From: Gammaproteobacteria bacterium
GTDB lineage: Bacteria > Pseudomonadota > Gammaproteobacteria > G965277405
NCBI GenBank assembly: GCA_965277405.1
Contig: OZ255726.1
Span: forward strand, 192,001 to 256,000
DNA length: 64,000 nucleotides
Direction: 5' to 3'
Below are positions 1 to 64,000 of the stretch, piece by piece. The first letter of the stretch is position 1; each line of letters begins with the position of its first letter. Both the position numbers and the translations under genes were made by a program. The notes under the pieces were generated by a model, which was not told the DNA's origin, did no database searches, and was given only the letters and a program-made list of their open reading frames with translations.

Positions 1-396
1 GCTCAACCAAAATCCAAATATTTCGCCAAAGTTAGCTCTCAAAGCGGCAATGATACTTCTTTCTACCTCTTGGGATGGACACCAAGCTCAATGGACGTTC
101 ATAACGCTCTTTATAATTTGATGTCTTCATTTGATACCGAAAAGAATACCGGCCAGTTCAACTATGGGCACTACTCTAATCCACGTATTGATGAGATTAC
201 TGGAAACGTCGAAAAAGAAACTGATCAGACCAAACGTCAAACCATGGTCGCCGAAGCTTTCTCAATCTTGCAGCAAGATGTCGGCTATCTTCCTCTACAT
301 CAACAGCCTCTGTCTTGGGGTGTTCGTGACGGTGTAACCCTAGGTCAACGTGCAGATAACGTTCTTGACTTACGTTATGTTGTAATTGGCAAATAA
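1..396 (+). CDS. ABC peptide transporter substrate-binding protein (DppA/OppA family), C-terminal part; 5' end outside window
   Basis: Frame open from window start; NYGHYSNPRIDE...YLPLHQQP typical of family 5 SBP C-terminus; precedes permeases. Confidence 0.85.
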   Translation, partial: AQPKSKYFAKVSSQSGNDTSFYLLGWTPSSMDVHNALYNLMSSFDTEKNTGQFNYGHYSNPRIDEITGNVEKETDQTKRQTMVAEAFSILQQDVGYLPLHQQPLSWGVRDGVTLGQRADNVLDLRYVVIGK

Positions 397-415
397 GTTT
401 GCTGTAATTGCTACA

Positions 416-448
416 GGGGGCTCTTGCTGTTGAGGTCCCCGTTTTTTT
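416..448 (+). terminator. Stem-loop after SBP gene (terminator/attenuator or mRNA stabiliser)
   Basis: GGGGGCTC...GAGGTCCCC imperfect hairpin followed by T-run. Confidence 0.5.
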
Positions 449-458
449 AGGGGTCGAG

Positions 459-1427
459 ATGCTCAAGTTTGTGTCGATGCGGCTATTGCAGTCGCTAGTC
501 GTGATGCTGGTTGTTGGTATGATTGCCTTCGGACTGTTCCGCTTTGTCGGCGATCCAATCAACAATATGGTTGGGCAAGATACGACGCTGGCTGAACGTG
601 AAGCCCTGACAGAATCACTTGGTTTAAATGATCCTTTCCTTGTGCAATATGGACGCTTTATTGCCAAGGCGGTTCAAGGCGATTTCGGAATGTCTTATCG
701 ATTGCGTCAACCCGTCAGTGGTCTGATTGCTGAACGGTTTCCTGCAACGCTGGAACTGTCGCTTATCTCTGCTTTTCTGGCTTTGGCGCTGGGTGTTCCC
801 ATGGGCATCTACACCGCGCTGAAACCAAAATCACTCTTCACCCGAGGGTTTATGATGCTGTCGTTGCTTGGTGTATCCTTGCCAACGTTCCTTATCGGTA
901 TTCTTCTTATTCTTTTCTTCGGTGTCACCCTCCGCTGGTTGCCCACGTTCGGACGTGGCGAAGTTGTAGATCTAGGCTGGTGGACAACGGGTTTCCTGAC
1001 GGTGAGCGGTCTAAAGTCATTGATCCTTCCCGCAATTACGCTCGCAATCTTTCAAATGACATTGATTGTTCGTCTTGTCCGCGCTGAAATGCTGGAAGTG
1101 CTGCGCACAGACTATATCAAGTTTGCTCATGCACGTGGTTTGAGCCCACGTTTGATTAATTTTTCTATCGCACTGCGTAATACACTGGTTCCTGTAATCA
1201 CCATTATTGGGTTGCAAATTGGTTCGATTATCGCTTTTGCGATTATTACCGAGAGTGTTTTTCAGTGGCCTGGTATGGGTCTGTTGTTCATTCAGGCGGT
1301 ATTTGAAGTCGATATTCCAGTAATGGCTGCATATTTATTGTTGATTGCTTTTGTTTTTGTAGTGATCAATTTGATCGTCGACATCCTCTATTTTGTTATT
1401 GATCCACGTTTGCGGGTACAGAGCTAA
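459..1427 (+). CDS. ABC peptide transporter permease (DppB-like)
   Basis: DYIKFAHARGL EAA-like loop, ESVFQWPGMG, IDPR end; ATG at 459 preferred over ORF start 408. Confidence 0.9.
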   Translation: MLKFVSMRLLQSLVVMLVVGMIAFGLFRFVGDPINNMVGQDTTLAEREALTESLGLNDPFLVQYGRFIAKAVQGDFGMSYRLRQPVSGLIAERFPATLELSLISAFLALALGVPMGIYTALKPKSLFTRGFMMLSLLGVSLPTFLIGILLILFFGVTLRWLPTFGRGEVVDLGWWTTGFLTVSGLKSLILPAITLAIFQMTLIVRLVRAEMLEVLRTDYIKFAHARGLSPRLINFSIALRNTLVPVITIIGLQIGSIIAFAIITESVFQWPGMGLLFIQAVFEVDIPVMAAYLLLIAFVFVVINLIVDILYFVIDPRLRVQS

Positions 1428-1435
1428 TAAGTGGT

Positions 1436-2362
1436 ATGACTAACGAAAGACCATCCTTGCTGACGCGTTTGCGCGCAAGCGATCTATGGTGGAGCTTTAA
1501 AGGGTCTCCAGGGGCAATTACCGCAGCTATTCTGACTTTCCTGATGATTTTCGGGGCCGTATTCGCGAACTTCGTCGCCCCACATAATCCCTTTGATCTC
1601 GCCACGGTAGATCTTTTCGATGCGCTGTTACCACCAGCTTGGGAAGAAGAAGGCAAGGCCTCTTTTCTACTGGGGACAGATGATCAGGGCAGGGATGTTT
1701 TCTCTACCATCCTGTATGGTTCGCGTATTTCATTGATCGTTGGCTTTGCCTCCGTTGGGTTTGCGGCGATGCTTGGGATCGCAGTTGGCCTTGTATCTGG
1801 CTATGCAGGTGGGGTCGTTGATGCTTTGCTGATGCGTATTGCAGATGTACAACTTTCGTTTCCTGCAATCCTTATCGCCTTGCTTATTGATGGTGTCGCC
1901 CGGGGAATTATGCCGCGTGAAACCCATAATCAACTTGCGGTGTATGTTTTGGTCGTTGCGATTGGCCTTAGTTTCTGGGTGCAGTACGCGCGGACGGTTC
2001 GTAGTTCAGTTATGGTTGAGCGTAATAAAGAGTACGTTCAGGCTGGACAGGTCATCGGACTTCCTGATTGGATCATTCTTGTGCGTCACATTTTGCCAAA
2101 CGTTATGGGGCCAGTACTGGTTATTGCGACGATCCAATTGGCGCTGGCTGTGATAACAGAGGCAACTCTCTCCTTTCTCGGGGTTGGCGTGCCGTCGACA
2201 TCACCATCGCTTGGCACCTTGATCCGTATCGGTAATGATTACCTGTTCTCTGGTGAATGGTGGATAACCATCTTCCCAGGTGCTGCGTTAGTTATCCTGG
2301 TACTTTCCGTTAACATTCTGGGTGACTGGCTCCGTGATGCCTTGAACCCAAAATTACGCTAA
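1436..2362 (+). CDS. ABC peptide transporter permease (DppC-like)
   Basis: LGTDDQGRD, RHILPN, LSFLGVG, GDWLRDALNP motifs. Confidence 0.9.
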   Translation: MTNERPSLLTRLRASDLWWSFKGSPGAITAAILTFLMIFGAVFANFVAPHNPFDLATVDLFDALLPPAWEEEGKASFLLGTDDQGRDVFSTILYGSRISLIVGFASVGFAAMLGIAVGLVSGYAGGVVDALLMRIADVQLSFPAILIALLIDGVARGIMPRETHNQLAVYVLVVAIGLSFWVQYARTVRSSVMVERNKEYVQAGQVIGLPDWIILVRHILPNVMGPVLVIATIQLALAVITEATLSFLGVGVPSTSPSLGTLIRIGNDYLFSGEWWITIFPGAALVILVLSVNILGDWLRDALNPKLR

Positions 2363-2376
2363 AAGAGGATGATGTC

Positions 2377-4107
2377 ATGAGTAAAACATTGCTCGATATC
2401 AAGAATCTTGTTGTTGAGTTTCCCTCGCGACATGGCAACATCATCGCGGTTAAAGATGTTAGCCTGTCTGTCGCCAGTGGTGAAATTCTTGGCGTCGTTG
2501 GTGAGTCCAGCGCGGGCAAATCGACCATTGGCAACGCGGTTATGGGGATTTTAGAACACCCAGGTCGTGTTACGGGCGGAGAAGTTTTTCTCGAAGAAGA
2601 AAAAATCAGTGGTAAATCGCAGGTCGAAATGCGTAAAATACGCGGTAAACGTATTGGGATGATCTTTCAAGATCCACTGACCTCACTTAATCCTTTGCAG
2701 ACCATCGGCAAGCAATTGATGGCGACCATCCAGACTCATCTTGGGTTATCGAATGCTGATGCACGGCAGCGGACAATTTCCCTGCTTGATCAAGTGGGGA
2801 TACCTAATCCGTTGGCACGTGTGGATCACTATCCACATCAATTCTCGGGCGGGATGCGCCAACGCGTGGTTATTGCTTTGGCGTTGTGTGCCGGACCGCA
2901 TGTCATTCTTGCTGATGAGCCAACAACTGCGCTTGATGTTTCTATTCAGGCGCAGATTCTGGAACTTCTTAAAAAGTTGGTCGAGGAAAAGGGTGTTGGT
3001 ATGATCATCATTACCCATGATATGGGGGTGATTGCCGCAGTTGCTGATCGGATTGCCGTTATGTATCGAGGTGCTGTGGTCGAGACTGGCCCGACCGCTA
3101 AAATTCTGGGCGACCCTGACCATCCATACTCCCGAATCCTGATATCTGCAGTGCCGCGTCCTGATATGCGTCTGCACCGTTTTCCAATGGTCGAAAGTAT
3201 TGAGGCCGCAGGTGAGCGCAACAATTTGGATCTATCGACCCATTGGCTGGGTAAAGCGCGTGACTTTGGTAGCACCGACGGACCTTTGCTCAAAGTCGCT
3301 AACCTAGAGATGGTTTTTAAGTCAGGTGGCATATTTGGTAGTGGCAACAGCATCGTGCGTGCAGTCGATGATGTCAGCTTTGATATACGCGAAGGCGAAT
3401 GTTTTGGTATCGTTGGCGAGTCAGGTTCTGGTAAGTCGACCATCGCTCGTTTGCTAACCTCAATCTATAAAGCAGCTGGAGGCTCGATTAACTTTGCGGG
3501 GACTGACCTTACTAAGGTCAAAAAACGTAAAGAGCTGAATGTCCATCGTCGCCAGATGCAGATGATTTTTCAAGATCCTTTCTCGTCAGTCAACCCACGT
3601 ATGAAGGTCCGCGATATCATCGCAGAGCCAATCCGTTTTCATAAGTTGGCGAGTTCTGCAGCTGAAACGCTGGAAATCGTGGCTGACCTACTCGACCACG
3701 TAGGACTTGGTGCAACAGCTGCGGTAAAATATCCGCACGAATTCTCTGGTGGTCAGCGTCAGCGTATTTCAATTGCCCGAGCCCTTGCTACACGACCGCG
3801 CTTTCTAATTTGTGATGAACCGACGTCAGCGCTTGATGTATCTATTCAGGCGCAGATCCTGAACCTACTCAAAGATCTGCAGGATGAGCTTGGTCTGACT
3901 ATGATGTTTATCAGTCACGATCTACCAGTTATCCGCCAGATGTGTGATCGTGTCGGGGTGATGTCCAAGGGGAAAATGGTCGAAATAGCCAAGGCCGAAG
4001 AGCTTTTTGTGGCGCCTAAGCACGGCTATAGCAAACATCTTATTAGTTTGATGCCAAGCTACACTGGTCTGATGCATCAACAGCCAGAACCAGCTGCAGC
4101 AAGCTGA
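2377..4107 (+). CDS. ABC peptide transporter ATP-binding protein, fused DppD/DppF double ATPase
   Basis: Two Walker A (GESSAGKS, GESGSGKS), two signatures (FSGGMRQR, FSGGQRQR), two DEPT. Confidence 0.92.
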   Translation: MSKTLLDIKNLVVEFPSRHGNIIAVKDVSLSVASGEILGVVGESSAGKSTIGNAVMGILEHPGRVTGGEVFLEEEKISGKSQVEMRKIRGKRIGMIFQDPLTSLNPLQTIGKQLMATIQTHLGLSNADARQRTISLLDQVGIPNPLARVDHYPHQFSGGMRQRVVIALALCAGPHVILADEPTTALDVSIQAQILELLKKLVEEKGVGMIIITHDMGVIAAVADRIAVMYRGAVVETGPTAKILGDPDHPYSRILISAVPRPDMRLHRFPMVESIEAAGERNNLDLSTHWLGKARDFGSTDGPLLKVANLEMVFKSGGIFGSGNSIVRAVDDVSFDIREGECFGIVGESGSGKSTIARLLTSIYKAAGGSINFAGTDLTKVKKRKELNVHRRQMQMIFQDPFSSVNPRMKVRDIIAEPIRFHKLASSAAETLEIVADLLDHVGLGATAAVKYPHEFSGGQRQRISIARALATRPRFLICDEPTSALDVSIQAQILNLLKDLQDELGLTMMFISHDLPVIRQMCDRVGVMSKGKMVEIAKAEELFVAPKHGYSKHLISLMPSYTGLMHQQPEPAAAS

Positions 4108-4295
4108 GGTTTTGTGGTAATAACCAAATAACAAATGGTCCTGCATTCTGTTGAATATAATTTTACTTTGCGGCAATTGCCGGCAAACTCGCACGTTAAC
4201 TTCGCAACAGCGCAAGTGTTATTTTGTCCCAATGAATTGGCTAACTACCTTGTAATTATTGCAGATTTACCTGAGCGTATGCAGTTTTAGTTCAA

Positions 4296-5189
4296 ATGCT
4301 AAACGGAATGACAGCAACCATAATTGACGGTAAAAAATTAGCGCAACACAAACTGCATAAAATCAGTATGCAAGTACAAGCTTTCAAAAAAAAATACCAC
4401 ACGTCTCCAGGTTTAGCTGTGGTATTGGTGGGTAAAAACCCTGCCAGCAATGTGTACGTACGCAATAAAGAGCGCACTGCAAACGCTTGTGGTATGCGTT
4501 CATTCAGCCATAAGTTTGATGCCAATATTAGTGAAGCAGCTATTGTGGATCTTATCGTAGAACTCAACGCAGACGACAGCGTTGATGGCATATTGGTGCA
4601 GCTACCATTGCCAGCACACATTGCTCCTGCTCGAATTATCAATACCATTAACCCTGCAAAAGATGTTGACGGTTTTCACGTCAACAATACAGGCAAACTC
4701 AGCGCCCAAATTGCAGGCCTTGTCCCTTGCACCCCGTTGGGCTGCCTTGAGCTTATCCAAAGCGTAGCTTGCGATATTGCCGGGCTACACGCTGTGGTGA
4801 TAGGTCGATCAAATATTGTGGGTAGGCCAATGGCGCAATTATTACTCAATGCTTCTGCCACAGTGACCATTGTGCATTCACGAACCATCGATATCCAAAA
4901 GCATTGTCAGCAAGGCGATATTATTGTCGCCGCAGTCGGGATTGCGCACTTTGTTAAAGAAGATTGGCTAAAACCTGGAGTAATAGTCATCGATGTCGGC
5001 ATCAACACAGTTGAAGACGAGCATGGTAGCCACTTGGTTGGCGATGTCGATTACCCAGCAGCAAAACAAGTTGCAGGCGCAATCACCCCAGTTCCAGGGG
5101 GAGTTGGACCAATGACAATTGCGACCTTACTCGCTAATACATTAGCAGCGGCGAATGCCCATAAGGATGCTCAACAAGCTGCGCTGTGA
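4296..5189 (+). CDS. folD: Bifunctional methylenetetrahydrofolate dehydrogenase/cyclohydrolase
   Basis: KDVDGFH, PCTP, GRSNIVGRP, TPVPGGVGPMT. Confidence 0.97.
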   Translation: MLNGMTATIIDGKKLAQHKLHKISMQVQAFKKKYHTSPGLAVVLVGKNPASNVYVRNKERTANACGMRSFSHKFDANISEAAIVDLIVELNADDSVDGILVQLPLPAHIAPARIINTINPAKDVDGFHVNNTGKLSAQIAGLVPCTPLGCLELIQSVACDIAGLHAVVIGRSNIVGRPMAQLLLNASATVTIVHSRTIDIQKHCQQGDIIVAAVGIAHFVKEDWLKPGVIVIDVGINTVEDEHGSHLVGDVDYPAAKQVAGAITPVPGGVGPMTIATLLANTLAAANAHKDAQQAAL

Positions 5190-6088
5190 ATACATTTGCT
5201 GCGACTCACACCCAACGGAATATTGTTAAAGGCGAGTTAGTACTACTTCTTTGCGCAATGATTTGGGGGTTTTCTTTTGTCGTACAACGCGATGCTGCAC
5301 AAGATTTTCCTCCATTTTTATTAACGAGTATTCGTTTTTTCATTGGCACACTCGCCCTGCTCCCTTTTGCTTGGAGGCATTTTCGCGCAACTACACAACA
5401 TACTAGTCAACGCTGTATTGTTACCTGCGGTATCGTGCTCGGCGGCGCTTTAATGCTAGGAAATGGCTTGCAACAATGGGGACTTGCGTATACAACTGTA
5501 GGCAAGTCTGGATTTCTCACCAGCACATATGTAGTCATAACCCCTTTTTTTGGTTATTTTATTGGCTATACCATCAAATCTTCGCATTATACCAGCTGTA
5601 TGGTGGCGTTAGTAGGGATGTATTTGTTGACGATGACCGATACATTTGCTCTCGAATTCGGTGATGCGCTAACATTGCTGTGTGCGGTATTTTGGGCTAT
5701 TCACATTTTAGCTGTTGCATTTTATCTTAAAACCATCCACCCATTCGTATGTGCAGTGCTGCAATGTTGTTGTTGCGCCATACTGTCGCTGATTATTAGC
5801 GTATTAACCGAATTACCCGACTGGAATACTTCATTATTTACGTTTTGGCCCAACATCCTATTTCTTGGTGTTGTCGGCACTGCAATTGCGTATAGCTTGC
5901 AGTTATTTGGTCAGCGCTACGCACTCCCCGTTGCTGCGGTATTAGTGATGAGCCTTGAATCGGTTTTTGCGGCAATCAGTGGTGTATATATTCTAGATGA
6001 AGTATTAACGTCGAATATGTTAATCGGCGCAGGGCTGATGTTCGCAGCCAACATCATCGCCCAAGTTGCCTCAACCCGTTCAAAATAG
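5186..6088 (+). CDS. DMT/EamA family transporter
   Basis: Ten hydrophobic segments; IWGFSFV, LESVFA motifs. Confidence 0.85.
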   Translation: MNTFAATHTQRNIVKGELVLLLCAMIWGFSFVVQRDAAQDFPPFLLTSIRFFIGTLALLPFAWRHFRATTQHTSQRCIVTCGIVLGGALMLGNGLQQWGLAYTTVGKSGFLTSTYVVITPFFGYFIGYTIKSSHYTSCMVALVGMYLLTMTDTFALEFGDALTLLCAVFWAIHILAVAFYLKTIHPFVCAVLQCCCCAILSLIISVLTELPDWNTSLFTFWPNILFLGVVGTAIAYSLQLFGQRYALPVAAVLVMSLESVFAAISGVYILDEVLTSNMLIGAGLMFAANIIAQVASTRSK

Positions 6089-6200
6089 CAATAGCAGATT
6101 ATTGCAATCCACCGCTAGTTAAAATTATTACGCATAATGCCAACACAACTATTTGAATTACGCAATACGTCGCGCTAACGATTGACATCCACCCATCATA

Positions 6201-6354
6201 TATTCAGTAGATGGACGGGAAAAAAGCGGTACTGCGTCATTGCAGCACTTGGTAATACCGACAAGTCCCCACCAGTGTTAGCTGCGCACTGCGTTTAAGT
6301 TTAATCGAGCGATTTAGCTCCGTCTCGCCCATCATGGACTTAATCAGAGCTTCC
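6201..6354 (-). mobile_element. IS5-type MITE, partial copy; its terminal repeat supplies the coaE stop codon
   Basis: CGTCTCGCCCATCATGGACTTAATCAGAGCTTCC end matches the other copies; left boundary approximate. Confidence 0.85.
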
Positions 6355-6961
6355 TTAGATATACGGTGTGCAAGTTTTCCATCTGCGCAGTAAACTGTTG
6401 CATCGACTTCGTATTGACAATCACATCATCAGCGCGTTGTATCCGTTGCTGTCGTGGCAACTGCGCTTGAATGACCGTTTCCACAAATGAGCGTTCATTG
6501 TCTCGGGCAATGGCTCGTTGTCGTTGGATTGCTACTTGCGTATCTATAACCAGGGTACGGTCACATAATTGATGCAGCCCAGCTTCAAATAACAAAGGCG
6601 CAACAACTGCAATATACAGTTGGCATGGTTTGACTATTTCTTGCTGTATATATGCCCGTACAGCTGCATGCTGGATATGTGCTAGCATCTTTAACGCGGC
6701 TGGATTTATTGCTGCACATTTGCGCAAATATGCTCTATTTAACGACCCATCTGGGTGTTGGGCTACTGCGCCAAAATAGGCAATGATTTTTTTCCATACT
6801 GGGGTATTGACTGCGGTTATTATGCGGGAAACATCATCAGCATCGATGATGACCACACCATGAGCATCAAGAATTTTTGCAGCTGTTGATTTGCCGCTAG
6901 CAATACCACCCGTGATCCCAACAATCCAATTTTTGCCAGTATTAGGTGTTGGTTGCCGCAT
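6344..6961 (-). CDS. coaE: Dephospho-CoA kinase
   Basis: GITGGIASGKS, IDAD, PLLFE, ADDVIVN; start at 6961 more plausible than 7069. Confidence 0.92.
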   Translation of the reverse strand: MRQPTPNTGKNWIVGITGGIASGKSTAAKILDAHGVVIIDADDVSRIITAVNTPVWKKIIAYFGAVAQHPDGSLNRAYLRKCAAINPAALKMLAHIQHAAVRAYIQQEIVKPCQLYIAVVAPLLFEAGLHQLCDRTLVIDTQVAIQRQRAIARDNERSFVETVIQAQLPRQQRIQRADDVIVNTKSMQQFTAQMENLHTVYLRKL

Positions 6962-7005
6962 CTTCAGACTTACTTGCGGAGCAACTGCAACGTAGCAGCC
7001 ATGGA

Positions 7006-7506
7006 TTAGTGAATTTTTGTTATAAACAACGACAACAACATAACAATAAGATACCCTGCAATTCCACAAAGTATTCCACCTGCAAACCCGCCTACGAATA
7101 AAGGTATGATAACGTGGTTCGATGCTTGAAATAAATCACTAATGCTGTGGATATCTACAAAGTCAACCATGCTTAATTGTTGTCCTAAAATCAGCCCGCC
7201 AAATAAGTACCACAGGTAGAAAATGGGAAGCCAAGTCAACGGATTAGATACCCAAACTCCAATAATTGCTACTGGAATATTCCCTCTAAACCAGACGCAA
7301 CAACACGTGGTGGGGATCATTTGGAAAGGAACTGGAATCATTGCCCAAAACAAACCAATTGCTGCACCAAGCGCAACAGTTCTCCAATGAAACTTCCAAT
7401 AAATTTGATTATGGATAATATGAGAAATAAAACGCAGCGCAGGATGCTGAGCTAATACCTTGGGCGTTGGTATGAGTGAAAGGATGAATTGCTTAATTGA
7501 AGACAT
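7006..7506 (-). CDS. DUF2062-family membrane protein
   Basis: AIGLFWAMIPVPFQMI, WVSNPLT motifs. Confidence 0.8.
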   Translation of the reverse strand: MSSIKQFILSLIPTPKVLAQHPALRFISHIIHNQIYWKFHWRTVALGAAIGLFWAMIPVPFQMIPTTCCCVWFRGNIPVAIIGVWVSNPLTWLPIFYLWYLFGGLILGQQLSMVDFVDIHSISDLFQASNHVIIPLFVGGFAGGILCGIAGYLIVMLLSLFITKIH

Positions 7507-7519
7507 ATAAACTATAAAT

Positions 7520-7596
7520 TGGTGCGCCAGGTAGGACTCGAACCTACAACCCTCGGCTTAGAAGGCCGATGCTCTGTCCAGTTGAGCTACTGACGC
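7520..7596 (-). tRNA. tRNA-Arg (anticodon UCU)
   Basis: GCGTCAGTAGCTCAACTGGACAGAGCATCGGCCTTCTAAGCCGAGGGTTGTAGGTTCGAGTCCTACCTGGCGCACCA; cloverleaf, CCA end. Confidence 0.96.
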
Positions 7597-7689
7597 TAAA
7601 TAAGAATGTCAAAGATAGTAAGACAACAATGGCTAGACCGTTACTTTTTCTTATGTTTTTGCATGGTAGCAATTTAAAACCAAAGCATC

Positions 7690-8017
7690 TAATGGTATAG
7701 CCAAATGCTTGATGCAACAGCTGTATCAAGCATCAAGCGGCGGTATATAGTAAGGATTACCAACGGTGATAGGAGTTACGCTTGCGGTGGATGGCTTTTC
7801 AAATGCCCTTGCTAATGCCACTTTCATGAGCGGATCTATTGTTGTGATACACTAGATCAATGTCGTGACACAATGGGTTCACCCAGATTGCAGCAATAAT
7901 ACACCAATCATCTTGCATATCTGTTGATATCAGCTGCCTTGCAATAGCATCTTGGACACCTCGTGCCACCAGCTTGTGCCGCGCCCCACGTTGCCATACC
8001 GTGTATTTCACCAGCAA
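7690..8017 (-). pseudogene. Possible degenerate recX fragment
   Basis: RHKLVARGVQDAIARQLI...DDWCIIA resembles RecX ELxxKGI...DW segment; frame broken; boundaries approximate. Confidence 0.3.
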
Positions 8018-8105
8018 TTGCTGCTTTGTACAGCAATTAATGTTGCTGGTTTTACCGCAAAATTTGGTGCATGAACGACCATAAAAGGGATACAGCCCTA
8101 CCTAG

Positions 8106-8213
8106 GTGTAAATGCTACGGAGGTTGTTCAGACATCAGCTAACTAAGAAGCTGGTACTCTATTAGTTACTAAACAAAGGAGTACAGCATGAACAACCTCC
8201 GTAGCATTTACAC
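8106..8213. repeat. Perfect 25-bp inverted repeat enclosing a 58-nt structured loop
   Basis: GTGTAAATGCTACGGAGGTTGTTCA (8106-8130) and TGAACAACCTCCGTAGCATTTACAC (8189-8213). Confidence 0.95.
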
Positions 8214-8238
8214 GTAGCAACAATATTTGCAAAAAGGT

Positions 8239-8365
8239 AAAAAAAAACACTCTAGCTTATAATCTGGTGGGCTTGGAAGCGCTACATCCACCGCGGCTAG
8301 AGTGTTTAGCTTTTTGTTATTATTGTAGTCACGTTGTTATTTTGGAAAGGTGACTTACTTGTTGG
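8239..8365 (-). ncRNA. Candidate sigma54-dependent small RNA with A-rich AANAANAA motifs
   Basis: Follows a -24/-12 promoter; AGTCAC/GTGACT hairpin, AATAACAAC and AATAATAACAAAAA tracts, 12-bp closing stem plus U9 tract; no ORF. Confidence 0.55.
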
Positions 8366-8375
8366 GAAATATTCT

Positions 8376-8391
8376 AGCAAAAATCATGCCA
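8376..8391 (-). promoter_or_regulatory. Sigma54 (-24/-12) promoter
   Basis: TGGCATG-ATTT-TTGCT fits TGGCAYG-N4-TTGCW. Confidence 0.7.
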
Positions 8392-8472
8392 ATGAATAGC
8401 CTTTTTTGTATATATTTTTAAATAATTCGCATTATTTTGTAACTCTGCTGCGGATTACACATTATTTATACA

Positions 8473-8864
8473 GTGGTAACAATACTATCAGCCCCACAGG
8501 CGCAGCTAAAACCGCTGTTACAACTCGACACCTATCAGCTCATGAACACTGGGATATTTGCAACTACAAGCGCAAGTATGCGCTTTGTAGTAAGCGGTAT
8601 CTGCCGTTATACAATAGCATCAGCTGTCACAACATATGCTGCTCAAAGTGAATGGATTATCAGTTATAGCGCTGCGTGGTAGCCAACATTGCCGCTGGAT
8701 ACTTACTCAGCACGTCGACACGCGATAATCAAGCAATGGATCCGTGGACTGTGATACGTGACTGTATTGTGCAGCACAACACTGCAACACCAATTACTAG
8801 CTATGATATGGATTTGCTAAATACAACATTGCATAGCAAACAGCAACATGTTGTAGCTGGATAG
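8473..8864 (+). pseudogene. Possible split nucleoside phosphorylase/nucleosidase-like gene
   Basis: Two overlapping short ORFs; ILSAPQAQLKPLL and FVVSGICRYTIASAVT weakly resemble PNP_UDP-family N-terminus. Confidence 0.25.
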
Positions 8865-8865
8865 A

Positions 8866-9726
8866 TTACGGCAGTAAAGTAATGAGGCTTGAGGTATCAC
8901 TGCGGCTATGACCGTTTGCAGCTAACTCGTCGTAATATGTTTTGACAATATCTGTAATTGGCAGCGCGCTATTGCTCTTTTTAGCTTGCTCAATGCAAAT
9001 ATTCAGATCTTTAATCATCCACTCAACTGCAAAGCCATAATCAAATTTACGCTGCAACATTGTCGGTCCTCTATTGATCATTTGCCATGACTGTGCTGCA
9101 CCTTGACTCACCGTATCTAATACGCTAGACCCATCAAGTTCATTATTTTCAGCAAAACGCAATGCTTCAGAAAGTGCCTGAACCAGCCCTGCAATGCAGA
9201 TCTGGTTACACATTTTTGCTAATTGACCGTTCCCACTTTTCCCCATATAAGTAACAGTCGCCCCATACTGCTGCATCACTTGCTGGGCCGATGCAAACGT
9301 GGTGGCAGCACCGCCGACCATGATCGTCAAACTGCCCTGCTCTGCACCTGACTGCCCACCTGAAACTGGTGCGTCTAAAAAAGCAACGTCTTGTGCTGCA
9401 CAGACCTTAGATAGCTCTGTAGCGAGCACTGCAGATGTTGTGGTATGATCAACCAGAATACTGCCAGCTTGCAAGCCTGCAAGCACCCCATCTGCACCGT
9501 ACACAACACTGCGAACGTCGTCATCATTTCCCAAACATAGCGCCACATAGTCGGCGTCTTTAACCGCGGCTTTGGGGGTAGGAGCAAAATCTCCAGCATG
9601 TTGCTCAATCCAATGCTGTGATTTAGTTTGCGTGCGGTTATATACGGTGGTCGTTTTTGCCCATGCGTGCAAATGGCCGGCCATTGGGTATCCCATCACA
9701 CCAAGCCCTAAAAATGCTGTTTTCAT
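8866..9726 (-). CDS. NAD(P)-dependent oxidoreductase, 3-hydroxyisobutyrate dehydrogenase/tartronate semialdehyde reductase family
   Basis: FLGLGVMGYPMA, DAPVSGG, GQLAKMCNQ, KDL. Confidence 0.9.
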   Translation of the reverse strand: MKTAFLGLGVMGYPMAGHLHAWAKTTTVYNRTQTKSQHWIEQHAGDFAPTPKAAVKDADYVALCLGNDDDVRSVVYGADGVLAGLQAGSILVDHTTTSAVLATELSKVCAAQDVAFLDAPVSGGQSGAEQGSLTIMVGGAATTFASAQQVMQQYGATVTYMGKSGNGQLAKMCNQICIAGLVQALSEALRFAENNELDGSSVLDTVSQGAAQSWQMINRGPTMLQRKFDYGFAVEWMIKDLNICIEQAKKSNSALPITDIVKTYYDELAANGHSRSDTSSLITLLP

Positions 9727-10373
9727 TGTGCCTCCAACATAGTGTCCAACGGAGTTTGTAACCACAGCGTCAGCGGTTTATCTGCTGCAATCTCTAACTG
9801 GTTATTAACAATATTACTGATACTTACCGCGCCGCTGACAGTCACGCCAATTGGTAGCTGCCACCGCAGTCCAGCTGCGTTGCTAATCACGGTTTCACCG
9901 TGCAACGCAAAAAATGATACTTTGCACTCAACTGCAAATGGTTGTTTAATGCTGCTGTGGATGCACCACGTCTGCGTATCGTCACCACATACAACCTGGG
10001 TAAAATACTGCTGGTATGCTTGCAATACAACAATTGAATTGAGCATATGATGGGTTTCGCTACCAGCTAGCCCCACAATAGCTATGTGAGAACAACCGCG
10101 GTGTAAACTGTATGTTAGCGCCTTCTCAACATCTGTGACGTTCTGATCACACAGCGCCACTAGATTTTTGACATGGTTTGCGGCCTGCGCATCGTCAAGG
10201 TTAGCAGAATCAAAATCCCCAATCGCAACATCTACGGCTAATCCAGCCGGTATTTGATTGATGCCACCATTGCAGGCAATATGGAGGTCAAACCGCTGCC
10301 AAATTTTTTGCAGAAAGCTAGGTGGAATTGTGGCGTTGACAACCAATAATGCCGCGCGCTTTGCCTGAGTCAT
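9723..10373 (-). CDS. Thiamine pyrophosphokinase (ThiN-like)
   Basis: IGDFDS, DQNVTDVEKAL, GLRWQL, ISN motifs. Confidence 0.8.
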   Translation of the reverse strand: MTQAKRAALLVVNATIPPSFLQKIWQRFDLHIACNGGINQIPAGLAVDVAIGDFDSANLDDAQAANHVKNLVALCDQNVTDVEKALTYSLHRGCSHIAIVGLAGSETHHMLNSIVVLQAYQQYFTQVVCGDDTQTWCIHSSIKQPFAVECKVSFFALHGETVISNAAGLRWQLPIGVTVSGAVSISNIVNNQLEIAADKPLTLWLQTPLDTMLEAQ

Positions 10374-10850
10374 TTATATATTCACTGTATACGTTGCTTT
10401 GCCAAGTTCAGTGTTACTTTCACTATGCATTATGCGTATCAACCATTTTCCAGCAAACCGTGTCGGAACGCGCTTCCAAACCCGGTAGCGATATGAAGTG
10501 CTGACTTGCACGACATCTCTTTTCAGTACTTTGCCAGTGTGAATATATTGAATTTCTATCGTGTCTTGCTGCTCAAGCGGCACCAAAATACTCATCCAAA
10601 TATATAAGCGTTGCGAAAGTTGGATGGAATTACTCGCAACAGGTTTCTCGCAATCAAATTTACGCGGTCCTGTTGTTTGCACTTGCTCACAAAATATTAT
10701 TTTTACCAAAACTGGGGATGCGCCGTTCATATAATAGTTGAAAACCTTGGCTATTTCCGCGCCGCTCGGTGCTTCTAGTGCCTGTACATTTTGTGCTATT
10801 GCCACACTAAACATCAACACCACAGCCCAGGCATATTGTATCTTAGTCAT
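10374..10850 (-). CDS. Exported hypothetical protein, DUF2914-like C-terminus
   Basis: N-terminal signal peptide; YRVWKR...GKWLIRI pattern; within operon. Confidence 0.6.
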   Translation of the reverse strand: MTKIQYAWAVVLMFSVAIAQNVQALEAPSGAEIAKVFNYYMNGASPVLVKIIFCEQVQTTGPRKFDCEKPVASNSIQLSQRLYIWMSILVPLEQQDTIEIQYIHTGKVLKRDVVQVSTSYRYRVWKRVPTRFAGKWLIRIMHSESNTELGKATYTVNI

Positions 10851-12015
10851 TTATCTTACCCTCGCTTACAGCACATTCAAGGATAGTATTATGCTGCCAA
10901 AAACCAACATCGGTTAACATAATTGATTCGTTGTCGCTTTCATACATTGTGCGATCAACATTTTCTTTAAAAAAAGCAAGCAAACATTCACCACGCAGTT
11001 TGGTCGCCATTGCAAACCCGACTAGCGTAAACCTGTCCCGCAGCCGCAATACATTCAATAAATACTCATACAGTAAATCAGTCACTGCTATGGGTTGATG
11101 CACTGCCACCCGTTCAACAGCCTGCACATATGACGATGGTCGTTTTAACAGCTGATAGCGTGCAACACCTTTTTCATTGGTGTATTTACCGTGCGCACCT
11201 GCGCCAATCGCCATATAATCTCCGTATCGCCAATAATTGAGATTATGCTGGCATATTTGCTCTTCACGGCAATATGCGGAAACTTCATATTGGCGATAAC
11301 CATGGATTGCTAACAGCGCAATCCCTGCCTGTTGTATTTGCCAAATAGCCTCATCGCTTGGTAGCTGGGGCGGATGGTTGGCAAATTGTGTATTTGCCTC
11401 AATAGTAAGTTGATACCAAGATATATGGGTAGGACGCAAGGCAATAGCTTGGTGTAAGTCTTGCAGTGCTGCATCAGTAGACTGCCCAGCTAGCCCGAAA
11501 ATAATATCAATGTTAAAGTTACTGATGCCCGCTGCACGCCCATATTTAACCGCTTTAACAATGTCCCCGCCAGCGTGGAGCCGCTGTAAATGGAGTAATT
11601 GCGCTGTGTCAAACGATTGACCACCAATCGATAACCGATTAACACCTAGCTGTTGATAGCCTGCAAAAAAATCTGCATTGCTGGAGTTTGGGTTGGCTTC
11701 AATGGTAACTTCACAATGTTGCTGTAAATATGGAGTAATGGCTGCAAATAGCGGCACAAGTTGTGCTGGCGCTATCAAACTCGGCGTACCACCGCCAATA
11801 AACACACTAGTTATTTTTCTGTGGTGTTTGTTGCCGTTGCATACGCCGTGCCACTGGCGTATGCGGTGAAAATCTGCAACCAGCGTTGTGACATATAGCT
11901 GCACATCAGTTGCTTTTGGCTGCCCTGCATACGAGTTAAAATCGCAGTAGCCACACTTATGTTCACACCATGGAAAGTGAATATACAGTCCTAGCGGCTG
12001 CTGTTGTTGCGCCAT
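10843..12015 (-). CDS. hemW: Radical SAM heme chaperone HemW (HemN-like)
   Basis: LYIHFPWCEHKCGYCDFNS, GGGTPS, YEVSAY, HNLNYW. Confidence 0.93.
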   Translation of the reverse strand: MAQQQQPLGLYIHFPWCEHKCGYCDFNSYAGQPKATDVQLYVTTLVADFHRIRQWHGVCNGNKHHRKITSVFIGGGTPSLIAPAQLVPLFAAITPYLQQHCEVTIEANPNSSNADFFAGYQQLGVNRLSIGGQSFDTAQLLHLQRLHAGGDIVKAVKYGRAAGISNFNIDIIFGLAGQSTDAALQDLHQAIALRPTHISWYQLTIEANTQFANHPPQLPSDEAIWQIQQAGIALLAIHGYRQYEVSAYCREEQICQHNLNYWRYGDYMAIGAGAHGKYTNEKGVARYQLLKRPSSYVQAVERVAVHQPIAVTDLLYEYLLNVLRLRDRFTLVGFAMATKLRGECLLAFFKENVDRTMYESDNESIMLTDVGFWQHNTILECAVSEGKIND

Positions 12016-12094
12016 CGTGCGGTGCGTATGGTTTAGTTAATCAGTCGCTAGTGTCGGTTACCAATCAACAGCAATATGCTCACTACCCCTGCGT

Positions 12095-13417
12095 TTAAGG
12101 AAGTGTCAGCGGTATAAATGCTGGAAAGCCTCTGCGCACCACCCGAATGGCAACAGTCTGTCCGCTTTTCAGCAGATTGAGCAATTCAGTAAATTCTTTA
12201 ACAGAGCGAATTGGCGCTTGATACACATGGGTGAAAATATCTCCTTTTTTAAAACCAGATAACTCAGCAGGGGAATCTCTGCGTACGGCAACGAGGCGCA
12301 CGCCAAATTCAACTTCTGCTTGGTTGCGTTGATCATCGGGTAGGTTCTCTAAGCTAAAACCCAATAAACTCAGCATTCTGACAGATGGTATGCCACCTGC
12401 TATCGGATTTCCTTGCGCATCAGCTTCTCGTGATCCAATTATCACGTCTAAACTAGTTTTTTTGCCGTGACGAATAATATCGACAGCAACTTTACTACCT
12501 ATCTGCGCACGCCCAACCACCACTGGTAAATCGCTCGATTCAATAATTTCATCCGCACCGAAGCGCAACACGATATCACCATTGCGTAAGCCACTTTTTT
12601 GCGCAGGCGAATCTGGATAAACTTCTAAAATCAACGCGCCTACAGGCTTGTCAATATCAAATGCTTCAAGCAATGAATGATCAACATTTGATATGGTGAC
12701 GCCCAGCCAGCCCCTGACAATTTTTCCTGTTTCTTTTAATTGTTTGGCAACATCCATGGCAATTTTTATGGGGATGGCAAAAGCTAGGCCAGCAAAGGTG
12801 CCGGTGCGAGAAAAAATCTGTGAATTGATACCAATAACCTCACCAGCAACATTGAACAAGGGACCACCAGAATTTCCAGGGTTCACCGCTGCATCTGTTT
12901 GGATAAACGGTACATATGTCTCGTTTGGCAATCGACGACCTTTCGCGCTAACAATGCCAATAGTAATTGAATAATCTAACCCAAACGGCGAGCCAATAGC
13001 CGCAACCCAGTCGCCTTCTTGACTCGCATCGCTATTACCGATCCTGACAACTGGTAGCGGTTTATCATATGTAATTTTGATAAGTGCCACATCAGTTTGT
13101 GGATCAGCACCAATCAAACGAGCTTTTAACTCGGTGCGATCTTGCAAGCGCACAATAATATTCTGACTCTGCCGAACAACATGGTTATTGGTTAAAATAT
13201 ATCCATCTTGTGAAATAATAAACCCAGAACCAAAACCTTGCTGCTTGCCTTGACGAGAATTGCTGCCCTCACTAGTGTTGGTAACATTAACAATCGCAGC
13301 AACATTATCTTTGAAAAGCTGTCGAAAATTTGGTAGTGACTCAGCTACTGTAAGCGAAGAAAAAACTAGCAGCAATAACACACTGCATCCACGGAATATT
13401 CTGTATTTCATTATCAT
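12095..13417 (-). CDS. Periplasmic Do/HtrA serine protease (DegP/MucD-like) with two PDZ domains
   Basis: GSGFII, TNNHV, IQTDAAVNPGNSGGPL, signal peptide. Confidence 0.93.
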   Translation of the reverse strand: MIMKYRIFRGCSVLLLLVFSSLTVAESLPNFRQLFKDNVAAIVNVTNTSEGSNSRQGKQQGFGSGFIISQDGYILTNNHVVRQSQNIIVRLQDRTELKARLIGADPQTDVALIKITYDKPLPVVRIGNSDASQEGDWVAAIGSPFGLDYSITIGIVSAKGRRLPNETYVPFIQTDAAVNPGNSGGPLFNVAGEVIGINSQIFSRTGTFAGLAFAIPIKIAMDVAKQLKETGKIVRGWLGVTISNVDHSLLEAFDIDKPVGALILEVYPDSPAQKSGLRNGDIVLRFGADEIIESSDLPVVVGRAQIGSKVAVDIIRHGKKTSLDVIIGSREADAQGNPIAGGIPSVRMLSLLGFSLENLPDDQRNQAEVEFGVRLVAVRRDSPAELSGFKKGDIFTHVYQAPIRSVKEFTELLNLLKSGQTVAIRVVRRGFPAFIPLTLP

Positions 13418-13672
13418 TTTGTTAACTCATAATGTTGAAGGGAACTTTGATTAAATCGCTGATGAAGAGTGTATTGCCAATAGCAATTGGGTAAGCAAAT
13501 AATGTCGCAATATGTACATACAATATGTACATAGTTGTATGCCAATTGGATGCTACTTGAGCTATCCACTCATTACAATTGCCAAGATGTAACCAACCAA
13601 GCCCATAATGGCAAGCACAATGAACGTTGTGCCAAATCATATCACATGCAACAATGTATGTGACAATGTGTG

Positions 13673-14833
13673 TTATTCATATAAAGAATAGGCAACCCCT
13701 TGTAACATATCAAAAGACTGTTGCAATTGGCTAGCAGTAACAAACTCATTTGCCTGATGCGCTTGCTCAATTGAACCTGGACCGCATACCACAACTGATG
13801 TGTCAAGCGACTGAAACAACCCTGCTTCTGTTGCAAAAGAAACCACGTCTTCGGTACGTTTTCCAAGCAATTGACCCACGAGTAAAGCTGCTAAATTTTC
13901 ACCCATTGGTTGAAAAATTTCCACCTCGCTGACAGTTTTTGTTGTAATCATTGCATCTGGATACACCTTGCGCATTTCAGGCAGTAACGACTGCTTGCAT
14001 AATGCTGTTATTGCGTTGTGGACATACGCACTATCTGCTTGATTGAGGGGGCGCATTTCCCAATCGATCTGCGCAGCATCAGCAATCACATTGTGCGCAT
14101 GACCACCACAGATTTTACCGATATTAATCGTCGTCCATGCAGGGGTGTATTTACTATTCTCAGCTGCACGACCTTGACAATCTTCATGAATTTCAAGCAG
14201 TTTTTTTCCAAACCTAATCGCGTATTCCGTAGCACTAACACCTTTATTGGGCAATGACGCATGCCCTGCCAGTCCAGTGAAATACGTGGTGTAGGCGTTA
14301 CAACCCTTATGGCCGATTACCGACTGCATTAGTGTTGGCTCACCAACGATGACACGGTTTGGCACAACCGCCATAGTTTGTATTTCCTTCACCAGTGCAG
14401 CTACCCCCAAACACCCGACTTCTTCATCATAAGTGAAGGCAAAATGGATAGGACGCTGCAATTTTCCTGCGTCTACCACATCCAAAACGCCGAGACTTGT
14501 CGCAATAAACCCTTTCATGTCACAACTGCCGCGCCCATATAGCCTTTCATCAACAGTACATAGCATAAATGGGTCGCTATGCCATGGCTGGCCAACAACA
14601 GGAACAACATCGGTATGACCAGAAAATATAACTCCGCCGTCACATTCAGGGCCTAGCGTAGCAAATACGTTGGCTTTGCGACCGCTTATATCCGCAAAGC
14701 AGGCCACCTTAGCCCCACGTTGTTCTAAATAGTTTGCTAGATATTCAACCAGTGCGAGATTAGACTCTGATGAAATAGTTGGATAGGCAATAATATCGCT
14801 TAAAATAGCTATGGTCTGGCTGGGTTCTTTCAT
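13673..14833 (-). CDS. argE: Acetylornithine deacetylase (M20 family)
   Basis: SGHTDVVP, GRGSCDMKGF, DEEVGC, GEPT, AHQANE. Confidence 0.88.
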   Translation of the reverse strand: MKEPSQTIAILSDIIAYPTISSESNLALVEYLANYLEQRGAKVACFADISGRKANVFATLGPECDGGVIFSGHTDVVPVVGQPWHSDPFMLCTVDERLYGRGSCDMKGFIATSLGVLDVVDAGKLQRPIHFAFTYDEEVGCLGVAALVKEIQTMAVVPNRVIVGEPTLMQSVIGHKGCNAYTTYFTGLAGHASLPNKGVSATEYAIRFGKKLLEIHEDCQGRAAENSKYTPAWTTINIGKICGGHAHNVIADAAQIDWEMRPLNQADSAYVHNAITALCKQSLLPEMRKVYPDAMITTKTVSEVEIFQPMGENLAALLVGQLLGKRTEDVVSFATEAGLFQSLDTSVVVCGPGSIEQAHQANEFVTASQLQQSFDMLQGVAYSLYE

Positions 14834-16230
14834 TTCCTGTGTTTGGCTATTGAGCGGCGCAATGCATTACGTTGAGCAATCCGTGCGTGCGCAAAATTAT
14901 TTTTGGGTACGTCATCTGTCACAGTGGTTGCTGCGGCAATGAAGGCGTTATCATCCAACTTGACAGGCGCAACCAATGTTGTGTTTGAACCGACAAAAAC
15001 ACCATTGCCAAGCTGCGTTATATGCTTGTTGTTGCCGTCATAATTACACGTGATTGTCCCTGCGCCAATATTACAACCGTCGCCAATATTGCAATCCCCA
15101 ATATATGAGAGATGGTTGACTTTACTCTTAGCACCAATGACGGCATTTTTTGTTTCGACAAAGTTGCCGATTTTAGCGTGCTCAGCAATCTTACTGCTAG
15201 GGCGGATGCGTGCAAAAGGACCAATACTCGCAGCCATGCCAATCTGCGCTCCATCGATAAGTGAATACGGCTTGATGGTTGCGCCATCGGCAATGTGACA
15301 GTTACGCAACATACAGCCACTGCCTATTAAAACGTTGTTTCCTAGCGTTACTCGACCTTCAATGATGACATTAACATCAATCCGCGTATCGCTACCGTGG
15401 GTCAATTGTCCGCGCAAATCAAAACGCTGCGGGTCAACAAGGTGCAGACCTTTACGCATCATTTCGTTGGCTTGATGTAGTTGATAATGCCGCTCTAAAT
15501 TCGCTTGATCGGCACGGTCATTGATTCCCAAAACTTCCCAATCATTCGCTGAATGAATACCGCAGACAATACAGTTTTCTTGCAAAGCAAGCCGGATGCA
15601 CTGGGTGATGTAAAATTCTTGTTGGCTATTGGTATTTGTCAGTTGGTGGACCAATTTCTTAAACAACGCCTTCGATGCTGCATACGCACCGCAGTTGATT
15701 TCTCTAATATTTCGTTGCAGCATATTTGCATCTTTTTCCTCGACAACTTCGGCGATGAGATGAGCATCATCACGAATTACCCTCCCATAGCCGGTGGCAT
15801 CGTCAACATGCGATGTCAAGATAGCCAGCGCATCGTCACTCCCTTGAATCATTTGCTGCATCGTCGCTGCGCTTAATAACGGCATGTCACCGTTGAGCAC
15901 CAGCACTGTATTACCATCGGTTACATGCTCTAAAGCAACTTGTAATGCATGCCCTGTCCCCAACAGTTCTGCTTGTACACAGAGTTTAATATTAGGGTGG
16001 TGTGCGCATAAATATAAAAACTGCTGGTGTTCAGTACCGACCACCACCAATATTTGTGCGGTATCGAGGGTTTGCACCGCCGCAATAATATGTTCGATGA
16101 GAGGAATCCCAGCAATATGCTGCAGCGGTTTTGCTACATTTGAATGCATTCGCGTCCCTTTGCCTGCGGCTAAAATTACAACAGTTGTTGTCATAGTTGT
16201 TGCCATATTCGTTGACATATTTATTGCCAT
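14830..16230 (-). CDS. glmU: Bifunctional UDP-GlcNAc pyrophosphorylase/glucosamine-1-P acetyltransferase
   Basis: ILAAGKGTRM, hexapeptide repeats, GNFVETK, CNYDG. Confidence 0.97.
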   Translation of the reverse strand: MAINMSTNMATTMTTTVVILAAGKGTRMHSNVAKPLQHIAGIPLIEHIIAAVQTLDTAQILVVVGTEHQQFLYLCAHHPNIKLCVQAELLGTGHALQVALEHVTDGNTVLVLNGDMPLLSAATMQQMIQGSDDALAILTSHVDDATGYGRVIRDDAHLIAEVVEEKDANMLQRNIREINCGAYAASKALFKKLVHQLTNTNSQQEFYITQCIRLALQENCIVCGIHSANDWEVLGINDRADQANLERHYQLHQANEMMRKGLHLVDPQRFDLRGQLTHGSDTRIDVNVIIEGRVTLGNNVLIGSGCMLRNCHIADGATIKPYSLIDGAQIGMAASIGPFARIRPSSKIAEHAKIGNFVETKNAVIGAKSKVNHLSYIGDCNIGDGCNIGAGTITCNYDGNNKHITQLGNGVFVGSNTTLVAPVKLDDNAFIAAATTVTDDVPKNNFAHARIAQRNALRRSIAKHRK

Positions 16231-16287
16231 ATTTGTATGTTTAGAAATAATTCATCCATTGTGCAGCAAACCCACAATAATATATGA

Positions 16288-16956
16288 TTGAAATTTGTTT
16301 TTTACCAGCTTTGGAGCACAACCACGATTCCCCAACTCAATCACCACCTTAGCCGATTTCCAGCGACGCACACCGCATTAGCTGAACCAAACGGGCTGCT
16401 CGCCTATGGTGGTGATTTGCAACCGCAACGCCTGTTGCACGCCTACGCGCAAGGGATATTTCCATGGTATAACGAACCACCAATCCTCTGGTGGAGCCCA
16501 TCCCCAAGATTAGTGCTGTTCCCGCAAAACCTGCATATCTCCCGCCGTGATGCCAAGTTATTCAAAGCCAAGCCTTGGTATTGTAAACTCAACTATTGTT
16601 TTGTCGATGTGATTACACAATGCGCAAACCGCCCCAAAACTGGCACGTGGATTCACCCTGAAATGATACAAGCATATCTAGCATTACATACCACAGGTCA
16701 TGCCCATAGCGTTGCGGTATTGAACGGGCAACAAATCATTGCGGGATTATACGGCATTCGCATCCATAACGTATTTTTTGGCGAGTCGATTTTTTCTAAT
16801 GTGGCAAGTGCCAGCAAGTTTGCCGTTCAAGCACTTTGCAGGTGGTGTATTGATCAAGGCATCCAACTGATTGACTGCCAACAACAAACGCCGTTTCTCA
16901 CCAGTCTTGGTGCAGATGAAATCAGTCGAGCAACCTTTGAAACATATTTATTATAG
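16288..16956 (+). CDS. aat: Leucyl/phenylalanyl-tRNA--protein transferase
   Basis: PNGLLAYGGDL, GIFPWY, LWWSP, FFGES, LIDCQ; exact start uncertain. Confidence 0.93.
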   Translation: MKFVFYQLWSTTTIPQLNHHLSRFPATHTALAEPNGLLAYGGDLQPQRLLHAYAQGIFPWYNEPPILWWSPSPRLVLFPQNLHISRRDAKLFKAKPWYCKLNYCFVDVITQCANRPKTGTWIHPEMIQAYLALHTTGHAHSVAVLNGQQIIAGLYGIRIHNVFFGESIFSNVASASKFAVQALCRWCIDQGIQLIDCQQQTPFLTSLGADEISRATFETYLL

Positions 16957-16967
16957 GCTCATGCTAG

Positions 16968-17243
16968 GGAAACTCTGATTAAGTCCATGACGGGCGAGAC
17001 GGAAAAAAAACGCTGATGATAACTAGACGCAGTGCGCTGATAATACTGGTGGTATTATTAAGTGCTGCAACGACGTTAGCGCAGCGTTTTTTCCCGTCCT
17101 TCTGTTGAATATACAACGGTTTGATGGTAATTGCTGTGTTGCATCCCTTGGCGTATAACTCGGCATGCGCTTAGCGGTTTGCGCCTTGCAATCATCAGCA
17201 ATTGCCATCAAACTCGCTCCATCAGCACTTAATCAGAGGTTCC
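16968..17243 (+). mobile_element. IS5-type MITE, full-length copy
   Basis: GGAAACTCTGATTAAGT...ACTTAATCAGAGGTTCC; flanks CTAG/TTAG. Confidence 0.9.
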
Positions 17244-17425
17244 TTAGCAGATCTGGGTTGCTAGGTGGTACAACAACAAACATTATTCACGGCAGGCGGC
17301 AACATATGCCCGCGACATATGACCACGACAATTGCTGCGCTGGGATATGTATTTGCGCTATCATGCAATGTAAGCTGCGTTGCAATCAACGCTATTTACT
17401 AGCAAAATCACCGTATTAGCGTGCT

Positions 17426-19312
17426 ATGACATCCACTCCAATGTCCCAAACTAACATTTTTCGTCTATTTGCTATCTTGGTTGACTGCTGCGTTATTGTG
17501 GCAACAGTATGGATTGCCTTTGCGCTGCGTCTAGATATTTGGTCAATCGAAATGCAGCAACAACACCCAGAGTATGCGGCGGTGATTGCAATGTTACTGG
17601 CATTGCCAATATTTATGTATTTCGATTTATACCGTGTGGTATTGCGGTATGCAGGTTTTGAAACATTCCGTAGACTGATTAACGCATCCATTGTATACAC
17701 GCTGCTATTTGCAACTGTTGTTGTGGTTGTTGGGATTGGTGGCGTGCCGCGGACAATCGGTTTCATCCAGCCAATATTATTGTTCATCGGCATTGCCGTG
17801 ACCCGCTTTGGTGTTCGCTATATAGCAACGCTGCATCATGCGCAAGTCGTGCATCGGACGCTTATATATGGTGCAGGAGAAGCTGGAAGGAGTGTTGCAG
17901 CAGCATTAAAAGATGAAGCTGATCGGCATATTGTCGGTTTTATTGATGACAATACAAGTTTATTACATAGCGCGATTAATGGCATTCGGGTTTTTTCGTC
18001 AGCAGAAACGCCGCAGCTTATCAGCAAGCATGATGTCAATGAAGTGCTGCTGGCAATCCCGAGCGTCTCATATTCCAGAAGGCAGGAAATAACCAATTCG
18101 CTGGTTGGACATGCCATCCGCATTCAGACAATACCAACATTGAATGATATTGCCTCAGGGAAGGTTGCGGTTAATTCGATTCGTGAGTTGGATATACACG
18201 ATGTATTGGGTAGGGATACAATTGTGGCTGATGCTGCGCTGTTGCGTAAAAATATTTGTAATAAAACAGTGCTCGTTACTGGTGCTGGCGGGTCTATCGG
18301 CAGTGAGTTATGTCGACAAATAGCGCAAACAAACCCCAGCATGCTGGTATTGCTCGATCACTGTGAGTTTGCTTTATATACCATTCACCGTGAATTGCTC
18401 AAAACATTGCCTGCGCAAAATATGATCACAATATTAGCATCTGTTACCGATGAACAGCATATACAGCGCATTTTTTCGACATGGAAAATTGATACTGTAT
18501 ACCATACTGCCGCCTACAAACATGTGCCGTTGGTGGAGATGAATATTGCGCAAGGTCTCTACAATAACAGCATTGGAACTTGGGTGATTGCCACTGCTGC
18601 TGTGCAAACAAATGTACCGTTGCTGGTGCTGATAAGCACTGATAAAGCCGTACGACCAACCAATGCCATGGGCGCAACGAAACGCATAGCTGAAATGATA
18701 TTGCAGAGTTTGCATACGCAACATAATACCACTGTGTTGGCGATGGTCAGGTTTGGTAATGTGCTGAATTCATCTGGCTCAGTAATACCGCTGTTTCGTG
18801 AACAGATTCGTTCAGGTAGGGCTGTTACCGTGACACATAAAAATATGACACGCTATTTCATGACGATTACAGAGGCAGCACAGCTGGTCATTCAAGCAGG
18901 CGCAATGGCAAATGGCGGCGAAGTGTTTGTCCTTGACATGGGTGAACCTGTCAACATTTATCAGTTAGCGCGACGACTCATTATGCTTTCAGGGCTGACT
19001 ATTTGCGAAGAAGAGACCCCAGACGGTGACATTACCATCAAAGTAATCGGCGCTCGACCAGGAGAAAAAATACACGAGGAACTCCTCATTGGCGATGCAG
19101 CAGTTGCCACATCCCACCCTAGAATATTAAAAGCACAAGATCCAATAGCGGATTGGAATGAGCTGGTTGCTTTGCTTGAACATGCCAAAATAATATGCCG
19201 CGATAATGATGTAGTGGCGATCAGAGCACTACTACAACGCGCAGTTGGTGCATATGTCCCAGATGCAGAAATTGTCGACGTGTTGCATAGCCATCAGCAG
19301 CAGAGCTTATAG
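17426..19312 (+). CDS. Membrane-anchored nucleoside-diphosphate sugar 4,6-dehydratase (PglF/WbpM/CapD family)
   Basis: N-terminal TM segments; TGAGGSIGSEL, AAYKHVP, ISTDKAVRP, RFGNVL, MTRYFM. Confidence 0.93.
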   Translation: MTSTPMSQTNIFRLFAILVDCCVIVATVWIAFALRLDIWSIEMQQQHPEYAAVIAMLLALPIFMYFDLYRVVLRYAGFETFRRLINASIVYTLLFATVVVVVGIGGVPRTIGFIQPILLFIGIAVTRFGVRYIATLHHAQVVHRTLIYGAGEAGRSVAAALKDEADRHIVGFIDDNTSLLHSAINGIRVFSSAETPQLISKHDVNEVLLAIPSVSYSRRQEITNSLVGHAIRIQTIPTLNDIASGKVAVNSIRELDIHDVLGRDTIVADAALLRKNICNKTVLVTGAGGSIGSELCRQIAQTNPSMLVLLDHCEFALYTIHRELLKTLPAQNMITILASVTDEQHIQRIFSTWKIDTVYHTAAYKHVPLVEMNIAQGLYNNSIGTWVIATAAVQTNVPLLVLISTDKAVRPTNAMGATKRIAEMILQSLHTQHNTTVLAMVRFGNVLNSSGSVIPLFREQIRSGRAVTVTHKNMTRYFMTITEAAQLVIQAGAMANGGEVFVLDMGEPVNIYQLARRLIMLSGLTICEEETPDGDITIKVIGARPGEKIHEELLIGDAAVATSHPRILKAQDPIADWNELVALLEHAKIICRDNDVVAIRALLQRAVGAYVPDAEIVDVLHSHQQQSL

Positions 19313-19316
19313 CAGT

Positions 19317-20690
19317 TTAGGAGATAGTATCAAGAATAGAATGTGCTGCTTGGCGCCCTTGATCGACGGCACGCACAACAAGGTTAGAGCCAAGCACCAC
19401 ATCGCCACCTGCAAAAATTTTAGGGTTGGTTGTCTGCATCGGAATGGATGATGAAGTTTGTAGCAACTGATTTTCTGTTTGTTGCACCCCGTATTGTTGC
19501 AACCATTCAGGCGGACTTGGTCGAAAACCAAATGCAACCACAACGCTGTCACATGCAAGCCGCGTTTGCTTGCTTGTTTGCACCAGTCTGCCATCGTCCA
19601 TTGTTGTTTCTTCACAAATAACAGCGGTCACCGCATCGCCTGACGTTTCAATAGCTATCGGCTGCTGATTAAACACAAACTCAACACCTTCTTCTTTGGC
19701 ATTGTTGATTTCTTTAACCGATCCTGGCATAGCACTTTGACCGCGACGATACACACATTGCACCTGTGCAGCTCCCTGGCGAATAGCAGTGCGGTTGCAG
19801 TCCATCGCAGTATCCCCACCGCCTAACACGACAACGCGGCGATTTGCAACGCTAATATATGGTCGATCTTGTCCGTATGCGTGTAACTGGTTGATGTTGC
19901 CAATCAAATAATCAAGTGCTGTATGAACGTGTGGGCTGTCTTCACCCACAATATTGCCGCGTTGGTTGGTGTACGTGCCTGTACCGATAAACACTGCATC
20001 ATATGATGCGTGCAGTTCGTCAAACGACACGTCTTTGCCCACCTCGCAATTCAGTTCAAAACGGATGCCCATTTCTTCAAATACAGCACGTCTACGCTTA
20101 ATGACACTTTTCTCAAGTTTAAATTCAGGTATTCCAAAGGTGAGTAAGCCGCCAATTTCGTTGTAAGCATCATACACAACAGGTTGTACACCATTGCGGA
20201 TCAACACGTCTGCACACGATAGCCCTGCAGGACCAGCACCAATGATTGCAATTTTTTTATCTGTGCGCAACGCTGGCACGGCTGGGCGCCAGCCCAACGA
20301 GAATGCCGTATCGGTGATATATTTTTCAATCGAACCAATAGTAACCGCTCCAAAATCATCGTTTAACGTACACGCGCCTTCGCATAAACGGTCTTGTGGA
20401 CAAATGCGACCACACATTTCAGGCAGGCTGTTGGTGCTATGACAAAGTTGTGCTGCACCGATTACGTCACCGTCGCCAATAAGTTTTAACCAACTTGGAA
20501 TATAATTATGCACTGGGCATGACCATTCACAATATGGATTGCCACAATGCAGGCAGCGCTCTGATTGTTGTTGTGCTTGGGTCTGCTCATAACTGCGGTA
20601 GATTTCATCAAACTGTTGCTGCCGCTGCGCAATCGACAGGCGTGGAGGGTCAACACGCTCTACTTCTAAAAATTGCAAGCTATTGCTCAT
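19317..20690 (-). CDS. gltD: Glutamate synthase small subunit
   Basis: RCLHCGNPYCEWSCPVHNYIP, GRICPQDRLCEGAC, GGGDTAMDC. Confidence 0.93.
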   Translation of the reverse strand: MSNSLQFLEVERVDPPRLSIAQRQQQFDEIYRSYEQTQAQQQSERCLHCGNPYCEWSCPVHNYIPSWLKLIGDGDVIGAAQLCHSTNSLPEMCGRICPQDRLCEGACTLNDDFGAVTIGSIEKYITDTAFSLGWRPAVPALRTDKKIAIIGAGPAGLSCADVLIRNGVQPVVYDAYNEIGGLLTFGIPEFKLEKSVIKRRRAVFEEMGIRFELNCEVGKDVSFDELHASYDAVFIGTGTYTNQRGNIVGEDSPHVHTALDYLIGNINQLHAYGQDRPYISVANRRVVVLGGGDTAMDCNRTAIRQGAAQVQCVYRRGQSAMPGSVKEINNAKEEGVEFVFNQQPIAIETSGDAVTAVICEETTMDDGRLVQTSKQTRLACDSVVVAFGFRPSPPEWLQQYGVQQTENQLLQTSSSIPMQTTNPKIFAGGDVVLGSNLVVRAVDQGRQAAHSILDTIS

Positions 20691-21699
20691 CCACTGGGCT
20701 CTGGTGTGCTCGATACAACTGTTCAATGTACTGTATTTCTTCGTGGGAACCCATCAATGCAGGACAGCGGCTGTGAATATCATTTGGTATGACATCAAGT
20801 GTTGGTTGATGTCCAGTTGAGGCTTTGCCTCCAGCTTGCTCCACGATCATTGAAATCGGCGCGACTTCGTATAAATAGCGAATGCGCCCATTTTCATAGC
20901 CAACTCGTGCATCAGCAGGGTACATATACGAACCGCCGCGAATTAAGAAACGATTCACATCTGCGACCATCGACGCCACCCAGCGGGTATTAAAGTGTCT
21001 GCCACGCGGTCCGAGATCACCTTGCAAACATTCGTCAATGTATTGGTAGATGGCAGCATCCCAAAAGCGTCTATTGGCAATATTGATTGCAAACTCATTG
21101 GTGATTGCCGGAACTGTAATGTTGGTATGACCAAGTATGAAGGCATTGTGATCATGTGAAAAATAAAAAATATGAGCCCCATTGCCAAGCGTTAGCACAA
21201 ATTCTGTCGCTGGACCGTATACCGCAAAAGCAGCAGCGATTTGATTGCGACCTGGTTGGAGGAATGCAGCAACAGGAATAGTATTATGCCCCGCGTATGC
21301 GCCAGGCACTGGTAACCAAGAAAACACGCTACCAATGCTAATGTTGACGTCTATATTGCTAGAGCCGTCAAGTGGATCATAGCACAATAGCAGGTTTGAC
21401 TGGTGCGGATTGCATGTGCGTAATGTCCGCGATTCTTCAGAAACACAGGCGGCAATTACACCACTGCAATGGTCAAAAACCACTGTATCGCAACACAAAT
21501 CAAGTTTTTGTTGGGTATCGCCATCACTATTGACGGCGATGTCATCGCCATGCAATCCATATAGTGGCGCAGTGCGCACCTGTTGCGCAATATCAACAAC
21601 AGCTTCAGCACACTGTATTAATGAACGCTGCAGCAACGGGTAGGTGATGGCCTGTTGCTCGCTGATGTTTTTTTTAAAAAATTCGTTGAGTGTTATCAT
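20680..21699 (-). CDS. fbp: Class 1 fructose-1,6-bisphosphatase
   Basis: DPLDGSSNIDVN, RWVASMVADV, RYLYE; start MITL at 21699 because the longer ORF overlaps the tRNA. Confidence 0.93.
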   Translation of the reverse strand: MITLNEFFKKNISEQQAITYPLLQRSLIQCAEAVVDIAQQVRTAPLYGLHGDDIAVNSDGDTQQKLDLCCDTVVFDHCSGVIAACVSEESRTLRTCNPHQSNLLLCYDPLDGSSNIDVNISIGSVFSWLPVPGAYAGHNTIPVAAFLQPGRNQIAAAFAVYGPATEFVLTLGNGAHIFYFSHDHNAFILGHTNITVPAITNEFAINIANRRFWDAAIYQYIDECLQGDLGPRGRHFNTRWVASMVADVNRFLIRGGSYMYPADARVGYENGRIRYLYEVAPISMIVEQAGGKASTGHQPTLDVIPNDIHSRCPALMGSHEEIQYIEQLYRAHQSPVDEQ

Positions 21700-21710
21700 C
21701 GTTTCCTTTG

Positions 21711-21787
21711 TGGTGGGCCCGGCAGGACTCGAACCTGCGACCAATGGATTATGAGTCCACTGCTCTAACCAGCTGAGCTACAGGCCC
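21711..21787 (-). tRNA. tRNA with CAU anticodon, most likely tRNA-Ile2 (lysidine)
   Basis: GGGCCTGTAGCTCAGCTGGTTAGAGCAGTGGACTCATAATCCATTGGTCGCAGGTTCGAGTCCTGCCGGGCCCACCA; directly downstream of rpoD like E. coli ileX. Confidence 0.9.
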
Positions 21788-21802
21788 TTACAAAAAGAAA
21801 AT

Positions 21803-23698
21803 CTATTCTTCAAGAAAGCTACGCAAATACTCTGAGCGTGAAGGATGGCGTAGTTTACGTAAAGCTTTTGCTTCTATTTGACGAATCCGTTCGCGGGTTA
21901 CATCAAATTGACGACCAACTTCTTCAAGGGTATGGTCGGTATGCATGTCAATGCCAAAACGCATCCTCAGTACTTTTGATTCACGTTCAGATAATGCAGA
22001 TAACACGCTGGTCATTGCTTCTTTGAGTGATTCACTCGAAGCAAAATCGAGCGGAAGCTCTGAATTTACATCTTCAATGAAATCGCCTAAGTGAGAATCC
22101 TCATCGTCGCCAACTGGGGTGTCTGTAGAAATTGGGTCTTTAGATACTTTGAGAACTTTTCTAATTTTGTCCTCTGGAATGTCCATTAATACCCCAAGTT
22201 CTTCAGGTGTTGGCTCACGGCCAAGTTCTTGGAGCTTTTGCCGTGTCAGTCGATTCAACTTGTTAATTGTTTCAATCATATGCACGGGAATCCTGATAGT
22301 CCGTGCTTGATCGGCAATTGAACGCGTGATTGCTTGGCGAATCCACCATGTTGCATATGTAGAAAACTTAAAGCCGCGACGATATTCAAATTTATCAACT
22401 GCTTTCATCAAGCCGATATTACCTTCTTGAATAAGATCAAGAAACTGCAAGCCGCGGTTGGTATATTTTTTAGCAATTGATATTACCAAGCGTAGGTTGG
22501 CTTCAGTCATATCAGATTTTGCTGCCGTAATTGTTCGCAGTCCTGTGTTGATGGCAATCTGCAAGGTACGTATTTCATGGCAAGGAAGCCCTAATTCAGC
22601 TTCGCGGTCACTCATTTCCAGTTGTAACGAACGGATAGCATCGCGATGCTCTTTGACTTTTTTAGCATACGGCTTACGGCGCCGGATAAGTGCTTGCACC
22701 CACTTATCATTGGATACATTGCCACGCATGGTGGTGATACATTCACTGCGCTCAACACCGCATTTTTTGGTAATGATGGTATATATTTTTAGTTCAATAT
22801 CACGCAGATCCTTGCTGGTTTTTTTTGAAATATTAGAGATTTCATCTAAAAATTTTTGGTGAAGGCGAAAAAACGCAAAATGCGCTGCAAGAGCGTTTTT
22901 GGCAGCATTTGAGGCGCGATGCACCAATCCATTTCTGCCTACAGCTGCAAGGTACTTTTTATGGAGTAGTGCAAGTGTGTCAACGTATGCCGCGACTTCT
23001 TCTGGGTCTATTGATTTTGGATCAGTGGTTGCTGTTTCACTACTGTCTTCTTCATCTGTTTCTGCGGCTGTTGCTTTCTTGCCACCATCTTTCACAATTG
23101 CTGTTGTTGGAACTTCTTTTTTTGCAACAATGACAGCGTCATCTTCGGCTTCTTCTTTTTTTTCGTGCACCGTAATTGTGGTGTCCTTGGGATCTTGAAA
23201 TGTGCTCAATACATCATCCAGACGCGACTGACCTGCTAAGGCGTTGCGAAAACGTACGGTAACAATTTCAATAATTGAAGGGTAACTTGCCAATGCATGC
23301 ATTGTAGCAACAATGCCGTCTTCAATGCGTCTGGCGATTTCAATTTCGCCTTCGCGCGTTAATAAATCGACCGTTCCCATCTCGCGCATATACATACGGA
23401 CAGGATCAGTGGTGCGGTTTTGGGTGGTTACAGAGTTATGGTATTTGTTTTGATCATCTTCTTGTTCCACCTCGACTTCTTGTTGCTTCCCCTCTGCTGG
23501 AGTTGATACGACGCTGTCAGAATCTGGCACTTGATCATGCACACTAATGCCCATCTCATTGATGGTTTCAATAATGCTTTCAATTTCATTTGGGTCAGTT
23601 AAATTTTCAGAAATGTTGTCGTTGACTTCAGTGTATGAGACAAAACTCTTGTCCTTGTTTTGTTCAATGTACGATTTAATTTGCTCTTTATCGCTCAT
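21803..23698 (-). CDS. rpoD: RNA polymerase sigma factor RpoD
   Basis: [50 protein letters not shown]. Confidence 0.98.
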
Positions 23699-23881
23699 AT
23701 ATGCTTGGGTCCGTTTGCAGCCGCAAGAAATGCCTATTAAAAGTGCTCTGCGGATATTGTTTAAATATGGCAGTGACTATATACAAAAACAGTAAACTTT
23801 ACATATTAGTATATGTAGTTTCCAACATTCAATGGAATAAATTTACTGAATAGTTTGAAGTGGTGTCTTTTTTTTTAATTG

Positions 23882-25516
23882 CTAGGGTGTTGGCTGCTGA
23901 ATCATCGCAGTAAATTGCTCAATTTCAACACGCCGGCCAAGTGGGACAAATGTGGCAACCTTCCCCGTGAACGGTTGTGCTAACCACGCAAATGTTGGCT
24001 GCGCTGGTATGGGTAGAATACTGGCTGATTGCGCGTAGAGTTCGGGCATGACTGGCGATAACAGCGTTATCAACAACGCATAGCAGTGCAACGCTGTTGT
24101 GCAAATATGCTGCGCATGTGCACGGGTATTTTCGTGCTTTACTGCAGCCCATGGTTGCTCAGTATTGATAATTCTATTGATATCATCTGCAATGATTGTC
24201 AGATGATTGATAACTTGAAAATATTGCCGAGTATCATAGCAGGCAAGTATTGCTAATTTCTTTTGGCGAATGTGGTGAATGATTGGATGTTCTGCAGCAT
24301 CGCTGAGTTGGTTGTCATACTGCTTTTCTAAAATCCGCATAGTTCTGCTAGGAATATTAATGAGCTTACCAATCACATCTGAATTTATCTTGGTGACAAA
24401 GTTCTCCAAGCTAAAATCAATGTCGTCAATAGAATTATTGAGTCTTGATGCGTAGTAGTAGCGCAAGTATTCAGGATTAGCATGTTGTGAAAATGTGCTG
24501 GCAAGGATGAATGTGCCTTTTGATTTGGACATTTTCTCACCATTAACCGTGATAAAACCATGGCAATACACCCCAGTTGGGGTGCGGATATCAGCACCAT
24601 GGAGCAGCGCAGGCCAGAACAAACAGTGGAAATATGCAATATCTTTGCCGATAAAATGGTGCATTTCAATATCGCTGTCCGCACGAATAAACGCATCAAA
24701 ATCAAGGTTGTTTTTCTCACAATAATGCGCCAAGCCTGCCAGATAGCCGATAGGCGCATCCAGCCAAACATAAAAGTATTTGCCCGTTTCTCCTGGTATC
24801 TCAAAGCCAAAGTATGGAGCATCACGGCTAATATCCCACATCTTTAAACCATTGGCAAACCAGATATTCAGCTTATTGCGAATCTGTTGTTGGACATGAT
24901 TGCTATCAATCCATGTGCGTAAAAATGCTTGCAATTTTGGTAGGTTAAAAAACAGATGTTCAGATTGGCGCAACTCTGGGGTGGCGTTGCTTAGTACTGA
25001 ATATGGCTGAATGAGCTGGGTCGGCTCATACGTGCTGCCGCATTCCTCACAATTATCACCATACTGATCTGCCGCATGACAGTGTGGGCATTCCCCTTTG
25101 ATATAGCGATCTGGCAAGAACATTTTTTCTTGCGCGTCATACATTTGAGAAATTGTTTTTCTCTCAATCAAACCTTTAGCAACGAGTGCGCGATAAATGC
25201 GTTCAGATAGCGCACGATTTTCTGGGCTGTGGGTTGTGTAATACATGTCATAATTCACCCCAAAACTACGCATATCTTGCTCGTGCTGCTGGCGCATATG
25301 GTCAATCCACTTATCAATTGAAACACCTTCTTTGGCAGCACGAATCATTACCGCAGTCCCGTGTGCGTCGTCAGCGCAAATATAATGGCACACATTGCCG
25401 AGTGTCCGTTGGTAGCGTACCCAAATATCGGTTTGAATGTGTTCAAATAAATGACCAAGATGAATGTCACCATTGGCATATGGCAGAGCACTAGTAATAA
25501 ATAACGTTTTGGACAT
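23882..25516 (-). CDS. metG: Methionine--tRNA ligase, lacking the C-terminal tRNA-binding appendix
   Basis: ALPYANGDIHLGH, zinc knuckle, KMSKS; ends at 544 aa. Confidence 0.96.
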   Translation of the reverse strand: MSKTLFITSALPYANGDIHLGHLFEHIQTDIWVRYQRTLGNVCHYICADDAHGTAVMIRAAKEGVSIDKWIDHMRQQHEQDMRSFGVNYDMYYTTHSPENRALSERIYRALVAKGLIERKTISQMYDAQEKMFLPDRYIKGECPHCHAADQYGDNCEECGSTYEPTQLIQPYSVLSNATPELRQSEHLFFNLPKLQAFLRTWIDSNHVQQQIRNKLNIWFANGLKMWDISRDAPYFGFEIPGETGKYFYVWLDAPIGYLAGLAHYCEKNNLDFDAFIRADSDIEMHHFIGKDIAYFHCLFWPALLHGADIRTPTGVYCHGFITVNGEKMSKSKGTFILASTFSQHANPEYLRYYYASRLNNSIDDIDFSLENFVTKINSDVIGKLINIPSRTMRILEKQYDNQLSDAAEHPIIHHIRQKKLAILACYDTRQYFQVINHLTIIADDINRIINTEQPWAAVKHENTRAHAQHICTTALHCYALLITLLSPVMPELYAQSASILPIPAQPTFAWLAQPFTGKVATFVPLGRRVEIEQFTAMIQQPTP

Positions 25517-25806
25517 TAATGGGCAGCAGTTGCAGTGTAAAACTGCATAGTAGGAATATAGCTTGATGATTCAAGGCTTCGCAGCAGTTAAGGGAGAAAG
25601 CTGCGCAACATATCAATATTGCAAGGCGCCATTACCCATTCTATACCAACTGCAATATACCAACTGCAATTCACCTCCCAATATCGTTGCGCTTGCTGTC
25701 TCCAATTAAATTAAGCGCTGATTTCGCACAGAAAGGGAATAAAAGTAAGCGCTGACTTGTGGTTCACCTATAGATGTAACCAGCTTAAATGCTGTTGATT
25801 CAAATG

Positions 25807-25848
25807 CCACATACTCATGCAACGCTGTGATATTTTGCAGCGATAAGT
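25807..25848 (+). repeat. 42-bp direct repeat, copy 1 (copy 2 at 27482-27523)
   Basis: CCACATACTCATGCAACGCTGTGATATTTTGCAGCGATAAGT identical at both sites. Confidence 0.92.
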
Positions 25849-25853
25849 CTTGT

Positions 25854-26137
25854 GGAACCTCTGATTAACTCACTGATGGAGCGAGTTTGCCTGCAATTGC
25901 TGCTGATTGTCAGGCACAAACGAAGAGCGCATGACATGACCTTGCTATACGCCAAGGGATGCAACACAGCAAGCGTAAGCAATTGCCGCAAACCCAAAGT
26001 ATATGCAACACAACGACGGTAATACCCACAAGACCCACAAGACCCACAAGACCCACCAGTGTTATCTACGCACTGCGCTTAAGTTTCATCAGCGTTTTTG
26101 CTCCGTCTCGCCTGTCATGGACTTAAGCAGAGATTCA
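25854..26137 (-). mobile_element. IS5-type MITE copy with internal deletion and CCCACAAGA tandem expansion
   Basis: GGAACCTCTGATTAACTC...GGACTTAAGCAGAGATTCA. Confidence 0.88.
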
Positions 26138-26264
26138 CTATGATACCCAACATAAGTCAACGGTAACTCAAAATTTTCGAATTATCCATAAATATCCAAT
26201 AACGCCTTTTTTTATCCAATTCAACAATCCAATTTGACTTATTACCATTTGCGATTATCTTAAA

Positions 26265-26291
26265 TGTACAAAAGACGCTGTAATATGTACA
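26265..26291. promoter_or_regulatory. Putative antitoxin operator (two TGTACA palindromes)
   Basis: TGTACA at 26265 and 26286, just upstream of a Phd/YefM antitoxin; TGTACA is the YefM-YoeB operator core. Confidence 0.55.
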
Positions 26292-26324
26292 TTATCAACT
26301 AATTTTATACCCATGAGAGTCGCA

Positions 26325-26567
26325 ATGAAGACAATGACATCCAGCGAGGCAAGGCAAAGTTTCAGCAATGTAATCAGTATTGCAGAGAAAGAAGCTGTGA
26401 CAATTTCCAAGAACAGCAAAGAGATAGCGGTTGTTATCTCATCAAAAAGATACCATGAGCTAAAGAGGCTTGAGGATATCCTGTATGGAAAAGCAGCGAA
26501 ACTGGCTATTGAAGAAGGATTAGCCCCTACAGGTGAAGTTAAGGATTTGCTTGATAGCATTGATTAG
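26325..26567 (+). CDS. Type II TA antitoxin, Phd/YefM family
   Basis: MKTMTSSEARQSFSNVI...VTISKNSKEIAVVIS. Confidence 0.9.
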   Translation: MKTMTSSEARQSFSNVISIAEKEAVTISKNSKEIAVVISSKRYHELKRLEDILYGKAAKLAIEEGLAPTGEVKDLLDSID

Positions 26568-26861
26568 ATGGTAAATTACAGATTAACCATGCAAGCAACA
26601 AAGCAGCTTAAAAAACTCAAGAAGTCTGACATCAACACTGCAAGGCGCATTAAATCAACCATTATTTTGCTGAGTGAAGGCGGCATTATCGGAGAAGCCT
26701 TGCAAGGTTATGCAGGCTTTTTCAAGCTGCGTGTCGGTAAATATCGCCTTATCCAGACCACGCTAGACGATGATCTTATCATCGCCATTATTGAAAAAAG
26801 AAAAACAGTTTATAAAACCTTCCAACATCTGCTAGAAAATTCCAGATTTCTGGATATTTAG
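26568..26861 (+). CDS. Type II TA toxin, RelE/ParE family
   Basis: ATKQLKKL, LQGYAGFFKLRVGKYRLI, RKTVY; abuts antitoxin. Confidence 0.88.
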   Translation: MVNYRLTMQATKQLKKLKKSDINTARRIKSTIILLSEGGIIGEALQGYAGFFKLRVGKYRLIQTTLDDDLIIAIIEKRKTVYKTFQHLLENSRFLDI

Positions 26862-27134
26862 CGATTTCATAACACAAGCTTATTCTCCTTGCAGGTACTC
26901 ATTGGCTCAACCATAACTAATGCGGTGTAATTATTGTATATTTTTTAAAATTAAACTAAAACCAAAAATATGGATGCAAGTCAAAACCACTGCAATACCC
27001 ATCATTTTTTTCTTGCATGAGTAGAAAATTGCAAATTGGGGATTTCTACTGAAAAAAACACAGAATGTGCCGAAAATGGCATATATACGCCAATTTATCA
27101 GGGCTTTTTTGGTCCTATTTCCCAACATTTAAGA

Positions 27135-27475
27135 TTAATACTCCCTGCTGTTGTTACTATAATTGCTAGCCCTTTTCAAGTTATACGCCATCACTTCAAC
27201 CTCAGCATGGTTTGGTTATGCCAAGATATCGCCCGCGGTGAAGACCATACACCCTTGTCATCGTGCCGAAAGTTCTCTCGACTACAAATTTGATGATATC
27301 AACTTGTTACCAGCCTTTTGCCAGTGTGGCATTTCTTTACCGCGTAGCTTGTCCGCATAATTCCATCATCAATTTGCTTATCACCTAGATTTGCTTGCTT
27401 GGCTTTGCTGGCAGCTCCCTTGTCATACAGAAGCGTTTGTCCGGCTTTAGATAGGGGCATTCGATGCTATCGCTG
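27135..27475 (-). pseudogene. IS5-family transposase remnant (C-terminal DDE part, frameshifted)
   Basis: Segments LYDKG...DGIMR, HWQKAGNKLIS, VVERTFGTMTRVYGLHRGRYLG and MAYNLKR across frames. Confidence 0.8.
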
Positions 27476-27481
27476 CAGATA

Positions 27482-27523
27482 CCACATACTCATGCAACGC
27501 TGTGATATTTTGCAGCGATAAGT
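27482..27523 (+). repeat. 42-bp direct repeat, copy 2
   Basis: Identical to 25807-25848. Confidence 0.92.
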
Positions 27524-27577
27524 ATTACCGATAGTTTATATAATAACGCCTAAAATAGGCTATCTGGGTCAGCCCTC

Positions 27578-27613
27578 TTGACAATTTCACCTCAATATGT
27601 AAGTTTCTTACAT
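27578..27613 (+). promoter_or_regulatory. Sigma70 promoter with palindromic operator over the -10 (candidate RpiR site)
   Basis: TTGACA at 27578; ATGTAAG-TTT-CTTACAT at 27597-27613. Confidence 0.6.
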
Positions 27614-27665
27614 TAAGAGTGCGCAGGAATGCGCTTCCATGCATTTATAAAGGGGGTATAATATC

Positions 27666-29207
27666 ATGAAAGTCAATATTCGGTTAGGAACTAACATTGC
27701 AGTTGCTGCCTTGGCGGTTTTGACTGGCAATGTTTTTGCAGCAGGGATTTTGCGTTACGCGACGGTTGGTGAACCGCCCAGCCTTGATCAACAGGTGACC
27801 ACATCTGATCTGTCTACCACAATTGCGCAGCATATTTTTGAAGGTCTGTATACTTTTAATGCGTCTAATTCTCCAATCCCTTTGCTCGCTGCGGGCGAAA
27901 CGATATCTAATGATGGCAAAACGATTGTTATCGCGTTGCGTGAAGGTGTAAAATTTCATAACGGCGTAGAAATGACCGCTGCTGATGTTGTCGCTTCGCT
28001 GGTGCGCTGGGGCGAGTATGGTGCGCGCGGTAGCCTGTTGTTTGGGAATGTTGAGGGCGTGGAAGCAACTGGAAAGTATCAAGTTACCATTAATCTTCCT
28101 AAGGCATTTGGTCCTTGGAAGAACCTGATGGCCTTTATCAACGGCGGTCCAGCAATCTATCCTGCTTCCGTGGTAACAGGTGCTAGCAAAAAACCTATTG
28201 CACCTGAAAATTATATCGGAACAGGTCCCTACAAGTTTAGTGTTTGGGAGCCAAACCGTAAGATAGAGTTGGTTAAATTTGATGAATATAGCTCCCCAGA
28301 TGGTAAAGCTGATGGGTACGGCGGTGTGCGCACCGCTGAGTTTGACGTCCTAGACTTTATACCAGTGCCAAATGTCGGTACCCGCGTTGCAGGAGTTCGC
28401 GCAGGTGATTATGACTATGCTGAAAGCATTCCTGGCGATCTTTTTGAGGAACTTAACAATGATGAGAACGTTACCACCATTCTCAACGGTGGTCCGATCT
28501 TTGGTCTAGTGTTTATGAATTCCAAGCATGGGCCGCTTAAAGATAACTATGCCCTGCGCCTCGCTATTCAGACGGCGATTGACAAAACACCAGCACTTCA
28601 GGTTGCCATTGGTCCTGCAGGACTGTGGCGTGCAAATGGATCGTTCATGCCTGCAGGTAATGTCTGGTATACAGACTCTGGTGTGGATAATTATAGTAAA
28701 GGCGATGCAGAAGCCGCCGAAACTATGGCAGAAAAAGCTGGCTATAAAGGAGAACCCATCAAGTTCATGGTCTCTACCAACTATCAATTCCACTATGACA
28801 CGGCCGTCGTTTATACCAAACAGCTGCAGCAGGCAGGCTTTAACATTGATCTGCAAGTCTATGACTGGGCGACTTTGATTGAAAAACGCGCACAGCCTGA
28901 CCAGTGGGATATGTTCTTTACCCATCATGGTTTCGTTCCTGATCCAATCTTGATTTCAGTGATGAACAATACTTATCCAGGCTGGTGGGCCACCCCAGAA
29001 AAGGCAGCGTTGAAAGCAAAGTTCACTGCAAGTTCCGACCCTGCGCAACGCCTGCAGATATGGTCTGAAATTCAGGCGCTGATCTATGCACAGGTTCCAG
29101 CGATGAAAACTGGTGATGTCTATACTTATAATATAGCATCCCCAGCACTCAAAGGCTTGGGTGACGCGACGCTCATCTGGCCAGCGTTTTGGAACGTGAG
29201 CAAATAA
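27666..29207 (+). CDS. ABC peptide transporter substrate-binding protein
   Basis: Signal peptide; LREGVKFHNG, IGTGPYKF. Confidence 0.92.
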   Translation: MKVNIRLGTNIAVAALAVLTGNVFAAGILRYATVGEPPSLDQQVTTSDLSTTIAQHIFEGLYTFNASNSPIPLLAAGETISNDGKTIVIALREGVKFHNGVEMTAADVVASLVRWGEYGARGSLLFGNVEGVEATGKYQVTINLPKAFGPWKNLMAFINGGPAIYPASVVTGASKKPIAPENYIGTGPYKFSVWEPNRKIELVKFDEYSSPDGKADGYGGVRTAEFDVLDFIPVPNVGTRVAGVRAGDYDYAESIPGDLFEELNNDENVTTILNGGPIFGLVFMNSKHGPLKDNYALRLAIQTAIDKTPALQVAIGPAGLWRANGSFMPAGNVWYTDSGVDNYSKGDAEAAETMAEKAGYKGEPIKFMVSTNYQFHYDTAVVYTKQLQQAGFNIDLQVYDWATLIEKRAQPDQWDMFFTHHGFVPDPILISVMNNTYPGWWATPEKAALKAKFTASSDPAQRLQIWSEIQALIYAQVPAMKTGDVYTYNIASPALKGLGDATLIWPAFWNVSK

Positions 29208-29216
29208 GTTTCTCCC

Positions 29217-29243
29217 AAATTCCCGCCGCTGTGGTGGGAATTT
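29217..29243 (+). terminator. Intergenic stem-loop after SBP gene
   Basis: AAATTCCCGCC-GCTGT-GGTGGGAATTT hairpin. Confidence 0.5.
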
Positions 29244-29268
29244 GCTGGCAGCAACATTATGGACGTAT

Positions 29269-30216
29269 ATGTTTGGCTACACCCTCAAACGTCTCTTAGC
29301 GTTGATCCCTACATTGCTCGCGGCGTCAGTTCTGGTATTTCTTTTTATCCACCTTATTCCTGGAGATCCAGCAGCTATTCTGCTTGGTGACAGCGCTACT
29401 CCTGAACAGGTGGCGCAGCTCACCACCGAATTGGGGCTTGATCAGCCGCTGATTGCGCAGTATTTCTATTGGATGAGTAACGTGCTGCAGGGAGATTTGG
29501 GTAACTCTCTTTTCTTTGGTGAGCCAGTTGTTCGCGTTATTGGTCAGGGTGCTGAAACCTCGCTGTTGCTGGCTTCGATGTCCATGTTTTGGATCATCGT
29601 CATCGGCATTCCTGTTGGCGTGCTATCTGCTAGCTACAAAGGGAAATGGATAGATAATCTGACATCAGGCGCTGCCATGCTGTTTGCCTCCATTCCAACC
29701 TTTTGGCTTGGGCTGTATCTTATTTTAATTTTTGCTGTCTGGCTTGGTTGGCTGCCAAGTTCTGGTTTCCCAGCCATTGATAGTCTCGCGGATATTGGTA
29801 ATCTCCGCTATCTGCTGTTGCCAAGTTTGACCCTTGCCGCACCAAATGCGGCGCTGATTGTGCGCCTCGTTCGTGCTTCCATGCTTGATGTGTCCCGTGA
29901 GGACTATGTTCGCACTGCCCGCGCCAAGGGATTGCATCCTGTTAACGTTGCCATAAAACACGTGTTTCGCAATGCCTTGATTGCGGTTACCGCGGCATTC
30001 GGGTTTACCTTTGCAGCGCTTGTGTCTGAAGCGGTGGTGACGGAAACCGTTTTTGCGTTGCCAGGCGTTGGTCGACTGGTCATCCAGTCCATTTTGCGAC
30101 GCGACTATCCGGTTATTCAAGGTGTCATTCTAGTGATCGTCATACTCTACTCTTGTATCAACTTATTGGTGGACCTTACATATGCCCGCCTTGATCCTCG
30201 GGTGTCGTTGCAATGA
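29269..30216 (+). CDS. ABC peptide transporter permease (DppB-like)
   Basis: PGDPA, DYVRTARAKGL, ETVFALPGVG, RDYPVIQG. Confidence 0.92.
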   Translation: MFGYTLKRLLALIPTLLAASVLVFLFIHLIPGDPAAILLGDSATPEQVAQLTTELGLDQPLIAQYFYWMSNVLQGDLGNSLFFGEPVVRVIGQGAETSLLLASMSMFWIIVIGIPVGVLSASYKGKWIDNLTSGAAMLFASIPTFWLGLYLILIFAVWLGWLPSSGFPAIDSLADIGNLRYLLLPSLTLAAPNAALIVRLVRASMLDVSREDYVRTARAKGLHPVNVAIKHVFRNALIAVTAAFGFTFAALVSEAVVTETVFALPGVGRLVIQSILRRDYPVIQGVILVIVILYSCINLLVDLTYARLDPRVSLQ

Positions 30217-31064
30217 ATATTGTGCAACAATTTCAGGTCATTTTCGCTGGAAGACGGCTGGCAGCAGTTGGTTTTTTTTGGCTGTGTCTTGTCCTTGCTG
30301 TTGCAATCTTTGCACCGCTGGTTGCGCCGTTCTATCCGTATAACATCAATCCGATTGTGCGCCTGACCGAACCTGGTTGGCTACATTTATTCGGTACCGA
30401 CCATTTTGGGCGCGATACGTTTTCACGCGCTGTGTATGGCGCACGTATGACGGTAATTATTGGGGTGGGCAGCGTTGTCGTTGCCCTGCTGACCGGTGGG
30501 TTGATTGGCATGCTGTCAGCCTATTTTACCCGACTTGGTCATGTCCTTATGCGTGGTATTGATGTGCTGATGGCTTTTCCTGCTTTGCTGATGGCACTGG
30601 TGCTGATCACGCTGCTTGAGCGTAGCGTTGTCAATGCTATCATCGTCATCGGCATTGTTTACGCTACTACGACGGCGCGTATTCTTTTTGGAATGACGTT
30701 AAAACTTAAGGGCGAAGTGTTTGTTAATGCTGCGGTGGTTGCTGGTGCTGGGCACCCGTCCATTTTGTTTCGACACATTCTTCCCAATTTATTGTCGCCT
30801 CTATTGGTGCAGGCGAGTTTCATTTTTGCTTTTTCCCAGTTACAGGCAGCAGCGCTAGATTTTCTCGGGCTTGGCCTGCCTGCCGAAGTTGCGAGTTGGG
30901 GGAATATGCTTGCTGAAGAACGGATTTATATAACCCGTGCGCCCTGGCTGTTACTGTTTCCTGGTGCGCTGATTATTCTGACAGTCTTTGCTATGAATCT
31001 TGTCGGCGACGCTCTGCGCGACAGCATGGATCCTCGCTTCAAAGACGACATTGCAGGGGTTTAA
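30213..31064 (+). CDS. ABC peptide transporter permease (DppC-like)
   Basis: FGTDHFGRD, RHILPN, GDALRD. Confidence 0.92.
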   Translation: MNIVQQFQVIFAGRRLAAVGFFWLCLVLAVAIFAPLVAPFYPYNINPIVRLTEPGWLHLFGTDHFGRDTFSRAVYGARMTVIIGVGSVVVALLTGGLIGMLSAYFTRLGHVLMRGIDVLMAFPALLMALVLITLLERSVVNAIIVIGIVYATTTARILFGMTLKLKGEVFVNAAVVAGAGHPSILFRHILPNLLSPLLVQASFIFAFSQLQAAALDFLGLGLPAEVASWGNMLAEERIYITRAPWLLLFPGALIILTVFAMNLVGDALRDSMDPRFKDDIAGV

Positions 31065-31068
31065 ACAC

Positions 31069-32043
31069 ATGGCCCTTCTTGAAGTTGAAGAACTTGAAAT
31101 TGCCGTTGCTAAATACGGTACTCTGATACTGGTCGTCCGCGGTATTTCGTTCAGCGTCGATGAACACGAGACCCAAGGTATTGTGGGCGAAAGTGGCTGT
31201 GGCAAAAGCCTTACCTCATTAGCGATAATGGGGCTGTTGGATGGCAGTGCAGTTCGTATTACTGGCGGGTCTATTCGCTTTGATGGGATAGATTTGCAAA
31301 GTCTGCTACCCAAGGCGCGCCGCGCCATCATGGGAAATCGGATGGCTATGATCTTTCAAGAACCAATGACTAGCCTCAATCCCGTCTATCGGATTGGCGA
31401 TCAGATCATGGAGAACTTGCGGCAATATCGCCAGATGTCCCGTAGGCAGACCCGTGATCGGGCAGTGGAATTGTTGGATCTGGTGCGCATTCCAGACCCT
31501 GACCTGCGTGTGGATAGCTTTCCACATCAGATGTCAGGCGGGCAGCTGCAGCGAGTAATGATTGCCATGGCATTATCCTGTGATCCACAACTAATTATCG
31601 CAGACGAACCGACGACAGCGCTTGATGTTACAGTTCAAAAAGAAGTTCTGCAGCTAATGGCGGACCTGCAAAAGGCGATGGGGACTGCCATCGTGCTGAT
31701 TTCGCACGACCTTGGGGTTATCGCTGCGACCTGCGACAAAGTAGCAGTTATGTATCTCGGCAAGGTCGTTGAAGCAGCACCGACTCGACAGTTGTTCACC
31801 AATCTGGCCCACCCTTATACCCGCGGGTTGCTCAATTCTATTCCAGTTGTTGATCGAGACATTGAATGGCTTGAGGCGATACCTGGTAGGGTGCCAACCA
31901 TTGATGAAGAAATATCTGGTTGCGCCTTCCATCCACGTTGCCCGCGTGTAAAAAAATGTTGTCGCCAAACTGAACCAGCGCAACAGGTTGTAGGTGTGGA
32001 TCATGTGTCGTACTGCCATTTTGCTGCAGAGATTATATCATGA
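31069..32043 (+). CDS. ABC peptide transporter ATPase (DppD-like)
   Basis: GESGCGKS, MSGGQLQR, GCAFHPRC Cys-rich tail. Confidence 0.92.
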   Translation: MALLEVEELEIAVAKYGTLILVVRGISFSVDEHETQGIVGESGCGKSLTSLAIMGLLDGSAVRITGGSIRFDGIDLQSLLPKARRAIMGNRMAMIFQEPMTSLNPVYRIGDQIMENLRQYRQMSRRQTRDRAVELLDLVRIPDPDLRVDSFPHQMSGGQLQRVMIAMALSCDPQLIIADEPTTALDVTVQKEVLQLMADLQKAMGTAIVLISHDLGVIAATCDKVAVMYLGKVVEAAPTRQLFTNLAHPYTRGLLNSIPVVDRDIEWLEAIPGRVPTIDEEISGCAFHPRCPRVKKCCRQTEPAQQVVGVDHVSYCHFAAEIIS

Positions 32044-32849
32044 ACACTCCATTGTTACGGGTGCAGGACCTTCATACCTATTTCACTACCAAGCAGCCTG
32101 GGCTCTTTGGTAGGTCAGCAGTAATCCGCGCTGTCGACGGCGTCTCGTTTGCAATCCAATCTGGTGAAGTACTCGGCTTGGTCGGCGAATCTGGGTGTGG
32201 CAAGTCCACGGTTGGGCGTACGTTGACGAGGCTTGAGAAATCAACAGCTGGGACTGCTGAATTTGAAGGGCAAGATATTCTGCAAATGTCATTGGGCGCA
32301 TTCCGTCCGCTGCGGCGGGAAATTCAGATGATTTTTCAGGATCCATTTGCATCGCTCAATCCACGGCTAACTATCGCGCAAACATTGGCGGAGCCGCTCT
32401 TCATCCACAAATTGGCGCGCGACCGAGCCTGCGCGCGGGAGATGATCAGCGAGACGCTTGAATTGGTTGGGATGTCGCCGCGTGTTATGTCGCGGTATCC
32501 GCATGAATTTTCTGGTGGTCAAAGGCAGCGCATCGGCATTGCTCGGGCAATGATCCTTAAACCCAAGTTTGTTATTGCAGACGAAGCCGTGTCTGCGCTT
32601 GATGTTTCCATTCAAGCGCAGGTTCTGAATCTAATCAAACAGCTACAACGCGAAAGTGGCATGGCAATGCTGTTTATCAGTCACGATCTTGGAGTGGTAC
32701 GTCATCTTAGCGACCGCATTGCCGTTATGTTTAAAGGTAAAATTGTAGAAATTGGCGATAAACACCAAATTTTTGAGAGACCACAGCACGCCTATACGCG
32801 GACACTCCTTGCTGCGATTCCGCGTATTGTCACGCAGGAGACCATATAA
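32040..32849 (+). CDS. ABC peptide transporter ATPase (DppF-like)
   Basis: GESGCGKS, FSGGQRQR, HDL. Confidence 0.92.
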   Translation: MNTPLLRVQDLHTYFTTKQPGLFGRSAVIRAVDGVSFAIQSGEVLGLVGESGCGKSTVGRTLTRLEKSTAGTAEFEGQDILQMSLGAFRPLRREIQMIFQDPFASLNPRLTIAQTLAEPLFIHKLARDRACAREMISETLELVGMSPRVMSRYPHEFSGGQRQRIGIARAMILKPKFVIADEAVSALDVSIQAQVLNLIKQLQRESGMAMLFISHDLGVVRHLSDRIAVMFKGKIVEIGDKHQIFERPQHAYTRTLLAAIPRIVTQETI

Positions 32850-32854
32850 TTACT

Positions 32855-34318
32855 GTGCCTAGACGCGTATTTATCGGGTCGATTGCGACTGAAACCAATG
32901 TTTTTTCTCCGTTGCGCACTGATCTAACAGATTTCAAGGAGAGTTTTTACGCAGCTCCCGGACAGCATCCGCACACGCCAACTTTGTGTAGCGCCGTGTA
33001 TCCAGTGGCACGGGCGCGGGCGGCTGAACTGAATTGGCAGATTATAGAGGGTACGGCTACTTGGGCGGAACCTGGAGGCATTGTCTCACAGCAAACTTGG
33101 GAATTTTTGCGCGAACAGCTGTTAGCAGAACTGCGCGACTCCATGCCAGTCGATATTGTCTTGCTTGGTCTGCATGGTGCTATGGTTGCCCAACACTGCC
33201 TTGACTGCGAAGGCGTACTCATTCGCGCAGTACGCGAAATAGTTGGTAGTGAAGCGCTTATAGGTGCAACTTTTGACCCGCATAGCAATCTTACTGCTGC
33301 GCGGGTCGATAACGCTGATGTGGTCACGGTATTTAAGGAATTTCCGCATACAGATTTTGTCATTGTCGCAGAAAACCTAGTTGAGCTTATTCATCGCACC
33401 TCCATCGGCGAGATCAAGCCGCGCATTTCCACATTTGATTGCCGGATGATCGAGATGTTGCCGACAAATCGTCAACCGATGCGTGGTTTTGTAGACGAAA
33501 TTATGGACTTGGAAGGGCAGAGCGATGTGTTGTCGATTTCCGTTATCCATGGCTTCATGGCCAGCGATGTCCCTGAGCTTGGTACCAGTATGATCGTTAT
33601 CACCGATGACAATGTTGGCGTTGGCGAAAAGTTGGCGCAACAACTCGGGATGAAATTGTTTGCTATGCGAGGGAAGACGCGTCCTGAATTTTTGACACCA
33701 GCCATGGCGCTTGATCGAGCAGAACAGGCGACTACAGCACCGGTTGTGATCGCTGATGTCTGGGACAATCCTGGCGGCGGGGTACCTGGGGATTCAACCA
33801 TCATTCTCAAAGAGATGATGAGGCGGCGACTTAGCAATGCCGCTCTTGCCTCGATTTGGGACCCAATTGCTGTGCGTACCTGTTTCTCTGCCGGGAAGGA
33901 GTCGACCTTGCGGCTGCGCTTCGGGTCCAAAATGTCCGATAAGGGCGGTGAACCTATCGACGCTGATGTTATTGTGCGCAATATTGTGCCTGATGCAGTC
34001 CAATCGTTTGGTCAAAGTATTGTGCCGTTAGGCAATGCGGTGTGGATTGAAGTGAACGGTGTAGATGTTATTCTTAATTCCGTTCGATCTCAGGTGTTCA
34101 ATCCAGATAATTTTAGTAATCTTGGTATTGATCCTAACGCCAAGGGCATCCTTGTTGTCAAATCAACTAATCACTTTTACGCTGCGTTTTCGCAGATTTC
34201 GTCGGAGATAATCTATGCTGAAGTCAATGGACCATATCCCAACAATCCTGTGACCAATGATTATCGTAATTTAAAGAGGGCCATCTGGCCGCGCGTTGTG
34301 AACCCCCATGAAATCTGA
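32855..34318 (+). CDS. M81-family metallopeptidase (MlrC-like)
   Basis: ETNVFSP, LHGAMVA, DPHSN, FPHTD, DNPGGG, VVKSTNHF. Confidence 0.9.
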   Translation: MPRRVFIGSIATETNVFSPLRTDLTDFKESFYAAPGQHPHTPTLCSAVYPVARARAAELNWQIIEGTATWAEPGGIVSQQTWEFLREQLLAELRDSMPVDIVLLGLHGAMVAQHCLDCEGVLIRAVREIVGSEALIGATFDPHSNLTAARVDNADVVTVFKEFPHTDFVIVAENLVELIHRTSIGEIKPRISTFDCRMIEMLPTNRQPMRGFVDEIMDLEGQSDVLSISVIHGFMASDVPELGTSMIVITDDNVGVGEKLAQQLGMKLFAMRGKTRPEFLTPAMALDRAEQATTAPVVIADVWDNPGGGVPGDSTIILKEMMRRRLSNAALASIWDPIAVRTCFSAGKESTLRLRFGSKMSDKGGEPIDADVIVRNIVPDAVQSFGQSIVPLGNAVWIEVNGVDVILNSVRSQVFNPDNFSNLGIDPNAKGILVVKSTNHFYAAFSQISSEIIYAEVNGPYPNNPVTNDYRNLKRAIWPRVVNPHEI

Positions 34319-35372
34319 CCGAGCCACTATTGAAACCCCAGCCTTTGTCGTTGATGAATCCATCGCTTTGCGCAATATTTCGACCTATCAGGCACATTGC
34401 GATGCTGCTGGTCTAAAACTCAGACCGCATATCAAAACTCACAAGCTGATCCATTTTGCCAAGGCGCAAATGGACGCTGGTGCTACTGGTATTAACTGTC
34501 AGAAAATAGGTGAAGCTGAAGTGATGGCTAAAGGTGGCATTGATGACATTCTCATTACCTTCAATATATTGGGTGACGACAAGCTGCAACGGTTACGCGT
34601 GCTGGCGCAAACTGTATCAAAGCTGGCTGTGACTGCGGATAGTGCCGAGGTGGTATCAAGGCTGAGTGGCGCTTTTACTTGTGCCGATAAACAGCTCAAT
34701 GTGCTGGTGGAATGTGATACAGGCGCTGGGCGCTGTGGTGTGCAAACTCCTCGAGCTGCCGCTGAACTGGCAGTCATTATCGCTAAAGAAGACAGCCTCG
34801 TCTTCGGCGGGTTGATGACCTATCCCGCTGCGTCTGGGGAGAAAGACGTCGTCAGTTTCATGACTATTGCCAAAGAACTGCTCAAAAAAAATGGGATTGA
34901 CTGTCCTGCAGTTTCTTCGGGTGGTTCGCCAGATATGTGGCAGGCAAGCACTGACCGTATCGTAACTGAGTATCGCATCGGCACCTACATTTATAACGAC
35001 AGGTCACTAATCGCGCGCGGTACTTGCAGTATCGATGATTGTGCGGGACGAGTTCTAGCTACGGTTGTCAGCCGTCCGACTCCAAATCGCGCCATCATTG
35101 ACGCAGGCTCAAAGGTGTTAACCTCCGACCTGTTGGGTTTGGACGGTCATGGGCTTATTGTTGGGCATGGTGAATTGCAGATCGCTGGGTTGAGCGAAGA
35201 GCATGGCATTGTGCTGAGTGCTGGAGAAATGCCACTCAACATCGGCGATCGTGTTGAGATAATTCCTAACCATGTTTGCGTTGTGTCGAATATGTTTGAT
35301 GATATCTGGCTGCAAAGTGCTGACGGAGCATTGCAATGCGTACCAGTTGATGCCAGAGGACGGGTCACTTGA
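34308..35372 (+). CDS. PLP enzyme, D-threonine aldolase/D-serine dehydratase (DSD1) family
   Basis: RPHIKTHK, GRCGV, DAGSKVL, SEEHG, PNHVC. Confidence 0.9.
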   Translation: MKSDRATIETPAFVVDESIALRNISTYQAHCDAAGLKLRPHIKTHKLIHFAKAQMDAGATGINCQKIGEAEVMAKGGIDDILITFNILGDDKLQRLRVLAQTVSKLAVTADSAEVVSRLSGAFTCADKQLNVLVECDTGAGRCGVQTPRAAAELAVIIAKEDSLVFGGLMTYPAASGEKDVVSFMTIAKELLKKNGIDCPAVSSGGSPDMWQASTDRIVTEYRIGTYIYNDRSLIARGTCSIDDCAGRVLATVVSRPTPNRAIIDAGSKVLTSDLLGLDGHGLIVGHGELQIAGLSEEHGIVLSAGEMPLNIGDRVEIIPNHVCVVSNMFDDIWLQSADGALQCVPVDARGRVT

Positions 35373-35610
35373 TTGGTTGTGACTTTGTTTGCATCAGTAT
35401 ATTTCAGGTGTGAAGGCTAAATACTTGTGGGGCGGGTAGCTATCATACTATCGATTTGGTTTTGCACATTAACACCATGTCGTGGCAATAATACCAAACA
35501 TGCAGATGCCACAAATTCCGAGTTAATCTAGCGGTTCGGTAGGTTTAGTAGCCGCCTATGGGTTGCAATGAGCTTGACGTCGATAGTCTGATGATTTGTT
35601 ACCAAAGACT

Positions 35611-36489
35611 TTAATCTCCAACTGGTTTGGGGCTAGTGTCTCCTGAGAGTGGGAGCAGGGAGGTACGGATGCGGCGCAGGTTTTCCTTAAATACTTCTGG
35701 GCGTTTATGTGCTGTGCCGGTGGCCAATACGTCAATGATTGCAAGAAAGACAAACCGCGATGCTGATGGTTTGTAAATATCAGGGTTCTCGGTTAAATCA
35801 ATTTGGATCGAAAGGTCAGTTTGTATGCTGAGTTCTGATCCTGCTTTGGTCAGGCTTATCGTGCGCGCGCCATATTGTCGGGCGATCGCGACGCTATCGA
35901 GCAGCTCCGCAGGTTGACCAGTAGCTGAAATTGCAAAGACTAGATCACCTACAGTTAAGGTCGATGCTAACATGCGTTGCAAATATCCATCTACATGAGA
36001 TTCTGACGGTATTCCGAGCCGAAAAAAACGGTTGGCCGCCTCGCGGGCTACATTGGTCGATCCGCCTCCAACTCCCATAAAAGCAATGCGGTTGGCTGCG
36101 TTAAGCCATGTTGTTGCCTTTTCAATGGGCTGATCCTTAAGCTGGTTACGTGCCAAGGTGAGTGAGTCGAACAATACCGCAAACACTTGATTAACCAGAT
36201 GTCCGGCTTCTGAGGTGTTAGTGTGGTCGCTTTCTAAATATTGCTGGCTGATCGCAACGCTCTGGGCGAGTCGGATTTTAAAGTCTCGAAAGCCGACGCA
36301 ACCAGCAGAAATACTGAACCGGTTGACGGTTGCAACAGATACACCAGCGCCTTGAGCGATATCGTACTGGGACAAAAATGTAGTTTTGTTGATATTTGCC
36401 AACATGAAATCAGCAACGATCTGTTCGCTTTTTGGCAGTTTACCACGCAGCGCCCGCATGCGCGCAATCAGATCGATGACTTGCGTCAT
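35611..36489 (-). CDS. RpiR/MurR-family transcriptional regulator
   Basis: HTH (VSVATVNRF...GFRDFK) plus SIS domain. Confidence 0.9.
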   Translation of the reverse strand: MTQVIDLIARMRALRGKLPKSEQIVADFMLANINKTTFLSQYDIAQGAGVSVATVNRFSISAGCVGFRDFKIRLAQSVAISQQYLESDHTNTSEAGHLVNQVFAVLFDSLTLARNQLKDQPIEKATTWLNAANRIAFMGVGGGSTNVAREAANRFFRLGIPSESHVDGYLQRMLASTLTVGDLVFAISATGQPAELLDSVAIARQYGARTISLTKAGSELSIQTDLSIQIDLTENPDIYKPSASRFVFLAIIDVLATGTAHKRPEVFKENLRRIRTSLLPLSGDTSPKPVGD

Positions 36490-36506
36490 GCTTGCCTCCG
36501 CAAGAC

Positions 36507-36905
36507 TTATAATGGTTGATAGGCAATGGCGTCCATTTCAATCTTGGCGTCGACCATCAATGCCGCATGAACTGTGGACCGTGCGGGTGGATTATCTCTG
36601 AAGTGTTTGTCGAAAACATGATTGAAGCTGCTGAAGTCGCGCGCATCATCAAGCCAGACATTGACTTTTATCACATGCTCAAGCCCGCAATCTGCAAGTT
36701 GGAGAACAGCAATCAAATTGGCGATAACGGCCTGCGTTTGGATGATGATATTGCCTGTCACGATCTCTCCGTCTACGGTCGGAACCTGACCCGAGACATA
36801 GATGAAGTCGCCAGCGCGAACAGCTTTAGCAAAAGGACGCCTTTGACCACCAGCGGCCAAATCGGCGCTTGCAAAACGTTGAATTTTTTGAGATTGTTCA
36901 GACAT
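36507..36905 (-). CDS. RidA/YjgF family imine deaminase
   Basis: YVSGQ, PPARSTV, KIEMDAIA. Confidence 0.92.
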   Translation of the reverse strand: MSEQSQKIQRFASADLAAGGQRRPFAKAVRAGDFIYVSGQVPTVDGEIVTGNIIIQTQAVIANLIAVLQLADCGLEHVIKVNVWLDDARDFSSFNHVFDKHFRDNPPARSTVHAALMVDAKIEMDAIAYQPL

Positions 36906-37085
36906 TTTCTACCTCTAAATTATAAATAACTTGCATTTAATCTCGTATGAGTACAGAACTTTAGTAAATCATATTTACCAATGTGGCTGTTCGAGATAAC
37001 TATTTTTAGCAACCGTTGATCTAGTCAACAATACCCAGCAAAATATTTTATTCATCATTGTTGAATTTTTATTGCCGTGTATTAG

Positions 37086-37380
37086 GGAAGCTCTGATTAA
37101 GTCCATGATGGGCGAGACGGAGAAAAAACGCTGATGATAACTAGGCGCAGTGCGCAGATAATACTGGTGGTCTTGTGGGTGTTGCCAAGTGCTGCAACGA
37201 CGTTAGCACAGCGTTTTTTCCCGGCCTTCTATTGAATATATGATGGTTTGCCTACAAGCGGTACTTGCTGTGTTGCATCCCTTGGCGTATATGCTACGGC
37301 ATGCGCTTAGCGGTTTGCGCCTTGCAATCATCAGCAATTGCAGACAAACTCGCTCCATCAGCGACTTAATCAGAGCTTCC
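37086..37380 (+). mobile_element. IS5-type MITE, reference copy (295 bp)
   Basis: Perfect 18-bp TIR GGAAGCTCTGATTAAGTC/GACTTAATCAGAGCTTCC; TTAG target duplication on both sides. Confidence 0.95.
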
Positions 37381-37388
37381 TTAGCACG

Positions 37389-37410
37389 TGTTCACATAAT
37401 GTTCATATAT
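37389..37410 (+). promoter_or_regulatory. Putative Pho box
   Basis: 11-bp-periodic direct repeat TGTTCACATAA/TGTTCATATAT upstream of pstS. Confidence 0.5.
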
Positions 37411-37461
37411 TAAGACATTAAATATTGACAATGAAAATATTGATAACCTTTGGAGTAAATA

Positions 37462-38430
37462 ATGATGAAAATGATAAAAATGTTTTCGATGCTGATGCTG
37501 GCACTTGGAGTAAGTGCGAGCGTGGCTGCGTCACAGCTAGACCCTAATTTGCCAGTCTATGAAAAAATTAGCGGCGTATCTGGAAAACTCACCAGTGTTG
37601 GTTCAGACACGTTAGCTAACTTAATGACACTATGGGCAGAAGAGTACAAAAAACTGTATCCAAGTGTCAGTATTCAAATTCAAGCTGCAGGCTCATCTAC
37701 TGCGCCTCCTGCATTGACAGAAAGCACCTCAAACTTCGGTCCAATGAGTCGGAAAATGAAAAGCACAGAGCTCGTCGCTTTTGAAAAAAAACACGGGTAT
37801 AAGCCAGTAGCAATCCCCGTCGCGATTGATGCGATAGCCGTATATGTCCACAAAGATAACCCAATCAAGTCGATGACCTTACCTCAAGTCGATGCGGTGT
37901 TCTCATCAACGCGAAAATGCGGTCATTCGGCAAACATTAACACGTGGGGACAGCTTGGGTTGACTGGATTTTGGACAAAAAAAGGCGTGCAGGTGTATGG
38001 ACGTAACTCGGTTTCTGGAACATACGGATATTTCAAAAAAGTTGCTTTATGCAAAGGTGACTACAAGAAAACCGTGAATGAGCAACCTGGTTCAGCAGCA
38101 GTAGTGCAATCAGTTTCTGTTTCGCTGGATGGGATTGGCTATTCAGGAATTGGCTACCGCACCGCGAGCGTGCGCACAGTGCCAATTGCAAAAAAAACAG
38201 GTGGCATAGCATACAATGCCTCACCTGAAAATGCCTTGTCTGGTCAATATCCTATTTCTAGATTTTTATATATCTATGTCAACAAAAAGCCAAACAGTGA
38301 ATTGCCACCGCTTGAAAAGCAATTTATGAAAATGGTTTTGAGTAAAGTTGGTCAAGAAGTCGTTGTCAAAGACGGATACGTACCACTCACCAGCCCAATG
38401 TCTAAAAAATTCATGAAATTGTTAGACTAA
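37462..38430 (+). CDS. pstS: Phosphate ABC transporter substrate-binding protein
   Basis: [29 protein letters not shown]; signal peptide. Confidence 0.92.
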
Positions 38431-38442
38431 TACTTACCAAAT

Positions 38443-38476
38443 AACAAAACAGGCGGCTTTAGCCGCCTGTTTTGTT
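38443..38476 (+). terminator. Rho-independent terminator of pstS
   Basis: AACAAAACAGGCGGCT-TT-AGCCGCCTGTTTTGTT. Confidence 0.88.
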
Positions 38477-38712
38477 TGTTGCTATTTAAATTTACAAATT
38501 GTTGTTGCCGTTATCAAGAGCATATGCAACCCGCGGATTTCCAATCAATGACGCGATACATCAAATTTTGCGACCAGTGCGCGCAGCTGGCGGTCACTCA
38601 ACCAATGCGAGATCACTATGCCAAAGGCATATACCCGCCTGACCGCAGCACCACGATACTAGCTTTATGCAAGCGTGACAAATAAACCTTCAGGTCGCGC
38701 TAGTTGCTCTGA

Positions 38713-38990
38713 GGAAGCGCTGATTAAGTCGCTCATAGAGCAAGTTTGATGGCAATTGCTGATGATTTGAAGGCGCAAACCGCTGCGCACATGCCGCAGC
38801 ATATACGCCAAGGGATGCAACACAGCAAGGTCAGCAATTGCCGCAAACCGAAAGTATATACACAACACAATGACGGGAAAAAAGCGGTACTAAGTCGTTG
38901 CAGCACTGGCAATACCCACAAGACCCACCAGTGTTAGCTGCGCTGCGTCTAGTTATCATCAGCGTTTCTCTCCGTCTCGCCCGTCATGGA
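38713..38990 (-). mobile_element. IS5-type MITE copy, one TIR truncated
   Basis: GGAAGCGCTGATTAAGTC...CTCGCCCGTCATGGA. Confidence 0.88.
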
Positions 38991-39022
38991 ATTACCTTGA
39001 AGGCAATGTATACAGTTGCATT

Positions 39023-40168
39023 TTATAGCAAAGACTGCTTCCAGTTAGCGGCAATATATGTGGCGGTGCAATACAGATTTTCTGGTCCTTGTTTGAGTGC
39101 GGTTGCCAGCGGTTGTCCGCTGGGCGTTATTTGATATATCTTGGCAAAATAACTGTGTTGGCTTGGGTCTGTTAGCACGTCACCGCCCGCGCCAATGCTG
39201 CCTGTTACACCAATCACTGGCACGTTGTATTGCTGCGCGCATTGCAATACACCCCAAGGTACTTTGCCATTACAGGTTTGCAAATCCATGCGCCCTTCAC
39301 CAGTAATCACCAGATCAGCAGTCTGAATAGCTTGTTCTAACTGTGTCGCTGCAATCACTTGCGCAACACCAGAGCGCATATCCGCCTGTAAAAATGTACA
39401 TAGCGCATAGCCCAAACCACCTGCTGCCCCAGCTCCTGGGGTATGACGATGGTCGTCAAAACCATGTGCGGCAACGACAACACTAAATTGTGACAGTGCG
39501 GCGTCTAGCTGGTTCACCGCCGCCTGATCTGCTCCTTTTTGTGGCCCATATACTGCACTTGCGCCCAACTCACCCAACAATGGGTTGGTAACATCACATA
39601 TCACTGTGATTGAGCAGTTGTTGAACGTTGCCTTGGCTCCAGCGCTTTCAATGCGTTGCAAATTCGCTAATGCTGCACCGCCAAAGGCTAGTTCTATGTT
39701 ATTGGCATCAAGCAAACGAAACCCTAGCGCTTGCAACATGCCGGCGCCACCATCATTGGTTGCGCTGCCGCCAACCCCAAGCAGGATGTGTTCTACATTG
39801 TGCGCAAATGCATCCAACAATAATTCACCGACTCCATAACTTGTGCTAGCAAGCGGATTCCTTTGTGGCGGGTCAACCAGATGGATACCTGCCGCTTCAG
39901 CCGTTTCAATGACGGCTGTAGCATTATCAACAATGCAATACCGCGCAGCTACGGGCTCGCCCAAAGGGCCGGTGACATCGAGACACATTTCACGGCTGGT
40001 TGATGTTTCTTGCAATGCGTCAATAAGACCTTCGCCACCATCAGACATTGGTACGAGCACATATTCAGCTTGTGGAAAATGCTCAAGAAAACCTTTTCTA
40101 ATACCGTGTGCGACCTGTTTGGCCGTCATGCTTTCTTTAAAAGAATCAGGAGCAATGACTATTTTCAC
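39023..40168 (-). CDS. Glycerate kinase (GlxK/GarK family)
   Basis: APDSFKES, DGGEG, GGSATNDGG, GAAGG, ITGEG. Confidence 0.93.
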   Translation of the reverse strand: MKIVIAPDSFKESMTAKQVAHGIRKGFLEHFPQAEYVLVPMSDGGEGLIDALQETSTSREMCLDVTGPLGEPVAARYCIVDNATAVIETAEAAGIHLVDPPQRNPLASTSYGVGELLLDAFAHNVEHILLGVGGSATNDGGAGMLQALGFRLLDANNIELAFGGAALANLQRIESAGAKATFNNCSITVICDVTNPLLGELGASAVYGPQKGADQAAVNQLDAALSQFSVVVAAHGFDDHRHTPGAGAAGGLGYALCTFLQADMRSGVAQVIAATQLEQAIQTADLVITGEGRMDLQTCNGKVPWGVLQCAQQYNVPVIGVTGSIGAGGDVLTDPSQHSYFAKIYQITPSGQPLATALKQGPENLYCTATYIAANWKQSLL

Positions 40169-40347
40169 AGCGATCTCTTCCCACCCACGTCAAGTTATAG
40201 TCGAACATATTTTCAATCCGCTCAGGTGAGGATGCCTCAATACAATGCGCAACAATCCGCAAAAACTGTGACCATCTGCAACTTGCCAGCCAGTTATGCC
40301 GAACCACCCAGTTGAAACACACAAAAATAGAGATGTCATAAATACAA

Positions 40348-40518
40348 GGAAGCTCTGATTAAGTCCATGTTGGGCGAGACGGATAACAACGCTGATCAAA
40401 CTTAAGCGCAGTGCGCAGATAATACTGGTGGTCTTGTGGGTGTTGCCAAGTGCTGCGCCTTGCAATCATCAGCAATTGCCATCAAACTCGCTCCATCAGC
40501 GACTTAATCAGAGTTTCC
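40348..40518 (+). mobile_element. IS5-type MITE, internally deleted copy (171 bp)
   Basis: Both TIRs present; middle lost at GTGCTGC/GCCTTGC junction. Confidence 0.9.
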
Positions 40519-40546
40519 TTAGTATATATTGACGGGTAATAGCTAG

Positions 40547-41542
40547 TTACGCCTGACAATCAACACGCAGTGGTTGGGTGACTTGGCGTTGTTTCAGCAG
40601 TTCATGGGCTTGGGCAACATCGCTTAAAGCAAGTGTTTTGGGCGCTGGTAATGTAATAGCGCCTTGTTCAAGCAATGTTAAAAAGCGTGGTCCATATTGT
40701 TGAATTGCAGCGCTATCAGGATAGTAATGCTGCAACGATGGCCTTGTTAAAAACAACCCCCCTTTGCTCCCTAGCTCCAATGGGCTGATTGGCGGTACTG
40801 GTCCTGATGCATTCCCAAACGATACCATCACCCCCCGTGTAGCTAAGCAATCTAAAGACTGCTCAAATGTTGTTAAGCCGACTGAGTCATACACAACATC
40901 AACACCGCGACCATGGGTAAAATCTCGCACCTGCTGCACAAAATCACCTTGATCATAGCCAATAATTGCATCAACTCCAAACTGCTCAACGATATGCTTT
41001 TTTGCAGTGCTGCATGTGGCAATCACCGTTGCATGGCATACTTTTTTGAGCCATTGACAGGCAATTTGCCCAAGTATTCCTGCAGCGGCGTGGAGTAACA
41101 CCACTTGGTGTTGTTGTACTGGAAAGAGTCGCTCGGTTAAATACTCAACAGTCAGACCGCGTAACAGCGTTCCAGCAATTGGCAGGTCTACAAGGCTGTC
41201 TGGCACCACTATCAATTGACCCGCATCAAGTATGCGATGACTCGCATATGCACCAAGCGGTCCCACGGCATAGGCGACCTGATCGCCATTTTGAATAGTA
41301 GTGACGGCAGCACCGCACTCCATGGCAATTCCTTGCGCTTCTAACCCAAGCGTTGTTGGCAATGGCAATGGATACAGCCCTTGCTGTTGGTAAATATCGA
41401 TAAAGTTTACCCCAGCATATTGTTGTTTAATCAATACTTCAGTCGGCTGAATTGGAGTTAATTCAGCACTTGTTTTAGTAAAATCACCACCTGCTGCGCT
41501 TAAACTCATTTGTACTGCGGTTATATTCATCATCAATGCCAT
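40547..41542 (-). CDS. qor: NADPH:quinone oxidoreductase (zeta-crystallin family)
   Basis: GVNFID, HAAAG, VVYDSVG, SFGNASG, FLTRPSL. Confidence 0.88.
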   Translation of the reverse strand: MALMMNITAVQMSLSAAGGDFTKTSAELTPIQPTEVLIKQQYAGVNFIDIYQQQGLYPLPLPTTLGLEAQGIAMECGAAVTTIQNGDQVAYAVGPLGAYASHRILDAGQLIVVPDSLVDLPIAGTLLRGLTVEYLTERLFPVQQHQVVLLHAAAGILGQIACQWLKKVCHATVIATCSTAKKHIVEQFGVDAIIGYDQGDFVQQVRDFTHGRGVDVVYDSVGLTTFEQSLDCLATRGVMVSFGNASGPVPPISPLELGSKGGLFLTRPSLQHYYPDSAAIQQYGPRFLTLLEQGAITLPAPKTLALSDVAQAHELLKQRQVTQPLRVDCQA

Positions 41543-41981
41543 TGATACAGAAAAATATTGAGCGTAGCATAGTTATGGGCGTCACTTTGATGACATATCC
41601 TGATTACTGCCAAAAAAACTATAGCCATGTATGCACAAAATATTTTACTTATTGTGGTTACACAAACAATTTTAGACAGTTGTTTATTTCATTATACAAA
41701 ACAAAAATTATGAACCTAGCTTGAATATTTTTTGTTATTTGGATTACAACGCAGCAACTTATTGGTTTTGAAACCGCGTTTATACTTGAAAGTTATCAAC
41801 ACCAAAAACAGATTTATTCAAATAGATTTTCCGAACTTCAACAAATTACCCTTCAGAGTATGCTTGCGACCGCGTTCACTATAACTATCTGATATATCAT
41901 TACTTTATAAGGAAAGATATTTACTGGTCAGAATGTGTTCATTCGCACAAATTCCTTATTGCTGTGCGTGTTCCACGGCTG

Positions 41982-42026
41982 TTACCCAAAACTATCCACA
42001 GAGTTACCCACAGCTGCAGTGGATAA
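41982..42026. promoter_or_regulatory. DnaA-box cluster (DARS-like or oriC-like)
   Basis: TTACCCAAA, CTATCCACA-3bp-TTACCCACA-5bp-AGTGGATAA inside a ~1.2 kb intergenic gap. Confidence 0.7.
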
Positions 42027-42554
42027 CTTTTTGACATACAAATACAATATTGGGCAATCATTTTTCCAGTATCTAGTGAGGAAAAAACTATTTTTGCTAT
42101 TTATCTTGGCAGAGTTGTTGACACATTATTATCGCGTGCATTGCCGTGTTGCCTGCTTTTTAATCACTTCACGGAAATTCAAGCAATATCATGGCCGATT
42201 TAAAGAGAGCAATAGCGTCTGTAGACCAAGCAGGAGAGCAGTCCTCCTGCACAACACGTTGCCATGTTGTTATATAGCAAGGACTTGCAATAAATGCGGC
42301 GCTTCACCAGAGCTTTGCTAATACAGCAAGCTGGTGGTGATACTACAATCCTACTATTTAAATAGTGGCTATTTGTAAAAAAATATACTGCATATAACAA
42401 CTGTCGTATTGGTATACAGCTGTCGTTGTATGTATTCATTTATGATTGTTTCTTGCAAACAAAACTTAACAAAAAACTCTCATAATTCATGCTACTGATG
42501 CAATCATTACCCACACCAATAATTTCTACATAGTTGTTGTAGCCATGTTATTTA

Positions 42555-42588
42555 GAAAACTCTGATTAAGGCGCTGATGCAGCTAGTC
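42555..42588 (-). mobile_element. Short MITE terminal remnant
   Basis: GAAAACTCTGATTAAGGCGCTGATGCAGCTAGT resembles MITE end GGAAGCTCTGATTAAGTCGCTGATGGAGCGAGT. Confidence 0.6.
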
Positions 42589-42722
42589 AGCAGATGTTCT
42601 ATAAATATTCGCCTACAAATTCATCAATTTCGTGTAATGTGCGTCCAGTAAATACCATCGGCACTATAATCAAGGTATCGCTACCATTACTTCGCAACAC
42701 ACAATCTACATAACCAAATATT

Positions 42723-43943
42723 ATGGCTGACACAACATCAGGGAACACACCAAAAAAACCTAGCAACACCCAGCAAACAACAACTACCTCTCCATCGTCA
42801 ACATCACAGCCAGTAGCTGCAAATTCATTAGACGCTGGCAAACCTAAGGCAACAACTAAAGTAACGAAAACGCGGCAAACCAGGGCACAGCCAGTAAAGC
42901 CTGCAACAGATACCGCAGCAACGCATAGCTATAGTGATAAAGCCAGTGCATCATTTGGTCAATCATCATCAGTAGCTGAAAATCTGAGCACCAGTAAGGA
43001 CGAGGTATACGCCACTGTCATGCGCGAAATGATTGCCGAGCAACGCGCACGTCGCCGCTGGGGGCTGGCGTTTAAGTCTGTTACAGTATTGTTGTTTGTC
43101 GGTTTCATTTACGCTATTGCCAGTATAGATGTTCCAGATGCACTCGGTTTCAGTAGTCATCAATCATGGTCTGCTCTTGGCGACCAGCCGTTTATTGCGG
43201 CTGTTGAAGTCAAGGGTGTTATCGATGAGCAGCGGCAAGCCAATGCCAAAGATCTTATTGATAATGTACGCGCAGCTTTTGCGGATCAAAACTCAAAAGG
43301 TGTGTTGCTGGATATCAATAGCCCAGGCGGCTCGCCAGTACAAGCAAGCCAAGTCTACAATGCGCTCCGCGAAATCCGCAAACAACATCCCAACAAACCG
43401 TTGTACGCAGTTATCAGCGACGTTGGGGCTTCTGGCGCGTATTACATTGCCGCTGCAGCAGATAAAATCTATGCCAGCCGTAGCAGTATTGTTGGTTCAA
43501 TTGGAGTCATCGCCAGTGGCTTTGGTTTTGATAAGCTAATAGCAGACTTTGGTATCCAGCGCCGCATATATACAGCTGGAAATAACAAAATGTTTACTGA
43601 TTCGTTTCTGCCTGAATCGATGGAGAATGTCGCCTATTTGCAATCAATGCTCGACGATATTCATCAAGTCTTCATACAGTCTGTGCTTGCTACCAGACAA
43701 GAAAAAATTAAAAATCAAGAAACTGTGTTTTCAGGGCTGCCGTTTTCTGGAGTGCGTGGTATGCAGCTTGGCTTGATAGATGGCTATGGCTCAATGGAGG
43801 AAGTGGCACAGCAACAATTTGGCATCGACAACATCGTGTATTTCCAACAAGACACAAGCAACTTTGAACACATTCTAAATTATATTGGTGAGGCAAGTTA
43901 TCGTGCGATTTCCAACGCCATCTCACAACCAGTTATCCGCTAA
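42723..43943 (+). CDS. sppA: S49 signal peptide peptidase SppA with S/T/Q-rich N-terminal extension
   Basis: INSPGGSP, GASGAYYIA, VGSIGV. Confidence 0.88.
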   Translation: MADTTSGNTPKKPSNTQQTTTTSPSSTSQPVAANSLDAGKPKATTKVTKTRQTRAQPVKPATDTAATHSYSDKASASFGQSSSVAENLSTSKDEVYATVMREMIAEQRARRRWGLAFKSVTVLLFVGFIYAIASIDVPDALGFSSHQSWSALGDQPFIAAVEVKGVIDEQRQANAKDLIDNVRAAFADQNSKGVLLDINSPGGSPVQASQVYNALREIRKQHPNKPLYAVISDVGASGAYYIAAAADKIYASRSSIVGSIGVIASGFGFDKLIADFGIQRRIYTAGNNKMFTDSFLPESMENVAYLQSMLDDIHQVFIQSVLATRQEKIKNQETVFSGLPFSGVRGMQLGLIDGYGSMEEVAQQQFGIDNIVYFQQDTSNFEHILNYIGEASYRAISNAISQPVIR

Positions 43944-44011
43944 TAACGATTACCCCTCGGCGCATTCAACCCATGCTAGTAGAACATCAATAACCAATTG
44001 CCTAAAGCTGT

Positions 44012-44719
44012 ATGGCAAACTATCAGATTGCGGCACTGTGCACCGACACCACCACAAATGAGCAGCTTCATCAGGCTGTCATAGCTGGGGTGCGCTACGG
44101 CGAACTTCGAATTGACCTTTGCCAAAATGTAAGCATCGATTTGCTGCAAACGCAAATACAGCGGCTGCAGAGCTGCGGACTCCAGGTCATCGCAACCACA
44201 CGCACAACTGGAGATGGTGGCCGCTTTACTGTCGCTGATAATTTGGAGCATTATTGTGCAATCATTCGATCAAGTGGCAGAACAGCAGAGCTTGTCGATA
44301 TTGAATACAATGTGTTTACCAAAAACCAAACTGGGTTACGACAACTCATCAGTGCAGTAGCCGGTGATACAACGCAATGTATTATTTCCTACCATGACTT
44401 CACCCAAACGCCTAAGCTTGCAGCATTACGAGCGATTTGTGCGCAAGCATGCGCCGCTGGCGCTGACATTATTAAAATTGCCACAATGCCGCACTGTCAA
44501 GCAGATTTAATTACCCTCACCACGCTGCTAATCCAAGCACAGCAGCCAATCATTGTGATTGCTTTGGGTAATCTTGGTAAATTCACCAGGGTAACCTTCC
44601 CGTTATTAGGTTCGCAAATCACCTTTGGCTACATTGACCAGCAATACCAAGTGTCTGGGCAGTTTTCAGCCAAACAACTGGTGAAATATTTGCATGATTT
44701 TTCTTCTACCGAACAGTAA
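44012..44719 (+). CDS. aroD: Type I 3-dehydroquinate dehydratase
   Basis: ELRID, DGGRF, VDIE, ISYHDF, DIIKIA, GQF. Confidence 0.85.
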   Translation: MANYQIAALCTDTTTNEQLHQAVIAGVRYGELRIDLCQNVSIDLLQTQIQRLQSCGLQVIATTRTTGDGGRFTVADNLEHYCAIIRSSGRTAELVDIEYNVFTKNQTGLRQLISAVAGDTTQCIISYHDFTQTPKLAALRAICAQACAAGADIIKIATMPHCQADLITLTTLLIQAQQPIIVIALGNLGKFTRVTFPLLGSQITFGYIDQQYQVSGQFSAKQLVKYLHDFSSTEQ

Positions 44720-44866
44720 AAATACCATGATTGCCGAGGTTCTATGTTTTATGGGCTGCGTAGTTGCTTTAAATGATAAAATATAACTCAATTTATTTGA
44801 AAACAGTGTTTATGAATGGTTTTAAACAGACTAAAGAATTATTACATTATAAGCTACGTTTAAGAC

Positions 44867-45874
<1,008 letters not shown>

Positions 45875-45895
45875 CTATATTCAGATTATTACTAG

Positions 45896-46468
45896 TTACT
45901 TCTTGTCGCTTGGCAAAAATTCACCAACATCATTTTTCCTTGCAGATAAATCTGTTTGGTATTTCACTAATTTGGCACCGTCTGTGCGTGCTAACACAAT
46001 ACGGTCGTTAAAAATCCGATCAATGTAAATAGTATCAGACACATAGTCGCCTTCATAATACAGTTCTAATTCATTGCCTGTATGCTTGAGATAGGCAATT
46101 TTCAAGCCATCTTGAGAAAGCATACTGCCGTGAAATTCAGCGTTAAACTTAAAAGTTGGCTGCTGCTGCCTAGCAGCTGTTGTAGAAGTAGATGTAGATG
46201 AATCTATAGAGCTCAAATTATAAGCTCGCTCAGTGTTGTTGGTGGAGTATTGTTGGAAGGCGACTGTTTCGATATGTGAACCTGGCGCTGTAGTAATTTG
46301 CAATGGTGCAACTGAGTTGATATCCTCCCGTCCTGCATTTCTACCAATAGATATAAATTGGTAGACCACCACAGCTGTTGCCAGAACTGATGCAAATGAA
46401 AGAAACAAGGTAAAGTGTTTGCCTGTTGACTGGACTGCCATCATGATTGAGGGGTAAGATTGATTCAT
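45896..46468 (-). CDS. Probable type II secretion protein GspC-like
   Basis: N-terminal TM; YYEGDYV...IDRIFNDRIVL resembles GspC HR domain; end of gsp operon. Confidence 0.55.
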   Translation of the reverse strand: MNQSYPSIMMAVQSTGKHFTLFLSFASVLATAVVVYQFISIGRNAGREDINSVAPLQITTAPGSHIETVAFQQYSTNNTERAYNLSSIDSSTSTSTTAARQQQPTFKFNAEFHGSMLSQDGLKIAYLKHTGNELELYYEGDYVSDTIYIDRIFNDRIVLARTDGAKLVKYQTDLSARKNDVGEFLPSDKK

Positions 46469-46537
46469 AACACCCGTATATTATTTACTTTTGTTTGCAC
46501 TAGGGCTTCTTTAATATTTTCGTAGTATACATTTTTT

Positions 46538-47296
46538 TTAAAAAATTTGTAAATTTTGCTGCAATAAAAACCTGTTTGAATTAGCTGTATCTTGTCGCGA
46601 AAAAATTTTAAGTATATCTGCTATTTCTTTTTTCTGGGTTTCAAATATTATCAGCATGCTCGCCATCCCTGCTGCATCAATTTGACCTCCCCCACTGATT
46701 ACTAAATTATCACTCTGATTACTAATATCAAAATGCAATTCCTCATCGACTTCGTTCAAATTCACGGTAACAGCGCCTATGTCTTTGATGCCCATTATCT
46801 CTATTGGCGTTGTCTTAATAACGCCATCCCAGTAAGTAATACGCCTGCTGTTCATATCAAAAAACAAAGCGTCTAACGTGGCAGAAATTGTTGCTTCAGA
46901 TATATTAATAAACGAAAACTCTGATGCGAATGAAAGAATACGACTCGCCGAAGCTTCTGCTTGTATTTGAAATAACTGTATTGTGCCACTGCCAACAAAT
47001 GGATTTACCACAAGCCGTACCGGCACTCCTTGATACGATGTTAGCAAACAAATCCCTAACCACTGCCGCCAAGATATAGGGCATATCTTCCATTGAACGA
47101 TGGAGTTATCAAAAACAGGGGTATAGGTAACGCTCGCCCTACCGTTGGCAATACTACCTGACACATTGTGTATTGGTAATTCACTGTTAATATTTTGCTC
47201 AACGACACTCAATGCTAATGATGCAGGCATTTGCCAGATAAGAAAAACAGCAGTGCCTAACAGAAATAACACAACAAACAGCACTATGCGAATCAT
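46538..47296 (-). CDS. Type II secretion protein GspN-like
   Basis: WQMPASL, VSGSIANGRA, W motif; position after gspM. Confidence 0.7.
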   Translation of the reverse strand: MIRIVLFVVLFLLGTAVFLIWQMPASLALSVVEQNINSELPIHNVSGSIANGRASVTYTPVFDNSIVQWKICPISWRQWLGICLLTSYQGVPVRLVVNPFVGSGTIQLFQIQAEASASRILSFASEFSFINISEATISATLDALFFDMNSRRITYWDGVIKTTPIEIMGIKDIGAVTVNLNEVDEELHFDISNQSDNLVISGGGQIDAAGMASMLIIFETQKKEIADILKIFSRQDTANSNRFLLQQNLQIF

Positions 47297-47763
47297 CGTT
47301 GTAGTTGCGCAGAAAAGCGCATATTGCGCTTGTCACGTTGCAGTGAAAATGACATTACATTCCCGCCTTTTTGAGTAAAGTCACTCAGCATTCTTGAGAA
47401 CTGTTCCGCTTTGGTTGTTTGACCTGAAATAATTATAAAGCCACCATCTTGTACTGCTAGCGTTGCTTGAATTGTATATTGTTGTAACAACTGTTGCAAC
47501 TCTGCTGCAAAATCATCTGCGCCTGCAGCAAATACCCCTGCACCTGCAATCTTCATTTTTTGGATTTCTGTAACTATGCGTTTCAGGGTCTCTATTTGCA
47601 GCAGTTTAAGGTTATAATCCTGGTTAAAATTATTCACATCGTTGCTAATTTTTTGTCCTCCAAGATACAATGCAGCTGCAAACACAACAGTCACAATTGT
47701 TATTATTGACAAGTGCTCGCGATCTGAAAGTTTATTTACCAAAACTGAAAGGCTAGCAATCAT
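47293..47763 (-). CDS. Type II secretion protein GspM-like
   Basis: LSDRE before a single TM; between gspL and gspN. Confidence 0.65.
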   Translation of the reverse strand: MIASLSVLVNKLSDREHLSIITIVTVVFAAALYLGGQKISNDVNNFNQDYNLKLLQIETLKRIVTEIQKMKIAGAGVFAAGADDFAAELQQLLQQYTIQATLAVQDGGFIIISGQTTKAEQFSRMLSDFTQKGGNVMSFSLQRDKRNMRFSAQLQR

Positions 47764-47833
47764 GTGAATGCTCCATGAAAAAAAAACTGAGGACATGCAT
47801 GTGTCGCAACATCTGGGTGTATAGCAACATTAT

Positions 47834-48141
47834 GGAGTCTCTGATTAACTCGCTGATGGCGCGAGTTTGCTTGCAATTGCTGATGATTGCAAGGCGCAAA
47901 CCTCGCGCAAACCGCAGCGCGCATGCCGTAGCATATACGCCAATCGATGCAACACAACAAGCGTCAGTAATTGCCGCAAACCATAAGTATATTGACAAAG
48001 GACGGGCAAAAACGCTGCGCTAACGTCGTTGCAGCACTTGGTAATACCCGCAAGACCCACCAGTGTTAGCTGCGCACTGCGTCTAGTTATCATCAGCGTT
48101 TTTGCTCCGTCTCGCCCATCATGGAATGAATCAAAGCTTCC
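47834..48141 (-). mobile_element. IS5-type MITE inserted at the gspL stop codon inside the T2SS operon
   Basis: GGAGTCTCTGATTAACTC...GGAATGAATCAAAGCTTCC; flanks TTAT/TTAG. Confidence 0.9.
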
Positions 48142-49278
48142 TTAGGTGTTACCACCAATGCTGCTGTGTATTTTATACCGATAACGCTTACCACCGCTAA
48201 CCACATCAACACTCGTCTTACTGTTGCTGAGCAAATTTGGGATGCTGGCAAGATTCGCATCAAGTTGATCTAGTTTTTGATAACTGTAAAACTCTACCGT
48301 CAATGCACTTCCTTGAGAAACTACCGAAGTGAACACGCAATGGCCGCAACTTGCCAGCAATGGAGAGAGTAATTCAAGTACGCGCCACGCGGACGTATTC
48401 CGCTGTCGAGCATCAATAACCAGCGTATTATAGTATGCGGTTAAAAAATCCACTGGCCTAGATAATTGTATCTGATTATTTGGCAATGCCGCTTGTGTGA
48501 GCGCAGCCAACTGAGCAGTCGCTTGTATTAATTGTCTATCCTGCTCTTGTAATGTATAAAAATGATTGGTAGCGATTAACACCACAATGCACAGTGCAAC
48601 AACTGCCGCAGGCAGACCAGCGCTAATAACTTTTGCAAGCTGGGTCTGCACTTGATATGAACCTTGCAGCAGGTTAATAAATGCAGCCGGCAACTCGTTT
48701 GTCTCCCAAAAATACTCTGGGCCGCAGCAGTCTTCTATTACATAGTCCTGCCAGTTTTTGGGGACTTTCGTTAACGGTGTTACATACAACACCATGCCCC
48801 AATCTTGACTAAGAAACCGATTATTCAACAATTCCCAAAGCCAACTAGTATTCCCTGCAATCCCATGATATTCGCCATAGCGCAACACAAAGCGCTCACC
48901 TTCAAGAAACACTGTGACCGTTCCATCAACCAACGGCAATGCAAAAAAATCGGGCACACACCATTTGGCGACCGCACCTGCTTCGGCTAACATCCGCATC
49001 CAATAATCGAGTTTGACCTTATCTATGGCAATAACAGGCAGCGGTGTCTCTTTGTCAGTTTTTGTATAGGCAAAATGAAGATCATCAATCTCAGTCAACA
49101 ACTGCTCCTCCAATGCAAACGGCAGTGCTTGTTTAATGACTTGGTCACGCCGCGAAGGAATGTTAGCCTCACTGACAACCATATACTCGCTCGGCAGCCA
49201 GCACCACAGCGCATCGCCAAACTCGCTAGTATTAAAATACTCTATGGTGTTTGTATGGGTAATACGAATACTTTCCAT
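48142..49278 (-). CDS. gspL: Type II secretion protein GspL
   Basis: ALPFALEEQL...DDLHFA, PDFFALP, INLLQGSY. Confidence 0.85.
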   Translation of the reverse strand: MESIRITHTNTIEYFNTSEFGDALWCWLPSEYMVVSEANIPSRRDQVIKQALPFALEEQLLTEIDDLHFAYTKTDKETPLPVIAIDKVKLDYWMRMLAEAGAVAKWCVPDFFALPLVDGTVTVFLEGERFVLRYGEYHGIAGNTSWLWELLNNRFLSQDWGMVLYVTPLTKVPKNWQDYVIEDCCGPEYFWETNELPAAFINLLQGSYQVQTQLAKVISAGLPAAVVALCIVVLIATNHFYTLQEQDRQLIQATAQLAALTQAALPNNQIQLSRPVDFLTAYYNTLVIDARQRNTSAWRVLELLSPLLASCGHCVFTSVVSQGSALTVEFYSYQKLDQLDANLASIPNLLSNSKTSVDVVSGGKRYRYKIHSSIGGNT

Positions 49279-49280
49279 TG

Positions 49281-50351
49281 TTAGGCTGGGATAATTCTTC
49301 GAGAAATAACATTGGTAACGCCATCTTCAAGGCGCTGCAATGTTGAATATGCGGTGTATTCTATCTCGCCAAATTTTACGTGCGAACGCATCATAAAAAA
49401 ATAACTCCTTACAGAAACATATTTGCTGTCAATAAGCGTTTTCCAGGAGACCGCAATAGCTTTTGTAGTGTCTGCTGGATCAGGTCTAGTTACAGGTTTT
49501 ACAGAATCAATAAATTGAAAAAAGGCATCTAATGAAACAAATGGTGTCTGCACTCGCTGCGCATCAATGCTATTGACAACATCCTTAGAGTATTCTTTTT
49601 TATCACTAAGCATTGCCAGTACTTTTATATCAGCAGTATTTACATTGATTGGAATATCCGCTATTGGAATTGCCGATAGATAATCTAATACTGGCGGCCT
49701 TGCTTCTTCTAACAATATTTCATCAAATCCTTGGATTAAGTTAAGTTCATCAAGTGAAGCAATCAATGTGTTCGGCGGCACATAGTTAATACTTCCTTGC
49801 CTAGGGTTTGTATATGCCTCATCTTCGCCGCCAGCAAGTCGGGCTACGGCGTCATTATCCAACCAGTCGCTGAGCGAATCTACCATGATAACTGCCTGCC
49901 TTTCTTCAATACCATCTTCGCCACTTAACAACTCCAAAAATTTAGTATGCCACCTGCTGTTTAAATTGACATCTTGCTGTCCTGCATTGAGCTCCTCTTC
50001 TGTTGGGATACGCCGCAAATTATTGAGATTAAACCGACCACCAAGGTCGATGATTTCTGCAGATAACTGTCCCCCGTCATACACCTCGTCAACCTTATTT
50101 GTCCACAGTTCAGTGTCGCTATAAAAGTCTGCCTCACTCATTGCCGCATCTTGTTCAAGCACTGACTTAGCATACGATTCAAGCGCATACACATACATCA
50201 GTGCGCGCTCATTATTTACAATGATTTGCGCACGCCGAATATCAATATACAACTGCGAAACAACCTCTGTAGTAATAGCAACAATCAACGCGATTAACCC
50301 CAACACAGTAATGATCGCCACTCCTTGCTGGCGAGCAGGGAAATACATCAT
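49281..50351 (-). CDS. gspK: T2SS minor pseudopilin GspK
   Basis: QQGVAII, DLGGRFNLNNL, DWLD, INVNTA. Confidence 0.9.
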   Translation of the reverse strand: MMYFPARQQGVAIITVLGLIALIVAITTEVVSQLYIDIRRAQIIVNNERALMYVYALESYAKSVLEQDAAMSEADFYSDTELWTNKVDEVYDGGQLSAEIIDLGGRFNLNNLRRIPTEEELNAGQQDVNLNSRWHTKFLELLSGEDGIEERQAVIMVDSLSDWLDNDAVARLAGGEDEAYTNPRQGSINYVPPNTLIASLDELNLIQGFDEILLEEARPPVLDYLSAIPIADIPINVNTADIKVLAMLSDKKEYSKDVVNSIDAQRVQTPFVSLDAFFQFIDSVKPVTRPDPADTTKAIAVSWKTLIDSKYVSVRSYFFMMRSHVKFGEIEYTAYSTLQRLEDGVTNVISRRIIPA

Positions 50352-51019
50352 TGTGTTCCTTCTGGTTGTAGCGTATTTCTTGCTAACGGCTGCAGCGGCG
50401 ATACTGCATAAATTTTTCGTTCTATCTTGCCAATTCCTTTAATATTCAACTCCCATAGCACACCATAAGGTAATTTGTTACCAGTAAAAGTTGGTTGTTG
50501 CGATTGTTCCAAATTATCACTGGAGATATCTTTTGCAGCTACTCCAAACGGCTTAACGCTAGCTGCAATAACGTTGTTGAGAATTGCCACTTCCACAACT
50601 TTAGCACCACGAATATTATCAGCCGCAGGCCATGTATAGCGATACAGTGTTTTCTTCGACAAACTATAGCCGACACGCTGGTAAGGAAAACTCAACCCTA
50701 GCCCCAGATCAGCAACACCAAATCGAGTAAATTCGACCAAACTACCACCGCCTAATTTGAATGCAGCGACTGACTGACCAAAAGTATTGCGCACCATACG
50801 TGGGGCTAATTGGCTAAAATCATTCGTCAACACAGTTAGCGCCGTATACAGCTCCATTTGTTTGCTATACACATCGGCTGTTGTAGTTTTCACCGCTAAT
50901 GCTTGTTGTACCCCAATGTTGGCGGCAACAGCAATCACCATGAAAATAGCAGTTGCCACCAGCACTTCAACCAGGGTAAATCCTTGGTTATTTGAATGTT
51001 GCGCTACATGAGCGACCAT
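50348..51019 (-). CDS. gspJ: T2SS minor pseudopilin GspJ
   Basis: Prepilin site QGFTLVEVLVA, DFSQLAPR, QRVGY. Confidence 0.88.
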   Translation of the reverse strand: MVAHVAQHSNNQGFTLVEVLVATAIFMVIAVAANIGVQQALAVKTTTADVYSKQMELYTALTVLTNDFSQLAPRMVRNTFGQSVAAFKLGGGSLVEFTRFGVADLGLGLSFPYQRVGYSLSKKTLYRYTWPAADNIRGAKVVEVAILNNVIAASVKPFGVAAKDISSDNLEQSQQPTFTGNKLPYGVLWELNIKGIGKIERKIYAVSPLQPLARNTLQPEGTQ

Positions 51020-51318
51020 ACATTGAATAGCTAATTGTGCAGTGAGTGTTAGCAGCGACGCAGGAATATTGTTATAATAGAGGAAGTGAATGCGCCATGT
51101 ATTGTAACAACAGCCCTAGTTGATGGAAGGAACTTCAACCAATTTTTACTGTGAACCGTCGCCCATTAAATAAGTATAAACGGCGCTTAATGAGCAATAT
51201 TGTGGGAAATGAATAATCAACACAATGTCAAAACAAATGCGCTCAACATAAACCCCACCAGAGGTTTTTTAGCTTTTGCTACAATCAATTTATTGCAGAT
51301 AACAACTAAATTACGTAG

Positions 51319-51769
51319 GGAAGCTCTGATTAAGTCGCTGATGGAGCGAGTTTGCCTGCAATTGCTGATGATTGCAAGGCTCGGAAGCGCATGCCATAGC
51401 ATATACGCCAAGAGATGCAACACAGCAAGCGTAAGCAATTGCCGCAAACCCAAAGTATAGTTCAATTGAGGGACGGAAAAAAAACGGTGCTAACCGCTAA
51501 GCGCATGCTGTAGCATATACGCCAAGGGATGCAACACAGCAAGTACCGCTACCATCAAACCGTTGTATATTCAACAGAAGGACGGGAAAAAACGCTGCGC
51601 TAACGTCGTTGCAGCACTTAATAATACCACCAGTATTATCTGCGCACTGCGTCTAGTTATCATCAGCGTTTTTTCTCCGTCTCGCCCATCATGGACTTAA
51701 TCAGAGGTTCCCTAAGTTGCATCAGCGTTGTTCTCCGTCGCGCCCATCATGGAATTAATCAGAACTTCC
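51319..51769 (-). mobile_element. Composite/nested MITE copies; the outermost fragment forms the 3' end of rpsT
   Basis: One right-type end at 51319, duplicated internal segment, two left-type ends at 51711 and 51769. Confidence 0.88.
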
Positions 51770-52035
51770 TTACTTGCTAGCGCCTTAATCTTACCGTTTA
51801 AACGTGATTTATGCCGAGCAACTTTTTTCGCACTGAAAATACCCTTCGTCGCCAATTTATCCAGCGCAACTTGCATGCTTTTGAAGAAATTGCTCGCCAA
51901 TTCATAGTCATTCTTTGCAATCGCATGAATGACTTTTTTAATATGTGTCCGCCCGTCCGTGCGTAATCTTTGATTGTTCAGCCGATTCCGCTCTTGGGTT
52001 CGGATTCGTTTGCGTGAGCCTGCACTATTCGCCAT
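51712..52035 (-). CDS. rpsT: 30S ribosomal protein S20 with MITE-derived C-terminal extension
   Basis: MANSAGSRKRIR...KVARHKSRL; last 19 aa read from MITE sequence. Confidence 0.93.
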   Translation of the reverse strand: MANSAGSRKRIRTQERNRLNNQRLRTDGRTHIKKVIHAIAKNDYELASNFFKSMQVALDKLATKGIFSAKKVARHKSRLNGKIKALASKEVLINSMMGATENNADAT

Positions 52036-52579
52036 CTTCTTCTACCTCAGTTTGCTGTTCATCTATATCAATTTGTTCACTAACCAACTCTGCTGCCACG
52101 CTCTCTTCTGTAGCAGCAACAAGATTAGGAAAATTCTCTGAAGTAACCGAAATAGCAACATGCATTTCTACCTCACCATTTAGACGCAAGACAACTCTAT
52201 GCATGCCAATCTGGCGAATCGGACCATCATCAAACACCGCCTCATGGCGGTCAACATCCACTCCTGCGCTGGTAATAATTTCAGCAATTTCTCGCGCACC
52301 AATTGAACCAAACAACTTGCCTTCTTCAGTCGTTTTCACAGTTGCGGCGAGTGTCAGTTTGCCAATTTTTTCTGCGCGTGTTGCCGTCAGCGCTTGGCGT
52401 GCCAGCATTTTTTGTTCAAGCTCACTGCGCCGGAGCTCAAAAACATCACGATTGCCCTTAGTTGCAGGCAACGCCCTGCCTTTTGGTATCAAATAATTAC
52501 GACCGTATCCTGCTTTTACAGATATTACATCGCCGAGCTCACCTAAATTCATCACGTCTTCTAATAAGATAACTTGCAC
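52025..52579 (-). CDS. rplI: 50S ribosomal protein L9 with acidic tail
   Basis: MQVILLE, GYGRNYLIP, GKLFGSI. Confidence 0.96.
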   Translation of the reverse strand: MQVILLEDVMNLGELGDVISVKAGYGRNYLIPKGRALPATKGNRDVFELRRSELEQKMLARQALTATRAEKIGKLTLAATVKTTEEGKLFGSIGAREIAEIITSAGVDVDRHEAVFDDGPIRQIGMHRVVLRLNGEVEMHVAISVTSENFPNLVAATEESVAAELVSEQIDIDEQQTEVEEDGE

Positions 52580-52587
52580 GATACCAC

Positions 52588-52833
52588 CTATTTTTTATGT
52601 TGATCGCAATATGGCAAAATCGCCATATACCGAGCGCGGCGGATTGCTGTAGCAACCTGACGCTGATAATTCGCATTCGTGCCAGTAATCCTACTTGGGA
52701 TAATTTTACCAGTTTCAGTTACCAACTCTTTCATCGCAACTAAATCTTTATAATCAACAAACTCAGTTCTAGCACGCGTAAAACGGCAATAATTCTGCTT
52801 GCGGAAAAAGCGTGAATATCTTCTTGTAATCAT
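52588..52833 (-). CDS. rpsR: 30S ribosomal protein S18
   Basis: [24 protein letters not shown]. Confidence 0.96.
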
Positions 52834-53246
52834 GACGCGTCCTCCGTAGTCGTTGTATCAGCGGCTGCAGCTGCAACAGTACCAGCTTGTTGCGCCAGTA
52901 CTTCTTCCAATCTGCCGTCCTCAGTCAAAACTTCTTTATAAATTGGCGACATTTCAGTACGTGCCACTTTTTCTCTAAATAACAAAAAACGCAGAATCGC
53001 ATCATTAAAACGGAAGTTTTCTTGAATTTTCTCAATAACTACCTTGGTACACTCAATATTCATCAACACATAATGCGCCTTATGCACTTTATTAATTGAG
53101 AATGTTAACTGGCGCCGTCCCCAGTTTTCTTGGCGATGAATGGTTCCTTGTTCTTCCTCAACCATCGTGCGAAAGCGGTCGATCATCGACGCCACTTGAT
53201 CACTTTGATCAGGATGAACCATAAACAAAATTTCATAATGGAACAT
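52830..53246 (-). CDS. rpsF: 30S ribosomal protein S6
   Basis: [28 protein letters not shown]; start at 53246 after AGAGGA. Confidence 0.96.
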
Positions 53247-53445
53247 AGTATCCTCTTTTGGACAATTAGGCCACAATTAAGCAGCAAGAGAGCGCGGCAT
53301 TGTAGGCATCAACTCAATCAATACAACAAAAATCTCAACGTTTTACCAACAATAAAGCTCGCATCATTAAAATAGCCGCATTTCGCTTATTGTATCCAAA
53401 ACCACTTCACATTCCAGCATCAAACAACTAGACTATAACCGCAAT

Positions 53446-53800
53446 GGGGGCGTCACGGCTTCGACGTTTACGACCACCTCTAGCGTGCATGCCGAGAGCA
53501 TCGTTGATCTCGTTAATCCCCGACGGTAAACAACTTAATTGCAGACGAAGAAAATTTCGCCTTAGCTGCCTAATAAACCAGCTACTTCGACCACCGCCAG
53601 CCTACGGGCTGTGACTCGAAGGTAACCCAGTAGGATCGCATGACGGTGTGCCTCACACCTGATTGTTAAAACCCTAGAGGATCGCTGTTGGTATTCCTGC
53701 TACTCGGTACCCCAACAGCTAAAACAATAGAGTTGCTAAGCATGTAGATCGTTACAGCTAATCTAAGCGGACGCGGGTTCAACTCCCGCCGCCTCCACCA
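53446..53800 (+). ncRNA. ssrA: tmRNA; tag peptide (A)ADEENFALAA
   Basis: 5' GGGGGCG pairs with CGCCTCC-ACCA; T-arm GGTTCAACTCC; tag frame 53541-53573. Confidence 0.96.
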
Positions 53801-53809
53801 CCAACACCT

Positions 53810-53839
53810 AAAGGTCGACGTTCTCTATCGGCCTTTTTT
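53810..53839 (+). terminator. Terminator after tmRNA
   Basis: AAAGGTCGA...TCGGCCTTTTTT. Confidence 0.7.
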
Positions 53840-53861
53840 ATTGCCTACTCCTGCGGGTGCT

Positions 53862-53905
53862 TATGGGGTAATGACGATTCTTATAGACTTCGTTGTTGAG
53901 CCTAA
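53862..53905 (+). repeat. 44-bp direct repeat, copy 1 (copy 2 at 60103-60147); left boundary of AT-rich islet
   Basis: TATGGGGTAATGACGATTCTTATAGACTTCGTTGTTGAGCCTAA. Confidence 0.92.
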
Positions 53906-54126
53906 TCGGTAGTATTTCACTCTAAAAACACTCTCTAACCCAGATATTCTCTGCACCCATCTACCACCCCTATCCCGAAGTCCATTAAAGATAAAATAAA
54001 AAGTGCTTTTAAATCAAAAGCTATTAGTTGTTGATTGATTATTAAGAATATTTTTTCACAGTAGCTGTAGTGTTCCAGCAGTCGTTTAAAACTCAAGGTG
54101 GCACACTCATCTGGTATCTTGTTAAA

Positions 54127-54769
54127 GGAAGCTCTGAACAATTCACTACATTTAATTTTCACGCCGCATACATGTTCAAAAACCATAAACTCACAAGCTG
54201 TGAAGCTGTGAAGCTGTGAAGCTGTTTTTGTTCATTTTTTAGTGTTTTTCATGCGTTTTTGCTGAATTTCCTATGTTTTGGACGCACTAACCCTGTGGTT
54301 GCGGTAAATATTTGTGACTGTGCATGAGGCTTGTAAGCCAGGCTACCATCTATAGTCGGTTGGTATTTTTTGCTAAGCATTTATATTTATTTATATATAA
54401 TGTAGCGGACCTTGCTATATCCAAACATTCCTTGCATATAAAAGAATACATGCTCAACTTTGGCACGGACACTGGCTGGCAATTTCTCAAGCTGCTGCAC
54501 GCCACTGCTTGCTTTCAACTGACACTACATGCCGATAGTTGACTCGCCATCCACTATTGCCCGTTGTTGATGTTCCAATCTTGCTGCACAGTTATATAAC
54601 CCGCATCGACAAAAAAACGCCGTTCATCGCCATGTAACAGCTGAAAAACGCTACGCTAACGTCGTTGCAGCACGTGATAATACCCTGCAGTATAGGCCGC
54701 GGGTTTCGCTTAAGTTATTATCAGCGTTGTTGTTTCGTGTCGCCCATCATGGATTTAATCAGAGATTAC
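54127..54769 (-). mobile_element. Decayed IS5-family (InsH-like) element: TIR, transposase remnant, MITE-type end
   Basis: TIR GGAAGCTCTGAACAATTC at 54127; LLHGDERRFFVDAGY and ASVRAKVEHVF...FGYSKVRY...LAKN at ~54295-54643; MITE half 54644-54769. Confidence 0.88.
54195..54225 (+). repeat. 8-bp tandem repeat (AAGCTGTG), about 4 units
   Basis: Direct reading. Confidence 0.9.
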
Positions 54770-55170
54770 TGAACTGCTTCCATGGAATAACAGCAGTTAA
54801 TTTCTCAGAAAAATTCCCTACATGTTTTGCGTTTGTTATGTGAGTATTCCGACTCTGCAAACGTCATTTGTTTTATATTAAATCTCAAAAACAATAGTCT
54901 GTACATTATGGCAGATTAGTAGCTTTTGGGCAATTATAAGAGATGTCTTAGAGTAGTAATTTAAAACACTTTTTACATATTGAAACAAAAAATGTTCATA
55001 TGGCAATTTTTATTTTTTAGAAACACTGTGTTTATATAGCTGTCATTTTAAGAAGTATATAATATCATAATTCTTAAACCTGTACTATATGGCTTTACTT
55101 CCGACAATCACTTAAATACTAGTGATTGAATTTTCTTTAGAAATGCATCATTAATACTGTGTCTAAGATA

Positions 55171-57468
55171 TTACTCTCCAATTATATGAAAATTATTTAT
55201 AAAACATATAGCTATTTGAACTAAATCAAATTCATCAGTTATGTTTAATTTATAAAATTTTATAGAATCATCACGTTTTTTATCTTGCACTTTTATAAGT
55301 TTAAATTTAGTGTGCGTATCAGACACCACTAATTCATTTGGTATTTCTACTTCCCAATAATTATTTTTAGGGTATAACTTAACACCATTTTTACAAAAAA
55401 GAGGAGTATGATTAGAATTATAAACCCAACTATCGCCATTTATTTGTTTAGAGTCAACTGATTCCGACTGTATAACCGCTTTATTTAATATATCTGTATG
55501 ATAACTGCTTAGTGAAGTACCATTAATATATTCAACCCTAAACCCAGCAACATCATGCACTGTAAAAGCATAAACAGCCCATTTGTTTTTATTTGTAGTA
55601 ATTTGAGGATATTTTAAAAAATAATAAATCCAGCTTTTTGAATTTTCTTTTTTAAGACCTGAATCAATTAATTTATCTAACTTAACTAATATAGAAATAC
55701 TATCTTCTAACAACGCAAGGGCTGTTATATATTCTTTTAATATCTTCTTTAAATTTTTTTTATTTTCATTATACTCATAACTAGAAAATATTGTATGCCA
55801 TTTATCACTTTTACCAAAAAAACGCAAATCCCCAAAAGATGACGACCACCCTATTGAAATAGAATAATCTCCTATAGATAACAAACTTCTAGTTATTAAA
55901 CTATCATCATGTATACCCCAAACATCATAAATTAAGTTTACTATTTTTTCTGTATTTATATCTTCGCTATATATAAAATCAAAATTATGAAGTGAACCTT
56001 TAAAATAATGATGGTCTTCTAGCTTATGAATATGTTTTTTAATAACGTCATTATTATGGATGTATTTAGCCTTATGTATTTCGTGACCAATGTTGTCTTC
56101 TCTAAATCCAAACTTTTTTTCATCAGTAAGTTTTAGATAAACATTATCTGAATCATAGATTAAATGAATGGTTTTAATTATATTTACGTATTCACTAACC
56201 CTTAAATCAGAAACAAGTACATCTTTATTCGCCAAATTAATTCTGAGAATAAAGTTTCTGATAACTCTTAGATAATCTTTTAGGTTGTCAGTAATATCTA
56301 ATTTAAGATTGGTCATGCCTTGATAATAAAGAATAGCATAAAGCAATAATTTATGTTTATGGTCAAAATTTAAACCATTAATACAGTTGCTGAACAGGTT
56401 AATTTCATCATCGAACAGTGCTATCTTTTGGCTTTCATATCTACAAGAAAATAATTCTAAAAAGAAATTATTTAACTGTTCTTTAAAATTAAAATTATTA
56501 TTATTAACAAATAAACCAAACGCCTTAAATAAGAAATTTAGATTTTCTTCAGATTTAAATATTTGTATAACATCAATATCTGTAGTCTCAAATTTATGGA
56601 CTTCATTTTGATAATAAAGCATTTCTGCTATATATTTTATAAAATTATGTAATAGCTCATCAACTTCATTTTTTTCAGTTCGAAAATCCCAAAATAAATC
56701 ACACCAAACCCCATCAATATTTGTTTTAAAATAATCACTTACTTCTTTTGAGTGATGTTCTTCAATAAAATTTTGAAATTTTGCTTTAAAAATTTCAAAA
56801 TCTGTAAGTTGTTTTCCTCTAGCGTTCATTTTTATATATAAATCACCGTTTAATTTATACTCTTCCAAATTTAAAAAATTAAATGTAATTATAGGGTCTT
56901 CATTTCTAGTTAACGCATGATAGTAACATGTTGCACCAAATTTTTCTTGGATTGCATCTAGCATTACCAGCATCCCTTTTATTGTTGGGTCTAACTCCCA
57001 AGAATAATAAAACCAAGATGAGTCTTTTATTATATCTGATATATTTAATTGCTCCCAGTTACTAACATCAAAGTTATTTTTCAATAAAGCGTTGCAAAAT
57101 TCTCTTGAACTAACTCTAGTCTCGTAAGTAAATTTAGACTTCGCACCATCTTGCATTACAGATTTAAAATCTTCTATTTTTTTTGAAATATGAGCCATAT
57201 ACCAATACAACAAAAACAATGTTGTTAGTCTTTGTTGACCATCAAGTGGTATAAATTTATTTTCGCTATTCATATAACCATAAATAAAATCTAAATGTAT
57301 ATTTATATCTTGCTCAAGTTTAGTTTTTATACTATCTAAAAATCTAGTTCTTACTTCCTTTGTCGAATCTCTACCTTGCGCATAATCCCTTTGTATAATT
57401 GGAATCTCTATCTCGCAACCATACTTTTTAAAGAGTTTAATAAAGGTTAATTGCTCTCCTTTTTCCAT
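55171..57468 (-). CDS. DUF262 (GmrS/ParB-Srx-like) protein with long uncharacterised C-terminus
   Basis: IPIIQRDYAQG, DGQQRLTTL, YIKMNARGKQLT; strongly AT-rich. Confidence 0.88.
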   Translation of the reverse strand: MEKGEQLTFIKLFKKYGCEIEIPIIQRDYAQGRDSTKEVRTRFLDSIKTKLEQDINIHLDFIYGYMNSENKFIPLDGQQRLTTLFLLYWYMAHISKKIEDFKSVMQDGAKSKFTYETRVSSREFCNALLKNNFDVSNWEQLNISDIIKDSSWFYYSWELDPTIKGMLVMLDAIQEKFGATCYYHALTRNEDPIITFNFLNLEEYKLNGDLYIKMNARGKQLTDFEIFKAKFQNFIEEHHSKEVSDYFKTNIDGVWCDLFWDFRTEKNEVDELLHNFIKYIAEMLYYQNEVHKFETTDIDVIQIFKSEENLNFLFKAFGLFVNNNNFNFKEQLNNFFLELFSCRYESQKIALFDDEINLFSNCINGLNFDHKHKLLLYAILYYQGMTNLKLDITDNLKDYLRVIRNFILRINLANKDVLVSDLRVSEYVNIIKTIHLIYDSDNVYLKLTDEKKFGFREDNIGHEIHKAKYIHNNDVIKKHIHKLEDHHYFKGSLHNFDFIYSEDINTEKIVNLIYDVWGIHDDSLITRSLLSIGDYSISIGWSSSFGDLRFFGKSDKWHTIFSSYEYNENKKNLKKILKEYITALALLEDSISILVKLDKLIDSGLKKENSKSWIYYFLKYPQITTNKNKWAVYAFTVHDVAGFRVEYINGTSLSSYHTDILNKAVIQSESVDSKQINGDSWVYNSNHTPLFCKNGVKLYPKNNYWEVEIPNELVVSDTHTKFKLIKVQDKKRDDSIKFYKLNITDEFDLVQIAICFINNFHIIGE

Positions 57469-57472
57469 TATC

Positions 57473-59254
57473 TTAGTTATTTTCTGGTTTATTATTTGTT
57501 GAAGTGTAAACTTTAAGTGTTTCGTTTATAGCATCTAGATAATCACCTGCATCAGTACTTTGCCAAAACAATAACCCATCAGATTTTTTAGAGTAATATT
57601 TTAAGAATACATTTTTTGTGCATATTGGAACAAAAGAACCTTTTTTGTCATTCTCAATAATTCTATTTCTCTTGATGGGGAAATCCGCATTTTTACAACC
57701 CCTATTAGTATGGGCGTCTAATAAAGTTAAATTTGAAATAGAGCTTATTAAACTATCTTCACTATTTTTACTGAATTCTCCTAAAACTAAATTATAAACC
57801 TGATTAAATTCACAATCTGAAAACTTGTCTTGCCTTAACAATTGAATAGTTAATTTTTTAATTTCATTCCTAGTATTCAAAATTTCTTGGTTAGCAGAAA
57901 AAGGATATCCTAAACAATACTCAAAAATATTATTTAACCATTTTTTTTGTTTAACTAGACCGTCGGGCTTATCAGATTGTATTGAGCGAATGTGCTCTAT
58001 ATCCCAATTTTCTTTTTTATATTCATCAAAAGGAAATCTAATATTAGATTTTTTATTATTTATTATCGTTTGAATATTGAAAAGCAATAGCACGTCTTTC
58101 AAATGCTCATCTTTATATTTTAATTCGCGTATTACAACCTCTTTTAACTGTTTTTCAATAAAGTTTTTAAGGCATTCTTTAAAATCTGTTTTTGTTTTTG
58201 ACCAGGATTTTTCTACTAGGCTATTAATCGATAAATCAAATTTTGAATGAATAAGATAACCTATTAAATGATAAAATTCACTGTTATGATACCATTGCTC
58301 AATTGTCATAAAATATTGTTTTACTTCACTCCAAATGGCATCAATACTTTTTACTTCAAACTCTTCTTGAAATTTATAAAATGTAAAATTATCTTCATCA
58401 GTTGATTTTTTACCCACCATCAAATCAAAAATAAATTCTATACGCGCGTCATATTTATTTAAGTCTGTACTAATAAAATACCAAAATTTATCATCTTGTA
58501 GCGTATTTTCAATCCTATCCCATTCGACGGCAATTTCTAATTGTTTTAAATATATATTTCTCTGATCATTAAAATTAACCTTTTTTAAAAGCCAGGATTT
58601 TATTAATTCAGAATTGGTTAAAGGTATTTTACCTGCATTAGTATTTATAAAACATTCATTAGCATTTTTATCTACTACTTCGTACCAAATAAACCGTACA
58701 TTCTTCCCTGTGTCGTTGTTATTAAGTATCGTTTTGGATATATCCAATTTTACATTTACAACTTCATCTTCATCTTCTTTGTTAAACCACTCTTCAATAG
58801 TTTTATAAGCCTCAGCCATATAGTAATAGTCGATATTATCGTATTTTTTTTTTGTTCTAATACAGTCATCATACTTTTGTGTTTGACCAATATTGTCTAA
58901 AAAAACCTCAACATCTGGTCTTGTTTGGTATTTTAATTTATATTTTTTGTTACCTAATATATTTGTTTTTTTATTTAGATAAGTAAGTATTAAATAAATT
59001 GTTGTTATTCTTTGTTGACCATCTACAAGTGTCCAAGTATTTTTTATTTTAGAAACAATTAAAGGTTGCAAACAATAAAAAACGTCTTTAGATTTATTTT
59101 CACTTTGGGTTCTAAATTCCCAAATATCATCTAATAGATTTTTCACTTGGCTTTTTTTCCATCTATAACCTCTTTGATATGAAGGAATAATAAAAACCTC
59201 TCCTAATAAATCACTTATAGACTTTAAGACTAACCCGCTATCGTTTACACTCAT
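57473..59254 (-). CDS. DUF262 + DUF1524 (HNH) GmrSD-like modification-dependent restriction nuclease
   Basis: IPSYQRGYRW, DGQQRITT, NAGKIPLT; C-terminal WDIEHI...ISNLTLL...TN. Confidence 0.9.
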   Translation of the reverse strand: MSVNDSGLVLKSISDLLGEVFIIPSYQRGYRWKKSQVKNLLDDIWEFRTQSENKSKDVFYCLQPLIVSKIKNTWTLVDGQQRITTIYLILTYLNKKTNILGNKKYKLKYQTRPDVEVFLDNIGQTQKYDDCIRTKKKYDNIDYYYMAEAYKTIEEWFNKEDEDEVVNVKLDISKTILNNNDTGKNVRFIWYEVVDKNANECFINTNAGKIPLTNSELIKSWLLKKVNFNDQRNIYLKQLEIAVEWDRIENTLQDDKFWYFISTDLNKYDARIEFIFDLMVGKKSTDEDNFTFYKFQEEFEVKSIDAIWSEVKQYFMTIEQWYHNSEFYHLIGYLIHSKFDLSINSLVEKSWSKTKTDFKECLKNFIEKQLKEVVIRELKYKDEHLKDVLLLFNIQTIINNKKSNIRFPFDEYKKENWDIEHIRSIQSDKPDGLVKQKKWLNNIFEYCLGYPFSANQEILNTRNEIKKLTIQLLRQDKFSDCEFNQVYNLVLGEFSKNSEDSLISSISNLTLLDAHTNRGCKNADFPIKRNRIIENDKKGSFVPICTKNVFLKYYSKKSDGLLFWQSTDAGDYLDAINETLKVYTSTNNKPENN

Positions 59255-59801
59255 ATTAACCCTGTTTCCCTAGTCAATAATTTTGAATCATCACCTCGCG
59301 GATTTCAATCGCTAGCACGAACATTGAATTTTGATGGACTGTGAGCGCAACTCACGACCCATCAACCAATGTGGTATTATTATACCAAAGACATATACGA
59401 GACTGACAAAGTGCAATGTTACAAGATTTATGAAAGAGTGGCAAACAAACGTTCACATTTTAAAATAGCTGTTCTAATCAACAGATATCACGGCACTGTT
59501 TCAAATTAAGCAAACGTAGATTTGCGTGATTATAACAAAACCAGACTGAAGAGAGTCTCGCTGGCAACATCAAAGCAAGCTAAAATATAGAAAACTAACC
59601 CCTGATATTCGTTCACTCATTGTATAAAACATAAGGAACGAATGCAGTCCTGAACAAATATTAAGGCCAGAACAACTGCAATTTAGATTTAAAAAAGAAG
59701 GATTTACCATGGTTTGTGCAACCACAAGTTACTTTTTTATTCAACAAGATAAAGTTTCCAGAGGCAATCTGTACAAGCACCTATTGCATAACAAACCCCA
59801 A

Positions 59802-60102
59802 GGAAGCTCTGATTCATTCCATGATGGGCGAGACGGAGCATAAACGCTCGATGATAACTTAAGCGCAGTGCGCAGCTAACACTGGTGCAGTCTTTGTGGG
59901 CATTGCCAAGTGCTGCAGCGACTTAGTAGCGTTTTTTTTCCGTCGCTGTGTTGCATATACTTTGGGTTTGCGGCAATTGCTTACGCTTACTGTGTTGCAT
60001 CCATTGGTGTATATGCTACGGCATGCGCTTAGCGGTTTGCGCCTTGCAATCATCAGCAATTGCAGGCAAACTCACTCCATCAGCGAGTTAATCAGAGGTT
60101 CC
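59802..60102 (+). mobile_element. IS5-type MITE copy at right edge of islet
   Basis: GGAAGCTCTGATTCATTC...GAGTTAATCAGAGGTTCC; no matching TSD. Confidence 0.9.
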
Positions 60103-60147
60103 TATGGGGGTAATGACGATTCTTATAGACTTCGTTGTTGAGCCTAA
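60103..60147 (+). repeat. 44-bp direct repeat, copy 2 (one extra G)
   Basis: Matches 53862-53905. Confidence 0.92.
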
Positions 60148-60406
60148 CCCCAAGATTGCTGTCTTTTATATTAGTATTTTTTCACAAGTGGCCGCTCCTA
60201 GTCTTCCAAATATTGTCCTGTTTGTCTTTGGAGGACAGCTAGTCCTTCAATCATTGCTGTTTTGGTCAACTTTTGCTGCGCTATCTCGGGCAGGAATAAT
60301 TTCAAGAGCAATTAATAAGGCGAACGGGTGGGTCGATATAGCTTTTGGAGGAGCATTAGTATCGTTCGCGGTGTATTTGCTTTGGAGTGGCCTATGGAAC
60401 CTCTGA
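60146..60406 (+). pseudogene. 5'-truncated LysE/RhtB translocator; stop codon supplied by MITE
   Basis: NPKIAVFYISIFSQ...WVDIAFGGALVSFAVYL is the C-terminal half only. Confidence 0.75.
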
Positions 60407-60681
60407 TTAAGTCCATGACGGGCGAGACGGAGAAAAAACGCTGATGATAACTAGACGCAGTGCGCAGATAATACTGGTGGTATTATCAAGTGCTGCAACG
60501 ACGTTAGAGCAGCGTTTTTTCCCGTCCTTCTATTGAATATATGATGGTTTGCCTACAAGCGGTACTTGCTGTGTTGCATCCCTTGGCGTATATGCTACGG
60601 CATGCGCTTAGCGGTTTGCGCCTTGCAATCATCAGCAATTGCAGGCAAACTCGCTCCATCAGCTACTTAATCAGAGCTTCC
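60396..60681 (+). mobile_element. IS5-type MITE, full-length copy
   Basis: GGAACCTCTGATTAAGT...ACTTAATCAGAGCTTCC; CTAT duplicated on both sides. Confidence 0.93.
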
Positions 60682-60683
60682 CT

Positions 60684-61274
60684 ATGAACCAGAACCAATC
60701 TAAACTTGAAACTGTAGACTGGACAAAAATTGTACAACCCAAGGACGATGGGGCCGCAAGCCATCTCGTTGGTATGGTTATGCCTCGGATGAGTTTACCT
60801 TCCACAAGCGGAGGGATGGTGGATGTTGGTTGCTTAACAGGATTAAGTGTTATCTTTTTCTATCCAATGACGGGACGGCCTGACATTCCATTGCCAGAGG
60901 GTTGGGATGAAATCCCAGGTGCTAGAGGGTGCACCCCACAATCTTGTGCATTTAGGGACCACTACAATAGTTTTATTGATCATAGGGTTTACTCTGTATT
61001 TGGAATTTCAACACAGGATACTACATATCAGCAAGAAGCATCTAATCGACTTCATCTCCCATATCCTTTGCTGTCAGATAATAGATTATGTTTAGCCAAA
61101 GTCTTAAGGCTACCAACGATGTTGGTTTATAGTATGACACTTATAAAAAGGATAACATTGGTACTTCGAGAGAACGTGGTCGAGAAAGTATTCTATCCTG
61201 TTTTCCCGCCTGATAAGAATGCTGAGAATGTCCTCAAATATTTAGCATCCACGCCCCACCTGTCGGGAGAATAA
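60684..61274 (+). CDS. Peroxiredoxin (BCP/redoxin family)
   Basis: YPMTGRP...WDEIPGARGCTPQSCAFRD, VFYPVFPP; ATG at 60684 overlaps the MITE TSD. Confidence 0.88.
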   Translation: MNQNQSKLETVDWTKIVQPKDDGAASHLVGMVMPRMSLPSTSGGMVDVGCLTGLSVIFFYPMTGRPDIPLPEGWDEIPGARGCTPQSCAFRDHYNSFIDHRVYSVFGISTQDTTYQQEASNRLHLPYPLLSDNRLCLAKVLRLPTMLVYSMTLIKRITLVLRENVVEKVFYPVFPPDKNAENVLKYLASTPHLSGE

Positions 61275-61279
61275 GTTTG

Positions 61280-61579
61280 GGAAGCTCTGATTCATTCCAT
61301 GATGGGCGAGACGGAGCAACAACGCTCGATGATAACTTAAGCGCAGTGCGCAGCTAACACTGGTGCAGTTTTTGTGGATATTGCCAAGTGCTGCAGCGAC
61401 TTAGTAGCGTTTTTTTCCGTCCCTTTTTTGAATATACTTTCGGTTTGCGGCAATTGCTTACGTTTGCTGTGTTGCATCCGTTGGTGTATATGCTAGGTCA
61501 TGCGCTTTGCGTTTTGCGCCTTGCAATCATCAACAATTACCAACAAAATCGCAGCATCAGCGAGTTAATCAGAACTTGC
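61280..61579 (+). mobile_element. IS5-type MITE copy
   Basis: GGAAGCTCTGATTCATTC...GAGTTAATCAGAACTTGC. Confidence 0.9.
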
Positions 61580-61828
61580 TTATACGTTCAACCAATGCCA
61601 CCCTTTAAAAATAGAAATATATAATTTTGCTGGTAATGTATCTCTAACCCAGTAATATTATAATTGCAGATGGTTTTTAGACTGATGTTGCTAATTACCC
61701 ATTATAGAAAACAATGTGCATGACTAAAAATAAAATTATTCAACATAACGTTCACTTGCAAGCCTGCTACACAACTAAAATCGCTACGCCGAATCAATTG
61801 TGTGCTGACAATAATCAGGGGATAAACT

Positions 61829-62608
61829 ATGGCACTTAGCGTAGTCGACATCAATTGTGACATGGGCGAAGCTTACGGTCGGTGGCGTATGGGCGATACC
61901 GACGATTCACGGCTGATCGAACTCATTAGTTCTGCAAGTGTGGCGACGGGTTTTCATGCCGGCGACCCCAATCTTATGGATCAGACCGTGCGGCTTGCTG
62001 TGCAGCATGGTGTTAATGTCGGAGCTCATCCAGGTTATCAGGATCTTCAGGGTTTTGGCAGGAGAAAAATCGCAGGTAGTAACGCAGAAATCGTCAATGA
62101 CATCGTATATCAAGTTGGTGCATTGCGTGAATTTTGCCGACGACATACCACGGTCATCCAGCATGTGAAGCCGCATGGGGCGCTGTATATGGAGATGGCA
62201 ACTAATGAAGAACTATCCAGATCGTTCATCCAGACAATGCGCACCATAGCTCCCAACACCTTTGTTTTTTGCATGGGGATGTCCGCGACCTATCGTATCG
62301 CCCAAGCAGCCGGTCAACCGACAATTCGCGAGTTTTTTGCCGATCGTGATTATGATGATACTGGGTCTATAGTTTTCACGCGTCAGGTGGAACAACTCCA
62401 ACCACGCGCAGTAGCTGCAAAGGTTGTGCGTGCCTGCCTTGAAGGAAAAGTTAGCACAATCACAGGTGGAGATATTGATATCGAATTTGAGTCGATTTGT
62501 TTTCACTCTGACTCTCCAGGCAGTTCTGCAATTGCTCACGCAATGCGCGCAGCACTCGATGCAAATGGTATTAGAGTTGCCCCCGTTGCAAAAATAATTA
62601 CAACATAA
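61829..62608 (+). CDS. pxpA: 5-oxoprolinase subunit A (LamB/YcsF family)
   Basis: DINCDMGE, GFHAGDP, GAHPGY, HVKPHGALY, FADR, CFHSD. Confidence 0.9.
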   Translation: MALSVVDINCDMGEAYGRWRMGDTDDSRLIELISSASVATGFHAGDPNLMDQTVRLAVQHGVNVGAHPGYQDLQGFGRRKIAGSNAEIVNDIVYQVGALREFCRRHTTVIQHVKPHGALYMEMATNEELSRSFIQTMRTIAPNTFVFCMGMSATYRIAQAAGQPTIREFFADRDYDDTGSIVFTRQVEQLQPRAVAAKVVRACLEGKVSTITGGDIDIEFESICFHSDSPGSSAIAHAMRAALDANGIRVAPVAKIITT

Positions 62609-62622
62609 ACAGGAAGAAAATA

Positions 62623-62868
62623 ATGGCCAAATTAGAGATAAAATCACCAATACCAGGAACATTTTATCGCAGACCATCTCCCGAAAATCCTGTCTTCAAA
62701 GCAGACGGGTCAGACGTTGCCACAGCCGATGTTATTGGCTTAGTCGAGGTAATGAAGACATTTCACGAAATCACCGCTGGCGTAGCTGGAAAATCGATTA
62801 ACTTTTTGATTGAGGACTCTGAACCAGTAATGGCAGGTCAAATTGTTGCAGAAGTAGAAGAGTTGTGA
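62623..62868 (+). CDS. Biotin carboxyl carrier protein
   Basis: SPIPGTFYRRPSP, EVMK biotinylation motif. Confidence 0.9.
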   Translation: MAKLEIKSPIPGTFYRRPSPENPVFKADGSDVATADVIGLVEVMKTFHEITAGVAGKSINFLIEDSEPVMAGQIVAEVEEL

Positions 62869-64000
62869 ACATCCGTAGTATTTTGATTGCAAACCGGGGG
62901 GAAATTGCGGTGCGGGTCATTCGTGCAGCAACAGCACTCGGGCTTAGAACCGTGCAGGTTTATAGTGAAGCGGACGCAGACTCGTTGGCTGTGCGCATGG
63001 CCGATGAGGCTATTTTAATAGGGCCTCCATCTGCCGCGAAATCATATCTGAATATTGATGCAATCATGAAGGCAGCCCGTCAAACCAAGGTAGATGCGAT
63101 CCATCCTGGCTACGGATTTCTTGCTGAAAATGCCGACTTTGCTGACGCTGTTGTCGCAGCAAATATGGTGTTTATTGGCCCAAATGGTGAATCAATTAGA
63201 CTGTTGGGCGACAAAGTTTCCGCGCGAAAAGTTGCCAAAGCAGCTAATGTTCCGACAGTTCCAGGGAGCGATGGCAGGGTTGCTGATATAGCAGCAGGTC
63301 GCCAGATAATAGACGAAATCGGCTATCCAGCGATGATCAAGGCTGCTGCTGGTGGTGGTGGTCGCGGCATTCGCATTGTTGCAAATATGCAGGAGTTTGA
63401 GAGGTTCTTCCCCCAAGCATCAGTCGAAGCGCTGGCGTCGTTTGGCGACGGTGGTCTCTATATTGAAAAGATGATCGAAACGGCGCGGCATATTGAAGTG
63501 CAGATTTTGGGCGACGGTAACAATTTTATACATTGTTTTGAGCGCGAATGTTCGATGCAGCGGCGGCGGCAAAAAGTTTGGGAAGAAGCCCCAGCTTGTT
63601 GTCTGAGCCAAGCAGTGCGTACCACACTTTGCCAGCATGCTGTGGCGCTTGCCAAGCTGGTAAAATACAAAGGCGCTGGAACCGTTGAGTTCCTATATGA
63701 TGAAAAGACGCAGGAGTTTTACTTTATTGAGGTAAATACGCGTATTCAGGTCGAACATACAATTACGGAAGCGATCACTGGGATTGACCTCGTTCAGCAG
63801 ATGATCCGCATTGCTGGAGGTGAGAGGCTGTCAATTAAACAAGACGATTTGCAGATTAACGGACACGCAATCGAATGCCGCATCAATGCAGAGGATCCAA
63901 TGAATAATTTCATGCCGTGGCCAGGGATTGTGGAACAACTTGAAGTCCCAAAAGGAGAAGATATTCGTTTTGATACCTTGTTATATCCAGGATATTCAAT
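62865..64000 (+). CDS. Biotin carboxylase (AccC-like), runs off window end
   Basis: GTG start; ILIANRGEIAVR, HPGYGFLAEN, GGGGRG, RECSMQRR, EVNTRIQVEH; not in ORF track because it has no stop in the window. Confidence 0.93.
   Translation, partial: MNIRSILIANRGEIAVRVIRAATALGLRTVQVYSEADADSLAVRMADEAILIGPPSAAKSYLNIDAIMKAARQTKVDAIHPGYGFLAENADFADAVVAANMVFIGPNGESIRLLGDKVSARKVAKAANVPTVPGSDGRVADIAAGRQIIDEIGYPAMIKAAAGGGGRGIRIVANMQEFERFFPQASVEALASFGDGGLYIEKMIETARHIEVQILGDGNNFIHCFERECSMQRRRQKVWEEAPACCLSQAVRTTLCQHAVALAKLVKYKGAGTVEFLYDEKTQEFYFIEVNTRIQVEHTITEAITGIDLVQQMIRIAGGERLSIKQDDLQINGHAIECRINAEDPMNNFMPWPGIVEQLEVPKGEDIRFDTLLYPGYS

Follow-up and report, generated by a model that had tools for sequence, protein, structure and literature searches.

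The rpsT gene of this genome encodes a ribosomal protein S20 of 107 aa, and the extra DNA at its end, which adds about 18-19 codons to an otherwise normal, single-copy gene, is a repeat, beyond chance. The long frame is very probably explained by the insertion of a MITE before the rpsT stop codon and by a second copy that later became nested in the first. The locus offers a clean, datable instance in which a mobile element appears to have rewritten the end of a ribosomal protein gene, with the presumed old stop still readable and the parent IS alive in the genome. The latter consists of one contig of 2.17 Mb with 44.8% G+C. In what follows, the window is the whole stretch of 64,000 nucleotides that was analysed, and positions refer to it unless they are marked as genome positions.

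The S20 gene and its extra codons

The open reading frame occupies window positions 51712-52035 on the - strand, from the ATG at 52035-52033 to the TAG at 51714-51712, and encodes 107 aa ending in ...KIKALASKEVLINSMMGATENNADAT. The S20 profile of NCBIfam, TIGR00029, matches residues 1-84 over 84 of its 84 positions with 76.6 bits, against a cut-off of 33, and PF01649 is precomputed for the same protein. The sequence MANSAGSRKR is the S20 N-terminus, common to the 12 homologues that were aligned, and the gene is the sole rpsT match in the genome.

The length of the product is what sets it apart, as S20 usually has about 83-91 aa and a C-terminus of the type ...KALA(x). Of 273 candidates drawn from 5.8 billion proteins, 271 matched, and among the best 120 listed, which include the query, the other 119 are 86-91 aa long; the closest S20 among these matches is 59% identical. 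Solved S20 chains retrieved with the single sequence (28 at E <= 0.001) have 83-91 aa. In the alignment, the ends of the homologues fall at query positions 86-91 in 12 of 12 cases, and residues 89/90 onward are therefore extra, which bears out the extension past the normal S20 end seen in the original prediction. The 30 nearest genomes are related at the level of the same class only, and their S20 proteins are 32-45% identical to the query.

No in-frame stop occurs in the bases read between ...LAS and the TAG at 51714-51712. The single 2.17-Mb contig suggests that the assembly comes from long reads, which are indel-prone, and one explanation of the tail would be that a stop after ...LAS is hidden by an assembly or consensus error, or that the loss of 1 nt from an A-run of the element, described below, is false. 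This is extremely unlikely. Two read-derived contigs (Logan) cover the gene, X1 (record 8, 2115 nt) from 51686 to 52300 and X2 (record 16, 2088 nt) from 51713 to 52300, both with 0 other letters and 0 gaps; they are identical to the assembly over 51713-52300, and neither has a variant listed within 51712-52035. Even with the consensus A-run, a tail of 16 aa would be left, as on other genes. X1 and X2 are a pair of samples from a single study, and the assembly itself may have been made from these data, so that they are not independent biology, but a consensus error in rpsT and its tail is ruled out by them, and the lack of a stop after ...LAS holds at the level of the reads. In X3, the depth over rpsT was zero. 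The 107-aa gene call is correct, and neither trimming nor a "broken" flag is warranted for the annotation. The tail, called de novo protein sequence in the original prediction, is so far a reading frame and not a protein, and its translation is what we infer from the DNA; the word "fixed", also used there, goes further than one genome and two samples from one study allow.

The composite element beside rpsT

The pieces that follow the canonical part of the gene are collected in Table 1. On the - strand, they read in the order ...GCA A, GTAA, old left end, TTAG, young copy, older right piece, CTAC, GTAA, and the arms of this composite, of 30-32 nt, are 83-88% complementary. The segments 51728-51772 and 51670-51714 are 87% identical to each other, and each is an inverted repeat of 51313-51344.

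Table 1. Features of the rpsT locus, in window positions, and other host genes that join a left end of the element, in genome positions
Feature	Position	Strand	Basis
rplI (L9), 184 aa	52025..52579	-	TIGR00158 over aa 1-148
rpsT canonical part, bS20 codons 1-88 (...KIKALAS)	51772..52035	-	ORF, TIGR00029, N-terminus, sole rpsT match
Tail, codons 89-107 (KEVLINSMMGATENNADAT), and stop TAG 51714-51712	51712..51771	-	bases, ORF, X1 and X2 contigs
GTAA, gene-side 4-nt flank of the old end (target-site copy), spans codons 88/89	51770..51773	-	bases, family flanks
Old MITE left end, starts GGAAGTTCTGATTAA..., cut at internal TTAR site	51716..51769	-	repeat search; 89.8% to reference positions 1-49
TTAG, flank/target site of the nested copy; TAG is the present rpsT stop	51712..51715	-	bases, copy comparison
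Young nested MITE, left ~211 nt	51501..51711	-	99.5% over reference 1-209 to genome 53723-54004
Older right-hand MITE, ~180 nt, including right terminal repeat	51319..51498	-	87% to reference 167-282; inverted repeat I1/I2
CTAC, far-side 4-nt flank of the composite	51315..51318	-	bases
Presumed ancestral rpsT stop TAA	51311..51313	-	excision model
GspD-type secretin, 742 aa (L013)	genome 289005-291233		Pfam
MalK-like ABC ATPase (MalK OB domain), 380 aa (L014)	genome 1008026-1009168		Pfam
Aspartate/ornithine carbamoyltransferase, 316 aa (L015)	genome 1593298-1594248		Pfam
Rhodanese, 287 aa (L016)	genome 1530708-1531571		Pfam
DctQ, 213 aa (L017)	genome 2132964-2133605		Pfam
BolA, 118 aa (L025)	genome 1616839-1617195		Pfam

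The 58 nt at 51715-51772 give 194 blastn-short HSPs in the 2.17-Mb genome, 35 of which, the self-match included, are at least 50 nt long with 84.6-100% identity; the best full-length copy elsewhere has an E value of 2e-11. The tail had been ascribed to the left end of a MITE from the letters of the locus, and this assignment is upheld by the genome-wide repeat matches together with the 89.8% identity to positions 1-49 of the reference copy. It was also right that a second MITE begins at the stop: the next copy starts with GGAACC... at 51711, and the stop codon TAG belongs to its TTAG flank.

The pieces differ in their distance from the rest of the family. No other copy comes closer to the tail fragment than 89.8% across the complete fragment, or 92.7% across 55 nt, and the far piece reaches 86% with its nearest copy (175-180 nt). 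The nested copy has a counterpart 190 kb away that matches it at 99.5%. By this comparison, the tail fragment and the far piece appear to be old and the copy between them recent, where "age" means divergence from the living copies, a measure that subfamily structure can inflate; the diverged state of the S20 fragment reported in the original prediction, when set against its 99.5% identical neighbour, agrees with this. The older right-hand piece is probably the other half of the copy that makes the tail.

The subfamily to which the tail fragment belongs reads ...GAAACTTAAGCGCAG (...ACTTAAG) at the place where the S20 copy has TTAG, and an IS or MITE end occupies the same TTAA/G in two other copies (genome 284139 and 118584). 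This position is an internal target site of the element. The 58-nt piece could instead have arisen as a local tandem duplication of the neighbouring MITE end, which would account for two direct copies lying 58 nt apart with 87% identity (D2), but such an origin is very improbable: a distant copy matches the neighbour at 99.5%, whereas the piece reaches only 87-90%, the piece bears the ...ACTTA signature of its subfamily and not ...ATAACTAG, and the far piece of the composite is equally diverged (87%). The remnant of an older insertion is the reading that is followed here. In the interior of the composite, a direct repeat of 45 nt (51385-51429 and 51499-51543, 93%, spaced 114 nt) is read as the putative seam of two MITE copies rather than as a true duplication.

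The outer flanks of the locus, GTAA and CTAC, agree in the central TA only. A clean single insertion at rpsT is not demonstrable from these flanks, and the ancestral stop is that of a model. None of the read-derived contigs bridges the whole composite of 395 nt, the inner order of which rests on the assembly, and none of the 15 joints listed, out of 25, links rpsT directly to the far flank. One joint, 51772->51250, was considered as an allele and rejected, as it agrees with a MITE copy (window ~48140) that the same 3.2-kb contig carries.

The element family and its IS5-family parent

Termini within 4 mismatches of the 18-nt repeat GGAAGCTCTGATTAAGTC number 656 in the whole genome (230 left, 215 right and 211 others). 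They include 151 left/right pairs 250-330 nt apart, and the two 4-nt flanks are identical in 64 of these, being CTAA in 25 and TTAG in 24; another 7 pairs combine CTAA with TTAG. These flank statistics therefore point to a 4-bp target duplication. With the 282-nt reference copy as query, 273 places were located that amount to 61.5 kb, or 2.8% of the genome, and 177 near-full-length copies have a median identity of 87%. The copies carry short frames only and no transposase gene. Terminal inverted repeats, a target duplication at the level of the family, small size with many copies, and an autonomous partner with the same ends were all found, as in a MITE.

The partner adjoins the reference copy. 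It is an IS of 1229 bp (genome 54008-55236) that shares the terminal repeat and is flanked by CTAA at either end, and its 315-aa transposase matches NF033581 (IS5 family) with 330.3 bits, against a cut-off of 140; PF05598 and PF01609 are both matched many times in the genome. Near-full IS copies number 39, and intact open frames of 319 aa are present. Judged by its ends and flanks, the repeat is a MITE derived from this resident IS5-family IS, and the resident element presumably moves it. IS and MITE copies together make up ~5% of the genome. An IS630/Tc1-type origin, which had been considered when the duplication was first read as TA, was rejected, as the genome has no DDE_3 gene and the flanks are the 4-nt CTAA/TTAG.

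IS5 of E. coli likewise generates duplications of a tetranucleotide, YTAR, and its terminal repeat is similar. The present IS resembles the IS5 group of that family in its NF033581 transposase, in a terminal repeat that starts with GGAAG and in the 4-bp CTAA/TTAG duplications, but identity to the nearest transposases on plasmids is only 51-53%, and a 282-nt derivative without transposase accompanies it.

The exact 28-nt MITE terminus has 0 matches in 185,579 species genomes. A 21-nt terminus yields 8 matches in 3 Sedimenticolaceae/Chromatiales MAGs (L045-L052), and these elements share the terminus and have TTAA/TTAG-like flanks, but their interior differs from that of the MITE at the S20 locus; in L048, L050 and L052, the resemblance to the S20-locus family extends to the right ~117 nt, at 75-76% identity. 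The MITE lineage is thus not confined to the source genome. Within the 64-kb window, the reference MITE gives 17 HSPs between 6186 and 61573, in roughly twelve places apart from the S20 locus, for example at 16970-17243 (93%), 37088-37380 (89%) and 60398-60681 (92%) and as a split copy at 40350-40518, and no IS copies lie in the window.

Entry of the S20 frame and proposed history

A frame that runs into the left end, with element base 1 taken as G1, has three possible fates: it closes at once in the flank, at TAA or TAG; it adds 3 residues before a TGA; or it adds KEALIKSMMGETEKKR before another TGA. S20 enters the third of these frames. In the S20 copy, the A-run reads GAGAACAACGC, and most other copies compared have 1 base more. 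Because of this loss of 1 nt, the frame passes the element's own TGA and stops four codons beyond it, at the TAG of the TTAG site, and the same loss makes the tail 19 aa long instead of the 16 of the consensus.

When the composite and one 4-nt flank are excised in silico, whichever copy of the flank is kept, the frame closes after 89 aa at the TAA 51311-51313, a length in keeping with the listed homologues (86-91 aa). The element would therefore have displaced the last one or two codons of rpsT and the stop, and the presumed ancestral TAA now lies ~400 nt downstream. The normal end of S20 had been placed at ...LAS (88 aa); this holds roughly, but not to the residue, the excision model giving 89 aa.

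In the history that we propose, an IS5-derived MITE would have integrated into an NTAN site that preceded the rpsT stop by one or two codons, so oriented and phased that the gene entered the one left-end reading frame that is open for 16 codons. The S20 frame would then leave the gene after S88, cross 54 nt of the element, skip the TGA and stop at the TAG. A second, much younger copy would have landed in the internal TTAR site of the old one and supplied the TTAG with its TAG stop, and a deletion or an unequal recombination would have removed the right ~70 nt of the young copy along with ~44 nt of the old copy. This last step would also explain the 114-nt "duplication" in the composite.

Similar tails on other genes and the stop-codon census

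A six-frame scan of the genome found 255 frames that end in a left- or right-end peptide motif, of which 21, including S20, have at least 100 aa from the first start. The other 20 comprise 6 with a host-gene Pfam match above the cut-off, 1 transposase fragment, 1 LapA match below the cut-off and 12 with no match. The six Pfam-supported genes (Table 1) all join a left end and carry a tail of the type ...LI[KN]SM[MT]GETEKKR, so that the search for similar tails suggested by the original prediction was rewarded with six tagged genes besides S20.

The junctions can also be counted from the side of the element. Of the 62 termini that an ORF of at least 200 codons runs into, 39 place the stop codon within the 4-nt flank itself, 17 extend the ORF by 3-5 aa and 6 are in the frame of the long tail; for ORFs of at least 100 codons, the corresponding figures are 51, 24 and 18, and in both counts some of the ORFs may not be genes. 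In the usual case, then, the element lies exactly on a stop codon, which is restored, and adds nothing to the protein; S20 belongs to a minority class. A preference of the family termini, IS and MITE alike, for stop codons is visible in the same 39 of 62 termini with the stop inside the CTAA/TTAG flank. Together, the six other tagged housekeeping genes and the dozens of stop-parked copies make a compact natural series that could reveal which element-derived tails a cell tolerates.

The left end may even be adapted to insert at the ends of genes without harm, in which case the S20 tail would be a young de novo extension of a helix, borne on the ribosome and either tolerated or used. This idea draws on the target, which holds a stop codon that the duplication restores, and on the incoming frames, which close after 0, 3 and 16 codons; we consider it unlikely. 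If it were true, a MITE peptide could persist on the sole bS20 long enough for selection to test it.

Predicted RNA fold and modelled structure of the tail

The RNA of positions 51800-51290 is predicted to form a hairpin with an MFE of -186 kcal/mol (z = -6.5, 100 shuffles), whose stem consists of the terminal repeats and begins at the rpsT stop codon. By this prediction, the base of a long terminal-repeat hairpin would coincide with the stop codon in the mRNA. Rfam families have 0 matches at E <= 0.1 over window 50900-53400, and a terminator scan returned one weak terminator-like site within the element (- strand, 51498-51483), no more than shuffles give.

The position of the hairpin raises the question of whether the encoded tail reaches the mature ribosome, as the mRNA might be cut at the hairpin and its product tagged, degraded or trimmed, or a protease might clip the tail. 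Cutting of a MITE stem by RNase III and a non-stop mRNA have been raised for EnhC of Coxiella in the available text of the QMITE study (PMC5896051), and the predicted hairpin at S20 does begin at the stop codon. Nevertheless, the rpsT stop lies 5' of most of the stem, and the cell, with a sole rpsT in its genome, would be left with no S20 if the mRNA met a non-stop fate, so that we give a tail lost in this way only a small chance.

In an AlphaFold model, helix 3 (residues 69-103) runs on through the tail, but the pLDDT falls from 90 to 72 to 58 and a single sequence covers the columns, so that the model says little about the tail. Solved S20 chains with C-terminal extensions exist: a profile search retrieved chains of 106 aa, whose residues beyond 91 lie outside the profile, and chains of plastid bS20c with 166-202 aa. 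The 106-aa chains are presumably those of Thermus. Given these structures, a C-terminal S20 extension as large as the tail is not unprecedented on the ribosome.

It might be asked whether the tail has been co-opted, contacting rRNA or a factor and being kept by selection. The fragment that encodes it is old and its frame still open, the AlphaFold model prolongs helix 3 into it, and other lineages have natural C-terminal extensions of S20. However, chance alone leaves 19 codons free of a stop in about 40% of cases, (61/64)^19, the same tail occurs on unrelated enzymes and transporters, and junctions with long tails are a minority, 6 of 62, as expected if the tails are at best tolerated. Co-option has, on balance, very little probability, and the likeliest reading is that S20 carries the tail as a tolerated passenger devoid of any function.

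Comparison with known systems

The closest parallel comes from Coxiella burnetii, in which, according to the parts of the paper available, the MITEs QMITE1 and QMITE2 overlap the 3' ends of working genes and give them their last residues and the stop (PMC5896051). The overlaps given in Table 2 of that paper are 1-50 bp (Wachter et al. 2018, PMC5896051), a MITE lengthens EnhC by 33 residues in strain Dugway, the MITE site is a hot spot for further IS insertion, and the two QMITE families make up 0.91% of the Dugway genome (PMC5896051). The internal TTAR of the element at rpsT likewise takes further insertions. In contrast to the QMITEs as described there, the present family is more abundant (273 places, 2.8%) and its parent IS is intact in the same genome; the elements are of a different family, IS5-derived here, and kinship is not expected. 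The words "ribosomal protein" have 0 occurrences in the text of the QMITE paper (PMC5896051).

Rickettsia palindromic elements, or RPEs (Ogata et al. 2000), and in-frame MITE-ORF fusions are cited in a 2024 review (PMC10969869), the available portion of which mentions no ribosomal protein case. Like the RPEs as portrayed there, the S20 family consists of short repeats from which unrelated housekeeping proteins of a host-associated bacterium receive stretches of peptide. RPEs, however, are in-frame insertions that keep the downstream protein, whereas the S20 element replaces the end of the gene: the RPE pattern is an insertion within an ORF with host protein on both sides, and the S20 frame ends inside the repeat, with the old stop beyond the composite. 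The comparison with RPEs in the original prediction is fair as to effect, then, but the in-frame insertion that defines an RPE is not what is seen here. To our knowledge, RPEs have no signature of terminal repeats and target duplication tied to a living transposase, and the S20-locus family has both. The S20 case seems, by analogy, to work like the QMITE cases and only loosely like the RPEs.

A literature search by title and abstract returned no relevant publication on an RPE within a ribosomal protein. No published case of a ribosomal protein extended at its C-terminus by a MITE or IS came up in the literature searched, and nothing relevant on MITEs together with IS5 was listed, which is no proof that such a case does not exist; the additional files of the QMITE paper may name further affected genes. 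C-terminal residues from MITEs have been described already (Coxiella QMITEs), and so have in-frame insertions (Rickettsia RPEs), as far as the available parts of these sources go. The MITE-tailed S20 thus adds no new principle.

Genomic neighbourhood

In Gammaproteobacteria, rpsT usually stands alone elsewhere in the genome. Here, the order at window positions 51712-53276 (- strand) is rpsF - rpsR - rplI - rpsT, and the ORF list has no priB-like ORF between S6 and S18. L9 carries an acidic tail of 36 aa after aa 148 (...EESVAAELVSEQIDIDEQQTEVEEDGE), for which an origin from repeat DNA was rejected, as its DNA is single-copy. The last 11 nt of rplI overlap the start of rpsT, which is therefore the last gene of the rpsF-rpsR-rplI-rpsT row.
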